Assembly: GCF_003790525.1 (NCBI RefSeq) | Contig: NZ_CP033635.1 | DNA length: 64,000 nt | DNA from: Escherichia coli | GTDB taxonomy: Bacteria; Pseudomonadota; Gammaproteobacteria; Enterobacterales; Enterobacteriaceae | Reading direction: 5' to 3' (one strand) | Shown here: positions 1-64,000 of the stretch, in pieces | How positions within the stretch are numbered: position 1 is the first letter of the stretch | How the letters are laid out: each line of letters starts with the position of its first letter | Program-made: the position numbers and the translations under genes | Notes under the pieces: generated by a model | Told to the model about the DNA's origin: nothing | Databases searched by the model: none | What the model saw: the letters and a program-made list of their open reading frames with translations, nothing else

Positions 1-10608: not shown

Positions 10609-11311
10609 GATGCCAGCGCAGCAAGTTTGCCATCGCAAAGAGATATTTTTCGCTGGCTTCGTCGGAGGAGATGGGTGGAAACTCTGCGGTGATGCAATGC
10701 AAGTTGAGATCTGCACACCAACTGCCGAAAGAGCCAGGTGTTTCATAACCGACGCTGGTTACCAGAGGCAATTCAAACGCCTGGGCCAGCCATTCACCTA
10801 ATTCGCTGTGTCTGGGATCTTCAATACAGGCCAGCGGATCGTGGAATGAGACCACCCAGGCAGGTTGAATGCGGTGTATAAGTTGGCACAGCGCCTGGGT
10901 TTCAGGTTCGGAGCCAGGTTTGCCACCTGTCAGTAAAACGACATCACGTTCTTCAGCGGCGCTGTTCCAGCGATAAACTGTTTCACCTTCCTTCCAGTTC
11001 GCTGCCGGAAAGTTTCGGTTTAAATCCACACCATTAGCATTGGCCCGTAACCCTAACTGGCAGCCGTCAGGATTCACACACAGCACCACATGATGGCGGC
11101 GCAAAGACGGTGTCAAAGTCCGCAGAGCACAGGAGAGCGTGACGATCGAAGAGTTTTCATCACCGTGAGTGCCAGCCAGAATCAAACCACTTTCGTGACT
11201 GGCTGCAGGGGCCGGAAACCAGATTAACGGCGCGCCCAATAATGAACGTCCGTAATGTTCTGTACCGGGCGGAAATGCGCCGCGTTCGGCGCGTGGGCGA
11301 GTTACGGTCAT
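10583..11311 (-). CDS. mpaA: Murein peptide amidase A (M14 carboxypeptidase-like gamma-D-Glu-Dap amidase)
   Basis: Zn-binding HGDE motif (AGTHGDENSS); start chosen at MTVTRPRAERG (242 aa), longer ORF to 11371 is possible. Confidence 0.85.
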   Translation of the reverse strand: MTVTRPRAERGAFPPGTEHYGRSLLGAPLIWFPAPAASHESGLILAGTHGDENSSIVTLSCALRTLTPSLRRHHVVLCVNPDGCQLGLRANANGVDLNRNFPAANWKEGETVYRWNSAAEERDVVLLTGGKPGSEPETQALCQLIHRIQPAWVVSFHDPLACIEDPRHSELGEWLAQAFELPLVTSVGYETPGSFGSWCADLNLHCITAEFPPISSDEASEKYLFAMANLLRWHPKDAIRPS

Positions 11312-11406
11312 GATCGTCTCTGGTTCAGGAAGTATTACAGGCAGTGTTGTGCAAATTTTGCGGATTATCAAATCCTTTTCTTCAACGCTATGTTATCGAT
11401 CTTGTA

Positions 11407-11436
11407 TCACTTTTTTGATGGAAGTTGTTTGTATTT
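11407..11436 (+). repeat. Direct repeat copy 1 (TCACTTTTTTGATGGAAGTTGTTTG[T/C]ATTT), about 75 bp upstream of mpaA
   Basis: 30 bp with one mismatch to second copy at 14518-14547. Confidence 0.6.
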
Positions 11437-11601
11437 TCATTGATGTGCAGATATTAGAATTGTCGTAATGTTATATACATGGCGTATTTTATTCTTACTG
11501 GTTCTACACATGTTAATCGCATCTGATTGATCAGTTCACCTTAATAAGTTTAATAAATCGTACTGCACATAGTACAGTACGATGGTAGCTATATAATTGA
11601 T

Positions 11602-12240
11602 TTACATGAAGAAGGGCTTATCACCATCAGTCCCGGGTTGATTGATGCCTATATTCTCACCAATGTGTTTCTCAGGTTTATCGATGATATCTGTGATTAA
11701 TGCTGCGACACTCTTACGTGATACGATCGTACCTTTGAATGGTTCATTGCGTGAGGTAAGCTCATAATCAATAATATCTTCATCAGTCAGCCAGGCAGGG
11801 CGAAGAATTGTATATTCCAGTCCAGAAGCCTCAATTGCATCCGCAGCCCTGCGGAATGGTTTTAGGGGTTCACCAATAACTGCATTATTCCATTCGCCAA
11901 ATTTTCCTGGAACTTCATCATAAATACCGAGGGAAAGAACAAAGATCAGACGTTTAACATCACAGGCTTTCATCGCAGCGATCACTGAATTTGCCTGAAT
12001 ATCTAAATCTTCCCCCGTAAGGTTGGCATACACAACATCCTGTCCCTGCATGGCCTGCTTCAGTGCTGCATGATTCAGTACATCCCCCATAATAATCTTG
12101 CTATTAGTTGGATAGGGTTTGTGGATTTTTGCTGGCTGACGGGCAAATAAAGTTTGTTTAATGGTTTGTTTATCTGCCAGTTGATTAATCACATGGCGGG
12201 CTATCTGACCGCCAGCACCAAGAATCAGTATATTTTTCAT
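11602..12240 (-). CDS. ymjC: NAD(P)-binding Rossmann-fold protein (NmrA/SDR-like), intact
   Basis: 212 aa; N-terminal MKNILILGAGGQIARH dinucleotide-binding motif; start overlaps stop of upstream small ORF. Confidence 0.8.
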   Translation of the reverse strand: MKNILILGAGGQIARHVINQLADKQTIKQTLFARQPAKIHKPYPTNSKIIMGDVLNHAALKQAMQGQDVVYANLTGEDLDIQANSVIAAMKACDVKRLIFVLSLGIYDEVPGKFGEWNNAVIGEPLKPFRRAADAIEASGLEYTILRPAWLTDEDIIDYELTSRNEPFKGTIVSRKSVAALITDIIDKPEKHIGENIGINQPGTDGDKPFFM

Positions 12241-12311
12241 GAAACTTTTCCCAGATTATTGGCAGCAATATGCCAGGCCATATCACTATTACGGATTTGA
12301 ATATGTTTCAT
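12237..12311 (-). CDS. ymjD: Small ORF (24 aa, MKHIQIRNSDMAWHIAANNLGKVS) translationally coupled between ycjY and ymjC
   Basis: Start ATG overlaps ycjY stop (TAATG) and stop TGA overlaps ymjC start (ATGA); not in ORF track because under 60 aa; name from recalled ycjY-ymjD-ymjC-mpaA operon. Confidence 0.5.
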   Translation of the reverse strand: MKHIQIRNSDMAWHIAANNLGKVS

Positions 12312-13243
12312 TACAGAGTTTCCTCAAAGAACGGAGCTAATACTGAAATTGCTTCAGCCACATAGACTTTGCCGTCATAAAGATCCATATGGTTTGCGCC
12401 TTCAACAATGTGATAGCGTTTATCCTTGCTTGATGCTCGATCGTACAGGTCGTCACTCATCCATTTGCTCCCAGCCTGGCTGCCCGCCACAATCTGTATC
12501 GGCTGAGTCAGGTACACTTCCGCCATATGGTAAGCATCATAGGTAATAATCTGGTTAAGGCTGCGCAAAGTAGCGTAACCCGGTGCTGTTGGATACTGCG
12601 CGCGAGGGGTGTGGTAATACTCCCAGGCCTGACGCAGTTCTTCGTTCGGCGCATCGGACTCCTTCATTGGTGCCAGTGGCATAGTGGCGTATTCTCCGCT
12701 GCTAATATCGCTGGTTCGGGCGTCTGAACCCGCGTCAACGTATGGTAGGGCATCAATAGATTTCACATTGTTTTCCCAACCATTACGGAACATCGAACCA
12801 ATATTGACCGCACTAACAGTACCGATGGCCTTGATGCGGCGATCCTGAATTGCAGCATTGGCTGTATATCCTGCTCCGGCACAAATTCCCATCGCACCAA
12901 TTCGGGTATTGTCGACATAAGAAAGCGTTGTCAGGTAATCAATCACGGCACTGACGTCTTCAGTACGAATGTATGGGTTTTCTAACTGACGCGGCTCGCC
13001 GCCGCTTTCACCTTGATAAGATGCGTCATAAGCAATAGTGACAAATCCCTTTTCCGCCAGTTTTTCGGCATAGGTTCCGGCCGTTTGCTCTTTAACGCCC
13101 CCACCTGGGTGAGATACCACAATTACCGGATACTGACGGGTTTCATCAAATTTTGGAGGGAAATAGATCACTGCAGACAAAGAGATGGTTGGATTATTGC
13201 TGTTAGTGAAGCTGACTTTATTATTCATCATTCCGTTCCTCAT
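12311..13243 (-). CDS. ycjY: Alpha/beta hydrolase (dienelactone-hydrolase-like, Cys nucleophile)
   Basis: 310 aa; nucleophile elbow G-I-C-A-G (GxCxG) in IGAMGICAGAGY. Confidence 0.88.
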   Translation of the reverse strand: MRNGMMNNKVSFTNSNNPTISLSAVIYFPPKFDETRQYPVIVVSHPGGGVKEQTAGTYAEKLAEKGFVTIAYDASYQGESGGEPRQLENPYIRTEDVSAVIDYLTTLSYVDNTRIGAMGICAGAGYTANAAIQDRRIKAIGTVSAVNIGSMFRNGWENNVKSIDALPYVDAGSDARTSDISSGEYATMPLAPMKESDAPNEELRQAWEYYHTPRAQYPTAPGYATLRSLNQIITYDAYHMAEVYLTQPIQIVAGSQAGSKWMSDDLYDRASSKDKRYHIVEGANHMDLYDGKVYVAEAISVLAPFFEETL

Positions 13244-13301
13244 GGAGTTGTCGGTTCGTTTTAACGGTTGGTGATATCACTATAGATATTGATCATTAAG
13301 T

Positions 13302-13350
13302 TGATTAGACCCAAAATCATGATTAGACCTATCATTTAAATGATTAATAG
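13302..13350. promoter_or_regulatory. Candidate operator repeats in divergent ycjY/pgrR promoter region
   Basis: TGATTAGACC at 13302 and 13320 plus TGATTAATAG at 13341, spaced about 18-21 bp, between divergent starts. Confidence 0.35.
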
Positions 13351-13368
13351 ATTGTATGGAGATACTGA

Positions 13369-14268
13369 ATGAAGCGTGAAGAAATCGCTGATCTGATGGC
13401 GTTTGTCGTTGTTGCAGAGGAGCGTAGCTTCACTCGCGCAGCAGCCCGCCTGAGCATGGCGCAGTCAGCTTTAAGCCAGATAGTGCGCCGTATAGAAGAA
13501 CGATTGGGATTGCGGCTTCTGACGCGAACCACGCGCAGCGTTGTACCCACTGAAGCGGGCGAGCATCTTTTGTCTGTTCTTGGCCCTATGTTGCATGACA
13601 TAGATTCTGCCCTGACATCCCTGAGCGATCTGCAGAACCGCCCATCCGGGACAATACGTATTACTACTGTAGAACATGCAGCAAAAACGATATTGTTACC
13701 AGCTATGCGCACATTCCTGAAATCGCATCCTGAAATTGATATTCAGCTTACCATTGATTATGGTTTGACCGATGTCGTTTCTGAACGTTTTGATGCAGGC
13801 GTCCGTCTGGGTGGGGAGATGGATAAAGATATGATCGCCATTCGAATCGGGCCAGACATACCAATGGCTATTGTTGGCTCACCGGATTATTTTTCTCGTC
13901 GAAGTGCTCCAACGTCAGTGTCACAATTAATAGATCATCAGGCAATTAATTTGTATCTTCCCACATCGGGTACAGCAAATCGCTGGAGATTAATACGCGG
14001 TGGACGTGAAGTTCGTGTTCGCATGGAAGGTCAGCTTTTACTGAATACGATAGACCTGATCATTGATGCTGCAATTGATGGGCATGGATTGGCGTATCTA
14101 CCTTATGATCAGGTTGAGCGGGCTATTAAAGAAAAAAAACTGATACGTGTTTTGGATAAATTCACACCAGATTTACCCGGTTATCACCTGTACTATCCAC
14201 ACCGTCGACATGCTGGCTCGGCATTCTCATTATTTATAGATAGGCTGAAGTATAAAGGTGCTGTTTAG
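13369..14268 (+). CDS. pgrR: LysR-family transcriptional regulator (peptidoglycan recycling regulator)
   Basis: 299 aa; N-terminal LysR HTH (MAFVVVAEERSFTRAAARLSMAQSALSQ). Confidence 0.9.
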   Translation: MKREEIADLMAFVVVAEERSFTRAAARLSMAQSALSQIVRRIEERLGLRLLTRTTRSVVPTEAGEHLLSVLGPMLHDIDSALTSLSDLQNRPSGTIRITTVEHAAKTILLPAMRTFLKSHPEIDIQLTIDYGLTDVVSERFDAGVRLGGEMDKDMIAIRIGPDIPMAIVGSPDYFSRRSAPTSVSQLIDHQAINLYLPTSGTANRWRLIRGGREVRVRMEGQLLLNTIDLIIDAAIDGHGLAYLPYDQVERAIKEKKLIRVLDKFTPDLPGYHLYYPHRRHAGSAFSLFIDRLKYKGAV

Positions 14269-14517
14269 CACTACTTGCTGATACATTAATTTAATTCTTC
14301 TCTTAACGTATTCTCAGTTCCTTTCAACGTTTTGGTTATTTTTTATTCTTCGCACAATGGCGACAGATGCTGATTATGATACCGAAAACGGGTTTGAACG
14401 TGCGAAGCCCGAACGTAGTGTTCGGAGTTCTATGTGCTTTACCGCATTTTGGAGACTATTATTTACACTAAATCTGATTTGATATATTGATACTTAAAAC
14501 ATTTGATGCTTCCTTTG

Positions 14518-14547
14518 TCACTTTTTTGATGGAAGTTGTTTGCATTT
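14518..14547 (+). repeat. Direct repeat copy 2 (TCACTTTTTTGATGGAAGTTGTTTGCATTT), about 60 bp upstream of mppA
   Basis: Matches copy 1 at 11407-11436. Confidence 0.6.
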
Positions 14548-14604
14548 CTTTAAGGCGAAACAAATAATTACGCATCAATTTTAATGTCGGTTAGAGGGAA
14601 ACTT

Positions 14605-16218
14605 ATGAAGCACTCTGTTTCAGTCACGTGTTGTGTGCTGTTGGTCAGCAGCATTTCTCTTTCGTATGCTGCTGAAGTTCCGAGCGGCACAGTACTGGCA
14701 GAGAAGCAGGAGCTGGTGCGCCACATTAAAGATGAGCCAGCGTCGCTGGATCCCGCTAAAGCCGTGGGCCTGCCGGAGATTCAGGTCATTCGCGATCTGT
14801 TTGAAGGACTGGTGAATCAGAACGAGAAAGGGGAGATTGTCCCCGGCGTTGCGACTCAGTGGAAAAGTAATGACAGCCGTATCTGGACTTTTACCCTGCG
14901 CGATAACGCAAAATGGGCGGATGGCACACCGGTAACGGCGCAAGATTTTGTCTACAGCTGGCAACGTCTGGTGGACCCGAAAACGCTATCGCCATTTGCA
15001 TGGTTTGCCGCGCTGGCGGGAATCAACAACGCACAGGCGATTATTGATGGTAAAGCCACGCCTGACCAGCTTGGCGTCACCGCAGTTGATGCCCATACTT
15101 TGAAAATCCAGCTTGATAAACCATTGCCGTGGTTTGTGAATTTAACCGCTAACTTTGCCTTCTTCCCGGTGCAAAAAGCCAACGTAGAAAGCAGTAAAGA
15201 GTGGACGAAACCCGGAAATCTGATCGGCAATGGCGCTTATGTTCTTAAAGAGCGCGTAGTCAATGAAAAACTGGTCGTAGTGCCGAATACCCATTATTGG
15301 GATAACGCCAAAACGGTACTGCAAAAAGTGACCTTCCTGCCAATTAATCAGGAATCCGCAGCCACTAAGCGTTATCTCGCGGGGGATATTGATATCACCG
15401 AATCCTTCCCGAAAAATATGTATCAGAAGTTGTTGAAGGATATTCCGGGGCAGGTTTATACGCCGCCGCAGCTCGGGACCTATTATTATGCGTTTAACAC
15501 GCAAAAAGGGCCGACGGCAGATCAGCGCGTTCGCCTGGCATTAAGTATGACGATAGATCGCCGCCTGATGACCGAAAAAGTGTTGGGGACGGGCGAAAAG
15601 CCAGCGTGGCATTTTACACCAGATGTTACCGCGGGATTTACGCCGGAACCTTCGCCGTTTGAACAAATGAGTCAGGAAGAACTGAATGCGCAGGCAAAAA
15701 CTTTGTTGAGCGCAGCTGGTTATGGTCCGCAAAAACCGCTGAAGTTGACGCTTTTGTATAACACTTCAGAAAACCATCAAAAAATTGCGATTGCTGTAGC
15801 ATCGATGTGGAAAAAGAACCTGGGCGTAGATGTTAAATTGCAAAACCAGGAATGGAAAACCTATATCGATAGCCGTAATACCGGCAATTTTGATGTTATC
15901 CGCGCCTCGTGGGTAGGGGATTATAATGACCCCTCCACTTTCCTGACATTATTAACGTCAACGCATTCCGGGAATATTTCACGCTTTAACAATCCGGCAT
16001 ATGACAAAGTTCTGGCCCAGGCATCGACGGAAAATACCGTTAAAGCGCGTAATGCCGATTACAACGCGGCAGAAAAAATCCTCATGGAGCAAGCACCGAT
16101 TGCACCAATTTATCAATATACCAATGGACGATTAATCAAGCCGTGGCTGAAAGGTTATCCCATTAATAACCCTGAAGATGTGGCGTACAGTCGGACTATG
16201 TATATTGTGAAGCATTGA
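14605..16218 (+). CDS. mppA: Periplasmic murein tripeptide-binding protein (OppA paralogue, SBP family 5)
   Basis: 537 aa from MKHSVSVTCCVLLVSSISLSYA signal peptide. Confidence 0.9.
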   Translation: MKHSVSVTCCVLLVSSISLSYAAEVPSGTVLAEKQELVRHIKDEPASLDPAKAVGLPEIQVIRDLFEGLVNQNEKGEIVPGVATQWKSNDSRIWTFTLRDNAKWADGTPVTAQDFVYSWQRLVDPKTLSPFAWFAALAGINNAQAIIDGKATPDQLGVTAVDAHTLKIQLDKPLPWFVNLTANFAFFPVQKANVESSKEWTKPGNLIGNGAYVLKERVVNEKLVVVPNTHYWDNAKTVLQKVTFLPINQESAATKRYLAGDIDITESFPKNMYQKLLKDIPGQVYTPPQLGTYYYAFNTQKGPTADQRVRLALSMTIDRRLMTEKVLGTGEKPAWHFTPDVTAGFTPEPSPFEQMSQEELNAQAKTLLSAAGYGPQKPLKLTLLYNTSENHQKIAIAVASMWKKNLGVDVKLQNQEWKTYIDSRNTGNFDVIRASWVGDYNDPSTFLTLLTSTHSGNISRFNNPAYDKVLAQASTENTVKARNADYNAAEKILMEQAPIAPIYQYTNGRLIKPWLKGYPINNPEDVAYSRTMYIVKH

Positions 16219-16229
16219 TGTGATGGGAA

Positions 16230-16257
16230 CTGGCGTTACCCTTGTGGATAACGCCAG
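16230..16257. terminator. Hairpin between convergent mppA and ynaI
   Basis: CTGGCGTTA / TAACGCCAG 9-bp stem; no strong U-tract. Confidence 0.4.
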
Positions 16258-16268
16258 TGATGTCTGAT

Positions 16269-17300
16269 TTAGCGACCCTGGTCCGGCGGTGTAATGTTAT
16301 CCATATACAGCGTCTGGCTGGGGAAGGCAAAGTCCGCACCGTGTGACTGTACAATATCGATAATCTTCAAATAAACGTCTTGCTGTGCAGCAAGCCACTC
16401 AGCCCATACCGTGGTTTTGGTAAAGCAATAAACCATAATATTTAATGACGAATCAGCAAACTGGTTGAAATAAACCAGTAAGGTTTGTCGCTGGTCGATG
16501 GCCGGGTGATTTTTCAGCATCTCACGTACGGCTTCGACAATAACGCCCACTTTTGCCGCATCCTCATAACGTAAACCAATGGTCGTGGTAATGCGCCGGT
16601 TGGTCATTCGTCCAGGATTTTCTACGCTGATCGACGAAAACAGCGAGTTCGGTACGTACAATGGACGATTATCAAAGGTCTTAATTTTGGTAATTCGCCA
16701 GCCAATTTCCGCTACTGTACCTTCGATATTTCTGTCCGGTGAACGGATCCAGTCGCCAATACTGAAAGGACGGTCGAAATAGAGCATAATCCCGGAAAAG
16801 AAGTTACTCAGAATATCTTTACCGGCCATACCGACAGCCAGACCACCAATACCACCAAAGGTCAACAAGCCAGAAAGGCTCATGCCGAAATGTTCGCCAT
16901 AAAGCAGAACAAGCACCACAATAATGGTGATTTTGATAATGCGCGACATGATCCGCGCACTGGTGATATCGCGACCTTTTTTAATCTGCTGTTTTTCAAA
17001 CTGATTAATCAGCAGAAATAGCTTAATCGTCAGAATAACCGCAATCAGGGACGTACAGATAAAATCGATAACGCCTGGGGTGATAAATTTGAGTTTATAG
17101 TTTTCTATAACATAGTTAATGATGCTACCAACAGCACTAATAATTATGGTGTAGATTAAAAATTGCACCGCATGGAATAAAAATCCTTTTCTTTTACGAT
17201 TTCCACGGCGAAACCAAAAGCTCATCAGAATCAATGCTGCGCAGCTACCGAAAATAATGACCAGATTAAGCGCATTATTTGTAAACAGTTCAGCGATCAT
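16269..17300 (-). CDS. ynaI: MscS-family mechanosensitive channel
   Basis: 343 aa; N-terminal TM helices plus MscS beta-domain. Confidence 0.9.
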
Positions 17301-17543
17301 TGTTTTATCAGGCTCCTCCAGATAATTGTCGTCATGCCGGAAACCCCTGGCGGGGCTATTTTACCGCGACAATTCATTCAGATCATCAATAGTCAGGGAA
17401 GTAAGTAGCAACATTAGCTAACAAATCAATGCATTGATTGTAAATCCAGCTAAGAGGTGAGGTTTTCAGAGCAGACAAGAGTGAAATGTCATGGTATTGT
17501 TACGTTTAGGTAACAAGAAATTTGTCTGCACAAGGATTACATC

Positions 17544-17801
17544 ATGATTATGGCGAAACTGAAGTCAGCGAAAGGGAAGAAATTTCTCTTTGGTTTGTTG
17601 GCGGTTTTCATTATTGCGGCGTCGGTTGTGACTCGCGCGACCATCGGCGGCGTTATAGAACAGTACAATATTCCGCTGTCTGAGTGGACGACATCAATGT
17701 ATGTGATTCAGTCATCGATGATTTTTGTTTATAGCCTGGTCTTTACTGTGTTGCTGGCAATCCCGTTGGGAATTTATTTCCTTGGCGGCGAAGAGCAGTA
17801 A
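17544..17801 (+). CDS. ynaJ: Small inner-membrane protein (DUF2534)
   Basis: 85 aa; two predicted TM segments; RBS AAGGA. Confidence 0.85.
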   Translation: MIMAKLKSAKGKKFLFGLLAVFIIAASVVTRATIGGVIEQYNIPLSEWTTSMYVIQSSMIFVYSLVFTVLLAIPLGIYFLGGEEQ

Positions 17802-17802
17802 G

Positions 17803-17830
17803 TAAAAAATAGGCCCGATAACTCGGGCCT
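17803..17830 (-). terminator. Rho-independent terminator of uspE (shared with ynaJ)
   Basis: AGGCCCG / CGGGCCT stem followed on minus strand by TTTTTT. Confidence 0.6.
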
Positions 17831-17850
17831 TGTCAGTTATTGAAGAGTCG

Positions 17851-18801
17851 TTAATCGTCTTCTTCGTCATCCAGTTCAACGGGTGTCTGATACTGGTCAG
17901 GTTTAATGACCAGCAGGTCGCAGCGAAGATGATCAATCACCTGTTCCGCCGTGTTGCCAAGGAATGCTGCTGAAATACCGGTGCGTCCGACCGTGCCCAG
18001 AACCACAATCCCCGCCTGTAAATGCTCCGCCAAATCAGGAATCACCTCTTCTGGCAGACCTTTTTCTACGTGCGTCATGTTTTCATTAATGCCGAATTTC
18101 TGCCGCAGGGCTTTCATTGCCAGCAAATGTTGCCCACGAATGGCATCGTTATAAACGCTCGGATCAAATTCCGGCAGTTCAATCGCGATATTAATTGGCG
18201 TTACCGGATAAGCGCCAACCAGATGAACTTCGGTATGGTTGACTTGTTCCGCCAGTTCGATCGTCTCTTTGACCAGTTTTTCATTGAGCGCATTATGGTA
18301 CGGTTCTTCACTGGCGAGATTCACCGCCACCAGCGCCTTACCCCCTTCCGGCCACGGCTGGTCTTTCACCATCCACACGGGGCTTGGGCATTTGCGTAAC
18401 AGATGCCAGTCCGTTGGCGTAAAAATCACCGCTTCCAGACGGTCATGTTGGTGCGCCATTTTTAGCACCAAATCGTGCCCGCCGCTGATCACTTCCTGAA
18501 TGATGGCTTCGAAAGGACGGTTATGCCAGACCACTTTAATTTCAATGGGAACGCCAGCATTGAGATAATATTTTGCCTGCTCGTGGATCCAGGCTGTACG
18601 CTGGCTGATGACGCCCTGACGCATAGCGGTACGTTCGTCCGGAGAGAGCAGGGTGGTCATTTCGTATGAGAAGTCATAGATCGGCAAAAAGGCTTTAATT
18701 TTGCCACCAATCCGTTGATGTAAATAAACAGCTCGCCGCAATGCTGGTTGGTCGTCCTGGTTAGGATCGATAACAACGAGCATGTTCTGATACATAGCCA
18801 T
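17851..18801 (-). CDS. uspE: Tandem-domain universal stress protein E
   Basis: 316 aa from [17 protein letters not shown]; two Usp domains. Confidence 0.9.
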
Positions 18802-18952
18802 ACAGGGTCTCCTTACAACAACTGTCAACGCAGTTTGTAATTAAAAGATTAACCCATATCTGGTGAATGAAACAGTGATGAACCTTCTGTCAGATCAATA
18901 AATCAGAAAAATTTAATGATATGACAGAAGGATAGTGAGTTATGCGGAAGAA

Positions 18953-19705
18953 TCAGGCAACGTTACGCGTGTGACCAGCAAGCTGGGCCAGCGCATCGTT
19001 ATTTTCGATGGTGATGTATTTACCTTTGACTGCCAGCATACCGCTTTTCTGGAAGCGGCCCAGCAGACGGCTGATGGTTTCAACCGTCAGGCCCAGATAG
19101 TTACCGATATCACCACGAGTCATCGTCAGGCGGAATTCACGAGGGGAGAAGCCGCGTTGGGCAAAACGACGGGACAGGTTGTAGATGAATGCAGCCAGAC
19201 GTTCCTCGGCATTTTTCTTCGACAACAGCAGGATCATGTCCTGATCGCCTTTGATTTCACCGCTCATCAGACGCATCATCTGCTGACGCAGATTCGGCAT
19301 TTTACCGGACAAATCGTCCAGCGTTTCGAACGGGATTTCACATACCATCGAGGTTTCCAGCGCCTGAGCGAAGCTCGGGTGATGACCGCTGCCGATAGCG
19401 TCAAATCCCACCAGGTCGCCTGCTAAATGGAAACCAGTGATTTGCTCGTCGCCTTGCTCAGTGATGGTATAACTTTTAATCGTACCGGAGCGGATGGCAT
19501 AAAGCGATTTAAGTTCATCACCAGCCTTAAACAGCGTCTGGCCTTTCTGAATAGGCTTCTTCCGCTCAATGATATTATCAAGCTGATCAAGCTCATGTTC
19601 GTTGAGTGTGAACGGGATGCAAAGCTGGCTGATGCTGCAATCCTGGCAATGGATAGCACAACCGCCAGACTGAATGCGCCGTATAATTCGCTTTTCCGGG
19701 ATCAT
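18953..19705 (-). CDS. fnr: Fumarate/nitrate reduction regulator FNR (CRP family, Fe-S)
   Basis: 250 aa from [29 protein letters not shown]; N-terminal Cys cluster; C-terminal HTH. Confidence 0.93.
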
Positions 19706-19724
19706 AGGTCTGCTCAAGCCGTAA

Positions 19725-19738
19725 TTGATATTTGTCAA
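19725..19738. promoter_or_regulatory. FNR-box-like site in fnr promoter/leader
   Basis: TTGAT-ATTT-GTCAA, one mismatch to TTGAT-N4-ATCAA, 20-33 bp upstream of fnr start. Confidence 0.45.
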
Positions 19739-19899
19739 TTTTAACATCTTTTTAGGGAGCAAGTAAGTCTAAGCAAACCTTAACAGCAGAGAATTCCGAT
19801 ATTAGATGTAAATATATGTCTATCTATTTGAAAACCCTTAAGTTGTTAAGGGTAACTTTACATAAAAGTGTGAACAAGCTGGCACAAATTGTTTAATGT

Positions 19900-20415
19900 T
19901 TACAGCAAAAGATAACCTTCGTGGCGCAATAACCACTCTTTTCGCTGAACTCCGCCTGCATATCCGGTCATGGTACCGTTTCTGCCAATGACCCGATGAC
20001 AAGGCACAACAATGCTGATGGGATTCGATCCATTTGCCGCACCTACGGCACGCGCCGCACCGGGGCGGCCCAATTGTTCAGCCAGTTGGCCGTAATGCAT
20101 TACCTGCCCGCAGGGGATTGTGCGTAATGTTTTCCAGACTTCGCGCTGAAATGGCGTCCCCCCCGTGGCAGTGGGAAGCGTATCAATAATGCTAAGATTA
20201 CCGGCAAAATATTCACGAAGCTTGTCGCTTAAACCACCTGGGTTGGTGGCAGAAATGCGCTCATAGCCTTCTTTGCGATAATGGATGTCCAGCAGCTGCA
20301 CCATGCGTTCGCTGTACTCTTCCCATTCAACCGCCCGCAGGCGAAATTGCTCATCGCAAATCACCCACAGTGGACCCAGTGGCGTGACAATTTTTTCTTC
20401 AAGTAATCTCAGCAT
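19900..20415 (-). CDS. ogt: O6-alkylguanine-DNA methyltransferase
   Basis: 171 aa; active-site PCHRV ([10 protein letters not shown]). Confidence 0.92.
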
Positions 20416-20425
20416 CCGTTCTCTC

Positions 20426-21952
20426 TTAAGACAAACGTGGGTAAATCCCCGGACCTATCGGCAGACCAACAAGATACCACGCCAGCAACATCAGCAGCCA
20501 TACCACCAAAAAGATAAGTGGATAGGGCAAAACTAACGAATAGTAAGTACCCAGTTTCGCGTCTGGTTTGTAGCGTTGCAGGAATCCAAGAAACAGTGGA
20601 ACAAAAGGAGATACTGGCGCTAAAGGCAATACGGATGAGTCGGCAATACGAAAGAGGATTTGCGCAAATGCCGGGTGAAAGCCAAGTAGCATAAACATCG
20701 GTACGAAAATGGGGGCCAGAATCGACCAGATTGCGGAACCGCTGGCGATAAACATGCATAAGAAAGAGGAAAGCAACGCCAGACCGACAAACGCCGGGAT
20801 GCCGCTAAGCCCTGAACTTTCCAGTATATCGGTCAGCCCCACGGCGATGAATTTCCCCATGTTGCTCCAGTTAAACATGGCGACAAACTGGGCGAGGGGA
20901 AAAACCATCACGATAAATCCCGCCATCTCTTTCATCGGTTCAATCATTAAATGCGGTAAATCCGCCTGACGTCGAATTGTGCGGGTAGCGATGCCATAAG
21001 CCAGCGAGACCACAAAGAAAAAAAGAATGATCAGTGGCACGATACCTTTAATAAAGGGTGATGGCATCACGGTGTGATTAATCGGATCGCGCAATATCCC
21101 GTTTTCCGGGATCACCATCAGCGCAATCGCAGCAATAAAAAGTAGCGATACGACACCTGCTATGCGTAAACCAAAACGCTGACTTTCGGTCAATGTCTGC
21201 AGTTTCTCATCGCTGTTTCCCTGCCATTGACCTAAACGTGGCTCAATGATTTTGTCGGTTATCAGGCCGCCAACAATCGTCAGTACGACTACGGAGCTGG
21301 CCATAAAATACCAGTTATCAATTACACTGACGTGCATTTGCGGATTGAACGCAGCCGCAGCCTCCGTGCTGATCCCCGACAGCAACACGTCGGTTGTGAC
21401 AATCAGTAAATTAGCCGTAAAGCCGCAACCTACGCCTGCAATGGCAGCCAGTAAACCTGCAACTGGATGCCTGCCCACCGCCAGAAAAATTAGCGCACCC
21501 ATCGGTGGCATGATCACTAACGCCGCATCGGAAGAAATGTGGCTGAAAAAAGCAATAAACAGCACCATATAACTGGCGTAGCGGGCATTAACATGCGATG
21601 CCATTTTAACCATTAGCGCTGGCAGTAAGCCTACGCGCTCCGCCAGACCGGCACCTAAAACCAGCGCCAGGATCGCACCAAGTGGAGCAAAACCGCTAAA
21701 GTTTTTAATAACATTGGGTAAAAACCAGTGTAATCCTTCCACACTGAGCAGGTTTTTCACCACCACCGGCGTACCATCGGCCGGGTTTTTCGCACTGACG
21801 CCAAAGGCTGACAAAATTGCCGTCGTCACCATGAGTACGATAATCAAATAGATAAAGAGCAAAAAAGGATGGGGAACCTTGTTACCAATTCTTTCGACCC
21901 AGCCATAGAGCTTCCCGGATTGGGAGGACGACGGTATGGATGACATACTCAT
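20426..21952 (-). CDS. abgT: p-Aminobenzoyl-glutamate transporter
   Basis: About 508 aa polytopic membrane protein; position downstream of abgAB. Confidence 0.9.
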
Positions 21953-21988
21953 GGGCATTCCTCGTTTGTTGTGTTTGCGTTGTTGTTG

Positions 21989-23434
21989 TTATTTTAAAGG
22001 TGACGGTGTCACGTTTTTCGGGATAGGGCAGTGATACGGTTGCGTGTCCGTAACTTGCTGATGCTCTTGTTGGCATTCTTGCAATAGCCCTGAATCAATG
22101 AAGAGATTAAGTGTGGTTGCTGCCATAGTTTTCGCCGCCAGCAGCATTCCTTTATGAGCAATAGATGTTCGCCCCTGGCTAACCAGTTGCCACGTATGTA
22201 GCGGGGTACCGACGGCAAAGCAGGGGCTGAAACACTGGGCAACAGGCAGTTTCCAACTGACGTCGCCGACATCAGTCGATGCCGCAAGCACGTTATCGGT
22301 GGCGGCATATGGAGCGACTTCATTCGCCAGTACCGTTTCACGATGACGTAGTGCAAAAGCCTTGCCGTTTTCGCCACCGGTTGCAGCGATATTATTCAGA
22401 CTGTTTTGCCGATCGTTGGGGGTGAGCGTAGCCTGAATTTGTTTCGCAAAAGCCAGTTCTTCGCAGTTCCATTCCGGGGTACCAAAATGGGATAGGGCTC
22501 GGTACATGGCATTTTCTAAGGTGCGATTCGGGAGATAACTGGAACAGGCTTTGTCGAAGCGGCATTCAACCGTGGTTTCGGTCATCAATGCCGCACCTTC
22601 GGCGATTTTGGCGACCCGATCATAAATATGCTGCACATCGGTCATTTCGGGGGCGCGGATAAGATAAAGCACTTCTGCCTGCGCCTGGACCACGTTGGGC
22701 GAGATCCCGCCGCTATCTGTGATGGCATAGTGTACGCGCGCTTTTTCAATAATATGTTCGTTGAGGAAGTTGGTGCCAGTGGTCATCAACGTTACGGCAT
22801 CAAGGGCGCTGCGTCCCAAATGAGGGGAATTCGCGGCATGTGCTGCGATCCCTTTAAAGCGCCATGATGCCTGAATGTTTGCCAGCGTGCGGGTATTGAA
22901 CATACCGGCAAAGGCTTCCGGGTGCCAGGTGAGTGCCGCATCCACATCATCAAATACCCCCTCGCGGACCATGAACGTTTTACCCGAGCCGCCTTCTTCG
23001 CCAGGACAACCATAAAAGCGCACCGTGCCGCCTTGCCCATATTGTTCCAGCCATTTCTTGACGGCTATTGCAGCGGCAAAGGCGGCGGTTCCCAGCAAAT
23101 TGTGTCCGCAACCGTGACCATTTTCACCGGGCGTCGCGGATGTAGGTTGCGCGCAACTTGCTTGCTGACTTAAACCTGCCAGGGCGTCATATTCCCCCAG
23201 CAGGGCGATAACCGGTTTGCCTTGACCAAACGAAGCAATAAAGGCATTTGGGATATTGCCTACGTTGCGGGTAACGGTGAAGCCTGCAGACTCCAGCGCC
23301 GAAGCCAGATGCTCCGCTGACCAGAACTCTTCAAAACGTGTTTCTGGATGATCCCAGATTTGATCGGCAATATCGGTATAACGTTGGCGATCGGCTTCAA
23401 TCGCATCGTCGATAAAACGATAGATTTCCTGCAT
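21989..23434 (-). CDS. abgB: p-Aminobenzoyl-glutamate hydrolase subunit B (M20 peptidase)
   Basis: 481 aa; M20 family metal ligands; start overlaps abgA stop. Confidence 0.9.
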   Translation of the reverse strand: MQEIYRFIDDAIEADRQRYTDIADQIWDHPETRFEEFWSAEHLASALESAGFTVTRNVGNIPNAFIASFGQGKPVIALLGEYDALAGLSQQASCAQPTSATPGENGHGCGHNLLGTAAFAAAIAVKKWLEQYGQGGTVRFYGCPGEEGGSGKTFMVREGVFDDVDAALTWHPEAFAGMFNTRTLANIQASWRFKGIAAHAANSPHLGRSALDAVTLMTTGTNFLNEHIIEKARVHYAITDSGGISPNVVQAQAEVLYLIRAPEMTDVQHIYDRVAKIAEGAALMTETTVECRFDKACSSYLPNRTLENAMYRALSHFGTPEWNCEELAFAKQIQATLTPNDRQNSLNNIAATGGENGKAFALRHRETVLANEVAPYAATDNVLAASTDVGDVSWKLPVAQCFSPCFAVGTPLHTWQLVSQGRTSIAHKGMLLAAKTMAATTLNLFIDSGLLQECQQEHQQVTDTQPYHCPIPKNVTPSPLK

Positions 23435-24744
23435 CAGATACCTCGCGTCCAGGGAAAATTGAGCGCGGTGCGCGCCAGCGTTTCGACGGCAATAGCGAGA
23501 ACCTGCTCGTCAAAATCGAATTTTTCATTGTGATGACCTGCCGCCAGCTGTGTGCCAAATACCATGTAGGAGGCTTGCCCTTGATGTCGCTGCACGCGGG
23601 CCATCATTAATGTGGCATCTTCGGAACCCGCAGGCGCTTCAACACGTTCAATGGCCTGATTGACCCCCGCGACCTGAGCCGCCTGGATTTGCAACCATGC
23701 GACCCATTGCGGCGAAGGAGAACTGGCGGTAGCAGCACCCATCAGACGAGTTTCAACGCCGACACCATACATGGTTGCTGCGCCCTGAATCGCTTGTTGT
23801 GCACGTTCAAAAACATATTGATTAATGACGTCGCTGGCCCCGCGTGTTTCCACTTTCAGCAACGCCGAGGCAGGAACAACATTACGACCGCTTCCTGCCT
23901 GCATAACGCCCACGTTTACTCTGGAAGCGCCTTCGCTGTGCGGGGCGATTGCATGCAGTGCAAGAGTTGCTTGTGCTGCCGCCAACAAGGCATTGTGACC
24001 GTCTTCTGGTTTTGCGCCTGCGTGAGCGGCGGTCCCGGTGAAGTGCGCGTCAAATTTGGTGGTTGCCATAAAATTATCACTGCCGCACACCACGGTGCCC
24101 GCAGGTACGCCAGTGCCAATGTGCACGGCAGTAAAATAATCAACATCATCTACGACACCTGCATCGACCATCGCCCGCGCGCCACGCGTACCTTCCTCTG
24201 CAGGCTGAAAAATCAGTTTGATGACGCCATGTAGTCCGGACTCGAATTGTTTAAGGGTATGCGCCAGCCCAAGCCCAATGGCGGTATGCCCATCATGACC
24301 ACAGGCATGCATCATTCCGGCGTTACATGACGCAAAACCGTCGCGGTAGGGGCGATGGCTGACATCCTGCTCTTCACTGAGATCCAGCGCGTCCATATCG
24401 ACACGGAAAGCCATCACCGGACCGGGGCGACCAGTATCCAGGGTAGCGACGATGCCAGTGAAACCGCCTTCAAAAGCCGCAATCCATTGTTCTAGCGCCC
24501 CCTGTTGACGAGCGCGCTCGAATTCGCGTTGTAGAGTGAATTCATCAGGTAATCCCATCCGGCTACTTTCATTAACGACTTCGCGGCCCAGCGCCAGTGA
24601 ATAACCGAGCTGGTGCAATTCTTCCGCAACAACGGTGGCAGTGCGGAATTCCACCCAGCCAGACTCTGCATAGTGGTGAAAATCACGTCGCCAGTGCGAT
24701 AATTTTGGGGCAAGCGAATTAATAAATTGATTCAAAGACTCCAT
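23434..24744 (-). CDS. abgA: p-Aminobenzoyl-glutamate hydrolase subunit A (M20 peptidase)
   Basis: About 436 aa from MESLNQFINSLAP; M20 family. Confidence 0.9.
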   Translation of the reverse strand: MESLNQFINSLAPKLSHWRRDFHHYAESGWVEFRTATVVAEELHQLGYSLALGREVVNESSRMGLPDEFTLQREFERARQQGALEQWIAAFEGGFTGIVATLDTGRPGPVMAFRVDMDALDLSEEQDVSHRPYRDGFASCNAGMMHACGHDGHTAIGLGLAHTLKQFESGLHGVIKLIFQPAEEGTRGARAMVDAGVVDDVDYFTAVHIGTGVPAGTVVCGSDNFMATTKFDAHFTGTAAHAGAKPEDGHNALLAAAQATLALHAIAPHSEGASRVNVGVMQAGSGRNVVPASALLKVETRGASDVINQYVFERAQQAIQGAATMYGVGVETRLMGAATASSPSPQWVAWLQIQAAQVAGVNQAIERVEAPAGSEDATLMMARVQRHQGQASYMVFGTQLAAGHHNEKFDFDEQVLAIAVETLARTALNFPWTRGI

Positions 24745-24919
24745 AACCTTTCCCGTCATCAGTAAAAAGTGTGACCCGGTTCACGTAGCGATAGTTTTTA
24801 CTTATCACTAACTGATTTTTCACAGTTTTAACCGTTCATAAATTACCCTGACACAATCATCTGCATTAAAGTAGATGCCAGTTTCTTTGGTCTGATAAAT
24901 AACGGTTATCGGTGGCGTC

Positions 24920-25828
24920 ATGGCTTTTCAGGTAAAAATTCATCAAATTCGGGCTTTTGTTGAAGTGGCTCGTCAGGGCAGCATTCGCGGAGCGAGCCGA
25001 ATGTTGAATATGTCGCAACCGGCACTGAGTAAATCTATTCAGGAACTGGAAGAAGGGTTGGCGGCACAACTCTTTTTTCGCCGTAGTAAAGGCGTGACGT
25101 TAACTGATGCCGGTGAAAGTTTTTATCAGCACGCCAGTCTTATTCTTGAAGAGCTGCGCGCAGCGCAAGAGGATATTCGCCAACGACAAGGGCAACTGGC
25201 AGGGCAAATTAATATCGGCATGGGGGCCAGTATTTCCCGCAGTCTGATGCCAGCTGTCATATCTCGTTTTCATCAGCAGCATCCGCAGGTAAAAGTACGC
25301 ATTATGGAAGGGCAACTGGTGTCGATGATTAATGAATTGCGCCAGGGAGAACTGGATTTCACCATCAATACCTATTATCAGGGACCCTACGACCACGAAT
25401 TTACTTTTGAGAAATTACTGGAAAAGCAATTCGCGATCTTTTGCCGCCCGGGACATCCCGCCATTGGTGCCCGTTCGATCAAACAGTTACTGGACTACAG
25501 CTGGACAATGCCGACGCCACACGGCAGCTACTACAAACAGTTGAGTGAATTGCTTGACGATCAGGCGCAAACGCCACAGGTCGGCGTAGTCTGCGAGACG
25601 TTCTCAGCCTGTATCAGTCTGGTGGCAAAAAGCGATTTTCTCAGCATACTACCTGAAGAAATGGGCTGCGATCCCTTGCACGGACAGGGGCTGGTGATGT
25701 TGCCGGTTAGCGAAATTTTACCGAAAGCGACCTATTATTTGATTCAGCGGCGTGATAGTCGCCAGACACCACTGACCGCGTCATTAATCACGCAATTTCG
25801 GCGAGAATGCGGCTATCTGCAAAGTTAA
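24920..25828 (+). CDS. abgR: LysR-family regulator of abg operon
   Basis: 302 aa; LysR HTH; divergent from abgABT. Confidence 0.9.
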   Translation: MAFQVKIHQIRAFVEVARQGSIRGASRMLNMSQPALSKSIQELEEGLAAQLFFRRSKGVTLTDAGESFYQHASLILEELRAAQEDIRQRQGQLAGQINIGMGASISRSLMPAVISRFHQQHPQVKVRIMEGQLVSMINELRQGELDFTINTYYQGPYDHEFTFEKLLEKQFAIFCRPGHPAIGARSIKQLLDYSWTMPTPHGSYYKQLSELLDDQAQTPQVGVVCETFSACISLVAKSDFLSILPEEMGCDPLHGQGLVMLPVSEILPKATYYLIQRRDSRQTPLTASLITQFRRECGYLQS

Positions 25829-25836
25829 AACTGCAT

Positions 25837-25931
25837 AAAAAAAATAGAGTCTGTCGACATCCGCCAGACTCTACAGTACACACAGCAGTGCATCCGCGTC
25901 TTAAATCCGGCATGGTCTCCTCTGCGCCGGT
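25837..25931 (-). ncRNA. mcaS: McaS (IsrA) small regulatory RNA
   Basis: Minus-strand sequence ACCGGCGCAGAGGAGACCATGCCGGATTTAAGACGCGGATGCACTGCTGTGTGTACTGTAGAGTCTGGCGGATGTCGACAGACTCTATTTTTTTT matches remembered McaS, including terminal hairpin and U-tract; located between abgR and smrA as in K-12. Confidence 0.85.
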
Positions 25932-26158
25932 GACTGTGTTATAACGGTTTTAACCTTTAGTTGCCAATTTTCTTCAGTGACAGATTTCACGAAAATATAA
26001 GTTACATTATTAATATAGTGAATGAATAATCATGCATAAGCATTTTGCTTAAAATATCGGCAACATTTGGAACTTATTACTGGAAATTTGGGTAATACGT
26101 TGTTGGACCAGCCCGGTCTGGTTATCATATCGCGCTCTTAATTGCGGGAGGATGTAAC

Positions 26159-26722
26159 ATGAACCTTGACGACAAATCGCTGTTTCTTGACGCCATGGAA
26201 GATGTCCAGCCGCTGAAACGTGCTACAGATGTCCACTGGCATCCAACGCGTAACCAACGTGCGCCGCAGCGTATCGACACGCTGCAACTTGATAATTTCC
26301 TCACCACTGGATTTCTCGACATCATCCCGCTAACTCAGCCGCTGGAGTTTCGGCGGGAAGGGTTGCAACATGGGGTGCTGGATAAGCTGCGCAGTGGTAA
26401 ATACCCGCAACAGGCGAGCCTGAATCTTTTGCGCCAGCCGGTGGAAGAGTGCCGCAAAATGGTGTTCAGTTTCATTCAACAAGCCCTGGCGGATGGTTTG
26501 CGTAATGTGCTGATTATTCATGGTAAAGGGCGGGAAGATAAATCGCATGCCAATATTGTCCGCAGCTATGTGGCGCGCTGGTTGACCGAATTTGATGATG
26601 TCCAGGCATATTGTACCGCGCTACCGCATCATGGCGGCAGCGGGGCGTGTTACGTCGCACTACGTAAAACGGCACAGGCAAAGCAAGAAAACTGGGAGCG
26701 CCACGCTAAGCGCAGTCGTTGA
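26159..26722 (+). CDS. smrA: Smr-domain DNA endonuclease
   Basis: 187 aa; C-terminal Smr domain (LIIHGKG); RBS GGGAGGA. Confidence 0.88.
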   Translation: MNLDDKSLFLDAMEDVQPLKRATDVHWHPTRNQRAPQRIDTLQLDNFLTTGFLDIIPLTQPLEFRREGLQHGVLDKLRSGKYPQQASLNLLRQPVEECRKMVFSFIQQALADGLRNVLIIHGKGREDKSHANIVRSYVARWLTEFDDVQAYCTALPHHGGSGACYVALRKTAQAKQENWERHAKRSR

Positions 26723-26742
26723 TCTCGAGACGCATCCGCGGC

Positions 26743-27975
26743 TTATGCCGCCAGCACGCGGTTGCGTCCATCATTTTTCGCCCGATACAAAGCATCATCA
26801 ACGCGTTTAAACAGCTCATCGATGCTTTCATTTCCTTCGTGATGCGCCACACCAATGCTGACGGTAAAGCGTGGTAAGCCCGAAATACTCACTTTTGCCA
26901 CGCTTACGCGGATAGTTTCAGCCAGCGAAAGCGCGGTATCCAGTGGGGTTCTTGGTAGCAATAAGACAAACTCTTCGCCTCCCCAACGAAACACCAAATC
27001 GCCTTTGCGAGCGCAACTTTCGAGGGTGCGGGCGAGGGCGCATAACACCTCATCACCTTTAGAATGCCCATAGAGATCGTTAATGTGTTTAAAACGATCG
27101 GTGTCGATGAGCAACAAGCTGTAATCCTGAGCGATGGCGAGGTGCTGCATTTGGCCTGGCTCGGTAATGTGATAAAACTGTCGCCGATTCAGTAATCCGG
27201 TCATCGCGTCATGGTGGGCAGCATGTTCCAGCTGCTCCTCCAGCCGTTTTTGCTCAGTAATATCATGCACAATACATAACATGAGCTTGTCGCCATAAAT
27301 TTCAATCGGACCGGCATAGGTCTGCACATGACGAGTCGAACCATCCGCCAATTTATGAACAAAATTCAAAGGCTTATGGCCACCGGGTAAATGCGAAATT
27401 TCATGCATGATAGGCATGACGCGTCGCCCGAGCATATTTATTTCCCAGGTATGTTTCTGGCACATCGTTTCATGGTTATAACCATAGAAATTGAGCGCGG
27501 CGAGGTTAGCATCAACGATTTGGCCATCTCGTGAGGGGTCAATCAACAACATTGGTGCAGAGTTAGTCAGAAAAAAGCGCGCATAAAAACCTTGTTTTTT
27601 GCGCTGATAATTTGCCGAGCGACTGGCTTTTAAACCCAGCGTTGCCGGCGCTTCGATACCTTCGAAAATAATCACCGGTTCTGCTTCTGTCAGCTCTCGC
27701 AAAACAAGCCGACAGCTTAATGCTGTTTCCTCTTCTTTACGTTGAACGGTGAGGATTTCGATAATATCGTGTTGGTTTTGCAGATCGGAGAGGTATTTCG
27801 GCAGTTCTTTTTGTGAGGAGACGGAATAGGGACCGGTTCGTAGCTGACTAAACGTGAGGTCTTGCATCAACAGTCGCGCCGCGCTGTTGGCATAAATTAA
27901 CTGTTCCTCAAAGGGCGAAACGATCCAGACAGGACTGGTGAGTAAGTCCAGGGTATTGAAGTTGTGCGTAATCAT
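26743..27975 (-). CDS. dgcM: Diguanylate cyclase with PAS domains
   Basis: About 410 aa from MITHNFNTLDLL; GGDEF-type active site RWGGEEF. Confidence 0.88.
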   Translation of the reverse strand: MITHNFNTLDLLTSPVWIVSPFEEQLIYANSAARLLMQDLTFSQLRTGPYSVSSQKELPKYLSDLQNQHDIIEILTVQRKEEETALSCRLVLRELTEAEPVIIFEGIEAPATLGLKASRSANYQRKKQGFYARFFLTNSAPMLLIDPSRDGQIVDANLAALNFYGYNHETMCQKHTWEINMLGRRVMPIMHEISHLPGGHKPLNFVHKLADGSTRHVQTYAGPIEIYGDKLMLCIVHDITEQKRLEEQLEHAAHHDAMTGLLNRRQFYHITEPGQMQHLAIAQDYSLLLIDTDRFKHINDLYGHSKGDEVLCALARTLESCARKGDLVFRWGGEEFVLLLPRTPLDTALSLAETIRVSVAKVSISGLPRFTVSIGVAHHEGNESIDELFKRVDDALYRAKNDGRNRVLAA

Positions 27976-28208
27976 TGAGATCCCGTTATTTTTATCAATT
28001 TTTGTTGCTATCCGATCGCAAAAAAGCCACGTCATATGATCAGATAATTCTGATAATGATAGACGCTATTTAACACTTCACACGGTTTGTATACGGAAAA
28101 GCATTTTGCTTTTTGTATTCAATTTAGACAGAATTTTATTAATCATTTCAGGGTAATGGGGTGATGAGATGTTGCGTAACAGGGCCAGAAGGCTAGACTA
28201 CAAAATAA

Positions 28209-29213
<1,005 letters not shown>

Positions 29214-29259
29214 CAAAAGCAATTTTCCCGGCTGTCTGTATACAAAAACGCCGCAAAGT

Positions 29260-29273
29260 TTGAGCGAAGTCAA
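29260..29273. promoter_or_regulatory. FNR box of the fnrS promoter
   Basis: TTGAG-CGAA-GTCAA centred about 42 bp upstream of the FnrS 5' end, with -10-like CAATAT at 29296-29301. Confidence 0.7.
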
Positions 29274-29308
29274 TAAACTCTCTACCCATTCAGGGCAATA
29301 TCTCCCTT

Positions 29309-29430
29309 GCAGGTGAATGCAACGTCAAGCGATGGGCGTTGCGCTCCATATTGTCTTACTTCCTTTTTTGAATTACTGCATAGCACAATTGATTCGTACG
29401 ACGCCGACTTTGATGAGTCGGCTTTTTTTT
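29309..29430 (+). ncRNA. fnrS: FnrS small regulatory RNA (FNR-activated)
   Basis: GCAGGTGAATGCAACGTCAAGCGATGGGCGTTGCGCTCC...CGCCGACTTTGATGAGTCGGCTTTTTTTT matches remembered FnrS; 3' hairpin plus U8. Confidence 0.9.
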
Positions 29431-29487
29431 GCCTGTTATATATCAGCGTCTACCCTTTAAGAGTCCACCCAATGACCGGAGGGAAAT

Positions 29488-29661
29488 ATGACGACACTCA
29501 TTTATTTGCAAATTCCTGTCCCTGAACCGATTCCTGGCGATCCTGTTCCTGTGCCCGATCCGATCCCTCGCCCGCAACCCATGCCTGACCCACCCCCCGA
29601 TGAAGAACCGATTAAATTGTCGCATCGTGAGCGTAGATCTGCGAGGATACGTGCCTGCTGA
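29488..29661 (+). CDS. Candidate small proline-rich protein / upstream ORF (57 aa) 30 nt before dbpA
   Basis: ATG with SD GGAGGG 5 nt upstream; MTTLIYLQIPVPEPIPGDPVPVPDPIPRPQPMPDPPPDEEPIKLSHRERRSARIRAC; under 60 aa so absent from ORF track. Confidence 0.4.
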   Translation: MTTLIYLQIPVPEPIPGDPVPVPDPIPRPQPMPDPPPDEEPIKLSHRERRSARIRAC

Positions 29662-29690
29662 CTTTGCGTCGATGACCACGAGAATAGATT

Positions 29691-31064
29691 GTGACCGCTT
29701 TTTCTACCCTGAATGTTTTGCCTCCCGCCCAACTCACGAACCTTAATGAGTTGGGTTATTTAACCATGACGCCGGTGCAGGCCGCCGCGCTTCCGGCGAT
29801 CCTTGCCGGAAAAGATGTTCGCGTGCAGGCGAAAACCGGCAGTGGCAAAACGGCGGCTTTTGGCCTCGGCTTGTTACAGCAAATTGATGCGTCGCTATTT
29901 CAAACCCAGGCTTTAGTGCTGTGTCCTACGCGTGAACTGGCGGATCAGGTGGCAGGTGAATTGCGTCGGCTGGCGCGTTTTCTGCCAAATACCAAAATTT
30001 TGACGTTGTGCGGTGGTCAACCGTTCGGTATGCAGCGTGATTCGTTGCAACATGCGCCGCATATTATCGTGGCAACGCCGGGTCGTTTGCTGGATCACTT
30101 GCAAAAAGGCACGGTATCACTGGATGCGCTGAATACTTTGGTGATGGATGAGGCCGACCGCATGCTGGATATGGGATTTAGCGACGCCATTGATGATGTC
30201 ATCCGTTTTGCGCCAGCATCTCGACAGACGCTTCTGTTTTCGGCAACCTGGCCGGAAGCCATCGCCGCAATCAGCGGACGAGTGCAACGCGATCCTTTAG
30301 CGATTGAAATTGACTCAACAGATGCTCTGCCTCCCATTGAACAACAATTTTATGAGACATTCAGCAAAGGCAAAATTCCGTTGTTGCAACGGTTATTAAG
30401 TTTGCATCAGCCATCCTCTTGCGTGGTGTTTTGCAATACCAAAAAAGATTGCCAGGCTGTCTGTGACGCGCTGAATGAAGTAGGGCAAAGTGCATTGTCG
30501 TTACACGGCGATCTGGAGCAACGCGATCGCGATCAGACTCTGGTACGTTTTGCTAACGGTAGCGCCCGTGTACTGGTCGCGACTGATGTTGCTGCGCGTG
30601 GTCTGGATATTAAATCGCTTGAGCTGGTAGTGAACTTTGAACTGGCGTGGGACCCTGAAGTTCATGTACATCGCATCGGTCGTACAGCGCGTGCAGGAAA
30701 TAGCGGTCTGGCGATCAGTTTCTGTGCCCCGGAAGAAGCACAGCGGGCCAATATCATTTCTGACATGTTGCAGATAAAACTTAACTGGCAAACGCCGCCA
30801 GCTAATAGTTCCATTGTGCCGCTGGAAGCCGAAATGGCAACGTTATGTATCGATGGCGGGAAAAAAGCCAAAATGCGCCCGGGTGATGTATTAGGTGCGC
30901 TGACAGGAGATATCGGGCTTGATGGCGCAGATATTGGCAAAATCGCCGTGCATCCGGCGCATGTCTATGTCGCGGTGCGTCAGGCTGTTGCTCATAAAGC
31001 ATGGAAACAGTTACAGGGCGGGAAGATTAAAGGAAAAACGTGCCGGGTGCGGTTATTAAAATAA
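29691..31064 (+). CDS. dbpA: ATP-dependent RNA helicase DbpA (DEAD-box, 23S rRNA-specific)
   Basis: 457 aa; AKTGSGKT, DEAD (VMDEADRMLD), SAT, HRIGRTAR motifs. Confidence 0.93.
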   Translation: MTAFSTLNVLPPAQLTNLNELGYLTMTPVQAAALPAILAGKDVRVQAKTGSGKTAAFGLGLLQQIDASLFQTQALVLCPTRELADQVAGELRRLARFLPNTKILTLCGGQPFGMQRDSLQHAPHIIVATPGRLLDHLQKGTVSLDALNTLVMDEADRMLDMGFSDAIDDVIRFAPASRQTLLFSATWPEAIAAISGRVQRDPLAIEIDSTDALPPIEQQFYETFSKGKIPLLQRLLSLHQPSSCVVFCNTKKDCQAVCDALNEVGQSALSLHGDLEQRDRDQTLVRFANGSARVLVATDVAARGLDIKSLELVVNFELAWDPEVHVHRIGRTARAGNSGLAISFCAPEEAQRANIISDMLQIKLNWQTPPANSSIVPLEAEMATLCIDGGKKAKMRPGDVLGALTGDIGLDGADIGKIAVHPAHVYVAVRQAVAHKAWKQLQGGKIKGKTCRVRLLK

Positions 31065-31112
31065 TGAAATGTTGAATCGCAGGGTGCAAGAGTCAATATC
31101 TTCTTCGGGATT

Positions 31113-31174
31113 GCCGGATGCGACGCTGGCCGCGTCTTCTCCGGCCTCCATAAGAGTAGCCCGATAAGCTTGCG
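31113..31174. repeat. BIME: two REP elements in inverted orientation between convergent dbpA and ttcA
   Basis: GCCGGATGCGACGCTGGCCGCGTCTTCTCCGGCC followed by GTAGCCCGATAAGCTTGCGCATCGGGC. Confidence 0.6.
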
Positions 31175-31192
31175 CATCGGGCGCTATCCGGG

Positions 31193-32128
31193 TTATTTCA
31201 CTTCAACCACATTCAGTCGTAACTCATCCAACTGATTTTCATCTTCTTCAGGCTGCCAACCCGCCGGTTGTAGAGGGATCTCTTCGCGATCAAACGCCAG
31301 ATCACCCCCGTTAACCACTTCAGAACCGTGGGTAATGCCTTTGAAATCGAACAGGTTGGTATCGCACAGATGCGATGGCACCACATTCTGCATCGCGCTG
31401 AACATCGTCTCGATACGCCCCGGATAACGTTTATCCCAGTCACGCAACATGTCAGCAATCACCTGACGTTGCAGGTTAGGCTGTGAACCGCACAGGTTGC
31501 ACGGAATAATCGGGAACGCTTTTGCATCGGCAAAGCGCTGAATATCTTTCTCGCGGCAGTAGGCCAGCGGGCGAATCACGATATGTTTGCCATCATCGCT
31601 CATCAGTTTCGGAGGCATACCTTTCATCTTGCCGCCGTAGAACATATTTAAGAACAGCGTTTGCAGGATATCGTCACGATGGTGACCCAACGCGATCTTC
31701 GTCGCCCCCAGTTCCGTTGCGGTGCGATAAAGGATACCGCGACGAAGACGAGAACACAGTGAGCAAGTGGTTTTGCCCTCCGGAATCTTCTCTTTCACGA
31801 TACCGTAAGTGTTCTCTTCCACAATCTTGTACTCAACGCCCAGCGTTTCAAGATACTCGGGCAGAACGTGTTCCGGAAAGCCCGGTTGTTTTTGATCGAG
31901 GTTAACAGCCACCAGCGAAAAATTGATTGGCGCGCTTTGCTGCAAATTGCGCAGAATTTCCAGCATGGTATAGCTGTCTTTACCCCCGGAGAGGCAAACC
32001 ATGATGCGATCGCCTTCTTCAATCATATTGAAGTCAGCAATGGCTTCGCCCACGTTACGACGCAGACGTTTTTGTAATTTGTTCAGATTGTATTGTTCTT
32101 TCTTACTAATTTCTTGATTTTGCGACAT
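31193..32128 (-). CDS. ttcA: tRNA 2-thiocytidine(32) synthetase (PP-loop ATPase)
   Basis: 311 aa; PP-loop CLSGGKDS; Cys-x-x-Cys pairs. Confidence 0.92.
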
Positions 32129-32271
32129 TTAAAAGCGACTCAATTCGTTATATGGCATCAGAAGAGTATGCGTCATGCCGGAACGCCCAGCATAAGAAAT
32201 CTGATATAAAAACTGTGGCGTGTATGGTACGGATTAGAGGGGAAAATGTCAGCACATTTGCGAAATGAATC

Positions 32272-32296
32272 AAAAAGCCCGCAGCAATGTGCGGGC
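32272..32296 (-). terminator. Rho-independent terminator of uspF
   Basis: GCCCGC / GCGGGC stem followed on minus strand by TTTTT. Confidence 0.6.
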
Positions 32297-32303
32297 GTTA
32301 GTG

Positions 32304-32819
<516 letters not shown>

Positions 32820-32845
32820 TTAGATCAAAGGAGGAAGAATAAGCA

Positions 32846-32870
32846 GAAAAAGCCCGCCATAACAGCGGGC
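32846..32870 (-). terminator. Rho-independent terminator of ompN
   Basis: GCCCGC TGTTATG GCGGGC hairpin followed on minus strand by TTTTTCTGCTT. Confidence 0.65.
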
Positions 32871-32878
32871 AGGAGGAT

Positions 32879-33997
32879 TTAGAACTGATAAACCAGACCT
32901 AAAGCGACAATATCATCGGTAGAGATGCCGTTGGCAGCGTAGAAGCTGTCATCTTCATCCAACAGGTTGATTTTATAGTCAACGTAGGTGGACATATTTT
33001 TGTTGAAATAGTAAGTCGCGCCAACATCGGCGTATTTAACCAGATCTTTATCACCGTCGGTACCGACCAAATCCTTGCCTTTAGACATCAGGAAAGAGAC
33101 TGCCGGACGCAGCCCAAAATCGAACTGATACTGCGCAGTAACTTCAAAGTTCTGGGTTTTGTTGGCAATCGTATTTGTTGAATCACCGTAAGGTGTCATG
33201 TTACGCGTTTCAGAATACATGGTCGCCAGGTAGATATTGTTAGCATCGTATTTTGCCCCGGCAGTCCAGGCGTCAGCCTTATCGCCTTTTGCGGTAGAGA
33301 ATTCAGCCTGCTGGTTAGTGCGATCGGAGCTGGTATAGGCGGCACCAAAACTCATGCCCATACCTAAGTCGTAGGTAGTGGAGATGCCAAAACCGTCGCC
33401 ATTGGCGTTCTTAATGTTTCGATCACCACCGTTTGCGGTACCTTCTTGCTCATGGGTGACCTGGTTTTCATTCGCGCCCTGGTACTGTAACGCAAAATTC
33501 AGACCATCAACCAGACCGAAGAAATCAGTATTACGATAGGTTGCTACGCCATTGGCTCGACCGGTCATATAGTTATCGGCTTTGGTATAAGAGTCACCAC
33601 CGAATTCCGGTAGCATATCGGTCCAGCCTTCGATGTCGTACATTACGCCATAATTACGACCATAGTCGAATGAACCCAGGTCACCAAATTTCAGACCGGC
33701 AAAAGCAAGACGAGTCCAGGAATCACCTTTATCACCTTCAGAGCCATTAGCCTGCACGTTATATTCCCACTGGCCATACCCAACCAGTTGATCCGTGATT
33801 TGCGTTTCACCCTTAAAACCAAAACGCACGTAAGTTTGATCACCATCACTATTGGTATTATCAGAAAAATAATGCAGGCCATCAACTTTGCCATACAGAT
33901 CTAATTTGTTGCCGTCTTTATTATAAACTTCGGCTGCATGTGCAGCACCTGCGGCGAGCAGGGCAGGAATTAAAAGTGCCAGAACTTTGCTTTTCAT
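32879..33997 (-). CDS. ompN: Outer membrane porin N (OmpC/OmpF family)
   Basis: Signal peptide [21 protein letters not shown]; C-terminal ...GLVYQF. Confidence 0.9.
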
Positions 33998-34224
33998 TGA
34001 ATAAATCCTTTAGTTATTTTATTTGCCTTTTATCCCCATTTCGGGGAGTGAAAACATCCTAAAGGAGAAGTTCAGTTAGCCGATAAATATCATTTGTTAC
34101 GCCTTAAGTAAAACCTTAATCAAATAATTCCTCTGAAATGATAATAAGTCTGGTGAATGTATCGAAGATAATACATACAAAATAAAAATTATACTTTTAA
34201 TTTGCTATACGTTATTCTTCGCGG

Positions 34225-34334
34225 GTTATATGCCTTTATTGTCACAGATTTTATTTTCTGTTGGGCCATTGCATTGCCACTGATTTTCCAACATATAAAA
34301 AGACAAGCCCGAACAGTCGTCCGGGCTTTTTTTT
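34225..34334 (+). ncRNA. micC: MicC small regulatory RNA
   Basis: GTTATATGCCTTTATTGTCACAGATTTTATTTTCTGTTGGGCCATTGCATTGCCACTGATTTTCCAACATATAAAAAGACAAGCCCGAACAGTCGTCCGGGCTTTTTTTT matches remembered MicC; divergent from ompN. Confidence 0.9.
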
Positions 34335-34362
34335 AGAATTGGATAATCCTTATCCAGAGCAT

Positions 34363-37300
34363 TTAATCGGTGTTGCTTTTTTCCGCTTTTCCGGCCATTT
34401 GTGCCAGGAAGTCATAGCGTTTTTGCAAATCAGCTGCAGCATCTTTCCATAACTGTTCTGCCACTTCTGGCTGCTGCGAATTCAGACGACGGAAACGTTG
34501 CTCATGAAGTAACGTTTCTTCCAGTGCTTCTGACGGCGGGCGTGAATCCAGTGCCAGCGGCAGTTTGCCTTCATCGGCTCGACGTGGATCAAAGCGATAT
34601 AGCGGCCAGAAGCCGGTAGCAGTGAGTTGGCGCATCTGGTCGTGGCTGAGAGCCAGATCGTAACCATGCTCTTCACACGGGCTATAAGCAATGATCAGCG
34701 ATGGTCCCGGATACGCTTCCGCTTCCTGAATCGCTTTCACCGTCTGGTTCAGCTGCGCGCCGAGAGAAATCTGCGCCACATAAACATGACCGTACATCAT
34801 CATACTGACGCCAAGATCTTTACGCGCTTTACGTTTGCCGTGCTCGCCGAACTTAGTTACTGCACCCAGCGGTGTCGCTTTCGACGCCTGACCACCAGTG
34901 TTGGAATAGCATTGCGTATCCAGCACCAGAATGTTGACGTTTTCCGTCAGGCTCAATACATGATCCAGACCGCCAAAGCCAATATCGTAAGCCCAGCCAT
35001 CGCCACCAATCAGCCAGATTGATTTTTCCACCAGAGCATCTGCGTCACGCAGCAGTTCATGTGCTTCGGCAACATCGTTGAGTTGCTGGCGTAAAGCTGC
35101 AACCTGTTCACGACGAATCTCTGGCGTAGCGTCTGATTTCAACGCAGTCAGTAATTCCGCCGGGATTTTATCGGCAAATTGATCCAGCAGACGCAGCACG
35201 CGGACACGGTGTTGATCGACCGTAAGGCGGAAACCAAGGCCGAATTCGGCGTTATCTTCAAACAGCGAGTTCGCCCATGCCGGTCCACGACCGTTGGCAT
35301 CAGTGGTATATGGTGTGGAGGGCAGGTTACCACCATAAATTGAAGAACAACCCGTAGCGTTAGCGATCAACATCCGATCGCCATAGAGCTGAGTCAGCAA
35401 TTTAATATACGGCGTCTCGCCACAACCGGAGCAAGCACCGGAATATTCAAACAGCGGTGTAATCAGCTGTGATGTACGAATATCAATACGTTCCAGTTTG
35501 CTACGGTCGATTTCTGGCAGGTTGAGGAAGAAATCGTAATTGATTTTCTCTTCTTCGACATGTTCCAGCCGCGACATCATATTGATGGCTTTAATCTCTG
35601 GATTCTGACGGTCTTTCGCCGGGCAAACTTCGACGCACAGGTTACAACCGGTGCAATCTTCCGGAGCCACCTGCAAGACATATTTCTGCCCGCGCATATC
35701 ACGCGATTTCACATCCAGCGAATGCAGGCTGGCAGGGGCGTTTTCCATCGCTTCAGGCGGTACCACTTTTGCGCGAATAGCTGAGTGTGGGCAAGCAGCG
35801 ACGCAGTGGTTACATTGGGTACAGAGTTCCTCTTTCCAGATGGGGATCTCTTCGGCGATATTGCGTTTTTCCCAGCGCGTGGTGCCCATCGGCCAGGTGC
35901 CGTCTGGCGGCAGCGCCGAAACGGGGAGGGCATCACCAAGCCCGGCGAGCATCGCCGCGGTTACGGTTTTCACGAAATCAGGGGCGGCATCGGAAACCAC
36001 TGGCGGTCGATTGGCGCTGTGCGGATTTACTGGTTGCAGCGGAACTTCTTCTACGGATTCACGTGCCAGCGCCAGAGCCTGCCAGTTGCGCTCCACCAGA
36101 TCCTGACCTTTGCTACTGTAACTTTTGGCAATCGCACCCTGCAATTCTGCGAGGGCGCTATCGCCAGGCAGAATTTGCGTCAGATGGAAAAAAGCCATCT
36201 GCATGACGGTATTAATTCGGGCCGCCAGGCCACATTCGCGGGCGATTTTCGCCGCGTTAATCACATAGAAGCGCGCTTTTTTCTGGTTTAACACGGCCTG
36301 AACTTCCTGCGGCAAGCGCGACCACACTTCATCTGCGCTGTACGGCGTGTTGAGCAGGAAAATGCCGCCAGGTTTTAAACGCTCAACCATCTGATATTTG
36401 TCGATAAACTGCAACTGGTGGCAGCCAACAAAATCAGCCTGGGAAATCAGATAAGCGGAACGAATCGGCTGCTCGCTCACGCGAAGGTGAGAAACCGTCA
36501 GGCCGCCCGCCTTTTTGGAGTCGTAAACAAAATAGCCCTGTGCGTACCACGGCGTGGAATTACCGATAATCTTGATATTGTTTTTGGTCGCGGAAACGCT
36601 GCCATCACTACCAAGGCCATAAAACAAGGCTTCAAGTTTCGCCGAGTTTGGCAGGGTGTTTTCCGGCAACGGCAGTGACAGATTGGTCACATCATCGTAA
36701 ATACCAACCGTAAAGCGCGCTTTCGGTTTAGCCGCGTTGAGCTCGGCAAATACCGCCAGTACACAGTCCGGGCCAAATTCTTTGGATGAAAGACCATAGC
36801 GCCCACCAATGACACGGGGCAGGGTTTCGCGCTCGCCATTATTAAAGGCTTCTGCCAGTGCGGTCATCACATCCAGATAGAGCGGTTCTGCCTGGGCACC
36901 GGGTTCTTTGGTTCTGTCCAGTACCGCCACGCTGCGTACGGATCCCGGCAGAGCTTGTAGCAAGTGTTTGGCGGAGAAGGGACGGTACAGGCGAACTTTC
37001 AGCACGCCGACTTTTTCGCCACGGGTTAGCAATTCATCAACCACTTCTTCACAGGTGCCAATGGCTGAGCCCATCAGGATAATCACCCGTTCCGCTTGCG
37101 GATGCCCATAATACTCAAATGGCTGATACTGACGACCTGTCGCGGCAGCGAAATCATTCATCGCCTGTTCAACATGGTCATAGACCGCGTTGTACCAGGG
37201 GTTGGTGGCTTCGCGAGACTGGAAATAAGTGTCAGGATTGGCGGACGTACCGCGGATCACCGGATGTTCCGGGTTGAGCGCCCGGGCGCGATGAGCATCA

Positions 37301-37887
37301 ATTTCGGCCTGCGGCATGAGATCAAGAATAGTGTCATCGGCCAGCGGGACAATTTTATTGATTTCGTGGGACGTGCGGAAACCATCAAAGAAATGAATAA
37401 ATGGCACGCGGCTCTTCAGCGTTGCGATGTGCGAAATGAGAGCAAAGTCTTGCGCTTCCTGGACGTTAGCCGCACACAACATCGCGCAACCCGTCTGGCG
37501 CACCGCCATAACGTCGGAATGATCGCCAAAAATAGAGAGTGCATGTGTGGCAACGGTACGTGCCGCTACATGCAGGACAAACGGTGTGAGTTCGCCTGCC
37601 AGTTTGTACAGCGTCGGGATCATCAGCAGCAAACCCTGCGATGACGTAAACGATGTTGAAAGGGCACCCGTCTGCAAAGCGCCATGCACGGTAGCGATAG
37701 CACCCGCTTCCGACTGCATTTCAACCACGCGTGGTGTGTCTCCCCAAACGTTCTTCAAGCCGTTTCCGGCCCAGGCATCAGCCTGTTCTGCCATCGTGGA
37801 ACTGGGGGTAATAGGGTAGATGGCGATAACTTCACTGGTGCGAAACGCCACCGAAGCAACCGCGCCATTACCGTCAATAGTAATCAT
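34363..37887 (-). CDS. ydbK: Pyruvate:flavodoxin/ferredoxin oxidoreductase (PFOR)
   Basis: 1174 aa; ferredoxin-type clusters CTQCNHCVAACP and CTGCNLCVEVCP; TPP-binding domain. Confidence 0.93.
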   Translation of the reverse strand: MITIDGNGAVASVAFRTSEVIAIYPITPSSTMAEQADAWAGNGLKNVWGDTPRVVEMQSEAGAIATVHGALQTGALSTSFTSSQGLLLMIPTLYKLAGELTPFVLHVAARTVATHALSIFGDHSDVMAVRQTGCAMLCAANVQEAQDFALISHIATLKSRVPFIHFFDGFRTSHEINKIVPLADDTILDLMPQAEIDAHRARALNPEHPVIRGTSANPDTYFQSREATNPWYNAVYDHVEQAMNDFAAATGRQYQPFEYYGHPQAERVIILMGSAIGTCEEVVDELLTRGEKVGVLKVRLYRPFSAKHLLQALPGSVRSVAVLDRTKEPGAQAEPLYLDVMTALAEAFNNGERETLPRVIGGRYGLSSKEFGPDCVLAVFAELNAAKPKARFTVGIYDDVTNLSLPLPENTLPNSAKLEALFYGLGSDGSVSATKNNIKIIGNSTPWYAQGYFVYDSKKAGGLTVSHLRVSEQPIRSAYLISQADFVGCHQLQFIDKYQMVERLKPGGIFLLNTPYSADEVWSRLPQEVQAVLNQKKARFYVINAAKIARECGLAARINTVMQMAFFHLTQILPGDSALAELQGAIAKSYSSKGQDLVERNWQALALARESVEEVPLQPVNPHSANRPPVVSDAAPDFVKTVTAAMLAGLGDALPVSALPPDGTWPMGTTRWEKRNIAEEIPIWKEELCTQCNHCVAACPHSAIRAKVVPPEAMENAPASLHSLDVKSRDMRGQKYVLQVAPEDCTGCNLCVEVCPAKDRQNPEIKAINMMSRLEHVEEEKINYDFFLNLPEIDRSKLERIDIRTSQLITPLFEYSGACSGCGETPYIKLLTQLYGDRMLIANATGCSSIYGGNLPSTPYTTDANGRGPAWANSLFEDNAEFGLGFRLTVDQHRVRVLRLLDQFADKIPAELLTALKSDATPEIRREQVAALRQQLNDVAEAHELLRDADALVEKSIWLIGGDGWAYDIGFGGLDHVLSLTENVNILVLDTQCYSNTGGQASKATPLGAVTKFGEHGKRKARKDLGVSMMMYGHVYVAQISLGAQLNQTVKAIQEAEAYPGPSLIIAYSPCEEHGYDLALSHDQMRQLTATGFWPLYRFDPRRADEGKLPLALDSRPPSEALEETLLHEQRFRRLNSQQPEVAEQLWKDAAADLQKRYDFLAQMAGKAEKSNTD

Positions 37888-38160
37888 ATGACACCCTTAC
37901 ATTGCGCAAATGAGGGGCGCACGAAATTGCTGCGCGCCCAGTAGTTATCTTTCAATTTTAGCAAATGGCTTTCTTCTGCATTTTCGCTTTTGTGTCCCCC
38001 ACATCAGCGTAATGAATGTTTTGATCAAACAGAGGGCAAAAAAATAGCCATAAAAAAGTAAAAATGCGGGGCAACGCGCAGGACAGCTCTCGACGCCGCC
38101 CTCTGTGCTGCCTATTATTTATGGCGGTGTCGTTTGGCTTGAAGATCAGAGGAAGAAAAG

Positions 38161-38427
38161 ATGCGAGCAGCGTTTTGGGTAGGGTGTGCCGCTTTATTAT
38201 TGTCGGCGTGTAGTAGTGAACCTGTTCAGCAGGCGACTGCGGCGCACGTAGCGCCAGGTTTAAAAGCGTCGATGTCCAGTAGTGGAGAAGCAAATTGTGC
38301 AATGATCGGCGGTTCGCTTTCTGTTGCCCGTCAACTGGATGGTACGGCGATTGGGATGTGTGCATTACCCAACGGCAAACGCTGTAGCGAACAGTCACTT
38401 GCCGCCGGGAGCTGTGGCAGCTATTAA
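38161..38427 (+). CDS. ydbJ: Small lipoprotein (DUF333)
   Basis: 88 aa; lipobox LSAC; RBS GAGGAAG; 3' end overlaps hslJ by 4 nt. Confidence 0.8.
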   Translation: MRAAFWVGCAALLLSACSSEPVQQATAAHVAPGLKASMSSSGEANCAMIGGSLSVARQLDGTAIGMCALPNGKRCSEQSLAAGSCGSY

Positions 38428-38846
38428 TTCATTAAATCCGCCAGCTTATAAGTTAATGTCTGTTTCGCGGTCGCCAGCGTTAACTGGTTCGCGGTCAGAT
38501 CCACTTGTGCACCTTCTTTCAGCATTTCGCTAATGGTGTTATCGAGTTCATTAAGCTGCGGGTTAGCGCACATCATACGGGTCATTGCCAGTCCTTTGGC
38601 TGTCAGTTCACCATTAGACAGTTTGCCTTCACCGCTAAAGCGGTTACACATGCTGCCGGAAATCATCATCTTTTCACCAAAGCTGATTTCTGGCGGATTT
38701 TTATCGCTGGTCACGGGCTTACCGTTTACGCTTTCCAGCACAAAGCGATGATGCTGTAGCTGTTCTGGGGTTACAGCAATTTTGTCATTACTTACACATC
38801 CCGCCATCAGCAGGCTTAGCGCAACAAACGCGGCTACTTTCTTCAT
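38424..38846 (-). CDS. hslJ: Heat-shock lipoprotein HslJ (META domain)
   Basis: 140 aa from MKKVAAFVALSLLMAGC (lipobox MAGC). Confidence 0.85.
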   Translation of the reverse strand: MKKVAAFVALSLLMAGCVSNDKIAVTPEQLQHHRFVLESVNGKPVTSDKNPPEISFGEKMMISGSMCNRFSGEGKLSNGELTAKGLAMTRMMCANPQLNELDNTISEMLKEGAQVDLTANQLTLATAKQTLTYKLADLMN

Positions 38847-38956
38847 TGTGGTTCTCAATTACAGTTTCTGACTCAGGACTATTTTAAGAATAGAGGATGA
38901 AAGGTCTTTGGGGATTATCTGAATAAGCTCCCCTGGAATGCAGGGGAGCGGCAAGA

Positions 38957-39946
38957 TTAAACCAGTTCGTTCGGGCAGGTTTCGCCTTTTTCCAGATTGC
39001 TTAAGTTTTGCAGCGTAGTCTGAGAAATACTGGTCAGTGCTTCTGCTGTCAGGAATGCCTGGTGCCCGGTAAACAGCACGTTGTGGCAGGCAGACAGACG
39101 ACGGAATACGTCATCCTGGATCACGTCGTTGGATTTGTCTTCAAAGAACAGATCGCGTTCGTTCTCATACACGTCCATACCCAACGAACCAATTTTCTGA
39201 TTTTTCAGCGCTTCAATTGCTGCCTGAGAATTAATCAATGCACCGCGACTGGTATTGACGATCATCACGCCATTTTTCATCTGATCGAAGGCGGCTTCGT
39301 TCAACAGATGATAGTTTTCCGGTGTCAGCGGGCAGTGCAGAGAGATAACGTCTGATTCAGAGAACAGGGTTGGCAGATCGACATACTCCACACCGAGTTC
39401 CAGCGCCGCCGCACTTGGATACGGATCGAACGCCAGCAGACGCATACCAAAACCTTTCAGAATGCGCAGCATCGCCACACCGATTTTACCAGTACCGATA
39501 ACGCCTGCCGTTTTGCCATACATAGTAAAGCCGGTCAGACCTTCCAGAGAGAAGTTGGCGTCACGGGTACGCTGATACGCGCGGTGAATACGGCGGTTCA
39601 GCGTCATCATCATACCGATGGCATGTTCAGCAACGGCTTCTGGATCATAGGCTGGAACACGGACTACTTTCAGCCCCAGTTCTTTTGCCGCGTCAAGGTC
39701 GACGTTATTGAAACCGGCACAGCGCAGGGCGATATATTTAACGCCGTGCTTTTTCAGCTCTTCCAGCACCGGGCGGCTGCCGTCATCGTTTACGAAAATA
39801 CATACCGCTTCGCAGCCATTGGCAGTTTTAGCGGTTTTTTCCGTCAGCAGAAAGTCAAAAAATTCCAGCTCAAAGCCAAAGGACTCGTTCACCTGTTGCA
39901 GGTACTTCTTGTCGTACTGTTTTGTGCTATAAACGGCGAGTTTCAT
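38957..39946 (-). CDS. ldhA: Fermentative D-lactate dehydrogenase (NAD-dependent)
   Basis: 329 aa; GVIGTGKIG dinucleotide fold; D-2-hydroxyacid dehydrogenase family. Confidence 0.93.
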   Translation of the reverse strand: MKLAVYSTKQYDKKYLQQVNESFGFELEFFDFLLTEKTAKTANGCEAVCIFVNDDGSRPVLEELKKHGVKYIALRCAGFNNVDLDAAKELGLKVVRVPAYDPEAVAEHAIGMMMTLNRRIHRAYQRTRDANFSLEGLTGFTMYGKTAGVIGTGKIGVAMLRILKGFGMRLLAFDPYPSAAALELGVEYVDLPTLFSESDVISLHCPLTPENYHLLNEAAFDQMKNGVMIVNTSRGALINSQAAIEALKNQKIGSLGMDVYENERDLFFEDKSNDVIQDDVFRRLSACHNVLFTGHQAFLTAEALTSISQTTLQNLSNLEKGETCPNELV

Positions 39947-40153
39947 AAGACTTTCTCCAGTGATGTTGAATCACATTTAAGCTACTAAAAATATTTTACA
40001 AAATTTCAAATATAATTGAAAGCTATGGCGATATTGAAAAATTCATCAACAACTATGCTTAGTGTAGGCGCAACCTTCAACTGAACGGTTAAACATGCCA
40101 CAATACCCGTATTGAATGCTTAATTTTTCGCTAAATCAGGATATTAACTACCC

Positions 40154-42793
40154 ATGCTGGGTAAATATAAAGCCGTTCTCGCGCTGTTATTACTGATTAT
40201 TCTTGTGCCGTTGACGCTGCTGATGACGCTCGGGCTGTGGGTTCCTACGCTGGCGGGCATCTGGCTACCGCTCGGGACACGTATTGCATTAGATGAAAGC
40301 CCACGCATTACGCGTAAAGGTTTAATCATTCCCGATCTCCGTTATCTGGTGGGAGATTGTCAGCTTGCGCATATCACCAACGCCAGCCTTTCACATCCCA
40401 GCCGCTGGTTATTGAACGTCGGCACGGTAGAACTTGATTCTGCTTGTCTGGCGAAATTGCCGCAGACGGAGCAATCGCCAGCCGCTCCAAAAACCCTCGC
40501 GCAGTGGCAGGCCATGTTGCCTAACACCTGGATCAATATCGATAAACTGATTTTTTCTCCCTGGCAGGAATGGCAGGGAAAACTCTCTCTCGCATTAACC
40601 TCCGATATCCAGCAACTGCGTTATCAGGGCGAAAAAGTTAAATTTCAAGGCCAGCTGAAAGGGCAACAACTTACAGTCAGCGAACTGGATGTCGTCGCGT
40701 TTGAAAATCAGCCGCCGGTTAAACTGGTGGGGGAATTTACTATGCCGCTCGTGCCGGATGGACTTCCGGTAAGTGGGCATGCTACTGCGACGTTAAACTT
40801 GCCGCAGGAACCGTCACTGGTGGATGCAGAGCTGGACTGGCAGGAAAATAGCGGGCAATTGATCGTGCTGGCACGGGATAACGGCGATCCGTTGCTCGAT
40901 TTGCCGTGGCAAATTACTCGTCAACAATTGACCGTAAGCGATGGTCGCTGGAGCTGGCCGTATGCAGGTTTTCCTTTGAGTGGCCGACTGGGTGTCAAAG
41001 TCGACAACTGGCAGGCAGGGCTCGAGAACGCTCTGGTCAGCGGACGACTGAGTGTGCTGACCCAGGGGCAAGCGGGTAAGGGCAACGCGGTGCTTAATTT
41101 TGGCCCAGGAAAATTAAGCATGGATAACAGCCAGCTGCCTATGCAACTGACCGGTGAAGCGAAACAGGCGGACCTCATTTTATATGCCCGTTTACCTGCG
41201 CAGCTAAGTGGAAGTCTGTCTGACCCAACGTTGACCTTTGAGCCAGGCGCGTTACTTCGTTCAAAGGGAAGAGTCATTGATTCGCTGGACATCGATGAAA
41301 TCCGCTGGCCTTTAGCGGGTGTAAAAGTCACCCAACGTGGTATTGACGGACGTTTGCAGGCCATTTTGCAGGCGCATGAAAATGAACTGGGCGATTTCGT
41401 GCTGCATATGGATGGACTGGCGAATGATTTTCTCCCTGACGCTGGCCGCTGGCAGTGGCGCTACTGGGGAAAAGGCAGTTTTACACCGATGAATGCCACC
41501 TGGGATGTCGCAGGAAAGGGTGAGTGGCATGACAGCACGATTACGCTGACCGATCTCTCCACCGGTTTCGACCAGTTACAATACGGTACGATGACGGTAG
41601 AAAAGCCGCGACTAATTCTCGACAAGCCCGTCGTCTGGGTACGTGACGCACAGCATCCCTCCTTTAGCGGCGCGCTGTCACTGGACGCCGGGCAAACGCT
41701 GTTCACTGGCGGCAGTGTGTTACCGCCATCGACCTTAAAATTTAGCGTCGATGGACGCGATCCGACGTATTTCCTCTTTAAAGGCGATTTACATGCTGGT
41801 GAGATTGGCCCGGTTCGGGTAAATGGTCGCTGGGACGGTATTCGTCTGCGCGGTAACGCCTGGTGGCCTAAACAATCACTGACCGTATTCCAGCCGCTGG
41901 TGCCACCCGACTGGAAGATGAACTTACGCGATGGCGAACTATATGCCCAGGTCGCATTTTCTGCTGCGCCTGAACAAGGATTCCGCGCGGGAGGGCACGG
42001 CGTGTTGAAAGGCGGTAGTGCCTGGATGCCAGATAATCAGGTTAACGGTGTCGATTTTGTCCTGCCTTTCCGTTTTGCCGATGGAGCCTGGCATCTGGGG
42101 ACTCGCGGCCCCGTTACGTTGCGAATTGCCGAAGTGATTAATCTGGTGACAGCGAAAAATATTACGGCTGATTTGCAAGGGCGTTATCCGTGGAGTGAAG
42201 ACGAACCATTGTTGTTGACCGATGTTAGCGTCGATGTGTTAGGCGGTAACGTGCTGATGAAACAATTACGTATGCCGCAACATGACCCGGCGCTGTTGCG
42301 GCTGAATAATCTTTCCTCCAGCGAACTGGTTAGCGCCGTCAATCCGAAACAATTCGCCATGTCCGGGGCATTTAGTGGTGCATTGCCGTTATGGCTAAAC
42401 AACGAAAAATGGATAGTGAAAGATGGTTGGCTGGCAAATAGCGGGCCAATGACCTTGCGGCTGGATAAAGACACCGCAGATGCGGTGGTGAAAGACAATA
42501 TGACTGCGGGTTCAGCAATTAACTGGTTGCGCTATATGGAAATTAGCCGTTCATCGACAAAAATTAATTTAGATAATCTCGGTTTATTAACCATGCAGGC
42601 CAACATTACAGGTACCAGTCGCGTTGATGGTAAAAGCGGTACGGTAAATCTTAATTACCATCATGAAGAGAATATTTTTACGCTGTGGCGCAGTTTACGC
42701 TTTGGCGATAATCTCCAGGCATGGTTGGAGCAGAACGCACGTCTGCCGGGAAATGACTGTCCGCAAGGAAAAGAGTGTGAGGAAAAACAATGA
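40154..42793 (+). CDS. ydbH: AsmA-like large membrane-anchored periplasmic protein
   Basis: 879 aa; N-terminal TM anchor; stop overlaps ynbE start (ATGA). Confidence 0.9.
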   Translation: MLGKYKAVLALLLLIILVPLTLLMTLGLWVPTLAGIWLPLGTRIALDESPRITRKGLIIPDLRYLVGDCQLAHITNASLSHPSRWLLNVGTVELDSACLAKLPQTEQSPAAPKTLAQWQAMLPNTWINIDKLIFSPWQEWQGKLSLALTSDIQQLRYQGEKVKFQGQLKGQQLTVSELDVVAFENQPPVKLVGEFTMPLVPDGLPVSGHATATLNLPQEPSLVDAELDWQENSGQLIVLARDNGDPLLDLPWQITRQQLTVSDGRWSWPYAGFPLSGRLGVKVDNWQAGLENALVSGRLSVLTQGQAGKGNAVLNFGPGKLSMDNSQLPMQLTGEAKQADLILYARLPAQLSGSLSDPTLTFEPGALLRSKGRVIDSLDIDEIRWPLAGVKVTQRGIDGRLQAILQAHENELGDFVLHMDGLANDFLPDAGRWQWRYWGKGSFTPMNATWDVAGKGEWHDSTITLTDLSTGFDQLQYGTMTVEKPRLILDKPVVWVRDAQHPSFSGALSLDAGQTLFTGGSVLPPSTLKFSVDGRDPTYFLFKGDLHAGEIGPVRVNGRWDGIRLRGNAWWPKQSLTVFQPLVPPDWKMNLRDGELYAQVAFSAAPEQGFRAGGHGVLKGGSAWMPDNQVNGVDFVLPFRFADGAWHLGTRGPVTLRIAEVINLVTAKNITADLQGRYPWSEDEPLLLTDVSVDVLGGNVLMKQLRMPQHDPALLRLNNLSSSELVSAVNPKQFAMSGAFSGALPLWLNNEKWIVKDGWLANSGPMTLRLDKDTADAVVKDNMTAGSAINWLRYMEISRSSTKINLDNLGLLTMQANITGTSRVDGKSGTVNLNYHHEENIFTLWRSLRFGDNLQAWLEQNARLPGNDCPQGKECEEKQ

Positions 42794-42975
42794 AAATTTT
42801 ACTGGCTGCGTTGACGTCATCTTTTATGCTGGTTGGCTGTACGCCTCGCATTGAAGTCGCTGCCCCTAAGGAACCGATCACTATCAATATGAACGTTAAA
42901 ATTGAGCATGAGATCATCATCAAGGCAGACAAAGATGTCGAAGAGCTGCTTGAGACCCGTAGCGATCTTTTTTGA
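42790..42975 (+). CDS. ynbE: Small lipoprotein
   Basis: 61 aa; lipobox LVGC. Confidence 0.85.
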   Translation: MKILLAALTSSFMLVGCTPRIEVAAPKEPITINMNVKIEHEIIIKADKDVEELLETRSDLF

Positions 42976-42979
42976 GGTG

Positions 42980-43306
42980 ATGATGAAAAGAACATTACTT
43001 CTTTGTGCATTTCTTGTTGGCTTGGTAAGCAGCAATGTAATGGCATTGACTCTGGATGAAGCCAGAACTCAGGGGCGGGTAGGTGAAACATTTTATGGTT
43101 ATCTGGTTGCGCTGAAAACGGATGCTGAAACAGAGAAATTAGTAACCGACATTAATGCCGAACGTAAAGCGAGTTACCAACAACTGGCAAAGCAAAATAA
43201 TGTGTCGGTAGATGATATCGCGAGACTGGCGGGGCAAAAGCTCGTATCTCGCGCTAAATCAGGAGAATATGTGCAGGGCATTAACGGAAAATGGTTACAG
43301 AAATAA
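42980..43306 (+). CDS. ydbL: Periplasmic protein (DUF1318)
   Basis: 108 aa from MKRTLLLCAFLVGLVSSNVMA; SD GAGGTG. Confidence 0.85.
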   Translation: MMKRTLLLCAFLVGLVSSNVMALTLDEARTQGRVGETFYGYLVALKTDAETEKLVTDINAERKASYQQLAKQNNVSVDDIARLAGQKLVSRAKSGEYVQGINGKWLQK

Positions 43307-43402
43307 GAACGTCTGCCCCGCTTGTTGCGGGTATAGTTCTCTACTACACGACTTCTTTCATCGCAGCCTGGTAGATTCGAACAATTCACACAGGAGGCAA
43401 CA

Positions 43403-43453
43403 ATGAGCTACAAAATAGAATTTCTGCGTTTATTATCGGTTCAAGTAAAATAA
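43403..43453 (+). CDS. Candidate 16-codon small ORF (MSYKIEFLRLLSVQVK) with strong SD
   Basis: AGGAGG 7 nt upstream of ATG, in AT-rich ydbL-ydbA spacer; no other support. Confidence 0.25.
   Translation: MSYKIEFLRLLSVQVK

Positions 43454-64000: not shown

Follow-up and report, generated by a model that had tools for sequence, protein, structure and literature searches.

The 30-bp direct repeat upstream of both mpaA and mppA in Escherichia coli SMS-3-5 very probably stems from a single ancestral sequence of the bidirectional mpaA-mppA control region, which became duplicated as a foreign cassette inserted there in an ancestor of E. coli. Within the analyzed window (the whole 64,000-nt stretch of DNA), copy 1 occupies 11407–11436 (TCACTTTTTTGATGGAAGTTGTTTGTATTT) on the mpaA side of the target duplication and copy 2 occupies 14518–14547 (...GCATTT) on the mppA side, both on the plus strand with a start-to-start distance of 3,111 bp. 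Such an insertion explains why the genes for the murein tripeptide amidase MpaA (10583–11311, minus strand) and the murein tripeptide binding protein MppA (14605–16218, plus strand), which are adjacent in other enterobacteria, are split by three unrelated genes in E. coli. It also provides a clean natural case in which duplication let both divergent genes retain a common control segment after an insertion.

A 30-bp direct repeat flanks a three-gene cassette

We recovered the two copies at the positions given in the original prediction and with the single mismatch that it reported (29/30 identical in SMS-3-5). Its spacing of about 60 bp between copy 2 and mppA agrees with the 57 bp measured to the ATG at 14605, while the spacing of about 75 bp between copy 1 and mpaA has to be corrected to 95 bp from the annotated ATG (11311), which places copy 1 at approximately -72 to -101 relative to the putative mpaA start site. 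No chance match to the 30-mer was obtained in 100 shuffles with three mismatches allowed, and none is expected. To the left of the 30-mer a weak likeness of the copies continues for another 7 bp (33/37), and on the right it breaks off abruptly. We put the length of the duplication at 30 bp, with 37–38 bp as a possible upper limit. Extended homology between the two intergenic regions was rejected, as their comparison revealed nothing further past 30–37 bp. A 40-nt probe matched 5,418 of 5,426 complete E. coli genomes at a median of 2 places per genome (10,624 places in total). Therefore, the 30-mer is not a dispersed repeat, and a generic element scattered over many loci, which the original prediction had held against itself, is refuted. 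An RNA element was also rejected: Rfam returned only a sub-threshold RAGATH-10 match, inside pgrR, and neither the 30-mer nor the junctions had a significant fold.

The 3,081 bp between the copies (11437–14517) encode only an SDR-family oxidoreductase of 212 aa (11602–12240, minus strand), the alpha/beta hydrolase YcjY (12311–13231, minus strand) and the LysR-type regulator PgrR (13369–14268, plus strand, divergent from ycjY), in addition to non-coding ends. Hence the cassette of roughly 3.1 kb proposed originally stands with respect to its size, ycjY and pgrR, but not with respect to ymjC and ymjD; these pseudogene names denote K-12 remnants of the SDR gene and are inapplicable in SMS-3-5, where a single SDR gene is intact. 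The cassette has a G+C content of 43.9%, compared to 49.5% for the window, and its fullest allele among E. coli measures ~3.96 kb. Its left end lies 165 bp past the SDR stop codon, and in O157 a queH fragment (PGAP annotation) is found near its right end; both ends have the appearance of random breakpoints.

RefSeq annotation of four allele types revealed no transposase, integrase, recombinase or excisionase in the cassette, nor a remnant of one. No inverted pair joins the cassette termini (11437.. to ..14517), whose comparison included inspection by eye. The region 9000–17500 is free of tRNA and tmRNA genes, the insertion target being a promoter region. Without mobility genes, terminal inverted repeats or a tRNA, a transposon or island was rejected. 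The cassette was observed at a median of 1 place per genome and at no other site.

Empty sites in other taxa give the direction of the event

The genes mpaA and mppA are divergent neighbors in over 70 Enterobacteriaceae other than E. coli, among them E. albertii and four further non-coli lineages of Escherichia. The spacer at 71 outgroup loci measures 141–319 bp (mostly 180–206 bp), and at most of them the position of the best 30-mer match is conserved. In five Escherichia outgroups (L006, L007, L009, L010 and L013) the spacer is 182 bp long and contains the 30-mer once, at positions 96–125. The E. coli flanks, 95 + 30 + 57 bp, rebuild this spacer exactly, with junctions that agree base for base, indicating that 3,081 bp were inserted with a 30-bp duplication. 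The host sequence is thus single-copy at the unoccupied sites of the five outgroup spacers and double around the insert in E. coli. None of the other genera examined carries the cassette, and of the six non-coli Escherichia genomes examined only Escherichia sp. E1V33 does. The comparison of mpaA-mppA spacing across genera therefore bears out the reading, offered as one of two in the original prediction, of a scar left when a cassette separated the ancestrally adjacent mpaA and mppA. In L006, the nearest outgroup, the site is empty and the flanks are 93–97% identical to those of E. coli; this genome may have lost a cassette through the excision described below, in which case the insertion would be somewhat older than E. 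coli.

The opposite direction, in which the cassette is ancestral to Enterobacteriaceae or Escherichia and all adjacent-gene taxa lost it by recombination between pre-existing repeats, is extremely unlikely. Although precise loss is demonstrable inside E. coli, this history calls for precise loss on dozens of separate occasions in more than 70 species, with a remnant in none. Furthermore, the cassette is lower in G+C than its surroundings, the pgrR/ycjY module occurs elsewhere in unrelated contexts, and the sole non-coli carrier, E1V33, clearly got the cassette from E. coli.

The mppA-mpaA spacer of Salmonella arizonae and diarizonae also holds an insert, but without a duplication. We therefore regard it as a different kind of event and rejected it as a parallel.

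Recombination between the copies within E. coli

A precise empty site is present in ~3% of complete E. coli genomes (166–174), the reconstructed empty spacer being matched in one piece by 174, and mpaA lies next to mppA in all seven empty-site genomes that we fetched. At these sites a hybrid repeat, GCC or GAT, joins the mpaA-side to the mppA-side flank, with one repeat and the intervening DNA removed. The copy-2-derived GAT junction is exact in 10 genomes and carries one mismatch in 4, while the rest have the copy-1 form, GCC; crossovers on both sides of the GCC/GAT mismatch fit a homology-driven exchange. At least five flank backgrounds occur among the seven sampled genomes, in addition to the one-mismatch junction class outside the sample, and the left flank of one empty site matches SMS-3-5 perfectly for 2,380 bp. 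These results show that the repeats remain a recombination substrate and that the cassette has been precisely lost in some strains, while the GCC-type empty sites could in principle be a surviving ancestral allele within E. coli instead of excisions. The duplication has thus rendered the insertion reversible, with ~3% of sequenced strains back to the ancestral arrangement, and the natural pairs of filled and empty strains lend themselves to testing the roles of the cassette and of each repeat copy.

Exchange between the copies is also visible in their sequences. In copy 1, 4,542 genomes have GCC and 106 have GAT; in copy 2, 3,290 have GAT and none has GCC. Most E. coli accordingly have a GCC copy 1 and a GAT copy 2 (28/30), and the 29/30 identity is specific to the SMS-3-5 lineage, whose copy 1 has the copy-2 state, GAT, with T at position 26. 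As the likeliest origin of this state we infer patch conversion by copy 2.

In strain E1V33, ycjY and pgrR are E. coli-like (97–98%) and the flanks are only 85–88% identical, clearly indicating acquisition of the cassette from E. coli. The right-hand switch falls inside the first 11 nt of copy 2 and the other crossover in the spacer, showing that the repeats served as right-hand homology in the spread of the cassette to the E1V33 lineage.

An alternative is that a degenerate integrative element left the repeats as its attL/attR-like sites, the 30-mer being recognised by a site-specific recombinase that was either lost since or provided in trans. In its favor are the length of the flanking repeats, typical for att cores, and the precise excision that brings back the empty site. 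The K-12-type 665-bp deletion, which begins no more than 1 nt from the repeat/cassette boundary, likewise hints at a preferred breakpoint. We nevertheless consider such an element very unlikely: the cassette holds no integrase, excisionase or remnant and has no tRNA target, its ends resemble random breakpoints (the queH fragment in O157 and the 165 bp beyond the SDR stop), it is single-copy with no other site, and the crossovers on both sides of the GCC/GAT mismatch are those expected for homology-driven exchange. There is a slim chance that the 30-bp duplication and the deletion boundary (11436|11437, after TTTGCATTT) instead mark a preferred breakage or joining site, or an unrecognised integration activity with staggered joins of ~30 nt. 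If so, the cassette would come and go at this promoter not by accident but as part of a semi-programmed, reversible switch.

Promoter elements and the shared-operator question

In the ancestral arrangement the 30-mer lies between the divergent genes and is conserved in part across genera. The 71 spacers share the conserved blocks TCAAnTTT, TTTGCAWTT and GAAACAAATAATTAC, with a variable middle of the 30-mer. A consensus scan predicts an mppA promoter at 14539–14568, TTTGCA-18-AATAAT (equivalently TTGCAT-17-AATAAT), whose -35 box TTGCAT (14540–14545) lies in copy 2, while the conserved -10-like AATAAT (14563–14568) and the mppA ribosome-binding site lie in the right 57 bp of the ancestral spacer (14548–14604, plus strand). 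The duplicated segment is part of the ancestral bidirectional control region and holds the predicted mppA -35 element (TTTGCA/TTGCAT box). The left 95 bp (11312–11406, minus strand) contain a putative mpaA promoter, placed by conserved minus-strand blocks outside the 30-mer: TTGATA (11371–11366), a 17-nt spacer and AACACT (11348–11343). A sigma-70 consensus scan upstream of mpaA returned no promoter, and a sigma-54-like reading of TGGCAG...TGCA was rejected by eye since its GG-N9-GC spacing fails.

Published SELEX tables for RpoD and the minor sigma factors place promoters in the ycjY/pgrR spacer and none at the 30-mer. A ChIP-seq table assigns the CRP site CGTGAACCGGGTCACA to ycjZ/mppA, but this sequence maps to 24770–24785 of the window, ~10 kb from the repeats, and is therefore irrelevant here.

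The original prediction had also proposed a shared cis-regulatory element that co-controls mpaA and mppA. This holds only insofar as the repeat is ancestral bidirectional control DNA with the predicted mppA -35 box; the presence of two copies calls for no selection. In its strong form, a regulator (PgrR or a global one) would recognise the 30-bp site in both copies, co-control both genes and so preserve the likeness of the copies. Several observations point this way: the two genes are functionally linked, portions of the 30-mer are conserved across genera, SMS-3-5 copy 1 is now closer to copy 2, and PgrR has been reported to control ycjY-ymjDC-mpaA. Descent from a single ancestral copy, however, fully accounts for the identity, and the 1–2 differences per 30 bp are about those of neutral divergence in the flanks and fall, as GCC/GAT, in the genus-variable part. 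The copies are also in opposite orientation relative to their genes and at unequal distances (95 and 57 bp), and single-copy strains are viable and have arisen repeatedly. We therefore regard a selected shared operator as quite unlikely.

The 30-mer is present in more than 70 taxa without pgrR and, since it predates this gene, did not originate as a PgrR site. Among the published PgrR SELEX targets, the sole entry at this locus is the ycjY/ycjZ spacer, and the 30-mer is absent. The regulon of PgrR (YcjZ) reported for E. coli K-12 comprises ycjY-ymjDC-mpaA, ycjG and ycjXF-tyrR. Comparative sequence data suggest that pgrR is a recent horizontal import into E. coli, in which case PgrR control of mpaA would be a lineage-specific rewiring and not an ancestral circuit. 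If this hold on mpaA is indeed specific to E. coli, caution is needed in extending K-12 regulons to other species.

Origin of the cassette and a model for its entry

A pgrR/ycjY/second-hydrolase module occurs in unrelated contexts of other bacteria, with protein identities of 79–89% for PgrR and YcjY and one remoter PgrR relative; YcjY homologues 81–89% identical are found in Pluralibacter, Rhizobium, Sphingobium and Burkholderia. The donor search recovered no donor junction, and DNA homology covers pgrR-ycjY only (12254–14269), excluding the cassette ends. Plasmid donors were rejected, as the matches were either chromosomes binned wrongly or a plasmid of Klebsiella aerogenes, 80% identical.

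We propose that a random foreign fragment was acquired in a single illegitimate integration on the lineage to E. coli. It would have entered either at a break with a stagger of roughly 30 nt or via a replication template switch that re-copied 30 nt; because no donor junction was found, this step behind the duplication is one that we only infer. With 3,081 bp now between two copies of an exact 30-mer, mpaA and mppA have each kept their own side of the spacer plus the common 30 bp. Copy 2 would now provide the mppA promoter (TTGCAT, 17 nt, AATAAT) with its -35 box and the A/T tract upstream of it, and copy 1 would be a leftover upstream of the mpaA promoter. In addition, mpaA may have come under the imported PgrR through read-through from ycjY.

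Comparison with known systems

To our knowledge, no mechanism has been documented for a 30-bp duplication around a cassette without mobility genes. Target-site duplications of most transposable-element families are fixed and short (2–14 bp). As in those of insertion sequences and transposons, the sequence at this locus is single at the empty site and doubled as direct repeats that abut the insert. The duplication is longer, however (30 bp versus 2–14 bp), and the insert, lacking a transposase, terminal inverted repeats and further copies, resembles a random chromosomal fragment. The attL/attR sites of integrase-mediated islands and prophages share with our repeats a length of tens of bp and a precise loss that restores the unoccupied site, but here there is neither an integrase nor a tRNA or tmRNA target, crossovers are spread over the repeat, and there is no sign of the element moving to other sites.

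With respect to regulation, the K-12 PgrR regulon involves the same genes, and pgrR lies inside the cassette next to mpaA; it differs in that pgrR here appears, by comparative data, to be a recent import and that the 30-mer is not among the SELEX targets. Homology-facilitated illegitimate recombination, a route for foreign DNA in which a single homologous anchor is combined with a short or micro-homology join, resembles the transfer to E1V33, where the crossovers lie in the spacer and in the first 11 nt of the 30-mer; it covers this secondary spread and not necessarily the original event. A further counterpart is deletion and gene conversion between short direct repeats, in which the segment between the repeats is precisely lost, one hybrid copy is left and patch conversion also occurs. 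Nothing material differs from our observations, and this process describes the present-day behavior of these repeats.

The mpaA-mppA Intergenic Region and Its Empty Counterparts

The window, which matches E. coli SMS-3-5 with 100% identity in the part that was compared, carries a 30-bp sequence (30-mer) twice on the plus strand, at 11407–11436 (copy 1) and 14518–14547 (copy 2), with one mismatch and against a chance expectation of no match. Annotation places ycjG (9643–10608, plus) and mpaA (10583–11311, minus) to the left of the pair, an intact SDR oxidoreductase gene (11602–12240, minus), ycjY (12311–13231, minus), and pgrR (13369–14268, plus) between the copies, and mppA (14605–16218, plus) to the right. 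A gap of 95 bp separates copy 1 from the ATG of mpaA, and one of 57 bp separates copy 2 from that of mppA. Ungapped extension of the two copies gives 33/37 matches, and since local alignment of the two repeat-bearing intergenic regions finds no homology besides the 30-mer, the repeat is short and has sharp edges. The original prediction had considered that the motif might recur at many unrelated loci; instead, a 40-nt probe of the repeat matched a median of two places per genome (5,418 of 5,426 complete E. coli genomes), which rules out a dispersed repeat.

For the comparison of mpaA-mppA spacing across genera that had been proposed, MpaA was used as query with one genome per species, yielding 80 loci from Escherichia, Citrobacter, Salmonella, Enterobacter, Klebsiella, Kluyvera, Raoultella, and others. 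The two genes are neighboring and divergent in 71 of these loci, with a spacer of 141–319 bp, mostly 180–206 bp. Five Escherichia outgroups (E. albertii, E. whittamii, and loci L006, L007, and L010) have a 182-bp spacer with a single 30-mer at positions 96–125, followed by 57 bp. When the left junction of E. coli (95 bp and the 30-mer) is aligned with the right one (the 30-mer and 57 bp), the two reproduce the L006 empty spacer at nearly every base, indicating that a cassette of 3,081 bp (11437–14517) was inserted with duplication of 30 bp of target. These single-copy spacers thus bear out the proposal that the repeat is the scar of an insertion.

The right end of the cassette in O157 and in Escherichia sp. 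E1V33 reads ...TTCCTGTG/TCAC, likely the ancestral form, and of the 8 bases that precede, 5 agree with the target as well. The duplication may therefore have reached about 38 bp, or microhomology may have been used in the join. Our best guess is that the cassette entered by one illegitimate integration, at a staggered break, or else that a template switch copied 30 nt a second time. Two other routes, Campbell-type entry of a circle bearing the 30-mer and a site-specific activity of an unrecognized kind, could also have left two copies, and both are less likely. There are no mobility genes in the cassette annotation, no terminal inverted repeats at its ends, and no tRNA at the insertion locus. 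A 665-bp deletion (11437/8–12102), identical in K-12-like strains and E1V33 and with a visible microhomology of only 1 nt, begins at most 1 nt from the 11436/11437 boundary and reduces the SDR gene to the remnant known in K-12 as ymjC/ymjD (compare locus L003, 2637–2640, and the E1V33 locus, L008). Its onset at the repeat/cassette boundary could be a coincidence or reflect a preferred breakpoint.

Content, Origin, and Spread of the Cassette

Besides the SDR enzyme, the cassette genes specify a hydrolase (YcjY) and a regulator of the LysR family (PgrR); the G+C content of the cassette is 43.9%, versus 49.5% for the window. The O157:H7 allele is longer, with pgrR divergent from ycjY-hydrolase 2-SDR; the second alpha/beta-hydrolase gene, shared with similar strains, lies between ycjY and the SDR gene (locus L097, 3439–4330; window 12240–12254), and the O157:H7 pgrR-mppA spacer has a PGAP-annotated queH fragment. 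Hydrolase 2 shares 81–86% identity with its counterpart, the second hydrolase, in the LysR-hydrolase-hydrolase modules of Pluralibacter and metagenomic contigs, which argues that the O157 allele is nearest the original cassette and that SMS-3-5 lost hydrolase 2. Decay of the cassette differs between lineages (compare also VTB96929v and locus L002). YcjY shares 81–89% protein identity with hydrolases of Pluralibacter, Rhizobium, Mesorhizobium, Sphingobium, Burkholderia, and Agrobacterium (P0011–P0120), a conservation across classes that is unusually high for an uncharacterized protein and that suggests frequent transfer of the LysR-hydrolase module. Because DNA similarity to other loci is confined to pgrR-ycjY, the cassette ends look like arbitrary breakpoints within a donor chromosome; homologue searches found no donor junction. 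Directly 3′ of the SDR stop codon, an inverted repeat (CGTACTG...CAGTACG, 11562–11584) may serve as the SDR terminator, limiting read-through into mpaA in long-allele strains; the left end of a deletion in VTB96929v falls within it.

At L006, the nearest outgroup, the site is empty and the flanking genes are 93–97% identical to those of SMS-3-5. The insertion dates to the E. coli stem, unless L006 once had the cassette and lost it. The only carrier outside E. coli is E1V33, where flank identity is only 85–88%, compared to 97–98% for ycjY and pgrR, and where diagnostic sites switch from native to E. coli-like within the spacer and back to native in the first 11 nt of copy 2. The E1V33 cassette (L008, 7374–10000) thus came from E. 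coli by introgression into a divergent lineage of Escherichia, with one crossover in the spacer and the other inside the 30-mer.

Loss of the Cassette and Probable Conversion between Repeats

At positions 11–13, copy 1 reads GCC, the ancestral state, in 4,542 genomes and GAT in 106, while copy 2 reads GAT in 3,290 genomes and GCC in none. SMS-3-5 belongs to the copy-1-GAT minority, whereas LF82 and VTB96929v, which are closely related to it and share its GTATTT background, carry GCC; this pattern suggests that copy 2 converted a short patch of copy 1. Such a patch would account for the 29/30 match in the strain of the original prediction, versus 28/30 in most strains.

A reconstructed 182-bp empty spacer matched in one piece in 174 E. 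coli genomes, and mpaA directly adjoins mppA in all seven that were fetched (ST648, 1428, MRY15-117, 2014C-3075, PT62, SCU-172, and ET201). Most empty sites carry GCC, and these alone could in principle be the surviving ancestral allele. The exact GAT empty junction occurs in 10 genomes and with one mismatch in 4 more; since GAT is confined to E. coli and absent from every outgroup compared, its union with the mpaA-side flank would require a crossover between copies 1 and 2, or between empty and filled alleles, inside the 30-mer. At least five flank backgrounds are represented among the empty sites: the 2,380 bp left of the site in SCU-172 match SMS-3-5 without a difference, and the flanks of PT62 and ET201 are closest to O157 and K-12-like flanks. 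Together, the GAT junctions and flank backgrounds show that precise loss is recurrent.

Other disruptions affect the same locus. In E. coli MDR_56 (L004, 6338–7506), IS421 (IS4-like) takes the cassette's place, the mppA 5′ end is truncated, and only copy 1 is left. In E. coli MFDS1019527 (L005, 1–6950), prophage genes (tail fiber, host specificity protein J, cor) adjoin mppA; the junction falls at about window 14657, within the signal-peptide codons, mppA has a different 5′ end and upstream region, both from the phage side, and the 30-mer is absent. Salmonella enterica subsp. arizonae and diarizonae (L027, 6848–10000; L028) carry a 3.1–3.4-kb insert in the mpaA-mppA spacer encoding three proteins that resemble, as judged by eye, a cytolethal distending toxin CdtA/B/C set; its breakpoint falls within the 30-mer homologue, no sequence is duplicated, and the promoter region next to mppA has been replaced.

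Predicted Function of the Duplicated Sequence

Alignment of 71 distinct empty spacers revealed conserved blocks GGCAGTGTTGTGCAAA and GATAATCAAAT in the left part, conserved 30-mer ends (TCAAnTTT and TTTGCAWTT) around a variable middle, and a conserved GAAACAAATAATTAC followed by the ribosome-binding site. A consensus scan picked TTTGCA-18-AATAAT at 14539–14568, equivalent to TTGCAT-17-AATAAT, and copy 2 is predicted to carry the mppA −35 box and upstream T-tract. Upstream of mpaA the scan found no promoter; on the minus strand the conserved left blocks read TTGATA-17-AACACT (11371–11343), which would place copy 1 at about −72 to −101 relative to the putative mpaA start, beyond the core promoter. 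The suggestion of a shared regulatory element holds only to the extent that the scar is part of the bidirectional promoter region of the ancestral spacer.

The PgrR targets identified by SELEX at this locus lie only in the ycjY/ycjZ (pgrR) spacer, and the reported regulon includes ycjY-ymjDC-mpaA. Because the 30-mer is present in all taxa without pgrR and the SELEX targets lie elsewhere, the best explanation for control of mpaA by PgrR is transcription that reads through from the ycjY promoter brought in by the cassette, rather than binding to the repeat. A ChIP-seq table for ETEC credits the CRP site CGTGAACCGGGTCACA to ycjZ/mppA (PMC4287617); in the window this site sits at 24770–24785 (minus), about 10 kb from mppA, between divergent ORFs at 23434–24759 (minus) and 24920–25828 (plus).

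Discussion

The insertion is a well-resolved yet ordinary evolutionary event, unusual in the 30-bp length of its duplication and its reversibility within the population, and it implies that PgrR became linked to peptidoglycan recycling recently, by accident of the insertion. The repeat behaves like a target-site duplication. The cassette fails the defining tests of a transposon (no inverted repeats, no transposase, a 30-bp duplication) and of an integrase-mediated island (neither an integrase nor a tRNA target). Today, the 30-mers act like short direct repeats that mediate deletion and conversion.

Follow-up and report, generated by a model that had tools for sequence, protein, structure and literature searches.

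In Escherichia coli SMS-3-5 the genes ycjY, ymjD and ymjC lie adjacent to mpaA, a murein tripeptide amidase gene, on the same strand, which raises the question whether they take part in the degradation of murein peptides. In K-12 the LysR-type regulator PgrR (YcjZ) targets ycjY-ymjDC-mpaA as well as ycjG and was named for peptidoglycan recycling; it is negatively autoregulated, and SELEX placed a site for it in the ycjY/ycjZ spacer (Shimada, Yamazaki and Ishihama 2013, as relayed in PMC5934670 and PMC10505187). A preliminary description of the 64,000-nucleotide stretch of DNA analysed here (the window) proposed that ycjY, ymjD and ymjC are chained by overlapping stop and start codons and form, with mpaA, a murein-peptide degradation operon. 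The chaining itself is read directly in the sequence, from the TAATG at 12311 and the ATGA that follows ymjD (Table 1). Stop/start overlaps of one and four bases are frequent inside bacterial operons and such a chain is therefore statistically unremarkable. An Rfam scan of 10500-14700 returned no riboswitch or leader match at E <= 0.1, and thus no known element of either kind lies there. Already on record are the genes themselves, the pseudogene status of ymjC in K-12, the Cys elbow, the structures, the PgrR-regulated operon and the murein hypothesis, and the murein idea is not new since it follows the K-12-based PgrR literature. Our analysis leads to a different reading, to which we give a probability of about 0.8: the region is a horizontally acquired pgrR/ycjY/paralog/ymjC cassette, three-quarters intact and decaying, that has no intrinsic link to murein peptides.

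Table 1. Features of the locus in SMS-3-5 (window coordinates).
Feature	Position	Strand	Remarks
mpaA (murein tripeptide amidase)	10583..11311	minus	290 nt downstream of ymjC; RefSeq annotation
Ancestral mpaA upstream region	11312..11436	minus	contains conserved TTTTGCACAACACTGC block; kept downstream of insertion
37-bp direct repeat, mpaA-side copy	11400..11436		89% identical to the 14511-14547 copy (repeat search)
Stretch deleted in K-12-type alleles	11437..12101	minus	665 bp; ymjC codon 47 onward, hairpin, right-hand flank of the island
Terminator-like hairpin	11557..11583	minus	19 nt after ymjC stop; 12-bp stem, 3-nt loop, then UUAUU
ymjC	11602..12240	minus	212 aa; intact atypical SDR; ATG overlaps ymjD TGA (ATGA, 12237-12240)
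ymjD, 24-codon ORF	12237..12311	minus	ATG shares one base with ycjY TAA stop (TAATG)
ycjY ORF	12311-13243	minus	310 aa
ycjY, RefSeq and crystal-structure gene model	12311..13231	minus	ATG at 13231; 306 aa
Candidate PgrR operator	13301..13346	minus	palindrome ATCATTTAAATGATA (13330-13344) and two GGTCTAATCA repeats; pgrR/ycjY intergenic
pgrR (ycjZ), LysR-type regulator	13369..14268	plus	divergent from ycjY; RefSeq annotation
37-bp direct repeat, mppA-side copy	14511..14547		repeat search and alignment

Insertion between mppA and mpaA

Four other enterobacterial genera, represented by Citrobacter, K. oxytoca, Enterobacter mori and Serratia liquefaciens, have a cassette-free mppA-mpaA-ycjG-tpx order in which mppA and mpaA are directly divergent. 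In SMS-3-5 the corresponding site is occupied by an island flanked by two 37-bp direct repeats; Citrobacter has one counterpart between mppA and mpaA, to which both of them align. The segment immediately upstream of mpaA can be aligned to its counterparts between mppA and mpaA in Citrobacter, Enterobacter and K. oxytoca. Between the repeats lie only pgrR, ycjY, ymjD, ymjC and a 93-nt queH-like fragment, and no integrase or transposase was found there. The G+C content of the island is 0.44, against 0.53 for tpx-ycjG-mpaA. In Escherichia the cassette has entered the ancestral mppA/mpaA spacer, where a 37-bp direct duplication flanks it, and mpaA is a resident gene outside it. The insert has the features of an islet: it is absent from the orthologous site in relatives, is bounded by duplicated target sequence, and its gene set turns up again in unrelated surroundings, on plasmids and beside mobile-element genes.

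Outside Escherichia, pgrR, ycjY, a paralog of ycjY and ymjC make up a self-contained four-gene cassette. Its YcjY is 71-92% identical across several phyla and plasmids, from Enterobacteriaceae to Rhizobiales, Bacteroidota and Acidobacteria; such high conservation across phyla makes the cassette a reasonable target for deorphanisation. Pluralibacter, Sphingobium and Rhizobium keep it adjoining integrases and IS elements, and Klebsiella IncF and conjugative plasmids carry it beside Tn3 and IS1. We surveyed the flanks, within about 8 kb, of cassette loci in 79 non-Escherichia species. A PgrR ortholog (55-88% identity) lies divergently upstream of the ycjY ortholog in 51 of the 73 loci with room for it; the paralog is present in 57 of 73 and YmjC in 19 of 68. 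MpaA, YcjG, MppA or Tpx was a neighbour in none of the 79. No further gene family consistently travelled with the cassette in these flanks, the most frequent being an ABC-transporter ATPase-like ORF at 12 loci. An OYE-type flavin reductase follows the cassette in a few enterobacterial copies.

The gap before mpaA and the murein reading

The 290-nt gap between ymjC and mpaA contains a terminator-like hairpin as well as the conserved ancestral region. In RNA folding the hairpin scored -16.2 kcal/mol (z = -4.4), and none of 200 shuffled sequences did as well. As its U-tract is weak and a simple terminator scan did not detect it, transcription may read through into mpaA; that promoter and terminator scan gave sites no more numerous than in shuffled sequence and no clear mpaA promoter. 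Because the hairpin and the ancestral region separate ymjC from mpaA, the single operon of the preliminary description is doubtful, and the operon listing in the literature comes from K-12, which lacks the spacer. We propose that mpaA would keep its own upstream region and that its joining to the ycjY transcript would be largely confined to K-12-type strains, which lost the intervening hairpin through the deletion.

The cassette's own regulator is pgrR. Among 56 cassette intergenic regions drawn from distant taxa, 42 have the motif ATCA-N6-TGATA beside the start of the LysR gene, and 36 of these also have a downstream CTAAT. A perfect match is found in the repeat upstream of mpaA as well (11405-11419), from which PgrR may have been recruited to the control of mpaA.

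These data bear on the proposal that ycjY, ymjD, ymjC and mpaA constitute one operon for the complete degradation of murein peptides or related compounds, lost in K-12 and retained in SMS-3-5. Besides the adjacency and common strand of the four genes, the proposal can draw on RegulonDB-type listings of a ycjY-ymjDC-mpaA unit under PgrR, on the PgrR-box-like motif upstream of mpaA, and on a 2025 paper that labels YcjY "(putative) peptidoglycan degradation". The published filamentation upon ycjY overexpression also favours it, since this phenotype is compatible with a cell-envelope substrate and counts against the cassette reading. We nevertheless consider the proposal unlikely. The cassette has none of the cell-wall neighbours in any of the 79 other species, mppA is directly divergent from a cassette-free mpaA in four other genera, a duplicated target sequence flanks the insert, and the hairpin and the ancestral upstream region stand between ymjC and mpaA. 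Moreover, the operon evidence is from K-12, where the deletion removed the ymjC-mpaA spacer. The paralog and ymjC have been lost repeatedly in E. coli, whereas mpaA has a very low pN/pS within the species (0.00-0.07, against 0.18-0.49 for ycjY); with fewer than 25 substitutions per gene these ratios merely hint that ycjY is less constrained than ymjC, pgrR and mpaA, the changes being too few to conclude. The murein module with MpaA thus gives way to a foreign insertion, and a murein function has no genomic support because a partly decayed, acquired cassette landed between two genes of cell-wall-peptide recycling.

Decay alleles of ymjC and the ymjD stump

The full-length ymjC noted in the preliminary description is indeed truncated in K-12, where MG1655 has a 46-codon fragment annotated as "incomplete; missing C-terminus". 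Its intactness is not specific to this strain: ymjC is intact in 2,902-2,926 of 5,426 complete E. coli genomes (about 54%, the majority state), and PDB 3QVO is 98% identical to YmjC across all 212 residues. Homology with K-12 stops at window position 12102 and restarts at about 11436, and mpaA is offset by 665 bp relative to SMS-3-5. This loss took most of ymjC, its 3' hairpin and everything up to the island edge. E. coli is polymorphic for the successive decay of the cassette: the paralog survives in about 24% of complete genomes, about 30%, SMS-3-5 included, have lost 289 of its codons in frame, and about 43%, K-12 included, have the additional 665-bp loss. Among sampled E. coli strains, four had an intact paralog and three a pseudogene; independent frameshifts or stops disrupt it in O157, O145 and W.

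The 24-codon ORF ymjD had been taken for a coupling element. It turned out to be the in-frame stump of the second Cys-hydrolase gene, the 310-aa ycjY paralog. In the alignment ymjD retains the first 18 and the last 2 codons of the paralog, the first 18 being identical to the paralog start in O157 and W, and an 867-bp in-frame deletion (289 codons) has its junction between 12257 and 12256. A separate 12-bp deletion maps to the ymjC start. The old TAA stop of the paralog is now AAA at 12246-12248; it is owing to this mutation in the intact-ymjC lineage that the stump reads through to a TGA sitting over the ymjC start, which creates the ATGA overlap. The overlap is allele-specific: it occurs in all five sampled alleles with intact ymjC and only in deletion alleles of this kind. 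K-12 lacks it, its 21-aa ymjD ending in TAA 5 nt before the ymjC ATG, and in paralog-keeping genomes ymjC starts 17-20 nt past the paralog stop. The TAATG overlap is inherited from the junction between ycjY and the paralog, which is kept in enterobacterial copies on chromosomes and plasmids; alphaproteobacterial copies have gaps of 60-150 nt instead. Ribosomes finishing the stump probably aid initiation at ymjC, and such coupling would be a by-product of the deletion and not a designed leader.

Could ymjD be under selection in its own right, as a genuine small protein or as a leader ORF coupling ymjC translation to ycjY? The stump retains the paralog ATG with a GAGGA Shine-Dalgarno within the 3' end of ycjY, 3,950 genomes have its junction allele, all five sampled intact-ymjC alleles have the ATGA overlap, and YmjD figures among the expressed small proteins of K-12. 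We find this improbable, as the sequence is no more than the two ends of a 310-aa enzyme, its length and stop codon vary with the allele class, and it is absent outside the E. coli deletion alleles. In addition ymjC begins without overlap where the paralog is kept, and has its own purine-rich stretch (GGGAAAAG) 5' of its ATG.

Loss has also to be weighed as a reason for the absence of the cassette from other genera, but an ancestral position at the mppA/mpaA site in Enterobacteriaceae is very improbable and already disfavoured: close copies (YcjY 87-92% identical) do exist in Citrobacter, Serratia, Kluyvera, Shimwellia and Pseudocitrobacter, yet they sit elsewhere in the genomes with neither mppA nor mpaA nearby, the intergenic region of about 185 bp is uninterrupted in four genera, a sequence that is single-copy there is duplicated at the two ends of the E. 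coli insert, and the Klebsiella cassette is plasmid-borne.

The cassette proteins and their relation to known systems

The GICAG elbow of YcjY spans residues 119-123 of the 310-aa ORF, and its cysteine is Cys117 in the numbering of the 306-aa protein (codon 12881-12883). The cysteine nucleophile proposed earlier is borne out by an alignment of 78 diverse YcjY representatives at 33-60% identity, where the Cys is conserved in 72 and His281 (codon 12389-12391) in 73. At the canonical position after strand 7 these 78 sequences have no conserved acidic triad residue, residues 251-261 being variable. The GxCxG motif of YcjY is already in the literature and is not new. Pfam matches are to Peptidase_S15 (the best, E 4.9e-11), DLH (PF01738, E 6.4e-9, residues 32-139 only) and Abhydrolase_1. 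PDB 5XB6, the K-12 YcjY, confirms the alpha/beta-hydrolase fold, and the AlphaFold model is mediocre (pLDDT 66.6, from a shallow alignment). A fold search with YcjY recovered 5XB6 and 2HDW and, beyond these, generic esterases, thioesterases and lipases, with no peptidoglycan-related protein among them; hits as generic as these give YcjY no functional assignment. A literature search on 5XB6, 3QVO, PA2218 and UilS found no relevant paper. YmjC, labelled "SDR family oxidoreductase" in RefSeq, matches PF13460 (NAD_binding_10) over residues 8-189 (model positions 1-184 of 184, E 3.4e-54), with the N-terminal Gly-rich dinucleotide motif GAGGQIA at residues 8-14.

Putting these elements together, we infer that a Cys-His nucleophile pair in YcjY and in the paralog would attack an ester, thioester or lactone, whose hydrolysis product would then be reduced by YmjC, an NAD(P)H-dependent reductase with BLVRB and ChuY among its relatives. 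PgrR would sense the substrate and control the divergent promoter. The cassette could thereby serve to catabolise or detoxify a small molecule, and would have no inherent connection with murein peptides. Ester or lactone hydrolysis followed by reduction is a more likely role than a murein module.

We would give even odds to a broader proposal, namely that PgrR and YcjY have been misfiled under peptidoglycan recycling and belong to an unusually conserved and promiscuously transferred cassette of two paralogous Cys-hydrolases and a reductase, acting on a small molecule of wide occurrence, perhaps an unsaturated lactone or ester. The link to mpaA would then be an accident of insertion, which the K-12 deletion strengthened by fusing the transcripts, in a species that is losing the cassette bit by bit. 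What calls for correction is that the K-12 "ycjY-ymjDC-mpaA operon" and the name PgrR rest on an arrangement produced by insertion and subsequent deletion, the full cassette having no comparative-genomic link to murein peptides. Functional work on YcjY, PgrR and YmjC is best carried out in carriers of all four intact genes, such as E. coli O103:H2, whose intact paralog is WP_000680592.1, or a Klebsiella plasmid, and the search for effector and substrate should turn to small molecules rather than murein peptides.

The closest known system is the K-12 ycjY-ymjD-ymjC'-mpaA unit with PgrR, which has the same genes, gene order and divergent LysR regulator as SMS-3-5. The latter differs in keeping a full-length ymjC, its 3' hairpin and 165 nt of island flank, and in a ymjD of 24 rather than 21 codons that overlaps the ymjC start. 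PDB 2HDW (PA2218) has a GICG elbow in common with YcjY; like 5XB6 and 3QVO ("NmrA family protein") it is a structure without assigned function. By sequence, the nearest characterised structural relatives of YmjC are the atypical SDRs (PF13460) BLVRB and ChuY/ShuY, which include a biliverdin-IXbeta/flavin reductase; the similarity to them is remote, with E about 1e-5 to 1e-6, and YmjC is found in a context unrelated to haem. No NCBIfam family scored above its cut-off for YcjY, the paralog or YmjC. The best match there for both hydrolases is the UilS-family N-acyl-homoserine lactonase (NF047920), whose full model the paralog spans, but with 89 and 75 bits, far under the 400-bit cut-off, YcjY and the paralog are not members. 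With the dienelactone hydrolase family (PF01738) YcjY has in common the alpha/beta-hydrolase fold, the G-x-C-x-G elbow and the conserved Cys and His. The family is one of Cys-His-Asp hydrolases, and its model matches YcjY weakly and only over the N-terminal half (E 6e-9), Peptidase_S15 being better. In classical dienelactone hydrolase pathways the next step is an NAD(P)H-dependent reduction by maleylacetate reductase. The cassette resembles these pathways in that its hydrolase genes are followed by a reductase gene, which here encodes an atypical SDR instead of a maleylacetate reductase.

Reading frames and allelic states of ycjY-ymjD-ymjC

The preliminary description of this region is accurate as an observation: the three frames are indeed chained, as the ycjY TAA stop and the ymjD ATG have one base in common (TAATG) and the ymjD TGA stop overlaps the ymjC ATG (ATGA), while YcjY carries the G-I-C-A-G elbow and ymjC is full length. 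Its interpretation was partly right, with some of its facts standing and the function it proposed unsupported. The feature is already on record, except for our reading of the cassette (the divergent LysR regulator gene pgrR, ycjY, a ycjY paralog and ymjC) as an inserted island.

Coordinates of the features in the window
Feature	Position	Strand	Remark
ycjY	12311-13243	minus	RefSeq and crystal-structure start at 13231, giving 306 aa
24-codon ORF (ymjD)	12237-12311	minus	
ymjC	11602-12240	minus	212 aa
mpaA	10583-11311		290 nt downstream of ymjC
37-bp direct repeat copies	11400-11436 and 14511-14547		duplicated in E. coli, single-copy in other genera
ATCAAAAAAGTGATA	11405-11419	minus	perfect ATCA-N6-TGATA match, lying in the 37-bp repeat copy that is upstream of mpaA

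As the preliminary description stated, ymjC of K-12 MG1655 is a pseudogene fragment of only 46 codons, annotated as missing its C-terminus; it results from the loss of 665 bp that correspond to window 11437-12101. The accompanying suggestion that an intact ymjC is a strain-specific trait did not hold. The locus is present in 5,256 of the 5,426 complete E. coli genomes and the distal part of ymjC in 2,902-2,926 of the 5,426; intactness is therefore the majority state in E. coli and nothing special to SMS-3-5 (NC_010498.1), the strain that is 100% identical to the window in this region. Approximate allele frequencies are 43% for the K-12 type, 30% for the SMS-3-5 type and 24% for paralog-bearing alleles. 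RefSeq labels the intact gene 'SDR family oxidoreductase', the structure of a protein 98% identical to YmjC has been solved (PDB 3QVO), and pan-genome work classed ymjC as an accessory gene (PMC9602453). Further independent decay events were seen in E. coli K_EC180, where ymjC is frameshifted, and in Citrobacter sp. Awk 4, where it is reduced to a 180-nt 3' remnant.

The origin of ymjD can be read from paralog-bearing genomes (about 1,280, including O157:H7 and E. coli W), in which a 933-bp gene between ycjY and ymjC encodes a 310-aa YcjY paralog (41% identical, GVCGGG elbow) and starts at the same TAATG as ymjD. Alignment showed that SMS-3-5 and K-12 have two deletions in common, one of 12 bp at the ymjC start and one of 867 bp, in frame, which retains the first 18 paralog codons and the last two codons plus stop and creates one hybrid codon, so that 'ymjD' is the gene stump of the paralog. 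The EcoGene label, 'expressed deletion pseudogene fusion remnant', agrees with this reading. In K-12-type alleles ymjD still ends, after 21 aa, at the TAA of the paralog, 5 nt ahead of ymjC, and in paralog-bearing strains ymjC starts 17-20 nt past the paralog stop. In intact-ymjC alleles TAA has become AAA (5/5 sampled) and the frame extends to the TGA over the ymjC ATG, giving 24 aa; the ATGA overlap is thus a secondary accident. An intact paralog was seen in SCU-316, E2855, O103:H2 FWSEC0007 and CUVET18-1475. Frameshifts or stops interrupt it in O157, O145 and RMDEC465, and in E. coli W it has a TAG at codon 13, the shorter RefSeq CDS of that strain starting downstream of this codon.

A mobile cassette between mppA and mpaA

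In Citrobacter, K. oxytoca, Enterobacter mori and Serratia liquefaciens mppA lies directly divergent from mpaA, which is followed by ycjG, tpx and tyrR; the gap is about 185-190 bp in the first three and about 700 bp, with one small unannotated ORF, in Serratia. In E. coli this ancestral intergenic region is split, one half on each side of the insert. DNA homology to other enterobacterial cassettes begins only at the pgrR stop and ends 9 nt beyond that of ymjC, and G+C is 0.44 in the insert versus 0.53 in tpx-ycjG-mpaA. Between pgrR and mppA, 93 nt (14366-14458, plus strand) are 87/93 identical to an E. coli KO11FL segment that RefSeq annotates as an internal fragment of the epoxyqueuosine reductase gene queH; this stretch is probably donor DNA brought in with the cassette. 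The K-12-type deletion starts at ymjC codon 47 and its other end falls within 1-2 bases of the inner edge of the right-hand repeat (11436/11437), which suggests a recombination event using the island end and not a random deletion.

A survey taking one genome per species gave 80 loci, 79 of them non-Escherichia, with YcjY 71-97% identical and including Alpha-, Beta- and Gammaproteobacteria, Bacteroidota and an acidobacterial MAG. Among the non-Escherichia loci, 51 of the 73 with room for one have a PgrR ortholog upstream, the paralog is found in 57/73 and YmjC in 19/68. Rhizobium, Sphingobium and Burkholderia have YcjY homologs of 81-85% identity; a divergent LysR gene and the paralog flank ycjY in Pluralibacter, in Sphingobium and on a Rhizobium plasmid, which carries an SDR gene too. 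Across these copies identity is 70-79% for PgrR, 63-81% for the paralog and 66% for YmjC. Integrases and IS elements adjoin the Sphingobium and Rhizobium loci, and the whole cassette is found on Klebsiella IncF and conjugative plasmids beside Tn3 and IS1. The proposal that mpaA and ycjY-ymjC form one murein-peptide module was not borne out: MpaA, YcjG, MppA or Tpx occur in 0/79 non-Escherichia loci, and the insert sits within the mppA/mpaA region. No other flanking gene family recurs consistently in these 79 loci, the commonest being an ABC-transporter ATPase-like ORF (12 loci). The ycjY unit is a mobile cassette of which mpaA is not a member. Across Enterobacteriaceae, Rhizobiales, Sphingomonadales, Burkholderiales, Vibrio, Pseudoalteromonas, Chitinophaga, Flavobacterium and the acidobacterial MAG (loci L010-L089) YcjY is 71-92% identical, which is unusually tight for an orphan enzyme.

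PgrR, its candidate operator and mpaA transcription

Of 56 intergenic regions taken from cassettes of distant taxa, 42 have the palindrome ATCA-N6-TGATA beside the start codon of the regulator gene; PgrR and its putative operator therefore travel with the cassette. The window holds 6 matches where 0.45 would be expected. In the repeat copy on the mppA side the TGATA part reads TGACA, and Citrobacter has GACA...TGATA; the match upstream of mpaA could be a candidate site recruiting PgrR to mpaA control, or a coincidence.

A 12-bp hairpin lies 3' of ymjC (-16.2 kcal/mol, z = -4.4), followed by the ancestral mpaA upstream region, one block of which is conserved across genera. The K-12 deletion, ending at the repeat's inner edge, took out this hairpin, and its loss would fuse the ycjY transcript to mpaA. 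The published 'ycjY-ymjDC-mpaA' unit under PgrR (PMC5934670) was defined in this K-12 deletion background.

Enzyme chemistry and the cell-wall question

Both Pfam (Peptidase_S15, DLH, Abhydrolase_1) and structure (5XB6) show YcjY to be an alpha/beta hydrolase, and Rychlewski et al., as cited in PMC3709699, pointed out its GXCXG motif long ago. The proposed cysteine nucleophile is consistent in sequence with conservation of Cys117 in 72/78 and His281 in 73/78 diverse representatives; the murein-peptide substrate suggested with it is unsupported. Within E. coli pN/pS is 0.18-0.49 for ycjY (12311-13231) versus 0.05-0.12 for pgrR, ymjC and mpaA, at no more than 20 substitutions per pair, and on these small counts constraint on ycjY may have relaxed after paralog loss.

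YmjC is an NAD(P)H-binding atypical SDR of full length, whose closest characterised relatives are ChuY/ShuY and BLVRB. We propose that the Cys-His hydrolase pair would open an ester, thioester or lactone and that the YmjC reductase would act next, on the hydrolase product, both steps being presumably under PgrR control. Some cassette copies add an OYE-type flavin reductase. In Citrobacter sp. Cu233 (locus L012, 10611-11760) a similar OYE-type gene follows ymjC, and on the K. variicola plasmid NZ_CP103422.1 (1872-8853) a second, related cassette with LysR, alpha/beta hydrolase, SDR and NADH-dependent flavin oxidoreductase genes lies directly beside a LysR-hydrolase-hydrolase cassette.

A cell-wall link is kept alive by the PgrR literature, by the filamentation that follows ycjY overexpression (PMC3614548) and by the perfect PgrR-box-like motif upstream of mpaA. 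The closest folds to YcjY are the thioesterase DcsB, feruloyl esterases and lipases, and the closest NCBIfam model, at a score far below cut-off, is an acyl-homoserine lactonase; together with the OYE-type reductase these likenesses point to small-molecule chemistry for the cassette.

Follow-up and report, generated by a model that had tools for sequence, protein, structure and literature searches.

A LysR-type regulator gene, pgrR (ycjZ), and the alpha/beta hydrolase gene ycjY form a divergent pair in the 64,000-nt stretch of Escherichia coli DNA that was analysed (hereafter the window), with pgrR on the plus strand and its target on the minus strand (Table 1). The annotated ATG of ycjY lies at 13231 on the minus strand and is preceded by AGGAA, and the spacer that separates the two genes is 137 bp long with 34% G+C. 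Downstream of pgrR, the next gene is mppA (start at 14605), while an ORF encoding an NAD(P)H-binding protein of 212 residues and mpaA are located beyond ycjY. The 212-residue ORF (NAD_binding_10/NmrA-like) is intact in the window; in K-12 only a ymjC/ymjD pseudogene fragment occupies this position. The 801-nt stretch of the window that was tested is identical to E. coli SMS-3-5, and 80% or more of it is present in 5218 of the 5426 complete E. coli genomes. The pgrR-ycjY pair is also retained in Citrobacter, Serratia, Rhizobium, Agrobacterium and Kozakia.

Table 1. Features of the ycjY-pgrR locus, in window positions.
Feature	Position	Strand	Description
ycjY	12311..13231	-	alpha/beta hydrolase; divergent target gene
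pgrR (ycjZ)	13369..14268	+	LysR-type regulator; HTH_1 and LysR_substrate domains
212-residue ORF	11602-12240	-	NAD_binding_10/NmrA-like
37-nt direct repeat, ycjY side	11400-11436
37-nt direct repeat, pgrR side	14511-14547
Repeat copy 1	13302..13311	+	TGATTAGACC; direct reading of sequence
Repeat copy 2	13320..13329	+	TGATTAGACC; between Box 1 and Box 2, within predicted pgrR promoter spacer
Partial third copy	13341..13350	+	TGATTAATAG; TGAT at 13341-13344 is the right arm of Box 2
Palindrome	13315-13324		AATCATGATT
Inverted pair	13302-13319		TGATT-N8-AATCA
Box 0	13292..13305		ATCATTAAGTTGAT; ATCA-N6-TGAT; enteric sequences only
Box 1	13304..13317		ATTAGACCCAAAAT; ATTA-N6-TAAT perfect in three alpha-proteobacterial operators, one arm mismatch in enterics
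Box 2	13331..13344		ATCATTTAAATGAT; perfect 14-bp palindrome, ATCA-N6-TGAT; arms invariant in 12/12 spacers
Predicted pgrR sigma-70 promoter	13306..13335	+	TAGACC, 18-nt spacer, TATCAT; start near 13342
Predicted ycjY -10 hexamer	13284-13279	-	TATAGT; TAnnnT invariant in 12/12 spacers
Conserved operator-promoter block	13279..13348		70 bp; orthologous spacer alignment
Invariant A	13279		12/12
Invariant TAG	13283-85		12/12
Invariant ATT	13295-97		12/12
Invariant GATTAGA (within copy 1)	13303-09		12/12
Invariant AT	13316-17		12/12
Invariant G	13326		12/12
Invariant C	13328		12/12
Invariant TATCA	13330-34		12/12
Invariant T	13336		12/12
Invariant TGAT	13341-44		12/12
Invariant A	13346		12/12

Repeated words in the ycjY-pgrR spacer

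The original prediction described a decamer pair at 13302 and 13320 with a third partial copy at 13341, placed between the divergent ycjY and pgrR starts. The sequence reads so, and all three copies fall between 13231 and 13369. Their start-to-start distances are 18 and 21 bp, so that the proposed spacing of two helical turns holds only roughly. The decamer TGATTAGACC has two exact occurrences in the 64-kb window, versus 0.06 expected, and two or more matches were obtained in none of 100 shuffles. When up to two mismatches were allowed, it was not enriched elsewhere in the window (37 found versus 43.5 expected). The hexamer TGATTA alone is common, with 73 copies in the window, and the third, partial copy therefore weighs little by itself.

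A local null was made from 5000 dinucleotide-preserving shuffles of the 137-bp spacer alone. Among these, a 10-nt direct repeat arose in 65, one hexamer occurring three times within 50 bp in 83, a perfect 14-bp palindrome in 68, and nine TGAT/ATCA words in 11. Inverted symmetry, which the original prediction had overlooked, is equally abundant in the repeat region. In addition to the palindrome and the inverted pair listed in Table 1, a 16-nt unit is present twice, as ATCATTAAGTTGATTA at 13292 and as ATCATTTAAATGATTA at 13331.

Conservation of the spacer in Enterobacterales and on alpha-proteobacterial plasmids

PgrR orthologues with 85-88% amino-acid identity were found in Citrobacter, Kluyvera, Pseudocitrobacter, Shimwellia and Serratia, always with a divergent ycjY orthologue. 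In nine sequences from other genera, the 70-bp block had a mean identity to E. coli of 0.89, compared with 0.21 for the pgrR 5' UTR and 0.58 for the spacer flank next to ycjY, and the third-codon positions of pgrR were 0.42-0.52 identical in the same enteric comparisons. By this measure, the block is far more conserved than silent codon positions. Within it, conservation reached 0.98 in copy 1, 0.78 in copy 2 and 0.99 in the stretch between copies 2 and 3, and it stopped at 13348, inside the third copy. Copy 2 is exact only in Escherichia; it is replaced by TGATTGGACT in most other enterics and by CGATAGGACC in Serratia sp. PL17. Judging from these spacers, the exact decamer duplication is specific to Escherichia.

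Within the species, 4476 of 5220 E. coli genomes have the 70-bp block without any change. A G13308A variant of copy 1 (TGATTAAACC) is carried by 54 complete E. coli genomes, position 13308 being otherwise invariant across genera and classes, and about 690 further E. coli genomes have other changes of one to three bases in the block. The predicted ycjY start site coincides with a perfect palindrome, GTGATATCAC (13271-13280), which is retained in full or almost so in E. coli, in one MAG and in two Serratia sequences, and which is not retained in the Citrobacter-like group or in the alpha-proteobacterial sequences.

Outside the enterics, the same arrangement, with a LysR gene transcribed divergently from one or two hydrolase genes of the alpha/beta type, was found on plasmids of Rhizobium tropici, Agrobacterium fabrum, Kozakia baliensis and A. 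pusense, whose regulators share 74%, 72%, 69% and 61% identity with PgrR, respectively. These alpha-proteobacterial plasmid modules adjoin IS, transposase or integrase genes. The YcjY proteins of E. coli and R. tropici are 84% identical in amino-acid sequence, an unusually high value for hosts so far apart and one suggestive of horizontal transfer. A PgrR-like regulator with one or two YcjY-like hydrolases is present on Klebsiella plasmids as well, likewise beside IS, transposase or integrase genes.

Twelve spacers (E. coli, enterics and three alpha-proteobacterial sequences) were aligned using GATTAGA as the anchor. The region 13277-13346 aligned without gaps across the E. coli, enteric and alpha-proteobacterial spacers. 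As many as 31 of its 70 columns were identical in E. coli and all three alpha-proteobacterial sequences, versus a mean of 12 and a maximum of 21 in column shuffles; third-codon identity between E. coli and the alpha-proteobacterial sequences was 0.34-0.42. The columns invariant in all 12 spacers (Table 1) map to the arms of inverted dyads and to a minus-strand TAnnnT. In the alpha-proteobacterial operators, only G13326 and C13328 of copy 2 are kept, and its TGATTA is not conserved.

The original prediction took the three direct repeats as the anatomy of the operator. Conservation points elsewhere: in the alignment, what is conserved is not the decamer but a set of 14-bp ATYA-N6-TRAT dyads. The best-conserved element is Box 2, which reads ATCA-N6-TGAT in all sequences, and a box of this type adjoins the regulator ATG in the Rhizobium, Agrobacterium and Kozakia plasmids. 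Box 0 was found in E. coli and seven of nine other enteric sequences and is absent from the alpha-proteobacterial operators. The dyad centres are at 13298.5 (Box 0), 13310.5 (Box 1) and 13337.5 (Box 2). The distance of 27 bp between the centres of Boxes 1 and 2 is the same in E. coli, Citrobacter, Rhizobium, Agrobacterium fabrum and Kozakia, and the Box 0 centre lies 12 bp from that of Box 1. Copy 1 is shared by two dyads, as right arm of Box 0 and left arm of Box 1. On the dyad model, TGATTA appears as direct repeats because the half-site (ATTA/ATCA, TAAT/TGAT) recurs. Box 2 is a candidate high-affinity (recognition) site and Box 1 a candidate activation-type site.

Two other elements were considered as the core site and rejected, namely AATCATGATT (13315-13324) and ATGAT-N7-ATCAT (13319-13335); both are kept in some enterics only and not in the alpha-proteobacterial operators. 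The loose pattern ATYA-N6-TRAT, with 18 matches in the window, discriminates too weakly to be of use. No match to ATCATTNNNNTGATTA with two mismatches or fewer lies upstream of ycjG, ycjX or mppA in the window; ycjG and ycjX, the other curated PgrR-regulated promoters in the window, are without a matching box. An 11-bp palindrome, TTGATAATCAA, is located at 4759-4769 upstream of ycjX and contains TGAT/ATCA words at a different spacing. The ycjX promoter was unresponsive to pgrR knockdown in PPTP-seq, with a log2 change of about 0.1 (PMC10505187).

The recognition-helix region of the regulator, MAQSALSQIVRR, does not vary among the homologues with a shared operator, one residue in Kozakia excepted. 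Homologues with MAQSALSQIVRR keep both boxes and their 27-bp spacing, and those with an altered recognition helix have altered boxes. The homologue on a Novosphingobium plasmid (56% identity) is associated with ATTA-N7-TAAT and ATAA-N7-TAAT, whose centres are 27 bp apart, and a metagenome homologue (53%) has ATTA-N7-TAAT just upstream of the LysR start. The occurrence of N7 boxes at an unchanged 27 bp suggests that one protein geometry reads both boxes, and the shift between N6 and N7 looks like a concerted one-base change in arm spacing. The dyads conserved in E. coli are of the form T-N10-A and not T-N11-A. Since distant homologues carry the canonical T-N11-A at the corresponding position, the E. 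coli form is, on this comparison, a one-base-shorter variant of the family box.

Predicted promoters and the probable PgrR operator

The predicted -35 hexamer of pgrR, TAGACC, falls inside copy 1, and Box 2 overlaps the predicted -10 hexamer and start site. Both hexamers and their 18-nt spacer are kept in the alpha-proteobacterial operators. The minus-strand TAnnnT stands at a fixed distance from Box 1, as TAGATT in Rhizobium and Agrobacterium and as TACCAT in Kozakia, and is best read as the -10 hexamer of ycjY. The ycjY start is accordingly placed, as a prediction, near 13272, with a poor -35 element, TAATCA. Counted from this predicted start, the centre of Box 2 falls at about -65.5, that of Box 1 at about -38.5 and that of Box 0 at about -26.5. 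Published in silico sigma-70 predictions gave TAGACC-18-TATCAT for pgrR and ATGATA-19-TCTAAT for ycjY, both of which overlap the repeats (PMC3946193). The published ycjY -10 element, TCTAAT, corresponds to 13309-13304 and differs from the TATAGT placement proposed here; by our count 20 nt separate its two hexamers, more than a sigma-70 promoter allows (PMC3946193). Another candidate promoter on the minus strand, TTCACG-18-TACAAT (13380-13351), was rejected, as it lies in a non-conserved stretch and is weaker in K-12.

The PgrR regulon of E. coli K-12 was reportedly described by Shimada, Yamazaki and Ishihama in 2013 (Genes Cells 18:123) and is said to be curated in RegulonDB/EcoCyc. The published K-12 regulon involves the same regulator, the same spacer and the same repression of ycjY-ymjDC-mpaA as considered here. 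PgrR (formerly YcjZ) was identified by genomic SELEX, the ycjY/ycjZ spacer being one of its targets, and PgrR was reported to repress the ycjY-ymjDC-mpaA operon (PMC5934670). The regulon as listed comprises ycjG, ycjXF-tyrR and ycjY-ymjDC-mpaA (PMC5934670; PMC4797297). In DAP-seq, the PgrR peak at the pgrR promoter reached 5632-fold (PMC10505187 Supplementary Data 6), in the same range as LacI at lac (4413-fold, PMC10505187). Knockdown of pgrR by CRISPRi raised the activity of the pgrR promoter by log2 0.97, and negative autoregulation was confirmed with a tunable-TF strain (PMC10505187). Upon the same knockdown, the ycjG promoter rose by 1.0 in LB, and the ycjY promoter showed a weak rise of log2 0.60 that was not called significant (PMC10505187). 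A full-text literature search for the decamer and the palindrome returned nothing relevant. A CRP site published as lying between ycjZ and mppA maps to 24770 in the window, away from the locus, and was set aside.

Taken together, these features suggest, with a probability of roughly three in four, that the repeats are part of a composite PgrR operator-promoter block (13279-13348) in which the ATYA-N6-TRAT dyads serve as recognition units. The earlier claim of a PgrR operator in the spacer is thus supported by SELEX, DAP-seq, autorepression and a 70-bp block that is conserved along with the regulator, and the conserved block is almost certainly the PgrR binding site already reported. Box 2 would be the primary PgrR site. 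Because Box 2 covers the predicted pgrR -10 hexamer and start, PgrR bound there would exclude RNA polymerase from the pgrR promoter, which would account for the autoregulation. A PgrR tetramer may also contact Box 1 and, in enterics, Box 0, and with these two boxes occupied, the predicted ycjY promoter would be covered over its -35 region and spacer. More speculatively, repression might be relieved by an effector that shifts the second dimer from one to the other of Boxes 0 and 1.

Four other explanations were weighed against this composite operator-promoter block. Three direct TGATTA(GACC) repeats at about two-turn spacing, each bound by one PgrR subunit or dimer, would fit the statistically unusual exact duplication of the 10-mer and the retention of all three TGATTA/TGATTG words in enteric orthologues. 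We nevertheless consider this arrangement unlikely: the alpha-proteobacterial regulators have the same recognition helix, yet their operators do not keep copy 2, the GACC extension varies between copies outside Escherichia, and copies 1 and 3 have, in all lineages, an inverted partner at a fixed arm spacing of 6 bp. The DNA-binding domains of LysR-type proteins bind dyads as dimers, which also counts against it. A little less probable still is that the repeats and their conservation reflect only the overlapping back-to-back promoter elements of pgrR and ycjY, with no regulator site. RNA polymerase holoenzymes do bind the spacer in vitro (PMC3946193, PMC5493296), and the repeats coincide with TAGACC-18-TATCAT of pgrR and with ATTAGA, the minus-strand TCTAAT of ycjY. 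Since promoter hexamers and boxes overlap, sequence conservation by itself cannot tell regulator binding from RNA polymerase binding. Against this reading, dyad arms are conserved outside the hexamers (TGAT at 13341-13344, AAT at 13315-17 and ATT at 13295-97), the Box 2 palindrome has no mismatch, DAP-seq gave a very high PgrR peak at the pgrR promoter, and the published ycjY hexamers are too widely spaced for a sigma-70 promoter.

It is even more doubtful that the main reader of the repeats is another protein, whether UlaR, H-NS or a sigma-E RNA polymerase acting on GGTCTAA on the opposite strand of the decamer. Opposite each decamer there is indeed a -10-like word, GTCTAA, that resembles the sigma-E -10 element, but the sequence 16 nt upstream of either TCTAA has no GGAACTT-like -35 element, matching it at two of seven positions at most. 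The RpoE holoenzyme gave a strong SELEX peak at the spacer (17.2, among its stronger ones), and both pgrR and ycjY were called RpoE-dependent (PMC5493296). UlaR gave a 57.5-fold DAP-seq peak and a ycjY promoter response of log2 2.19 in LB, and the response of this promoter to H-NS was 0.88 (PMC10505187). The PgrR DAP-seq signal is nevertheless about 100 times that of UlaR, and conservation of the block follows the PgrR gene onto alpha-proteobacterial plasmids, for which UlaR and sigma-E of E. coli are of no relevance. Finally, the low G+C content of the spacer and the commonness of TGATTA could point to a chance product of AT-rich DNA or to an RNA element in the 5' UTR. Each feature, however, was equalled in no more than 0.2-1.7% of the local shuffles, and the cross-class conservation is strong. 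The spacer region had no Rfam match, and its predicted RNA folding was no better than that of shuffled sequence (z = -0.42). Chance and an RNA element are effectively refuted.

In canonical divergent operators of LysR-type regulators, such as BenM/benA, CbnR/cbnA, AtzR/atzDEF and OccR, a recognition site is located near -65 and activation sites near -35, and a sliding-dimer model applies. The dyad-based PgrR block is similar in that pgrR is divergent from its target, the strong dyad overlaps the predicted promoter of the regulator itself, the weaker dyad or dyads lie nearer the target promoter, and the block of about 65-70 bp has the size of a footprint. Its boxes, at about -65, -38 and -26 when counted from a predicted rather than mapped start, would also fit the canonical layout. 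Unlike the canonical T-N11-A, the PgrR dyads are T-N10-A with arms 6 bp apart, and PgrR is described as a repressor only, with no known effector. The block shares most features of a LysR divergent operator and misses T-N11-A by one base. Nod-box and NahR-type half-sites take the forms ATC-N9-GAT and TTCA-N6-TGAT. Here, too, ATCA/TGAT-type arms form an interrupted dyad, although the arms read ATC-N8-GAT and the regulator belongs to another subfamily with other targets.

The ycjY-pgrR pair as an accessory cassette

The two 37-nt direct repeats of Table 1 are 89% identical (TC..T.TCACTTTTTTGATGGAAGTTGTTTG.ATTT) and bracket a 3.1-kb segment containing the ymjC/D-like ORF, ycjY and pgrR. Of 5426 complete E. 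coli genomes, 173 contain an uninterrupted match (98-99.3% identity) to a synthetic 'empty site' in which the two flanks were joined across a single copy of the 37-nt repeat. In these 173, strain 2014C-3075 among them, mpaA and mppA are adjacent and divergent. The empty site reads TTGCCGG, versus TTGATGG in both occupied repeat copies. The 37-nt repeats, the empty sites and the plasmid-borne homologues together indicate that ycjY-pgrR is an accessory insertion/deletion cassette in the mpaA/mppA promoter region.

The interaction of PgrR with the spacer is already in the literature, and confirming the site adds little. What is added here is a base-level model of two or three dyads, a predicted back-to-back promoter pair and a ranking of the repeat copies. 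This model, like the conservation across classes and the cassette context, is a modest addition and may or may not be in print.

A broader proposal, to which we give somewhat less than even odds, is that PgrR and YcjY constitute a self-contained, horizontally mobile cassette with its own two-box operator, and that the reported role of PgrR in peptidoglycan recycling is a secondary outcome of the site at which the cassette inserted, through read-through from ycjY into mpaA. PgrR would then primarily control YcjY, in answer to an effector related to the YcjY substrate. The operator accompanies the regulator-hydrolase pair from one bacterial class to another, and in E. coli the pair lies between mpaA and mppA as an accessory insert; if this holds, the PgrR regulon would have to be read differently, with the substrate of YcjY as the likely signal.

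Follow-up and report, generated by a model that had tools for sequence, protein, structure and literature searches.

FnrS, listed in Rfam under the name 'frnS', was reportedly described in E. coli K-12 by Durand and Storz in 2010 and by Boysen et al. in the same year. The RNA is under the control of FNR, is made on the shift to anaerobiosis and belongs to the Hfq-dependent class of sRNAs (PMC11572966). It represses genes that are dispensable without oxygen, and does so by pairing near their ribosome-binding sites; when overexpressed, it represses iscR 16-fold by pairing, and Hfq improves this pairing (PMC11572966). A passage of PMC8313858 that cites Durand and Storz 2010 states that FnrS pairs with its targets through more than one distinct region. 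The published mutants are fnrS-III (G4C, G5U), fnrS-II (C47A, U48A, U49G) and fnrS-I (U57A, U58G, U59A) (PMC8595263). Within the indirect FNR regulon, eleven operons are explained by FnrS (PMC3688515).

The FNR consensus is quoted as TTGAT-N4-ATCAA, and class II FNR sites are defined as those lying at -41.5 +/- 4 nt (PMC3688515). For K-12, Myers et al. 2013 place the top-scoring site of the FNR ChIP-seq peak upstream of fnrS at -42.5 (PMC3688515).

The locus described here occupies positions 29260-29430 of the window, which is the whole 64-kb stretch of DNA that was analysed. It is almost certainly the known FnrS module, consisting of a class II FNR promoter with a CAATAT -10 hexamer and a 122-nt sRNA that ends in a hairpin followed by U8. 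The biology of FnrS at this locus is already known, and nothing new on FnrS is added. The locus serves as a positive control: a reading made from the letters of the DNA named the sRNA, its activator site, the -10 hexamer and the terminator to the base. The features are collected in Table 1.

Table 1. Features of the fnrS locus and of the surrounding window, with the basis of each assignment
Feature	Position	Strand	Basis
fnr	18953-19705	-	ORF translation, 250 aa; annotated fnr, WP_000611911.1, in SMS-3-5
McaS/IsrA sRNA	25836-25931	-	Rfam, 112.3 bits
FNR box TTGAGCGAAGTCAA (TTGAG-CGAA-GTCAA)	29260-29273	+	sequence, ChIP-seq position in K-12, orthologue conservation
-10 hexamer CAATAT	29296-29301 (-13..-8)	+	sequence and orthologue conservation
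fnrS	29309-29430	+	Rfam RF01796 match and alignment to K-12 b4699
5'-end pairing region GCAGGUGAAU, nt 1-10	29309-29318	+	contains G4, G5; orthologue conservation
Stem-loop 1, nt 10-35	29318-29343	+	MFE/centroid fold, Rfam consensus, alifold
Single-stranded C/U-rich pairing region GUCUUACUUCCUUUUUUGA, about nt 44-62	29352-29370	+	contains C47U48U49 and U57-59; Rfam consensus and alifold; orthologue conservation
Stem-loop 2, nt 62-87	29370-29395	+	fold and Rfam consensus
Intrinsic terminator, 8-bp stem and U8	29403-29422 (stem), 29423-29430 (U8)	+	terminator scan and fold; covariation and T-run in orthologues
ynaL	29488-29661	+	57-aa proline-rich protein MTTLIYLQIPVPEPIPGDPVPVPDPIPRPQPMPDPPPDEEPIKLSHRERRSARIRAC
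MicC sRNA	34222-34342	+	Rfam, 125.3 bits

Identity of the RNA

Scanning the whole window with Rfam gives a match to RF01796 at 29309-29426 on the plus strand, with a score of 134.8 bits (E = 4.4e-24) and covering positions 1-119 of the 119 in the model. The gathering score of this family is 60 bits, a threshold that is also passed by 12 of 12 distant orthologous loci. The original prediction had named this RNA as FnrS, and alignment to the annotated K-12 gene b4699 bears this out: all 122 of 122 positions are identical. The match extends through the two pairing regions, the hairpin of the terminator and U8, and neither the seed nor the terminator diverges. The 5' end is a G at 29309, equivalent to position 1409129 of K-12, and the 3' end is the last U of U8. 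Position 29309 is taken as +1 from the annotated 5' end in K-12. With this numbering, the positions changed in the published mutants (G4/G5, C47U48U49 and U57-59) carry the expected bases. The RNA is invariant between K-12 and the SMS-3-5-like strain studied here.

The 551 bases around fnrS are 100% identical to those of SMS-3-5 and several other strains, and this region is found in 5392 of the 5426 complete E. coli genomes. Over 40551 compared bases, the window and SMS-3-5 differ at 2. Judged by these identities, positions 29260-29430 are the fnrS locus of an E. coli strain nearly identical to SMS-3-5. In K-12 MG1655, fnrS (b4699, 1409129-1409250) is flanked by zntB/ydaN and by ynaL/dbpA, and the gene order zntB-fnrS-ynaL-dbpA is the same in the window. 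Across orthologous loci, zntB lies directly 5' of fnrS in 109/120. Another 7 of the 120 have zntB 3' of fnrS on the opposite strand, in convergent orientation, which suggests a local inversion in some lineages.

The RefSeq/PGAP annotation of SMS-3-5 has no fnrS feature at the corresponding place (NC_010498.1, 1797203-1797324), and in other RefSeq genomes no feature is annotated beneath the matches to a 60-mer of the fnrS promoter. Among the records inspected, only that of K-12 annotates the FnrS sRNA. The missing fnrS in SMS-3-5 is an annotation gap and not a sign that the gene is absent; automated annotation overlooks it.

The gene for FNR itself is encoded in the same window. It had been placed about 10 kb upstream of fnrS, and its distance from the fnrS start is indeed 9.6 kb; the word upstream applies to position only, since the two genes are on opposite strands. 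The fetched orthologous loci are short (median of about 3 kb upstream), and fnr is reached in only 2/120. A near-consensus FNR site with one mismatch, TTGATATTTGTCAA, is found at 19725-19738; fnr is read from the minus strand with its start codon at 19705, and the site is centred about 26 nt 5' of that codon. This is probably the site of fnr autoregulation.

FNR box and promoter

The box TTGAGCGAAGTCAA matches the FNR consensus at 8 of 10 positions, retains an intact TTGA/TCAA core and has the same sequence in the window and in K-12. Its centre, between 29266 and 29267, lies at -42.5 from +1. The original prediction of a class II FNR site about 42 bp upstream of the 5' end agrees with this value, which is inside the class II range (canonical position -41.5) and equal to the published position in K-12. 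The proposed -10-like CAATAT is also in place. The sequence at -36..-31 is ATAAAC, which has 2/6 matches to TTGACA and provides no usable -35, and a consensus sigma-70 scan of 28900-29800 called no promoter. Both results are expected of an activator-dependent promoter.

Taken alone, the FNR box is statistically unremarkable within the 64-kb window. Allowing up to 2 mismatches, TTGAT-N4-ATCAA occurs 59 times against 40 expected; for the core TTGA-N6-TCAA there are 3 occurrences where 1.6 would be expected. The third exact core in the window is TTGACACGTTTCAA at 52400-52413. What places the box above chance is its fixed offset in orthologues and not its count in the window.

Orthologues were sought with a 22-mer from stem-loop 1 (nt 12-33) in one genome per bacterial species, giving 120 loci from the Enterobacterales in genera that include Citrobacter, Enterobacter, Yersinia, Serratia, Pantoea, Erwinia, Edwardsiella, Dickeya and Pectobacterium. 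The promoters were aligned ungapped and anchored on the RNA, leaving 118 distinct sequences. Information peaks in these at TTGA (-49..-46), TCAA (-39..-36), -14..-12 and -8, and falls to about 0.1 bit per position in the spacer between the box and the -10 (-35..-21). At -49..-36 the TTGA/TCAA core is present with no mismatch in 81 of the 118 and with one mismatch in a further 35, so that 116/118 have at most one; at control offsets in the same sequences, a core of this quality occurs at 5 of 9676 positions. In the -10 hexamer, A is found at -12 in 117/118 and T at -8 in 116/118. The FNR box, the key -10 positions, the 5' end of the RNA and its C/U-rich region are fixed across Enterobacterales, and the surrounding DNA drifts.

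With 300 flanking bases included, the window has four substitutions relative to K-12, at 29305, at 29228 and at two positions 3' of the terminator. The first of these, T to C at -4, is the sole difference in the fnrS promoter. A 60-mer covering -54..+6 and including the C at -4 is found exactly in 1356 of 5193 matching E. coli genomes, and T is the base at -4 in 106/118 promoters across Enterobacterales. As a natural variant, the C allele is common.

Immediately 5' of the FNR box, at 29245-29248 (-64..-61), is a conserved A-tract; among the 118 promoters, 114 have A at -62, 101 have it at -61 and 99 at -63. At this position the RNA polymerase alpha C-terminal domain could make contact upstream of a class II activator. 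Further upstream, the direct repeat GTAAAtggttGTAAC at 29200-29214 on the plus strand (-109..-95 of fnrS) resembles the CpxR consensus GTAAA-N5-GTAAA. This repeat overlaps the last zntB codons and the stop, and its conservation is inseparable from the coding constraint on zntB. Protein-occupancy data have led to the prediction of a CpxR motif near the fnrS promoter (PMC8313858).

RNA structure and pairing regions

The first ten nucleotides of FnrS are invariant among the 118 orthologues, at 2.0 bits each, and lie outside the pattern used for the search (nt 12-33). Near-invariance extends over nt 1-11 and most of nt 34-60. Stem-loop 1, which the search pattern fixes in part, hardly varies and gives little evidence of covariation. 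The C/U-rich region carries 1.0-2.0 bits per position; in the single-sequence fold a weak outer helix takes up nt 45-51, and nt 52-61 stay unpaired. Stem-loop 2 is variable in sequence across orthologues.

The 3' hairpin with U8 is found as the original prediction had it. The terminator stem, GCCGACTT/GAGTCGGC (nt 95-114), has 8 pairs, 5 of them G-C, and a loop of 4. Compensatory pairs occur at 99:110 (A-U in 55 orthologues, G-C in 53) and at 100:109 (C-G in 90, U-A in 27), and the T-run is 7-9 long in 120/120 loci. We take the hairpin and U8 to be the Hfq-binding 3' end, in line with established sRNA biology. The fold energy of the single sequence has a z-score of -1.67, which is not significant. 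Weak z-scores are common for sRNAs with long single-stranded pairing regions. The structure of FnrS rests on the Rfam model and on the covariation in the terminator.

Proposed mechanism

During anaerobiosis, dimeric [4Fe-4S]-FNR would bind TTGAGCGAAGTCAA, centred at -42.5. Bound there, FNR would substitute for the missing -35 and bring sigma-70 RNA polymerase to CAATAT by class II activation, with transcription predicted to start at the G at 29309. Termination at the hairpin and U8 (29403-29430) would yield the 122-nt Hfq-dependent sRNA FnrS. The 5' end (G4, G5) and the C/U-rich nt 47-59 would then pair with the translation-initiation regions of mRNAs that are dispensable without oxygen, blocking translation and lowering mRNA levels. 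Known targets, on which the RNA may be expected to act here as well, include sodB, sodA, gpmA, cydDC, marA and iscR. FNR occupancy, anaerobic induction, Hfq dependence and the targets are taken from the K-12 literature. We infer that the K-12 mechanism holds in the present strain too; the transfer is graded as safe, given an identical RNA and a promoter whose one difference is at -4.

Alternative readings of the locus

It could be argued that the palindrome at 29260-29273 is mainly a site for CRP or another member of the CRP family, or a chance match, and that FNR controls fnrS indirectly. CRP and FNR sites are related in sequence, and by itself the box shows no statistical enrichment in the window. 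The half-sites, however, are TTGA/TCAA of the FNR type and not GTGA/TCAC of the CRP type, with a GTGA left half-site in only 1/118 orthologues. The K-12 ChIP-seq peak, assigned to a site at -42.5 whose box is identical in the window (PMC3688515), and the fixed offset of the core in nearly all orthologues argue in the same direction. Half-site identity, ChIP-seq and conservation together lead to rejection of this reading, which is very improbable. It is hardly more credible that FnrS has a dual function, with a peptide translated from an AUG at +9 (29317) in the frame MQRQAMGVALHIVLLPFLNYCIAQLIRTTPTLMSRLFFACYISASTL. This frame is open for 47 codons in E. coli and begins just past an AGGUGA motif, but the motif ends too near the AUG, at a distance of only 1 nt, and the frame passes through the terminator, leaving the 122-nt RNA without a stop codon. 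Among orthologues the first stop ranges from 17 codons to a fully open frame, and one orthologue lacks the AUG; conservation of FnrS tracks the RNA structure and the pairing regions and not codon positions. With a frame that varies among orthologues and no stop inside the RNA, the peptide is rejected.

A further reading supplements the FnrS explanation and does not replace it. FnrS may also form the 5' portion of a longer transcript, dependent on FNR, which extends past the terminator into ynaL and perhaps dbpA, with YnaL co-regulated. ynaL is on the same strand as fnrS, begins 57 nt past the U8 tail and stops 29 nt short of dbpA. A homologue of YnaL lies 3' of fnrS on the same strand in 82/120 Enterobacterales loci, at 45-69 nt past the terminator in 76 of these 82, and its conserved core, DPIPRPQPMPDPPPDEEPIK, includes a PPP motif. 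In an ungapped footprint of the fnrS-ynaL spacer across orthologues nothing is conserved but the Shine-Dalgarno sequence, and the sigma-70 scan that called no promoter in 28900-29800 covers ynaL as well. SPA tagging has shown YnaL to be a real protein, encoded between fnrS and dbpA in the same orientation (PMC6001520). Against this, the fnrS terminator is strong and conserved, and YnaL was seen in screens whose description does not mention anaerobic conditions (PMC6001520), suggesting a promoter independent of FNR; ungapped footprints may also overlook ynaL promoters that shift position between species. On balance, a longer transcript of this kind is possible and rather unlikely.

The corresponding proposal for the locus as a whole is that zntB, fnrS and ynaL may form a conserved three-part module across Enterobacterales, in which transcripts from the FNR-dependent promoter would read past the FnrS terminator and supply all or some of the YnaL made. 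This would fit the conserved gene order and spacing and the lack of a conserved promoter in the spacer of about 57 nt; it is held at low probability. If it were true, FnrS would also serve as the 5' leader of a ynaL(-dbpA) mRNA induced by anaerobiosis. As an alternative to read-through expression, ynaL may serve dbpA as a leader ORF. The conserved adjacency of ynaL and the FnrS terminator is the sole element here with some forward value.

Other elements in the window

MicC is at a distance of only about 5 kb from fnrS, since uspF and a porin gene (ompC in the PGAP annotation) come straight after ttcA. In K-12, ttcA is followed by the Rac prophage, which is absent in the present strain. From 43764 onward on the plus strand there is a large autotransporter gene, apparently intact in the fetched portion (34615-40551 of the fetched locus, where the locus edge cuts it). 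Its K-12 counterpart, ydbA, is an IS-disrupted pseudogene.

Comparison with known systems

FnrS of K-12 MG1655 is the closest system. It has the same RNA, the same FNR box, -10 hexamer and terminator, and the same neighbours (zntB on one side, ynaL and dbpA on the other), and neither the four substitutions listed above nor the absence of Rac further 3' touches a defined functional element. The reading of the locus as a known anaerobic sRNA module is upheld by the full-length Rfam match, by this identity of the RNA, by the published position of the FNR site and by the conservation of the footprint.

Among class II FNR promoters, ydhY (-42.5) and narG, dmsA and nirB (-41.5) resemble fnrS in having a single FNR site over the -35 region (PMC3688515). 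They also share with it a recognisable -10, the lack of a -35 hexamer and a centre within -41.5 +/- 4. The fnrS promoter differs in that its centre is at -42.5, compared with a modal position of -41.5, and in that its product is a non-coding RNA and not the mRNA of a respiratory enzyme.

As a regulatory arrangement, FnrS is similar to other sRNAs of stress regulons through which a transcription factor gains a repressive arm, such as RyhB (Fur) and OxyS (OxyR), where a factor induces or de-represses one Hfq-dependent sRNA that acts post-transcriptionally on many mRNAs. RyhB and FnrS have the targets sodA, sodB and marA in common (PMC8595263), and both OxyS and FnrS act on iscR (PMC11572966). 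RyhB, which responds to iron, and OxyS, which responds to peroxide, are nevertheless unrelated to FnrS in sequence, answer to other signals and belong to other Rfam families.

Follow-up and report, generated by a model that had tools for sequence, protein, structure and literature searches.

The proline-rich small-protein gene ynaL of Escherichia coli probably carries the dbpA promoter in its last third

Is the 57-codon, proline-rich ORF that precedes the RNA helicase gene dbpA of Escherichia coli a translation-sensing leader coupled to dbpA, or a small-protein gene in its own right? Both readings had been offered in an initial annotation made from the sequence of a 64,000-nucleotide stretch of DNA, referred to here as the window. 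In the ORF list, the ATG frame (29488..29661, + strand) and its peptide, MTTLIYLQIPVPEPIPGDPVPVPDPIPRPQPMPDPPPDEEPIKLSHRERRSARIRAC, match that description exactly. The GGAGGG Shine-Dalgarno (SD) motif is present at 29478-29483, 4 nt from the ATG, and the ORF does lie between FnrS (29309-29426) and the dbpA GTG start codon (29691). The single PPP run that had been singled out occupies codons 35-37 (29590-29598). Two figures needed adjustment: the gap between the stop codon of the ORF and the dbpA start is 29 nt (29662-29690) rather than 30, and proline accounts for 16 of the 57 residues (28%) rather than about 35%, with residues 10-41 reaching 50%. Features of the interval are collected in Table 1.

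Table 1. Coordinates of features between FnrS and dbpA, numbered from the first nucleotide of the window
Feature	Position	Strand	Basis
FnrS small RNA gene	29309..29426	+	Rfam RF01796, 134.8 bits, E 2.4e-25; fnrS in K-12 annotation; Kim 2012 TSS at 29309
FnrS intrinsic terminator	29403-29432	+	Stem 29403-29422, then T-run to 29432; terminator scan
Candidate ynaL promoter: TTGCCT 29429-34, 16-nt spacer, TACCCT 29451-56	29429..29456	+	Inferred; overlaps the T-run of the FnrS terminator
SD motif GGAGGG of ynaL	29478..29483	+	Sequence; 4 nt before ATG
ynaL coding sequence, 57 codons + TGA	29488..29661	+	ATG start; CDS WP_001296046.1
Proline-rich core, codons 14-40, PIPGDPVPVPDPIPRPQPMPDPPPDEE	29527..29607	+	Conserved amino acids; third-position entropy 1-1.9 bits
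PPP, codons 35-37 in DPPPD (codons 34-38), predicted EF-P-dependent pause site	29590..29598	+	P35 in 68/68, P36 in 65/68, P37 in 67/68
Probable dbpA promoter, upstream block CCGATTAAATTGTCGCAT: A/T tract and -35-like TTGTCG (29617-22); ynaL codons 41-46	29608..29625	+	Entropy ~0; kept in Kluyvera without the ORF; <=50 nt upstream of TSS
Probable dbpA promoter, variable part of spacer; ynaL codons 47-49	29626..29634	+	Premature stops in 12 loci
Probable dbpA promoter, extended -10: TG 29640-41, n 29642, GAGGAT 29643-48	29640..29648	+	TGn[T/G]A...T form in 79/80 loci
Probable dbpA promoter, GC-rich discriminator, 8 nt, ACGTGCCT here	29649..29656	+	ACGCGCCT in every other ynaL-bearing locus examined
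dbpA transcription start site, +1 = G, in ynaL codon 57, 2 nt before the ynaL stop codon	29657	+	Kim 2012
dbpA 5' UTR, 34 nt; conserved CGAGA (29679-83) as weak SD	29657..29690	+	Sequence comparison; Kim 2012
dbpA, ATP-dependent RNA helicase, GTG start	29691..31064	+	ORF listing; annotation

The ORF is ynaL (b4743), an already catalogued small-protein gene of the Enterobacteriaceae, and is not new. The window is 100% identical to E. coli SMS-3-5, and ynaL is annotated under the match in the records listed. The ynaL stretch is present in about 5,390 of 5,426 complete E. coli genomes, and the gene is annotated there; the names in use are ynaL, "protein YnaL" and "proline-rich small protein YnaL" (NCBI), with coordinates 1409308-1409481 in K-12. 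Residues 1-57 align to positions 1-57 of the 57-position Pfam model PF23677.1, "Protein YnaL-like" (score 136.8, i-E 2.2e-40), a family carried by all 120 homologues among the matches listed. The order fnrS, ynaL, dbpA on one strand is the position of the YnaL family. A protein search returned 162 YnaL relatives at E <= 0.001, and the named matches all belong to the Enterobacteriaceae, with genera that include Citrobacter, Enterobacter, Klebsiella, Raoultella, Salmonella, Kosakonia and Leclercia.

Synthesis of the protein has been demonstrated previously. An identical K-12 YnaL sequence, located between fnrS and dbpA, was reported by VanOrsdel 2018 (PMC6001520), and its product was seen by immunoblot of a chromosomal SPA-tag fusion in MG1655. 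The same paper notes that ynaL was an unidentified positive in a screen by tetracycline-arrested ribosome profiling, and remarks that ynaL adjoins dbpA and that the two may have an operon or a function in common. Reading the ORF as a small proline-rich protein was therefore correct and already established, by the gene entry (ynaL/b4743), by PF23677 and by the SPA-tag and tetracycline ribosome-profiling evidence (PMC6001520). The main text of Weaver's preprint and "The Cryptic Bacterial Microproteome" make no reference to ynaL. Two other short features were seen in the window. A 15-residue ORF annotated by RefSeq as "protein YnaN" lies directly upstream of zntB at ~28169-28216 (1370-1417 of locus L001). 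Between dbpA and ttcA, 31109-31145 gives a sub-threshold Rfam match to naRNA4 (22.7 bits as compared to a gathering threshold of 59.5, E 0.52) and is probably a REP-like element.

Selection on the peptide was followed in 80 species-level dbpA loci with their upstream DNA, taken from many enterobacterial genera. In 68 of the 80 loci, the DNA immediately upstream of dbpA contains a YnaL-like ORF. ORF length is 46-65 codons, and every locus in which the core could be placed has an ATG with an upstream SD-like motif, which is GGAGG in most instances. Across codons 14-40, most proline positions are 96-100% conserved and D34 is 100% conserved, while third positions are free (entropy 1-1.9 bits). For codons 18-40 the dN/dS is 0.069 at dS 1.31 (68 loci), as compared to 0.041 at dS 1.52 for dbpA; the other two sense frames over the core give values above 2.5. 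A core dN/dS of 0.07 indicates purifying selection on the peptide, on the sense strand. The codon-level comparison that the initial annotation had proposed thus supports a real peptide, since synonymous and nonsynonymous changes are not equally frequent in the core. This selection says nothing about coupling to dbpA. The PPP run is intact in 64 of 68 loci and reads PSP or PPQ in the other four.

The antisense glycine-rich frame also has a low dN/dS (0.10) because CCN/GGN symmetry mirrors the sense frame. Its boundaries are erratic, it is without a conserved start or stop, and the start codon is missing in 10 loci. The earlier dismissal of this frame as an artefact is borne out by these erratic boundaries and missing start codons.

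In E. coli strain E69 (locus L004), an in-frame deletion at the equivalent of 29512-29544 has removed 11 codons from the PxP repeats (PVPEPIPGDPV lost), and the ORF is still open. The deletion suggests slippage between repeat units.

AlphaFold2, run on a 30-sequence family alignment, gives an extended chain (pTM 0.22) in which a 4-residue N-terminal helix is the sole secondary structure; pLDDT is highest, 90-93, over residues 21-40. A PDB profile search found no YnaL relative, and NCBIfam returned only compositional, sub-threshold matches to TonB and surface-protein repeats. The best-supported view is that selection acts on the short acidic PxP segment, which would probably serve as a linear binding motif. 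PPP, DPP and PPD are strong staller contexts, and XPPX motifs are EF-P-dependent. YnaL contains such a motif in DPPPD at codons 34-38, and from the pause predicted there its synthesis should be EF-P-dependent. In a table of EF-P/EfpL pauses, dbpA is present (PPI) and ynaL is not among the rows listed.

It is very unlikely that ynaL is translated but functionless, as an instance of pervasive translation of a proline-rich ORF upstream of a promoter. No phenotype, partner or fold is known for YnaL, its N-terminus is highly variable across loci, the ORF has been lost in Kluyvera, and one E. coli strain (L004) carries the 11-codon in-frame deletion. However, the core dN/dS of 0.07 holds at saturating dS over many genera and is comparable to that of dbpA, the core is never found without a conserved start codon and SD, and the family has its own curated Pfam model.

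Whether translation of ynaL could influence dbpA depends on where dbpA transcription begins. Kim 2012 (PMC3415461, supplementary file 2) lists a dbpA TSS at NC_000913.2 1407501 (+), with 126 reads and a 5' UTR of 34 nt. The RNA had been treated with terminator exonuclease, which enriches 5'-triphosphate ends, and came from one dataset of mid-exponential cells only. The upstream sequence given for this TSS equals the window sequence except for one base and places the TSS at window position 29657. A start near 29655-58 had been predicted from the promoter alignment, and 29657 lies 9 nt after the end of the -10 hexamer (T29648). As a check on the table, the FnrS TSS falls on 29309, the start of the Rfam match. 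No TSS besides dbpA's own is listed between FnrS and dbpA in this one mid-exponential dataset. Because position 29657 is inside ynaL codon 57, the main dbpA mRNA does not contain ynaL, and ynaL translation, stalled or not, therefore cannot act there. Within the 34-nt dbpA leader, many single-sequence folds contain a small hairpin, CACGA-N7-UUGUG (29677-29693), which pairs the weak dbpA SD region with the GTG; A-to-G changes on its 5' side keep the pairing (A-U to G-U).

The 3' third of ynaL behaves differently from the core. In codons 41-46 (29608-25) and 50-57 (29635-58), third-position entropy is ~0 and the DNA itself is invariant. Twelve loci have a stop at codon 47 or 48 and hence no RSARIRAC tail, yet the DNA of the block is kept. 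The ORF extends 2-5 codons further in nine other loci, and the ynaL stop lies 63 to 14 nt before dbpA, depending on the locus. The C-terminal residues PIKLSH...RSARIRAC are probably conserved only because the promoter DNA is conserved. TG-C-GAGGAT, with A at hexamer position 2 and T at position 6, has the form of an extended -10 element. Such promoters can work without a -35. TGCGAGGAT varies at a single base, the unconstrained "n" of TGn, which is C or A.

Twelve of the 80 loci carry no ynaL: five are of Kluyvera type and seven are more distant (Cedecea, Dryocola-like, Atlantibacter and Siccibacter). In the case of the five Kluyvera-type loci, FnrS and its terminator are followed by no proline-rich ORF, yet GATTAnTTGTCGCATC...AGATCTGCGAGGATACGCGCCTGCTGA is found ~57 nt before dbpA. 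The seven distant loci have ATGACC, 17 bp of variable sequence, TGC-TAGAAT, TGC-TAGACT or TGC-TAGCAT, and a GC-rich discriminator. Their extended -10 is TGCTAGAAT, TGCTAGACT or TGCTAGCAT, and the distance to ATGACC is always exactly 17 bp. Judged from sequence, these loci have a sigma-70 promoter of textbook form, extended -10 included. The -35-like TTGTCG of the ynaL and Kluyvera clade lies 20 bp from the -10 hexamer, as compared to 17 bp for ATGACC in the distant loci.

The Kluyvera-type loci (L070, L071, L073, L074 and L075) look as though a clean deletion of ~150 nt, at a point ~120 nt upstream of dbpA, had taken out the ynaL SD, start codon and proline-rich core, with FnrS, the CTACCCT element and the dbpA promoter block remaining. 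A GATC (Dam) site at 29636-29639, in the invariant AGATCT, is kept in nearly all ynaL-clade and Kluyvera loci and not in the distant genera. SMS-3-5 has T at 29652, where every other ynaL-bearing locus examined has C (ACGTGCC as compared to ACGCGCC). This C-to-T change is synonymous in ynaL (CGT/CGC) but falls inside the dbpA discriminator.

A consensus promoter scan found neither the dbpA promoter nor the candidate ynaL promoter, because both are below its 9-of-12 threshold. A literature search found no specific paper on the dbpA promoter or its regulation. The hexamer GAGGAT is poor and TTGTCG is 20 bp off, and the promoter model alone leaves the invariance of 29608-25 and of AGATC partly unexplained. 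Extra constraint may come from a bound factor or from structure in the long RNA, and at 29608-25 also from a UP-like A/T tract.

The invariant 3' block could instead be primarily an RNA element, namely a hairpin, GGCGC-AG-AUCU[GNRA]GGAU-AC-GCGCC, on the ynaL transcript that serves as a 3' stabiliser, a processing site or a protein-binding site. This is improbable. The hairpin is recovered by single-sequence folds in most genera with a GCGA or GAGA loop, both of which are GNRA. The loop base that alternates between C and A is just as well accounted for as the free position of TGn. In the alignment, 79.5% of cells pair as compared to 25-48% with slid partners, and the covariation score is 0.070, a value that none of 500 shuffles attained (0.043 in shuffles); both comparisons use a structure derived from the same sequences. 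However, the inner stem and 3' arm never vary, pairs of the lower stem fail to form in 25-60% of sequences, and just two pairs have changed on both sides. In stability, the E. coli fold does not stand out from shuffled sequences (z = -0.96). The distant genera keep the promoter features and lose the hairpin, and the dbpA mRNA begins 3' of it. RNA structure was therefore dropped as the first explanation of the invariant block, which is explained better by a promoter with a mapped TSS. The block was also considered as a mimic of 23S rRNA hairpin 92, the DbpA substrate, and showed no resemblance to it when compared by eye.

Transcripts that do contain ynaL must begin upstream of it. Judging from conserved motifs, transcription of ynaL would start at a weak promoter that overlaps the FnrS terminator, or would come from read-through of that terminator. 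The TTGCCT and TACCCT hexamers of the candidate promoter are conserved in E. coli, Citrobacter, Enterobacter, Klebsiella and Kosakonia, with a constant 16-nt spacer of variable sequence, and the spacing collapses in Kluyvera, where ynaL is missing. Terminator scans found no terminator-like site between ynaL and dbpA, and ynaL transcripts therefore also carry dbpA.

On such longer transcripts, ynaL could act as a leader ORF and control dbpA in cis through translation that depends on PPP and is sensitive to EF-P, either by coupling across the 29 nt or by melting a structure that masks the dbpA start. The arrangement has some suggestive features, as the ynaL stop is only 29 nt from the dbpA GTG with no terminator between them, and the dbpA initiation region is weak (GTG, CGAGA). 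The PPP run is intact in 64 of 68 loci but has become PSP or PPQ in four, the 25-residue conserved peptide is about as long as the conserved part of arrest peptides, and polyproline stalls can uncouple transcription from translation (Elgamal 2016). On the long RNA, UGUGAC at the dbpA start is a possible partner for the invariant GUCGCA (29619-24); however, this pairing is itself invariant and its 5' arm belongs to the promoter, which makes it uninformative. RNAalifold returned only six invariant pairs, those of GUCGCA with the dbpA start, with a covariation term of -0.04, and thus gives no covariation.

Control of dbpA by ynaL translation in cis is nonetheless unlikely. The primary dbpA TSS at 29657 keeps the ORF out of the main mRNA, and only the FnrS TSS lies upstream in Kim 2012. 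Kluyvera has the promoter and dbpA but has lost the ORF, and the more distant genera have the promoter and no ORF. A stop position that varies from 63 to 14 nt before dbpA is a poor fit to precise coupling. Features expected of leader attenuators are absent here: the ORF is not in the leader of the regulated mRNA, no terminator or alternative structure is backed by covariation, and the ORF does not consistently co-occur with the regulatory region. The translation-sensing leader proposed in the initial annotation is thus not supported for the main dbpA mRNA, given the TSS at 29657, the loss of the ORF in Kluyvera, the lack of a terminator or covarying structure and the replacement of PPP in 4 of 68 loci. 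Such a leader could operate only on the minority of longer transcripts.

A more elaborate proposal also concerns RNA started upstream by FnrS read-through or the weak promoter. There, EF-P-dependent translation of the C-rich, proline-coding ynaL message would decide whether polymerase remains coupled and passes over the dbpA promoter, with a DPPPD stall letting Rho release polymerase, and dbpA output would be tied to translation capacity or anaerobiosis through promoter interference or the bicistronic mRNA; alternatively, the acidic PxP peptide would bind the ribosome or DbpA. We regard this proposal as quite unlikely.

Taken together, it is likely that ynaL is a real, known gene whose core is constrained as protein and whose last third is constrained as the dbpA promoter, and that the main dbpA mRNA is without ynaL. 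ynaL sits between the FnrS terminator and dbpA, and under this explanation only its acidic PxP-repeat middle, ending in DPPPDEE, is constrained as protein. The last third would constitute the dbpA core promoter, comprising the A/T tract, TTGTCG, TG-n-GAGGAT and the GC-rich discriminator, with +1 at 29657. dbpA would be transcribed mainly from this ynaL-internal promoter as a monocistronic mRNA with a 34-nt leader. The ynaL transcripts would start upstream and run into dbpA, giving a minority bicistronic species. DPPPD would make YnaL synthesis dependent on EF-P, as for any XPPX protein, and YnaL, if it acts in trans, would most likely do so as a short linear binding motif.

These results add nothing to the gene catalogue, as ynaL is annotated, a Pfam family exists and translation was shown in 2018. 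Their added value is only the overlap of gene and promoter, with a warning for the mutation or tagging of ynaL. The last ~50 nt of ynaL are probably the dbpA promoter; mutations there would alter it, and phenotypes assigned to ynaL may therefore stem from dbpA. The SPA tag on ynaL went in at the 3' end, exactly at the dbpA +1. The idea of an EF-P-responsive leader can be dropped for the main dbpA mRNA, which spares experiments. More generally, conservation of a small ORF can mislead: about one third of the "conserved residues" of YnaL are promoter, and only the PxP core shows selection as protein.

Compared with known systems, the ORF agrees with YnaL (b4743, PF23677) in sequence, length and fnrS/ynaL/dbpA position, and the proteins do not differ. 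The Salmonella leader ORFs mgtL (of mgtA) and mgtP (of mgtCBR) sense proline or EF-P availability. Like them, ynaL is a short ORF with consecutive proline codons 5' of a larger gene, where EF-P- or proline-dependent stalling is the proposed signal. mgtL is also discussed in PMC5021804. Both Salmonella ORFs are part of the regulated transcript's own 5' leader, where they overlap alternative stem-loops or a Rho site. In contrast, the main dbpA TSS is downstream of ynaL, no covarying alternative structures are present, and ynaL has 57 codons with a long conserved peptide. ynaL also resembles SecM-secA, TnaC-tnaA and MifM-yidC2 in that a conserved nascent segment ending in proline precedes a gene with weak or occluded initiation. 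Those arrest peptides are co-transcribed with their targets and stall beside a structure that masks the target SD, whereas the ynaL PPP is ~90 nt from the dbpA SD and on a transcript other than the main dbpA mRNA.

The proline-rich spacer of TonB (PF16031; NCBIfam NF008084) shares alternating X-Pro repeats with acidic and basic residues. The resemblance is compositional only (20.8 bits as compared to a cut-off of 315, i-E 0.75), and YnaL is without TonB domains or a membrane anchor. The dbpA promoter is like extended -10 sigma-70 promoters (rrnB P1-type) in its TGn, its hexamer with A2 and T6, its 8-nt GC-rich discriminator and its mapped +1, but differs in its weak GAGGAT hexamer and in a -35-like element 20 bp away in the ynaL clade. 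rrnB P1 reads TATAAT-GCGCCACC-A. The dbpA discriminator, ACGCGCCT (GCGCGCCA in distant genera), with +1 placed 9 nt after the -10, resembles that of rrnB P1. By analogy, growth-rate or ppGpp/DksA control of dbpA, which encodes a ribosome-assembly helicase, would fit an rrnB P1-like discriminator.

Follow-up and report, generated by a model that had tools for sequence, protein, structure and literature searches.

The DNA between positions 40154 and 43306 of the window (64,000 nucleotides of contig NZ_CP033635.1, Escherichia coli assembly GCF_003790525.1) carries three genes on the + strand: ydbH (40154..42793; 879 aa; PF11739, NF007971), encoding an inner-membrane-anchored protein of the AsmA-like or repeating-beta-groove type, ynbE (42790..42975; 61 aa; PF13617), encoding an outer-membrane lipoprotein with a mature chain of 45 aa, and ydbL (42980..43306; 108 or 107 aa, depending on which of two adjacent in-frame ATGs is taken; PF07027), encoding a periplasmic DUF1318 protein. 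The gene positions given in the initial annotation (ydbH 40154-42793, ynbE 42790-42975, ydbL ending at 43306) were confirmed from the open reading frame list and the raw sequence. The operon stretch shows 100% DNA identity to E. coli SMS-3-5, and 5,409 of the 5,426 complete E. coli genomes carry the 3,153-bp stretch at 80% coverage or more, with the genes annotated as ydbH/ynbE/ydbL. All three products match Pfam families (YdbH, PF11739, E=1.2e-290; YnbE, PF13617, E=3e-16; YdbL, PF07027, E=1.3e-30), and because of these E-values and the near-universal presence of the stretch in E. coli genomes the three are true genes, not chance open reading frames. The idea that ydbH is the sole real gene and the two small frames are chance or mis-annotated could appeal to their shortness (61 and 107 aa), to their GC content (0.44 in ynbE and 0.43 in ydbL vs 0.52 in ydbH) and to the NCBIfam search, in which no model matched YnbE or YdbL. 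It has already been refuted and keeps a negligible probability, since, besides the Pfam matches, the mature YnbE sequence is almost invariant over 80 genomes, the YdbL structure has been solved, and the two proteins have been seen and manipulated in experiments (PMC11126948; bioRxiv 10.64898/2026.03.16.712125).

YdbH aligned to PF11739 with 967.8 bits (cutoff 26.3) over profile positions 1-892 of 893, and to the NCBIfam equivalog NF007971 with 1400 bits (cutoff 824). Kyte-Doolittle windows of 19 residues scored above 1.6 only when starting at residues 1-22, with the top scores (2.7-2.95) at starts 7-10, and the AlphaFold2 model (pLDDT 87) is helical at residues 2-24 and 26-37 and continues with some 55 beta strands. 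Both place a transmembrane anchor at approximately residues 7-29 (AVLALLLLIILVPLTLLMTLGLW; 40172..40240, + strand), bearing out the N-terminal anchor that the initial annotation had assigned to this 879-residue protein, and YdbH thus shows the single N-terminal membrane anchor and large periplasmic domain of AsmA-like/repeating-beta-groove proteins. A Foldseek search of the model against the PDB returned low-TM matches only (ApoB100, LptD), on which no conclusion is based. In an hhalign comparison of a 33-sequence YdbH profile with E. coli TamB, no significant sequence similarity was detected (3.2% probability, E 0.014, 108 columns), the sensitivity being limited because the template was a single sequence. 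We take the AsmA-like assignment of YdbH in the literature to be based on fold and Pfam clan membership. The residues known as suppressor sites (T303, G305, G308 and G456) are wild type here.

YnbE matched the YnbE-like lipoprotein family PF13617 with 59.3 bits (cutoff 25.8). Its lipobox, L14-V15-G16-C17 (42829..42840, + strand), is the LVGC motif noted earlier in this 61-aa product; C17 is invariant in our alignment A1 and is the lipidated residue 1 of the mature protein, and by the Lol +2 rule the Thr18 at position +2 would fit sorting to the outer membrane. The beta strand I30-I38 (ITINMNVKI; 42877..42903, + strand) extends the YdbH groove (PMC11126948). A1 shows no variation at its residues I32, N33 and V36, the strand motif ITINMNVKIEH is conserved both in A1 and in the 80 genomes, and the relaxed motif IN[MIL][NH]V[KVM][IV][DE]H matched at least 595 loci. 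The C-terminal helix and tail, K45-F61 (42922..42972, + strand), form the YdbL-binding region (De'Ath 2026, bioRxiv 10.64898/2026.03.16.712125). The PF13617 match, the Cys lipobox, the strand motif and the overlap directly 3' of ydbH together place this protein in the YnbE family.

YdbL matched PF07027 with 106.1 bits (cutoff 27) and, over residues 22-107, the PDB entry 28oj_A ('Probable chaperone-like protein YdbL'; E=2e-48). It begins with a Sec signal peptide (residues 1-21, MKRTLLLCAFLVGLVSSNVMA followed by LT, cut after V-M-A; 42983..43045, + strand), with a KD-19 score of 2.11 at residues 5-25; the crystallised mature chain of 28oj_A aligns from residue 22, in agreement with cleavage between VMA and L. 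Profile match, signal peptide and homology to a solved structure all assign it to the YdbL family, and the nine residues listed as functional or YnbE-binding (E35, Y40, N58, E60, L68, N72, R90, W104 and K107; De'Ath 2026, bioRxiv 10.64898/2026.03.16.712125) are all kept at the same positions. The length of 108 aa and the start 5 nt past ynbE, proposed earlier, hold for the ATG at 42980 (counted from the final base of the ynbE stop codon), but RefSeq calls the gene in this strain from the ATG at 42983, giving 107 aa. The latter codon is better placed, lying 5 nt from the GAGG at 42974-42977 vs 2 nt for the ATG at 42980. In K-12, YdbL reaches 108 aa from the second ATG, with one additional residue at its C-terminus, whereas here 108 aa are reached from the first ATG only.

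The operon is separated from the divergent ldhA (- strand, start 39946) by a 207-bp intergenic region (39947..40153), within which its promoter presumably lies; a sigma-70 consensus scan of 39800-43900 found no site in this spacer, the counts being at chance level. A terminator scan of the same interval, likewise with counts at chance level, found nothing 3' of ydbL, and an Rfam scan of the whole window gave no RNA family match in or next to the operon. A small GC hairpin (CCCGC-TTGTT-GCGGG; 43317..43331, + strand; -15.8 kcal/mol) follows 11 nt past the ydbL stop; it was not called by the terminator scan and folds no better than expected from its shuffles (z=-1.75), and is possibly a weak terminator candidate. 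Within the operon, the Shine-Dalgarno sequence of ynbE (GAGGA; 42779..42783, + strand) lies inside the ydbH coding sequence, 6 nt 5' of the ATG, and the ydbH TGA shares bases with the ynbE ATG in the ATGA at 42790..42793 (+ strand), the overlap claimed in the initial annotation. An intragenic Shine-Dalgarno sequence with an ATGA overlap is documented for this gene pair (PMC11126948; PMC10666635), and coupling across it has been directly measured for the K-12 orthologues (PMC10666635). Among 80 Enterobacterales loci the overlap is -4 in 65 and -1 in 7 (together 72/80). The ATGA overlap couples translation of ydbH and ynbE by termination-reinitiation. The ydbL gene has, as also noted earlier, its own Shine-Dalgarno sequence (GAGGTG; 42974..42979, + strand), which overlaps the ynbE stop (TGA, 42973-42975), and it starts 4-14 nt past ynbE in the majority of the 78 Enterobacterales genomes with the gene.

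The same operon is known from K-12 as YdbH-YnbE-YdbL (b1381-b1383; Kumar, Davis and Ruiz 2024; De'Ath et al. 2026), with the same gene order, ATGA overlap and GAGGTG-ATGATG junction. YnbE is identical to its K-12 counterpart, YdbH agrees in 873 of 879 residues (A196T, L330M, V397I, I493V, T681S, E683D) and YdbL in 100 of 107 (K3R, A55T, K81R, A89S, P93S, V105L, R106Q), with the last residue of K-12 YdbL missing here. All residues reported to be functionally important in K-12 are present, and apart from the YdbL end residue the differences are allelic substitutions only. The flanks differ: K-12 has feaR-feaB-tynA-paa 3' of ydbL, whereas the strain studied here has an intact 1,984-aa autotransporter. 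The locus is a near-identical allele of a system whose genetics, biochemistry and structure were worked out between 2021 and 2026, and it adds nothing new to it. With high confidence we regard it as an ordinary E. coli ydbH-ynbE-ydbL operon that encodes a protein bridge between inner and outer membrane, for which a part in keeping outer-membrane lipids balanced has already been demonstrated experimentally; the reading in the initial annotation is correct, yet it was already published and is not new.

In the mechanism proposed, YdbH would sit in the inner membrane by its one N-terminal helix and send a long, curved groove of beta sheet, hydrophobic on the inside, across the periplasm, too short by itself to reach the outer membrane. 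YnbE, held in the outer membrane through lipidated Cys17, would add I30-I38 to the last YdbH strand (beta-strand augmentation) to give a continuous groove, along which the acyl chains of phospholipids presumably slide between the membranes; that lipid passes through the groove, which way it passes and how many YnbE copies make up one bridge are inferred. YnbE would be prone to self-polymerise, likewise by strand augmentation, and YdbL, bound to the YnbE C-terminal helix K45-F61, would limit runaway multimerisation as a dose-sensitive, non-essential, chaperone-like modulator. The ATGA overlap and a 4-7 nt spacer would couple translation and probably help to fix the protein ratios. The experimental basis comes from K-12 and comprises synthetic lethality, YdbH-YnbE cross-links, YnbE multimers, binding of YdbL to YnbE peptide and the YdbL crystal structure. 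YdbH is AsmA-like and redundant with TamB and YhdP for outer-membrane lipid homeostasis, as seen by synthetic lethality (PMC8593681), and it cross-links to YnbE and needs it for function (PMC11126948), as does YdbH of Pseudomonas aeruginosa (PA5307) with its YnbE (PA5306; PMC12447247). These experiments match the earlier reading of YdbH as an AsmA-like protein with a small lipoprotein partner, and the synthetic-lethality, interaction and outer-membrane homeostasis tests then suggested are all already in the published literature.

YdbH-YnbE might instead be mainly an envelope tether, or an assembly aid for another outer-membrane component, with the lipid imbalance arising indirectly. The literature holds no direct transport assay, the authors themselves describing lipid transport by YdbH-YnbE as lacking direct biochemical proof (PMC11126948), the modelled complex of YdbH and one YnbE measures about 180 A vs a periplasm of about 250 A and is too short to cross it (PMC11126948), and TamA, the partner of TamB, is established as acting in the assembly of outer-membrane proteins. 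However, the redundancy of YdbH with TamB and YhdP is specific to outer-membrane lipid homeostasis (PMC8593681), its continuous hydrophobic groove resembles that of eukaryotic lipid-transfer bridges, function is lost when proline kinks are placed in the YnbE strand (both PMC11126948), and a periplasm-spanning fusion of YdbH with YhdP's C-terminal region does without YnbE (PMC12447247). Phospholipid transport by the TAM complex has also been reported from cryo-EM and lipidomics (PMC13119328). We therefore consider the tether or assembly role highly improbable and keep to phospholipid carriage as the probable role of YdbH-YnbE.

The part played by YdbL departs from the dedicated three-component module of the initial annotation: the two-part YdbH-YnbE bridge stands, but YdbL is a modulator rather than an equal partner. 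Deletion of either small gene had been expected to phenocopy loss of ydbH in sensitised backgrounds; in tamB yhdP strains deletion of ynbE does so but deletion of ydbL does not, being viable and phenotypically silent (PMC11126948). Periplasmic YdbL binds the YnbE C-terminus, as mapped alongside the solved structure, and acts specifically on the YdbH-YnbE complex (De'Ath 2026, bioRxiv 10.64898/2026.03.16.712125). That YdbL is a stoichiometric subunit of a true three-subunit bridge, and not a transient chaperone-like modulator, could be argued from its docking by AlphaFold-Multimer and MultiFold2 on the YdbH C-terminus as well as on YnbE (PMC11126948; bioRxiv 10.64898/2026.03.16.712125), from the loss of function of the YdbL variants W104A and K107A, which lie at the predicted contact with YdbH (bioRxiv 10.64898/2026.03.16.712125), from the drop in YdbH levels without YdbL (PMC11126948) and from the close spacing of ydbL behind ynbE across Enterobacterales. 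We think this improbable, however, because, besides the silent deletion, the YdbH-YnbE cross-links remain without YdbL (PMC11126948), surplus YdbL is lethal in the tamB yhdP background and lowers YnbE multimers (PMC11126948; bioRxiv 10.64898/2026.03.16.712125), and seven distant loci and two Enterobacter genomes have no ydbL next to ydbH-ynbE.

Among related systems, TamB (1,259 aa) is paired with the Omp85 beta-barrel TamA and lacks a YdbL-like modulator, whereas the partner of YdbH is the 45-aa lipoprotein YnbE. YhdP is, like YdbH, an AsmA-like, redundant, putative phospholipid bridge (PMC8593681; PMC11126948), but it is thought to span the periplasm alone through C-terminal hydrophobic helices, and the fusion that dispenses with YnbE was made by joining its C-terminal region to P. 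aeruginosa YdbH (PMC12447247). The eukaryotic repeating-beta-groove lipid-transfer proteins VPS13, ATG2 and BLTP1/LPD-3 are far larger, cytosolic and located at organelle contact sites, and their kinship with YdbH is one of fold, not of recognisable sequence. The action of YdbL on YnbE has been compared to that of CsgC on CsgA (Kumar 2024, PMC11126948), in which a small periplasmic protein also curbs amyloid-like beta-strand polymerisation of its client; the folds are unrelated, however, and YdbL is helical and attaches to YnbE at a C-terminal helix, not at the strand that polymerises (bioRxiv 10.64898/2026.03.16.712125). Phospholipid delivery to the Gram-negative outer membrane has been a long-standing gap, to which the mutually redundant YdbH-YnbE, TamB-TamA and YhdP are the present answer, and the three are potential antibiotic targets.

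What our analysis adds is modest and stems from the comparison of loci alone. Of the 9 distant loci that were informative, 8 have YnbE directly 3' of YdbH, as do all 80 Enterobacterales genomes sampled; YdbL comes next in 78 of the 80, a share that overstates its universality because the sample consists of the best 80 genomes and is skewed to E. coli-like YnbE. No uncalled ydbL copy was found in the distant ydbH loci with a custom HMM run on six-frame translations. By gene content, YnbE is the partner that stays constant and YdbL the one that can be dispensed with, in agreement with the deletion genetics; the 'fixed small partners' of the initial annotation hold for YnbE but not for YdbL, which is missing beside ydbH-ynbE in several lineages. 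The terminal LF of YnbE is present in 78/78 ydbL-bearing loci, and YnbE has lost its terminal Phe in the loci without ydbL, an independent fit to the published YdbL-YnbE interface. Although the fused YnbE-YdbL gene calls P0001 and P0006-P0008 (155-173 aa) could be real fusions, they were left out of account as probably arising from frameshifts or misassembly, since ynbE and ydbL are not in frame with each other and only one or two contigs carry each call. In four Pasteurellaceae-type loci the module lacks ydbL, and a translationally coupled gene upstream of it encodes a polytopic membrane protein of 272-274 aa (Pfam PF27206, 'HI_1241'). The trio might be one form of a more plastic module, in which YdbL is a lineage-restricted add-on that tracks a YnbE '...S(D/G)LF' tail and the HI_1241 protein could partner YdbH in the inner membrane, loading lipid or acting in the manner of a scramblase, a speculative reading that we hold to be doubtful and that concerns other lineages, not the window itself. 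The analogy offered for the HI_1241-family protein and YdbH is with eukaryotic bridge-like lipid-transfer proteins, which pair with scramblases.

The ydbH-ynbE-ydbL operon (window 40154-43306, + strand) was recovered as a real three-gene unit from both the ORF list and the raw sequence. The ydbH gene occupies 40154-42793 (879 aa) and ynbE 42790-42975 (61 aa); the TGA of the former and the ATG of the latter share the tetranucleotide ATGA, and the Shine-Dalgarno sequence of ynbE (GAGGA) is located within ydbH, 6 nt upstream of the ATG. The ydbL gene, ending at 43306, has two adjacent in-frame start codons: ATG 42980, 5 nt past ynbE, gives the 108 aa product of the initial annotation, whereas RefSeq starts the protein of this strain at ATG 42983 (107 aa), and a GAGG overlapping the ynbE stop is better spaced for ATG 42983. 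YdbL of the reference strain K-12 begins at the second ATG and has 108 aa, with one additional C-terminal residue. Such tight junctions couple the synthesis of the three proteins; the ydbH-ynbE overlap is one of three native E. coli pairs used for measuring termination-reinitiation coupling (PMC10666635).

The targeting signals read initially from the sequence were all found. YdbH has a single strongly hydrophobic segment, at its N-terminus, YnbE carries the lipobox L14-V15-G16-C17 (with Thr at position +2), and YdbL begins with a Sec signal peptide whose last residues are V-M-A, the crystallised mature chain aligning from residue 22. Over its 3,153 bp the operon matches E. coli SMS-3-5 and several further strains at 100% identity. 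Among 5,426 complete E. coli genomes, 5,409 carry it at 80% coverage or more, with the annotation ydbH/ynbE/ydbL. Five of the 5,418 operon matches in this search lay on plasmid-labelled records. YdbH matched Pfam PF11739 ('Intermembrane phospholipid transport protein YdbH', E=1e-290) and the NCBIfam equivalog NF007971 (1400 bits), YnbE matched PF13617 ('YnbE-like lipoprotein') and YdbL PF07027 (DUF1318); that the small ORFs are spurious is the weaker explanation. Compared with K-12, YnbE is identical, YdbH differs by six conservative substitutions, and YdbL is identical at 100 of 107 positions. According to residue lists from the literature, the YdbH gain-of-function sites T303, G305, G308 and G456 are wild type here, the YnbE strand I30-I38 and the YnbE helix are intact, and all YdbL residues of reported functional importance are retained. 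The identity of the locus is essentially certain.

An AlphaFold2 model of YdbH (mean pLDDT 87) was built from an alignment of 33 full-length homologues, drawn from an exhaustive phmmer search that yielded 595 representatives, about 32 of them full-length 50%-identity clusters. In this model a run of about 55 consecutive beta strands is flanked by an N-terminal and a C-terminal helix. Foldseek of this model against the PDB gave no usable match, and profile comparison found no significant sequence similarity to E. coli TamB. The fold searches are compatible with the family without discriminating it. Membership in the YdbH family is therefore firm, and YdbH is placed in the wider AsmA-like/RBG superfamily on the strength of its fold and of the literature.

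The system has been characterised extensively. A literature search returned six papers mentioning all three genes, and sixteen from 2022 onwards mentioning both ydbH and ynbE. Loss of tamB, yhdP and ydbH is synthetically lethal, and tamB yhdP defects are suppressed by multicopy ydbH-ynbE-ydbL (Ruiz et al. 2021, PMC8593681). With a length of about 180 A, YdbH does not reach across the periplasm (Kumar, Davis and Ruiz 2024, PMC11126948). The same study reported photo-cross-links at W791 and W857 of YdbH and at several positions of YnbE, loss of function when prolines were placed in the YnbE strand, and multimerisation of YnbE, which increased without YdbL or without YdbH. The structure of YdbL at 2.1 A (PDB 28oj), binding of a YnbE E39-F61 peptide by YdbL (NMR and native-MS), interface mutants and degradation of free YdbL by DegP have also been described (De'Ath et al. 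2026, bioRxiv 10.64898/2026.03.16.712125). In P. aeruginosa, YnbE (PA5306) adjoins YdbH (PA5307) and is required for its function (PMC12447247). All experiments proposed in the initial annotation are therefore already in print, and the finding is already known.

The YdbH-YnbE bridge and the YdbL-YnbE interaction have been shown by experiment in K-12. YdbH and YnbE together form a two-protein bridge between the membranes; that lipid flows through the groove, in which direction, and how many YnbE copies take part are inferred, and the view that YdbH-YnbE serves primarily as a tether or in assembly, and not in lipid transport, is weaker. The literature supports the proposed AsmA-like lipid-transport module, but its two partners are unequal, because in the tamB yhdP background YnbE is essential and YdbL is not; surplus YdbL is lethal in such cells (PMC11126948). 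YdbL is an accessory, dose-sensitive modulator of YnbE polymerisation, and its interpretation as an obligate structural subunit is weaker.

This inequality extends to gene distribution, where the description of both small partners as fixed holds for YnbE but not for YdbL. A scan for the conserved YnbE motif in one genome per species confirmed at least 595 loci, and the best 80 of these, a sample skewed to E. coli-like YnbE, were all from Enterobacterales (Escherichia, Salmonella, Citrobacter, Klebsiella, Enterobacter, Kosakonia, Pantoea, Erwinia, Serratia, Rahnella, Hafnia and others). Among these best 80, ydbH lay immediately 5' of ynbE in all (with a -4 overlap in 65 and a -1 overlap in 7) and ydbL immediately 3' in 78, mostly after a spacer of 4-14 nt; mature YnbE had 45 aa in nearly all of them and was almost invariant (C[TVI]PRIE..ITINMNVKIEHEI.IK.DKDVE.LLK..S[DG]LF). 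The gene neighbourhoods of ten divergent YdbH representatives, with identities from 65% down to 26%, were also inspected, six-frame translations being searched with purpose-built YnbE and YdbL HMMs. The ynbE gene was directly 3' of ydbH in eight of nine informative representatives (nine loci; the database match P0165 was read at two places), and ydbL was absent from all loci with sufficient downstream sequence (L005, L007, L008, L009, L010, L012, L013 and L015). In the sole exception to ydbH-ynbE adjacency, L012, which encodes a 973-aa YdbH homologue (4001-6922), no YnbE gene was revealed by gene calls or the YnbE HMM in the 4 kb flanking ydbH on each side; this YdbH may represent a longer variant that works without a partner, or the partner gene may lie elsewhere.

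The presence or absence of ydbL was accompanied by differences in the YnbE tail. The terminal Phe (...S[DG]LF) was retained in all 78 ydbL-bearing loci among L016-L095, whereas in the two Enterobacter genomes in which ynbE is followed by unrelated genes at the locus, YnbE ended in ...SDLL and ...SDLHN (L061, 5001-5189; L082, 4959-5144). The other ydbL-less loci, among them L015 (5655-5897) and L010 (6619-6858), had a YnbE without the terminal Phe or with a divergent, extended tail. This co-pattern, a lead of some novelty from outside the window, fits the published YdbL-YnbE (K45-F61) interface. Among the Escherichia YdbL database matches (P0042-P0088) two allele classes were seen, one about 93% identical to the window protein, the other (about 71-75%) common to E. 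albertii, E. marmotae and some E. coli. The latter class differs around residues 59-63, next to E60 and R61, which contact YnbE.

A second lead of some novelty, likewise outside the window, comes from Pasteurellaceae-type loci, in which a gene for a 272-274 aa polytopic membrane protein lies directly 5' of ydbH with a TAATG stop/start overlap (L007 and L008, both 3177-4001; L009, 2001-2825; L013, 131-949); at these four loci ynbE is present and ydbL absent. The protein has about 7-8 hydrophobic segments and a precomputed match to Pfam PF27206 ('HI_1241'), with no match in the Pfam and NCBIfam profile copies searched, and a literature search found no paper with the term HI_1241. It might serve YdbH as a partner in the inner membrane.

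In K-12 the feaR-feaB-tynA-paa cluster lies directly 3' of ydbL, whereas this strain lacks it there (window 43307-49718) and has a 457-bp spacer, found in only 46 of 5,426 E. coli genomes, followed by an intact gene for a 1,984-aa autotransporter (43764-49718) with 16.5 copies of a 21-bp repeat encoding PDDGGNT (44098-44443). The spacer contains a 16-codon ORF, MSYKIEFLRLLSVQVK (43404-43454, +), with a strong AGGAGG Shine-Dalgarno sequence 6 nt upstream but annotated in none of the matching genomes; it could encode a leader peptide or have arisen by chance. The ynbA-ynbB-ynbC-ynbD operon is situated about 12 kb 3' of ydbL (window ~55.3-59.9 kb; NC_010498.1 1768727-1773307), and its products are all lipid-related enzymes (a CDP-alcohol phosphatidyltransferase, a CdsA paralogue, a hydrolase/methyltransferase and a PAP2 phosphatase). 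It is nearer to ydbL than in K-12 because the paa island is absent here, and the proximity is probably coincidental. Three small RNAs scored above the Rfam gathering threshold in the window: McaS (25836-25931, -), FnrS (29309-29426, +) and MicC (34222-34342, +), the last adjoining a porin gene labelled ompC by RefSeq which, judged by its position, is likely the ompN locus.
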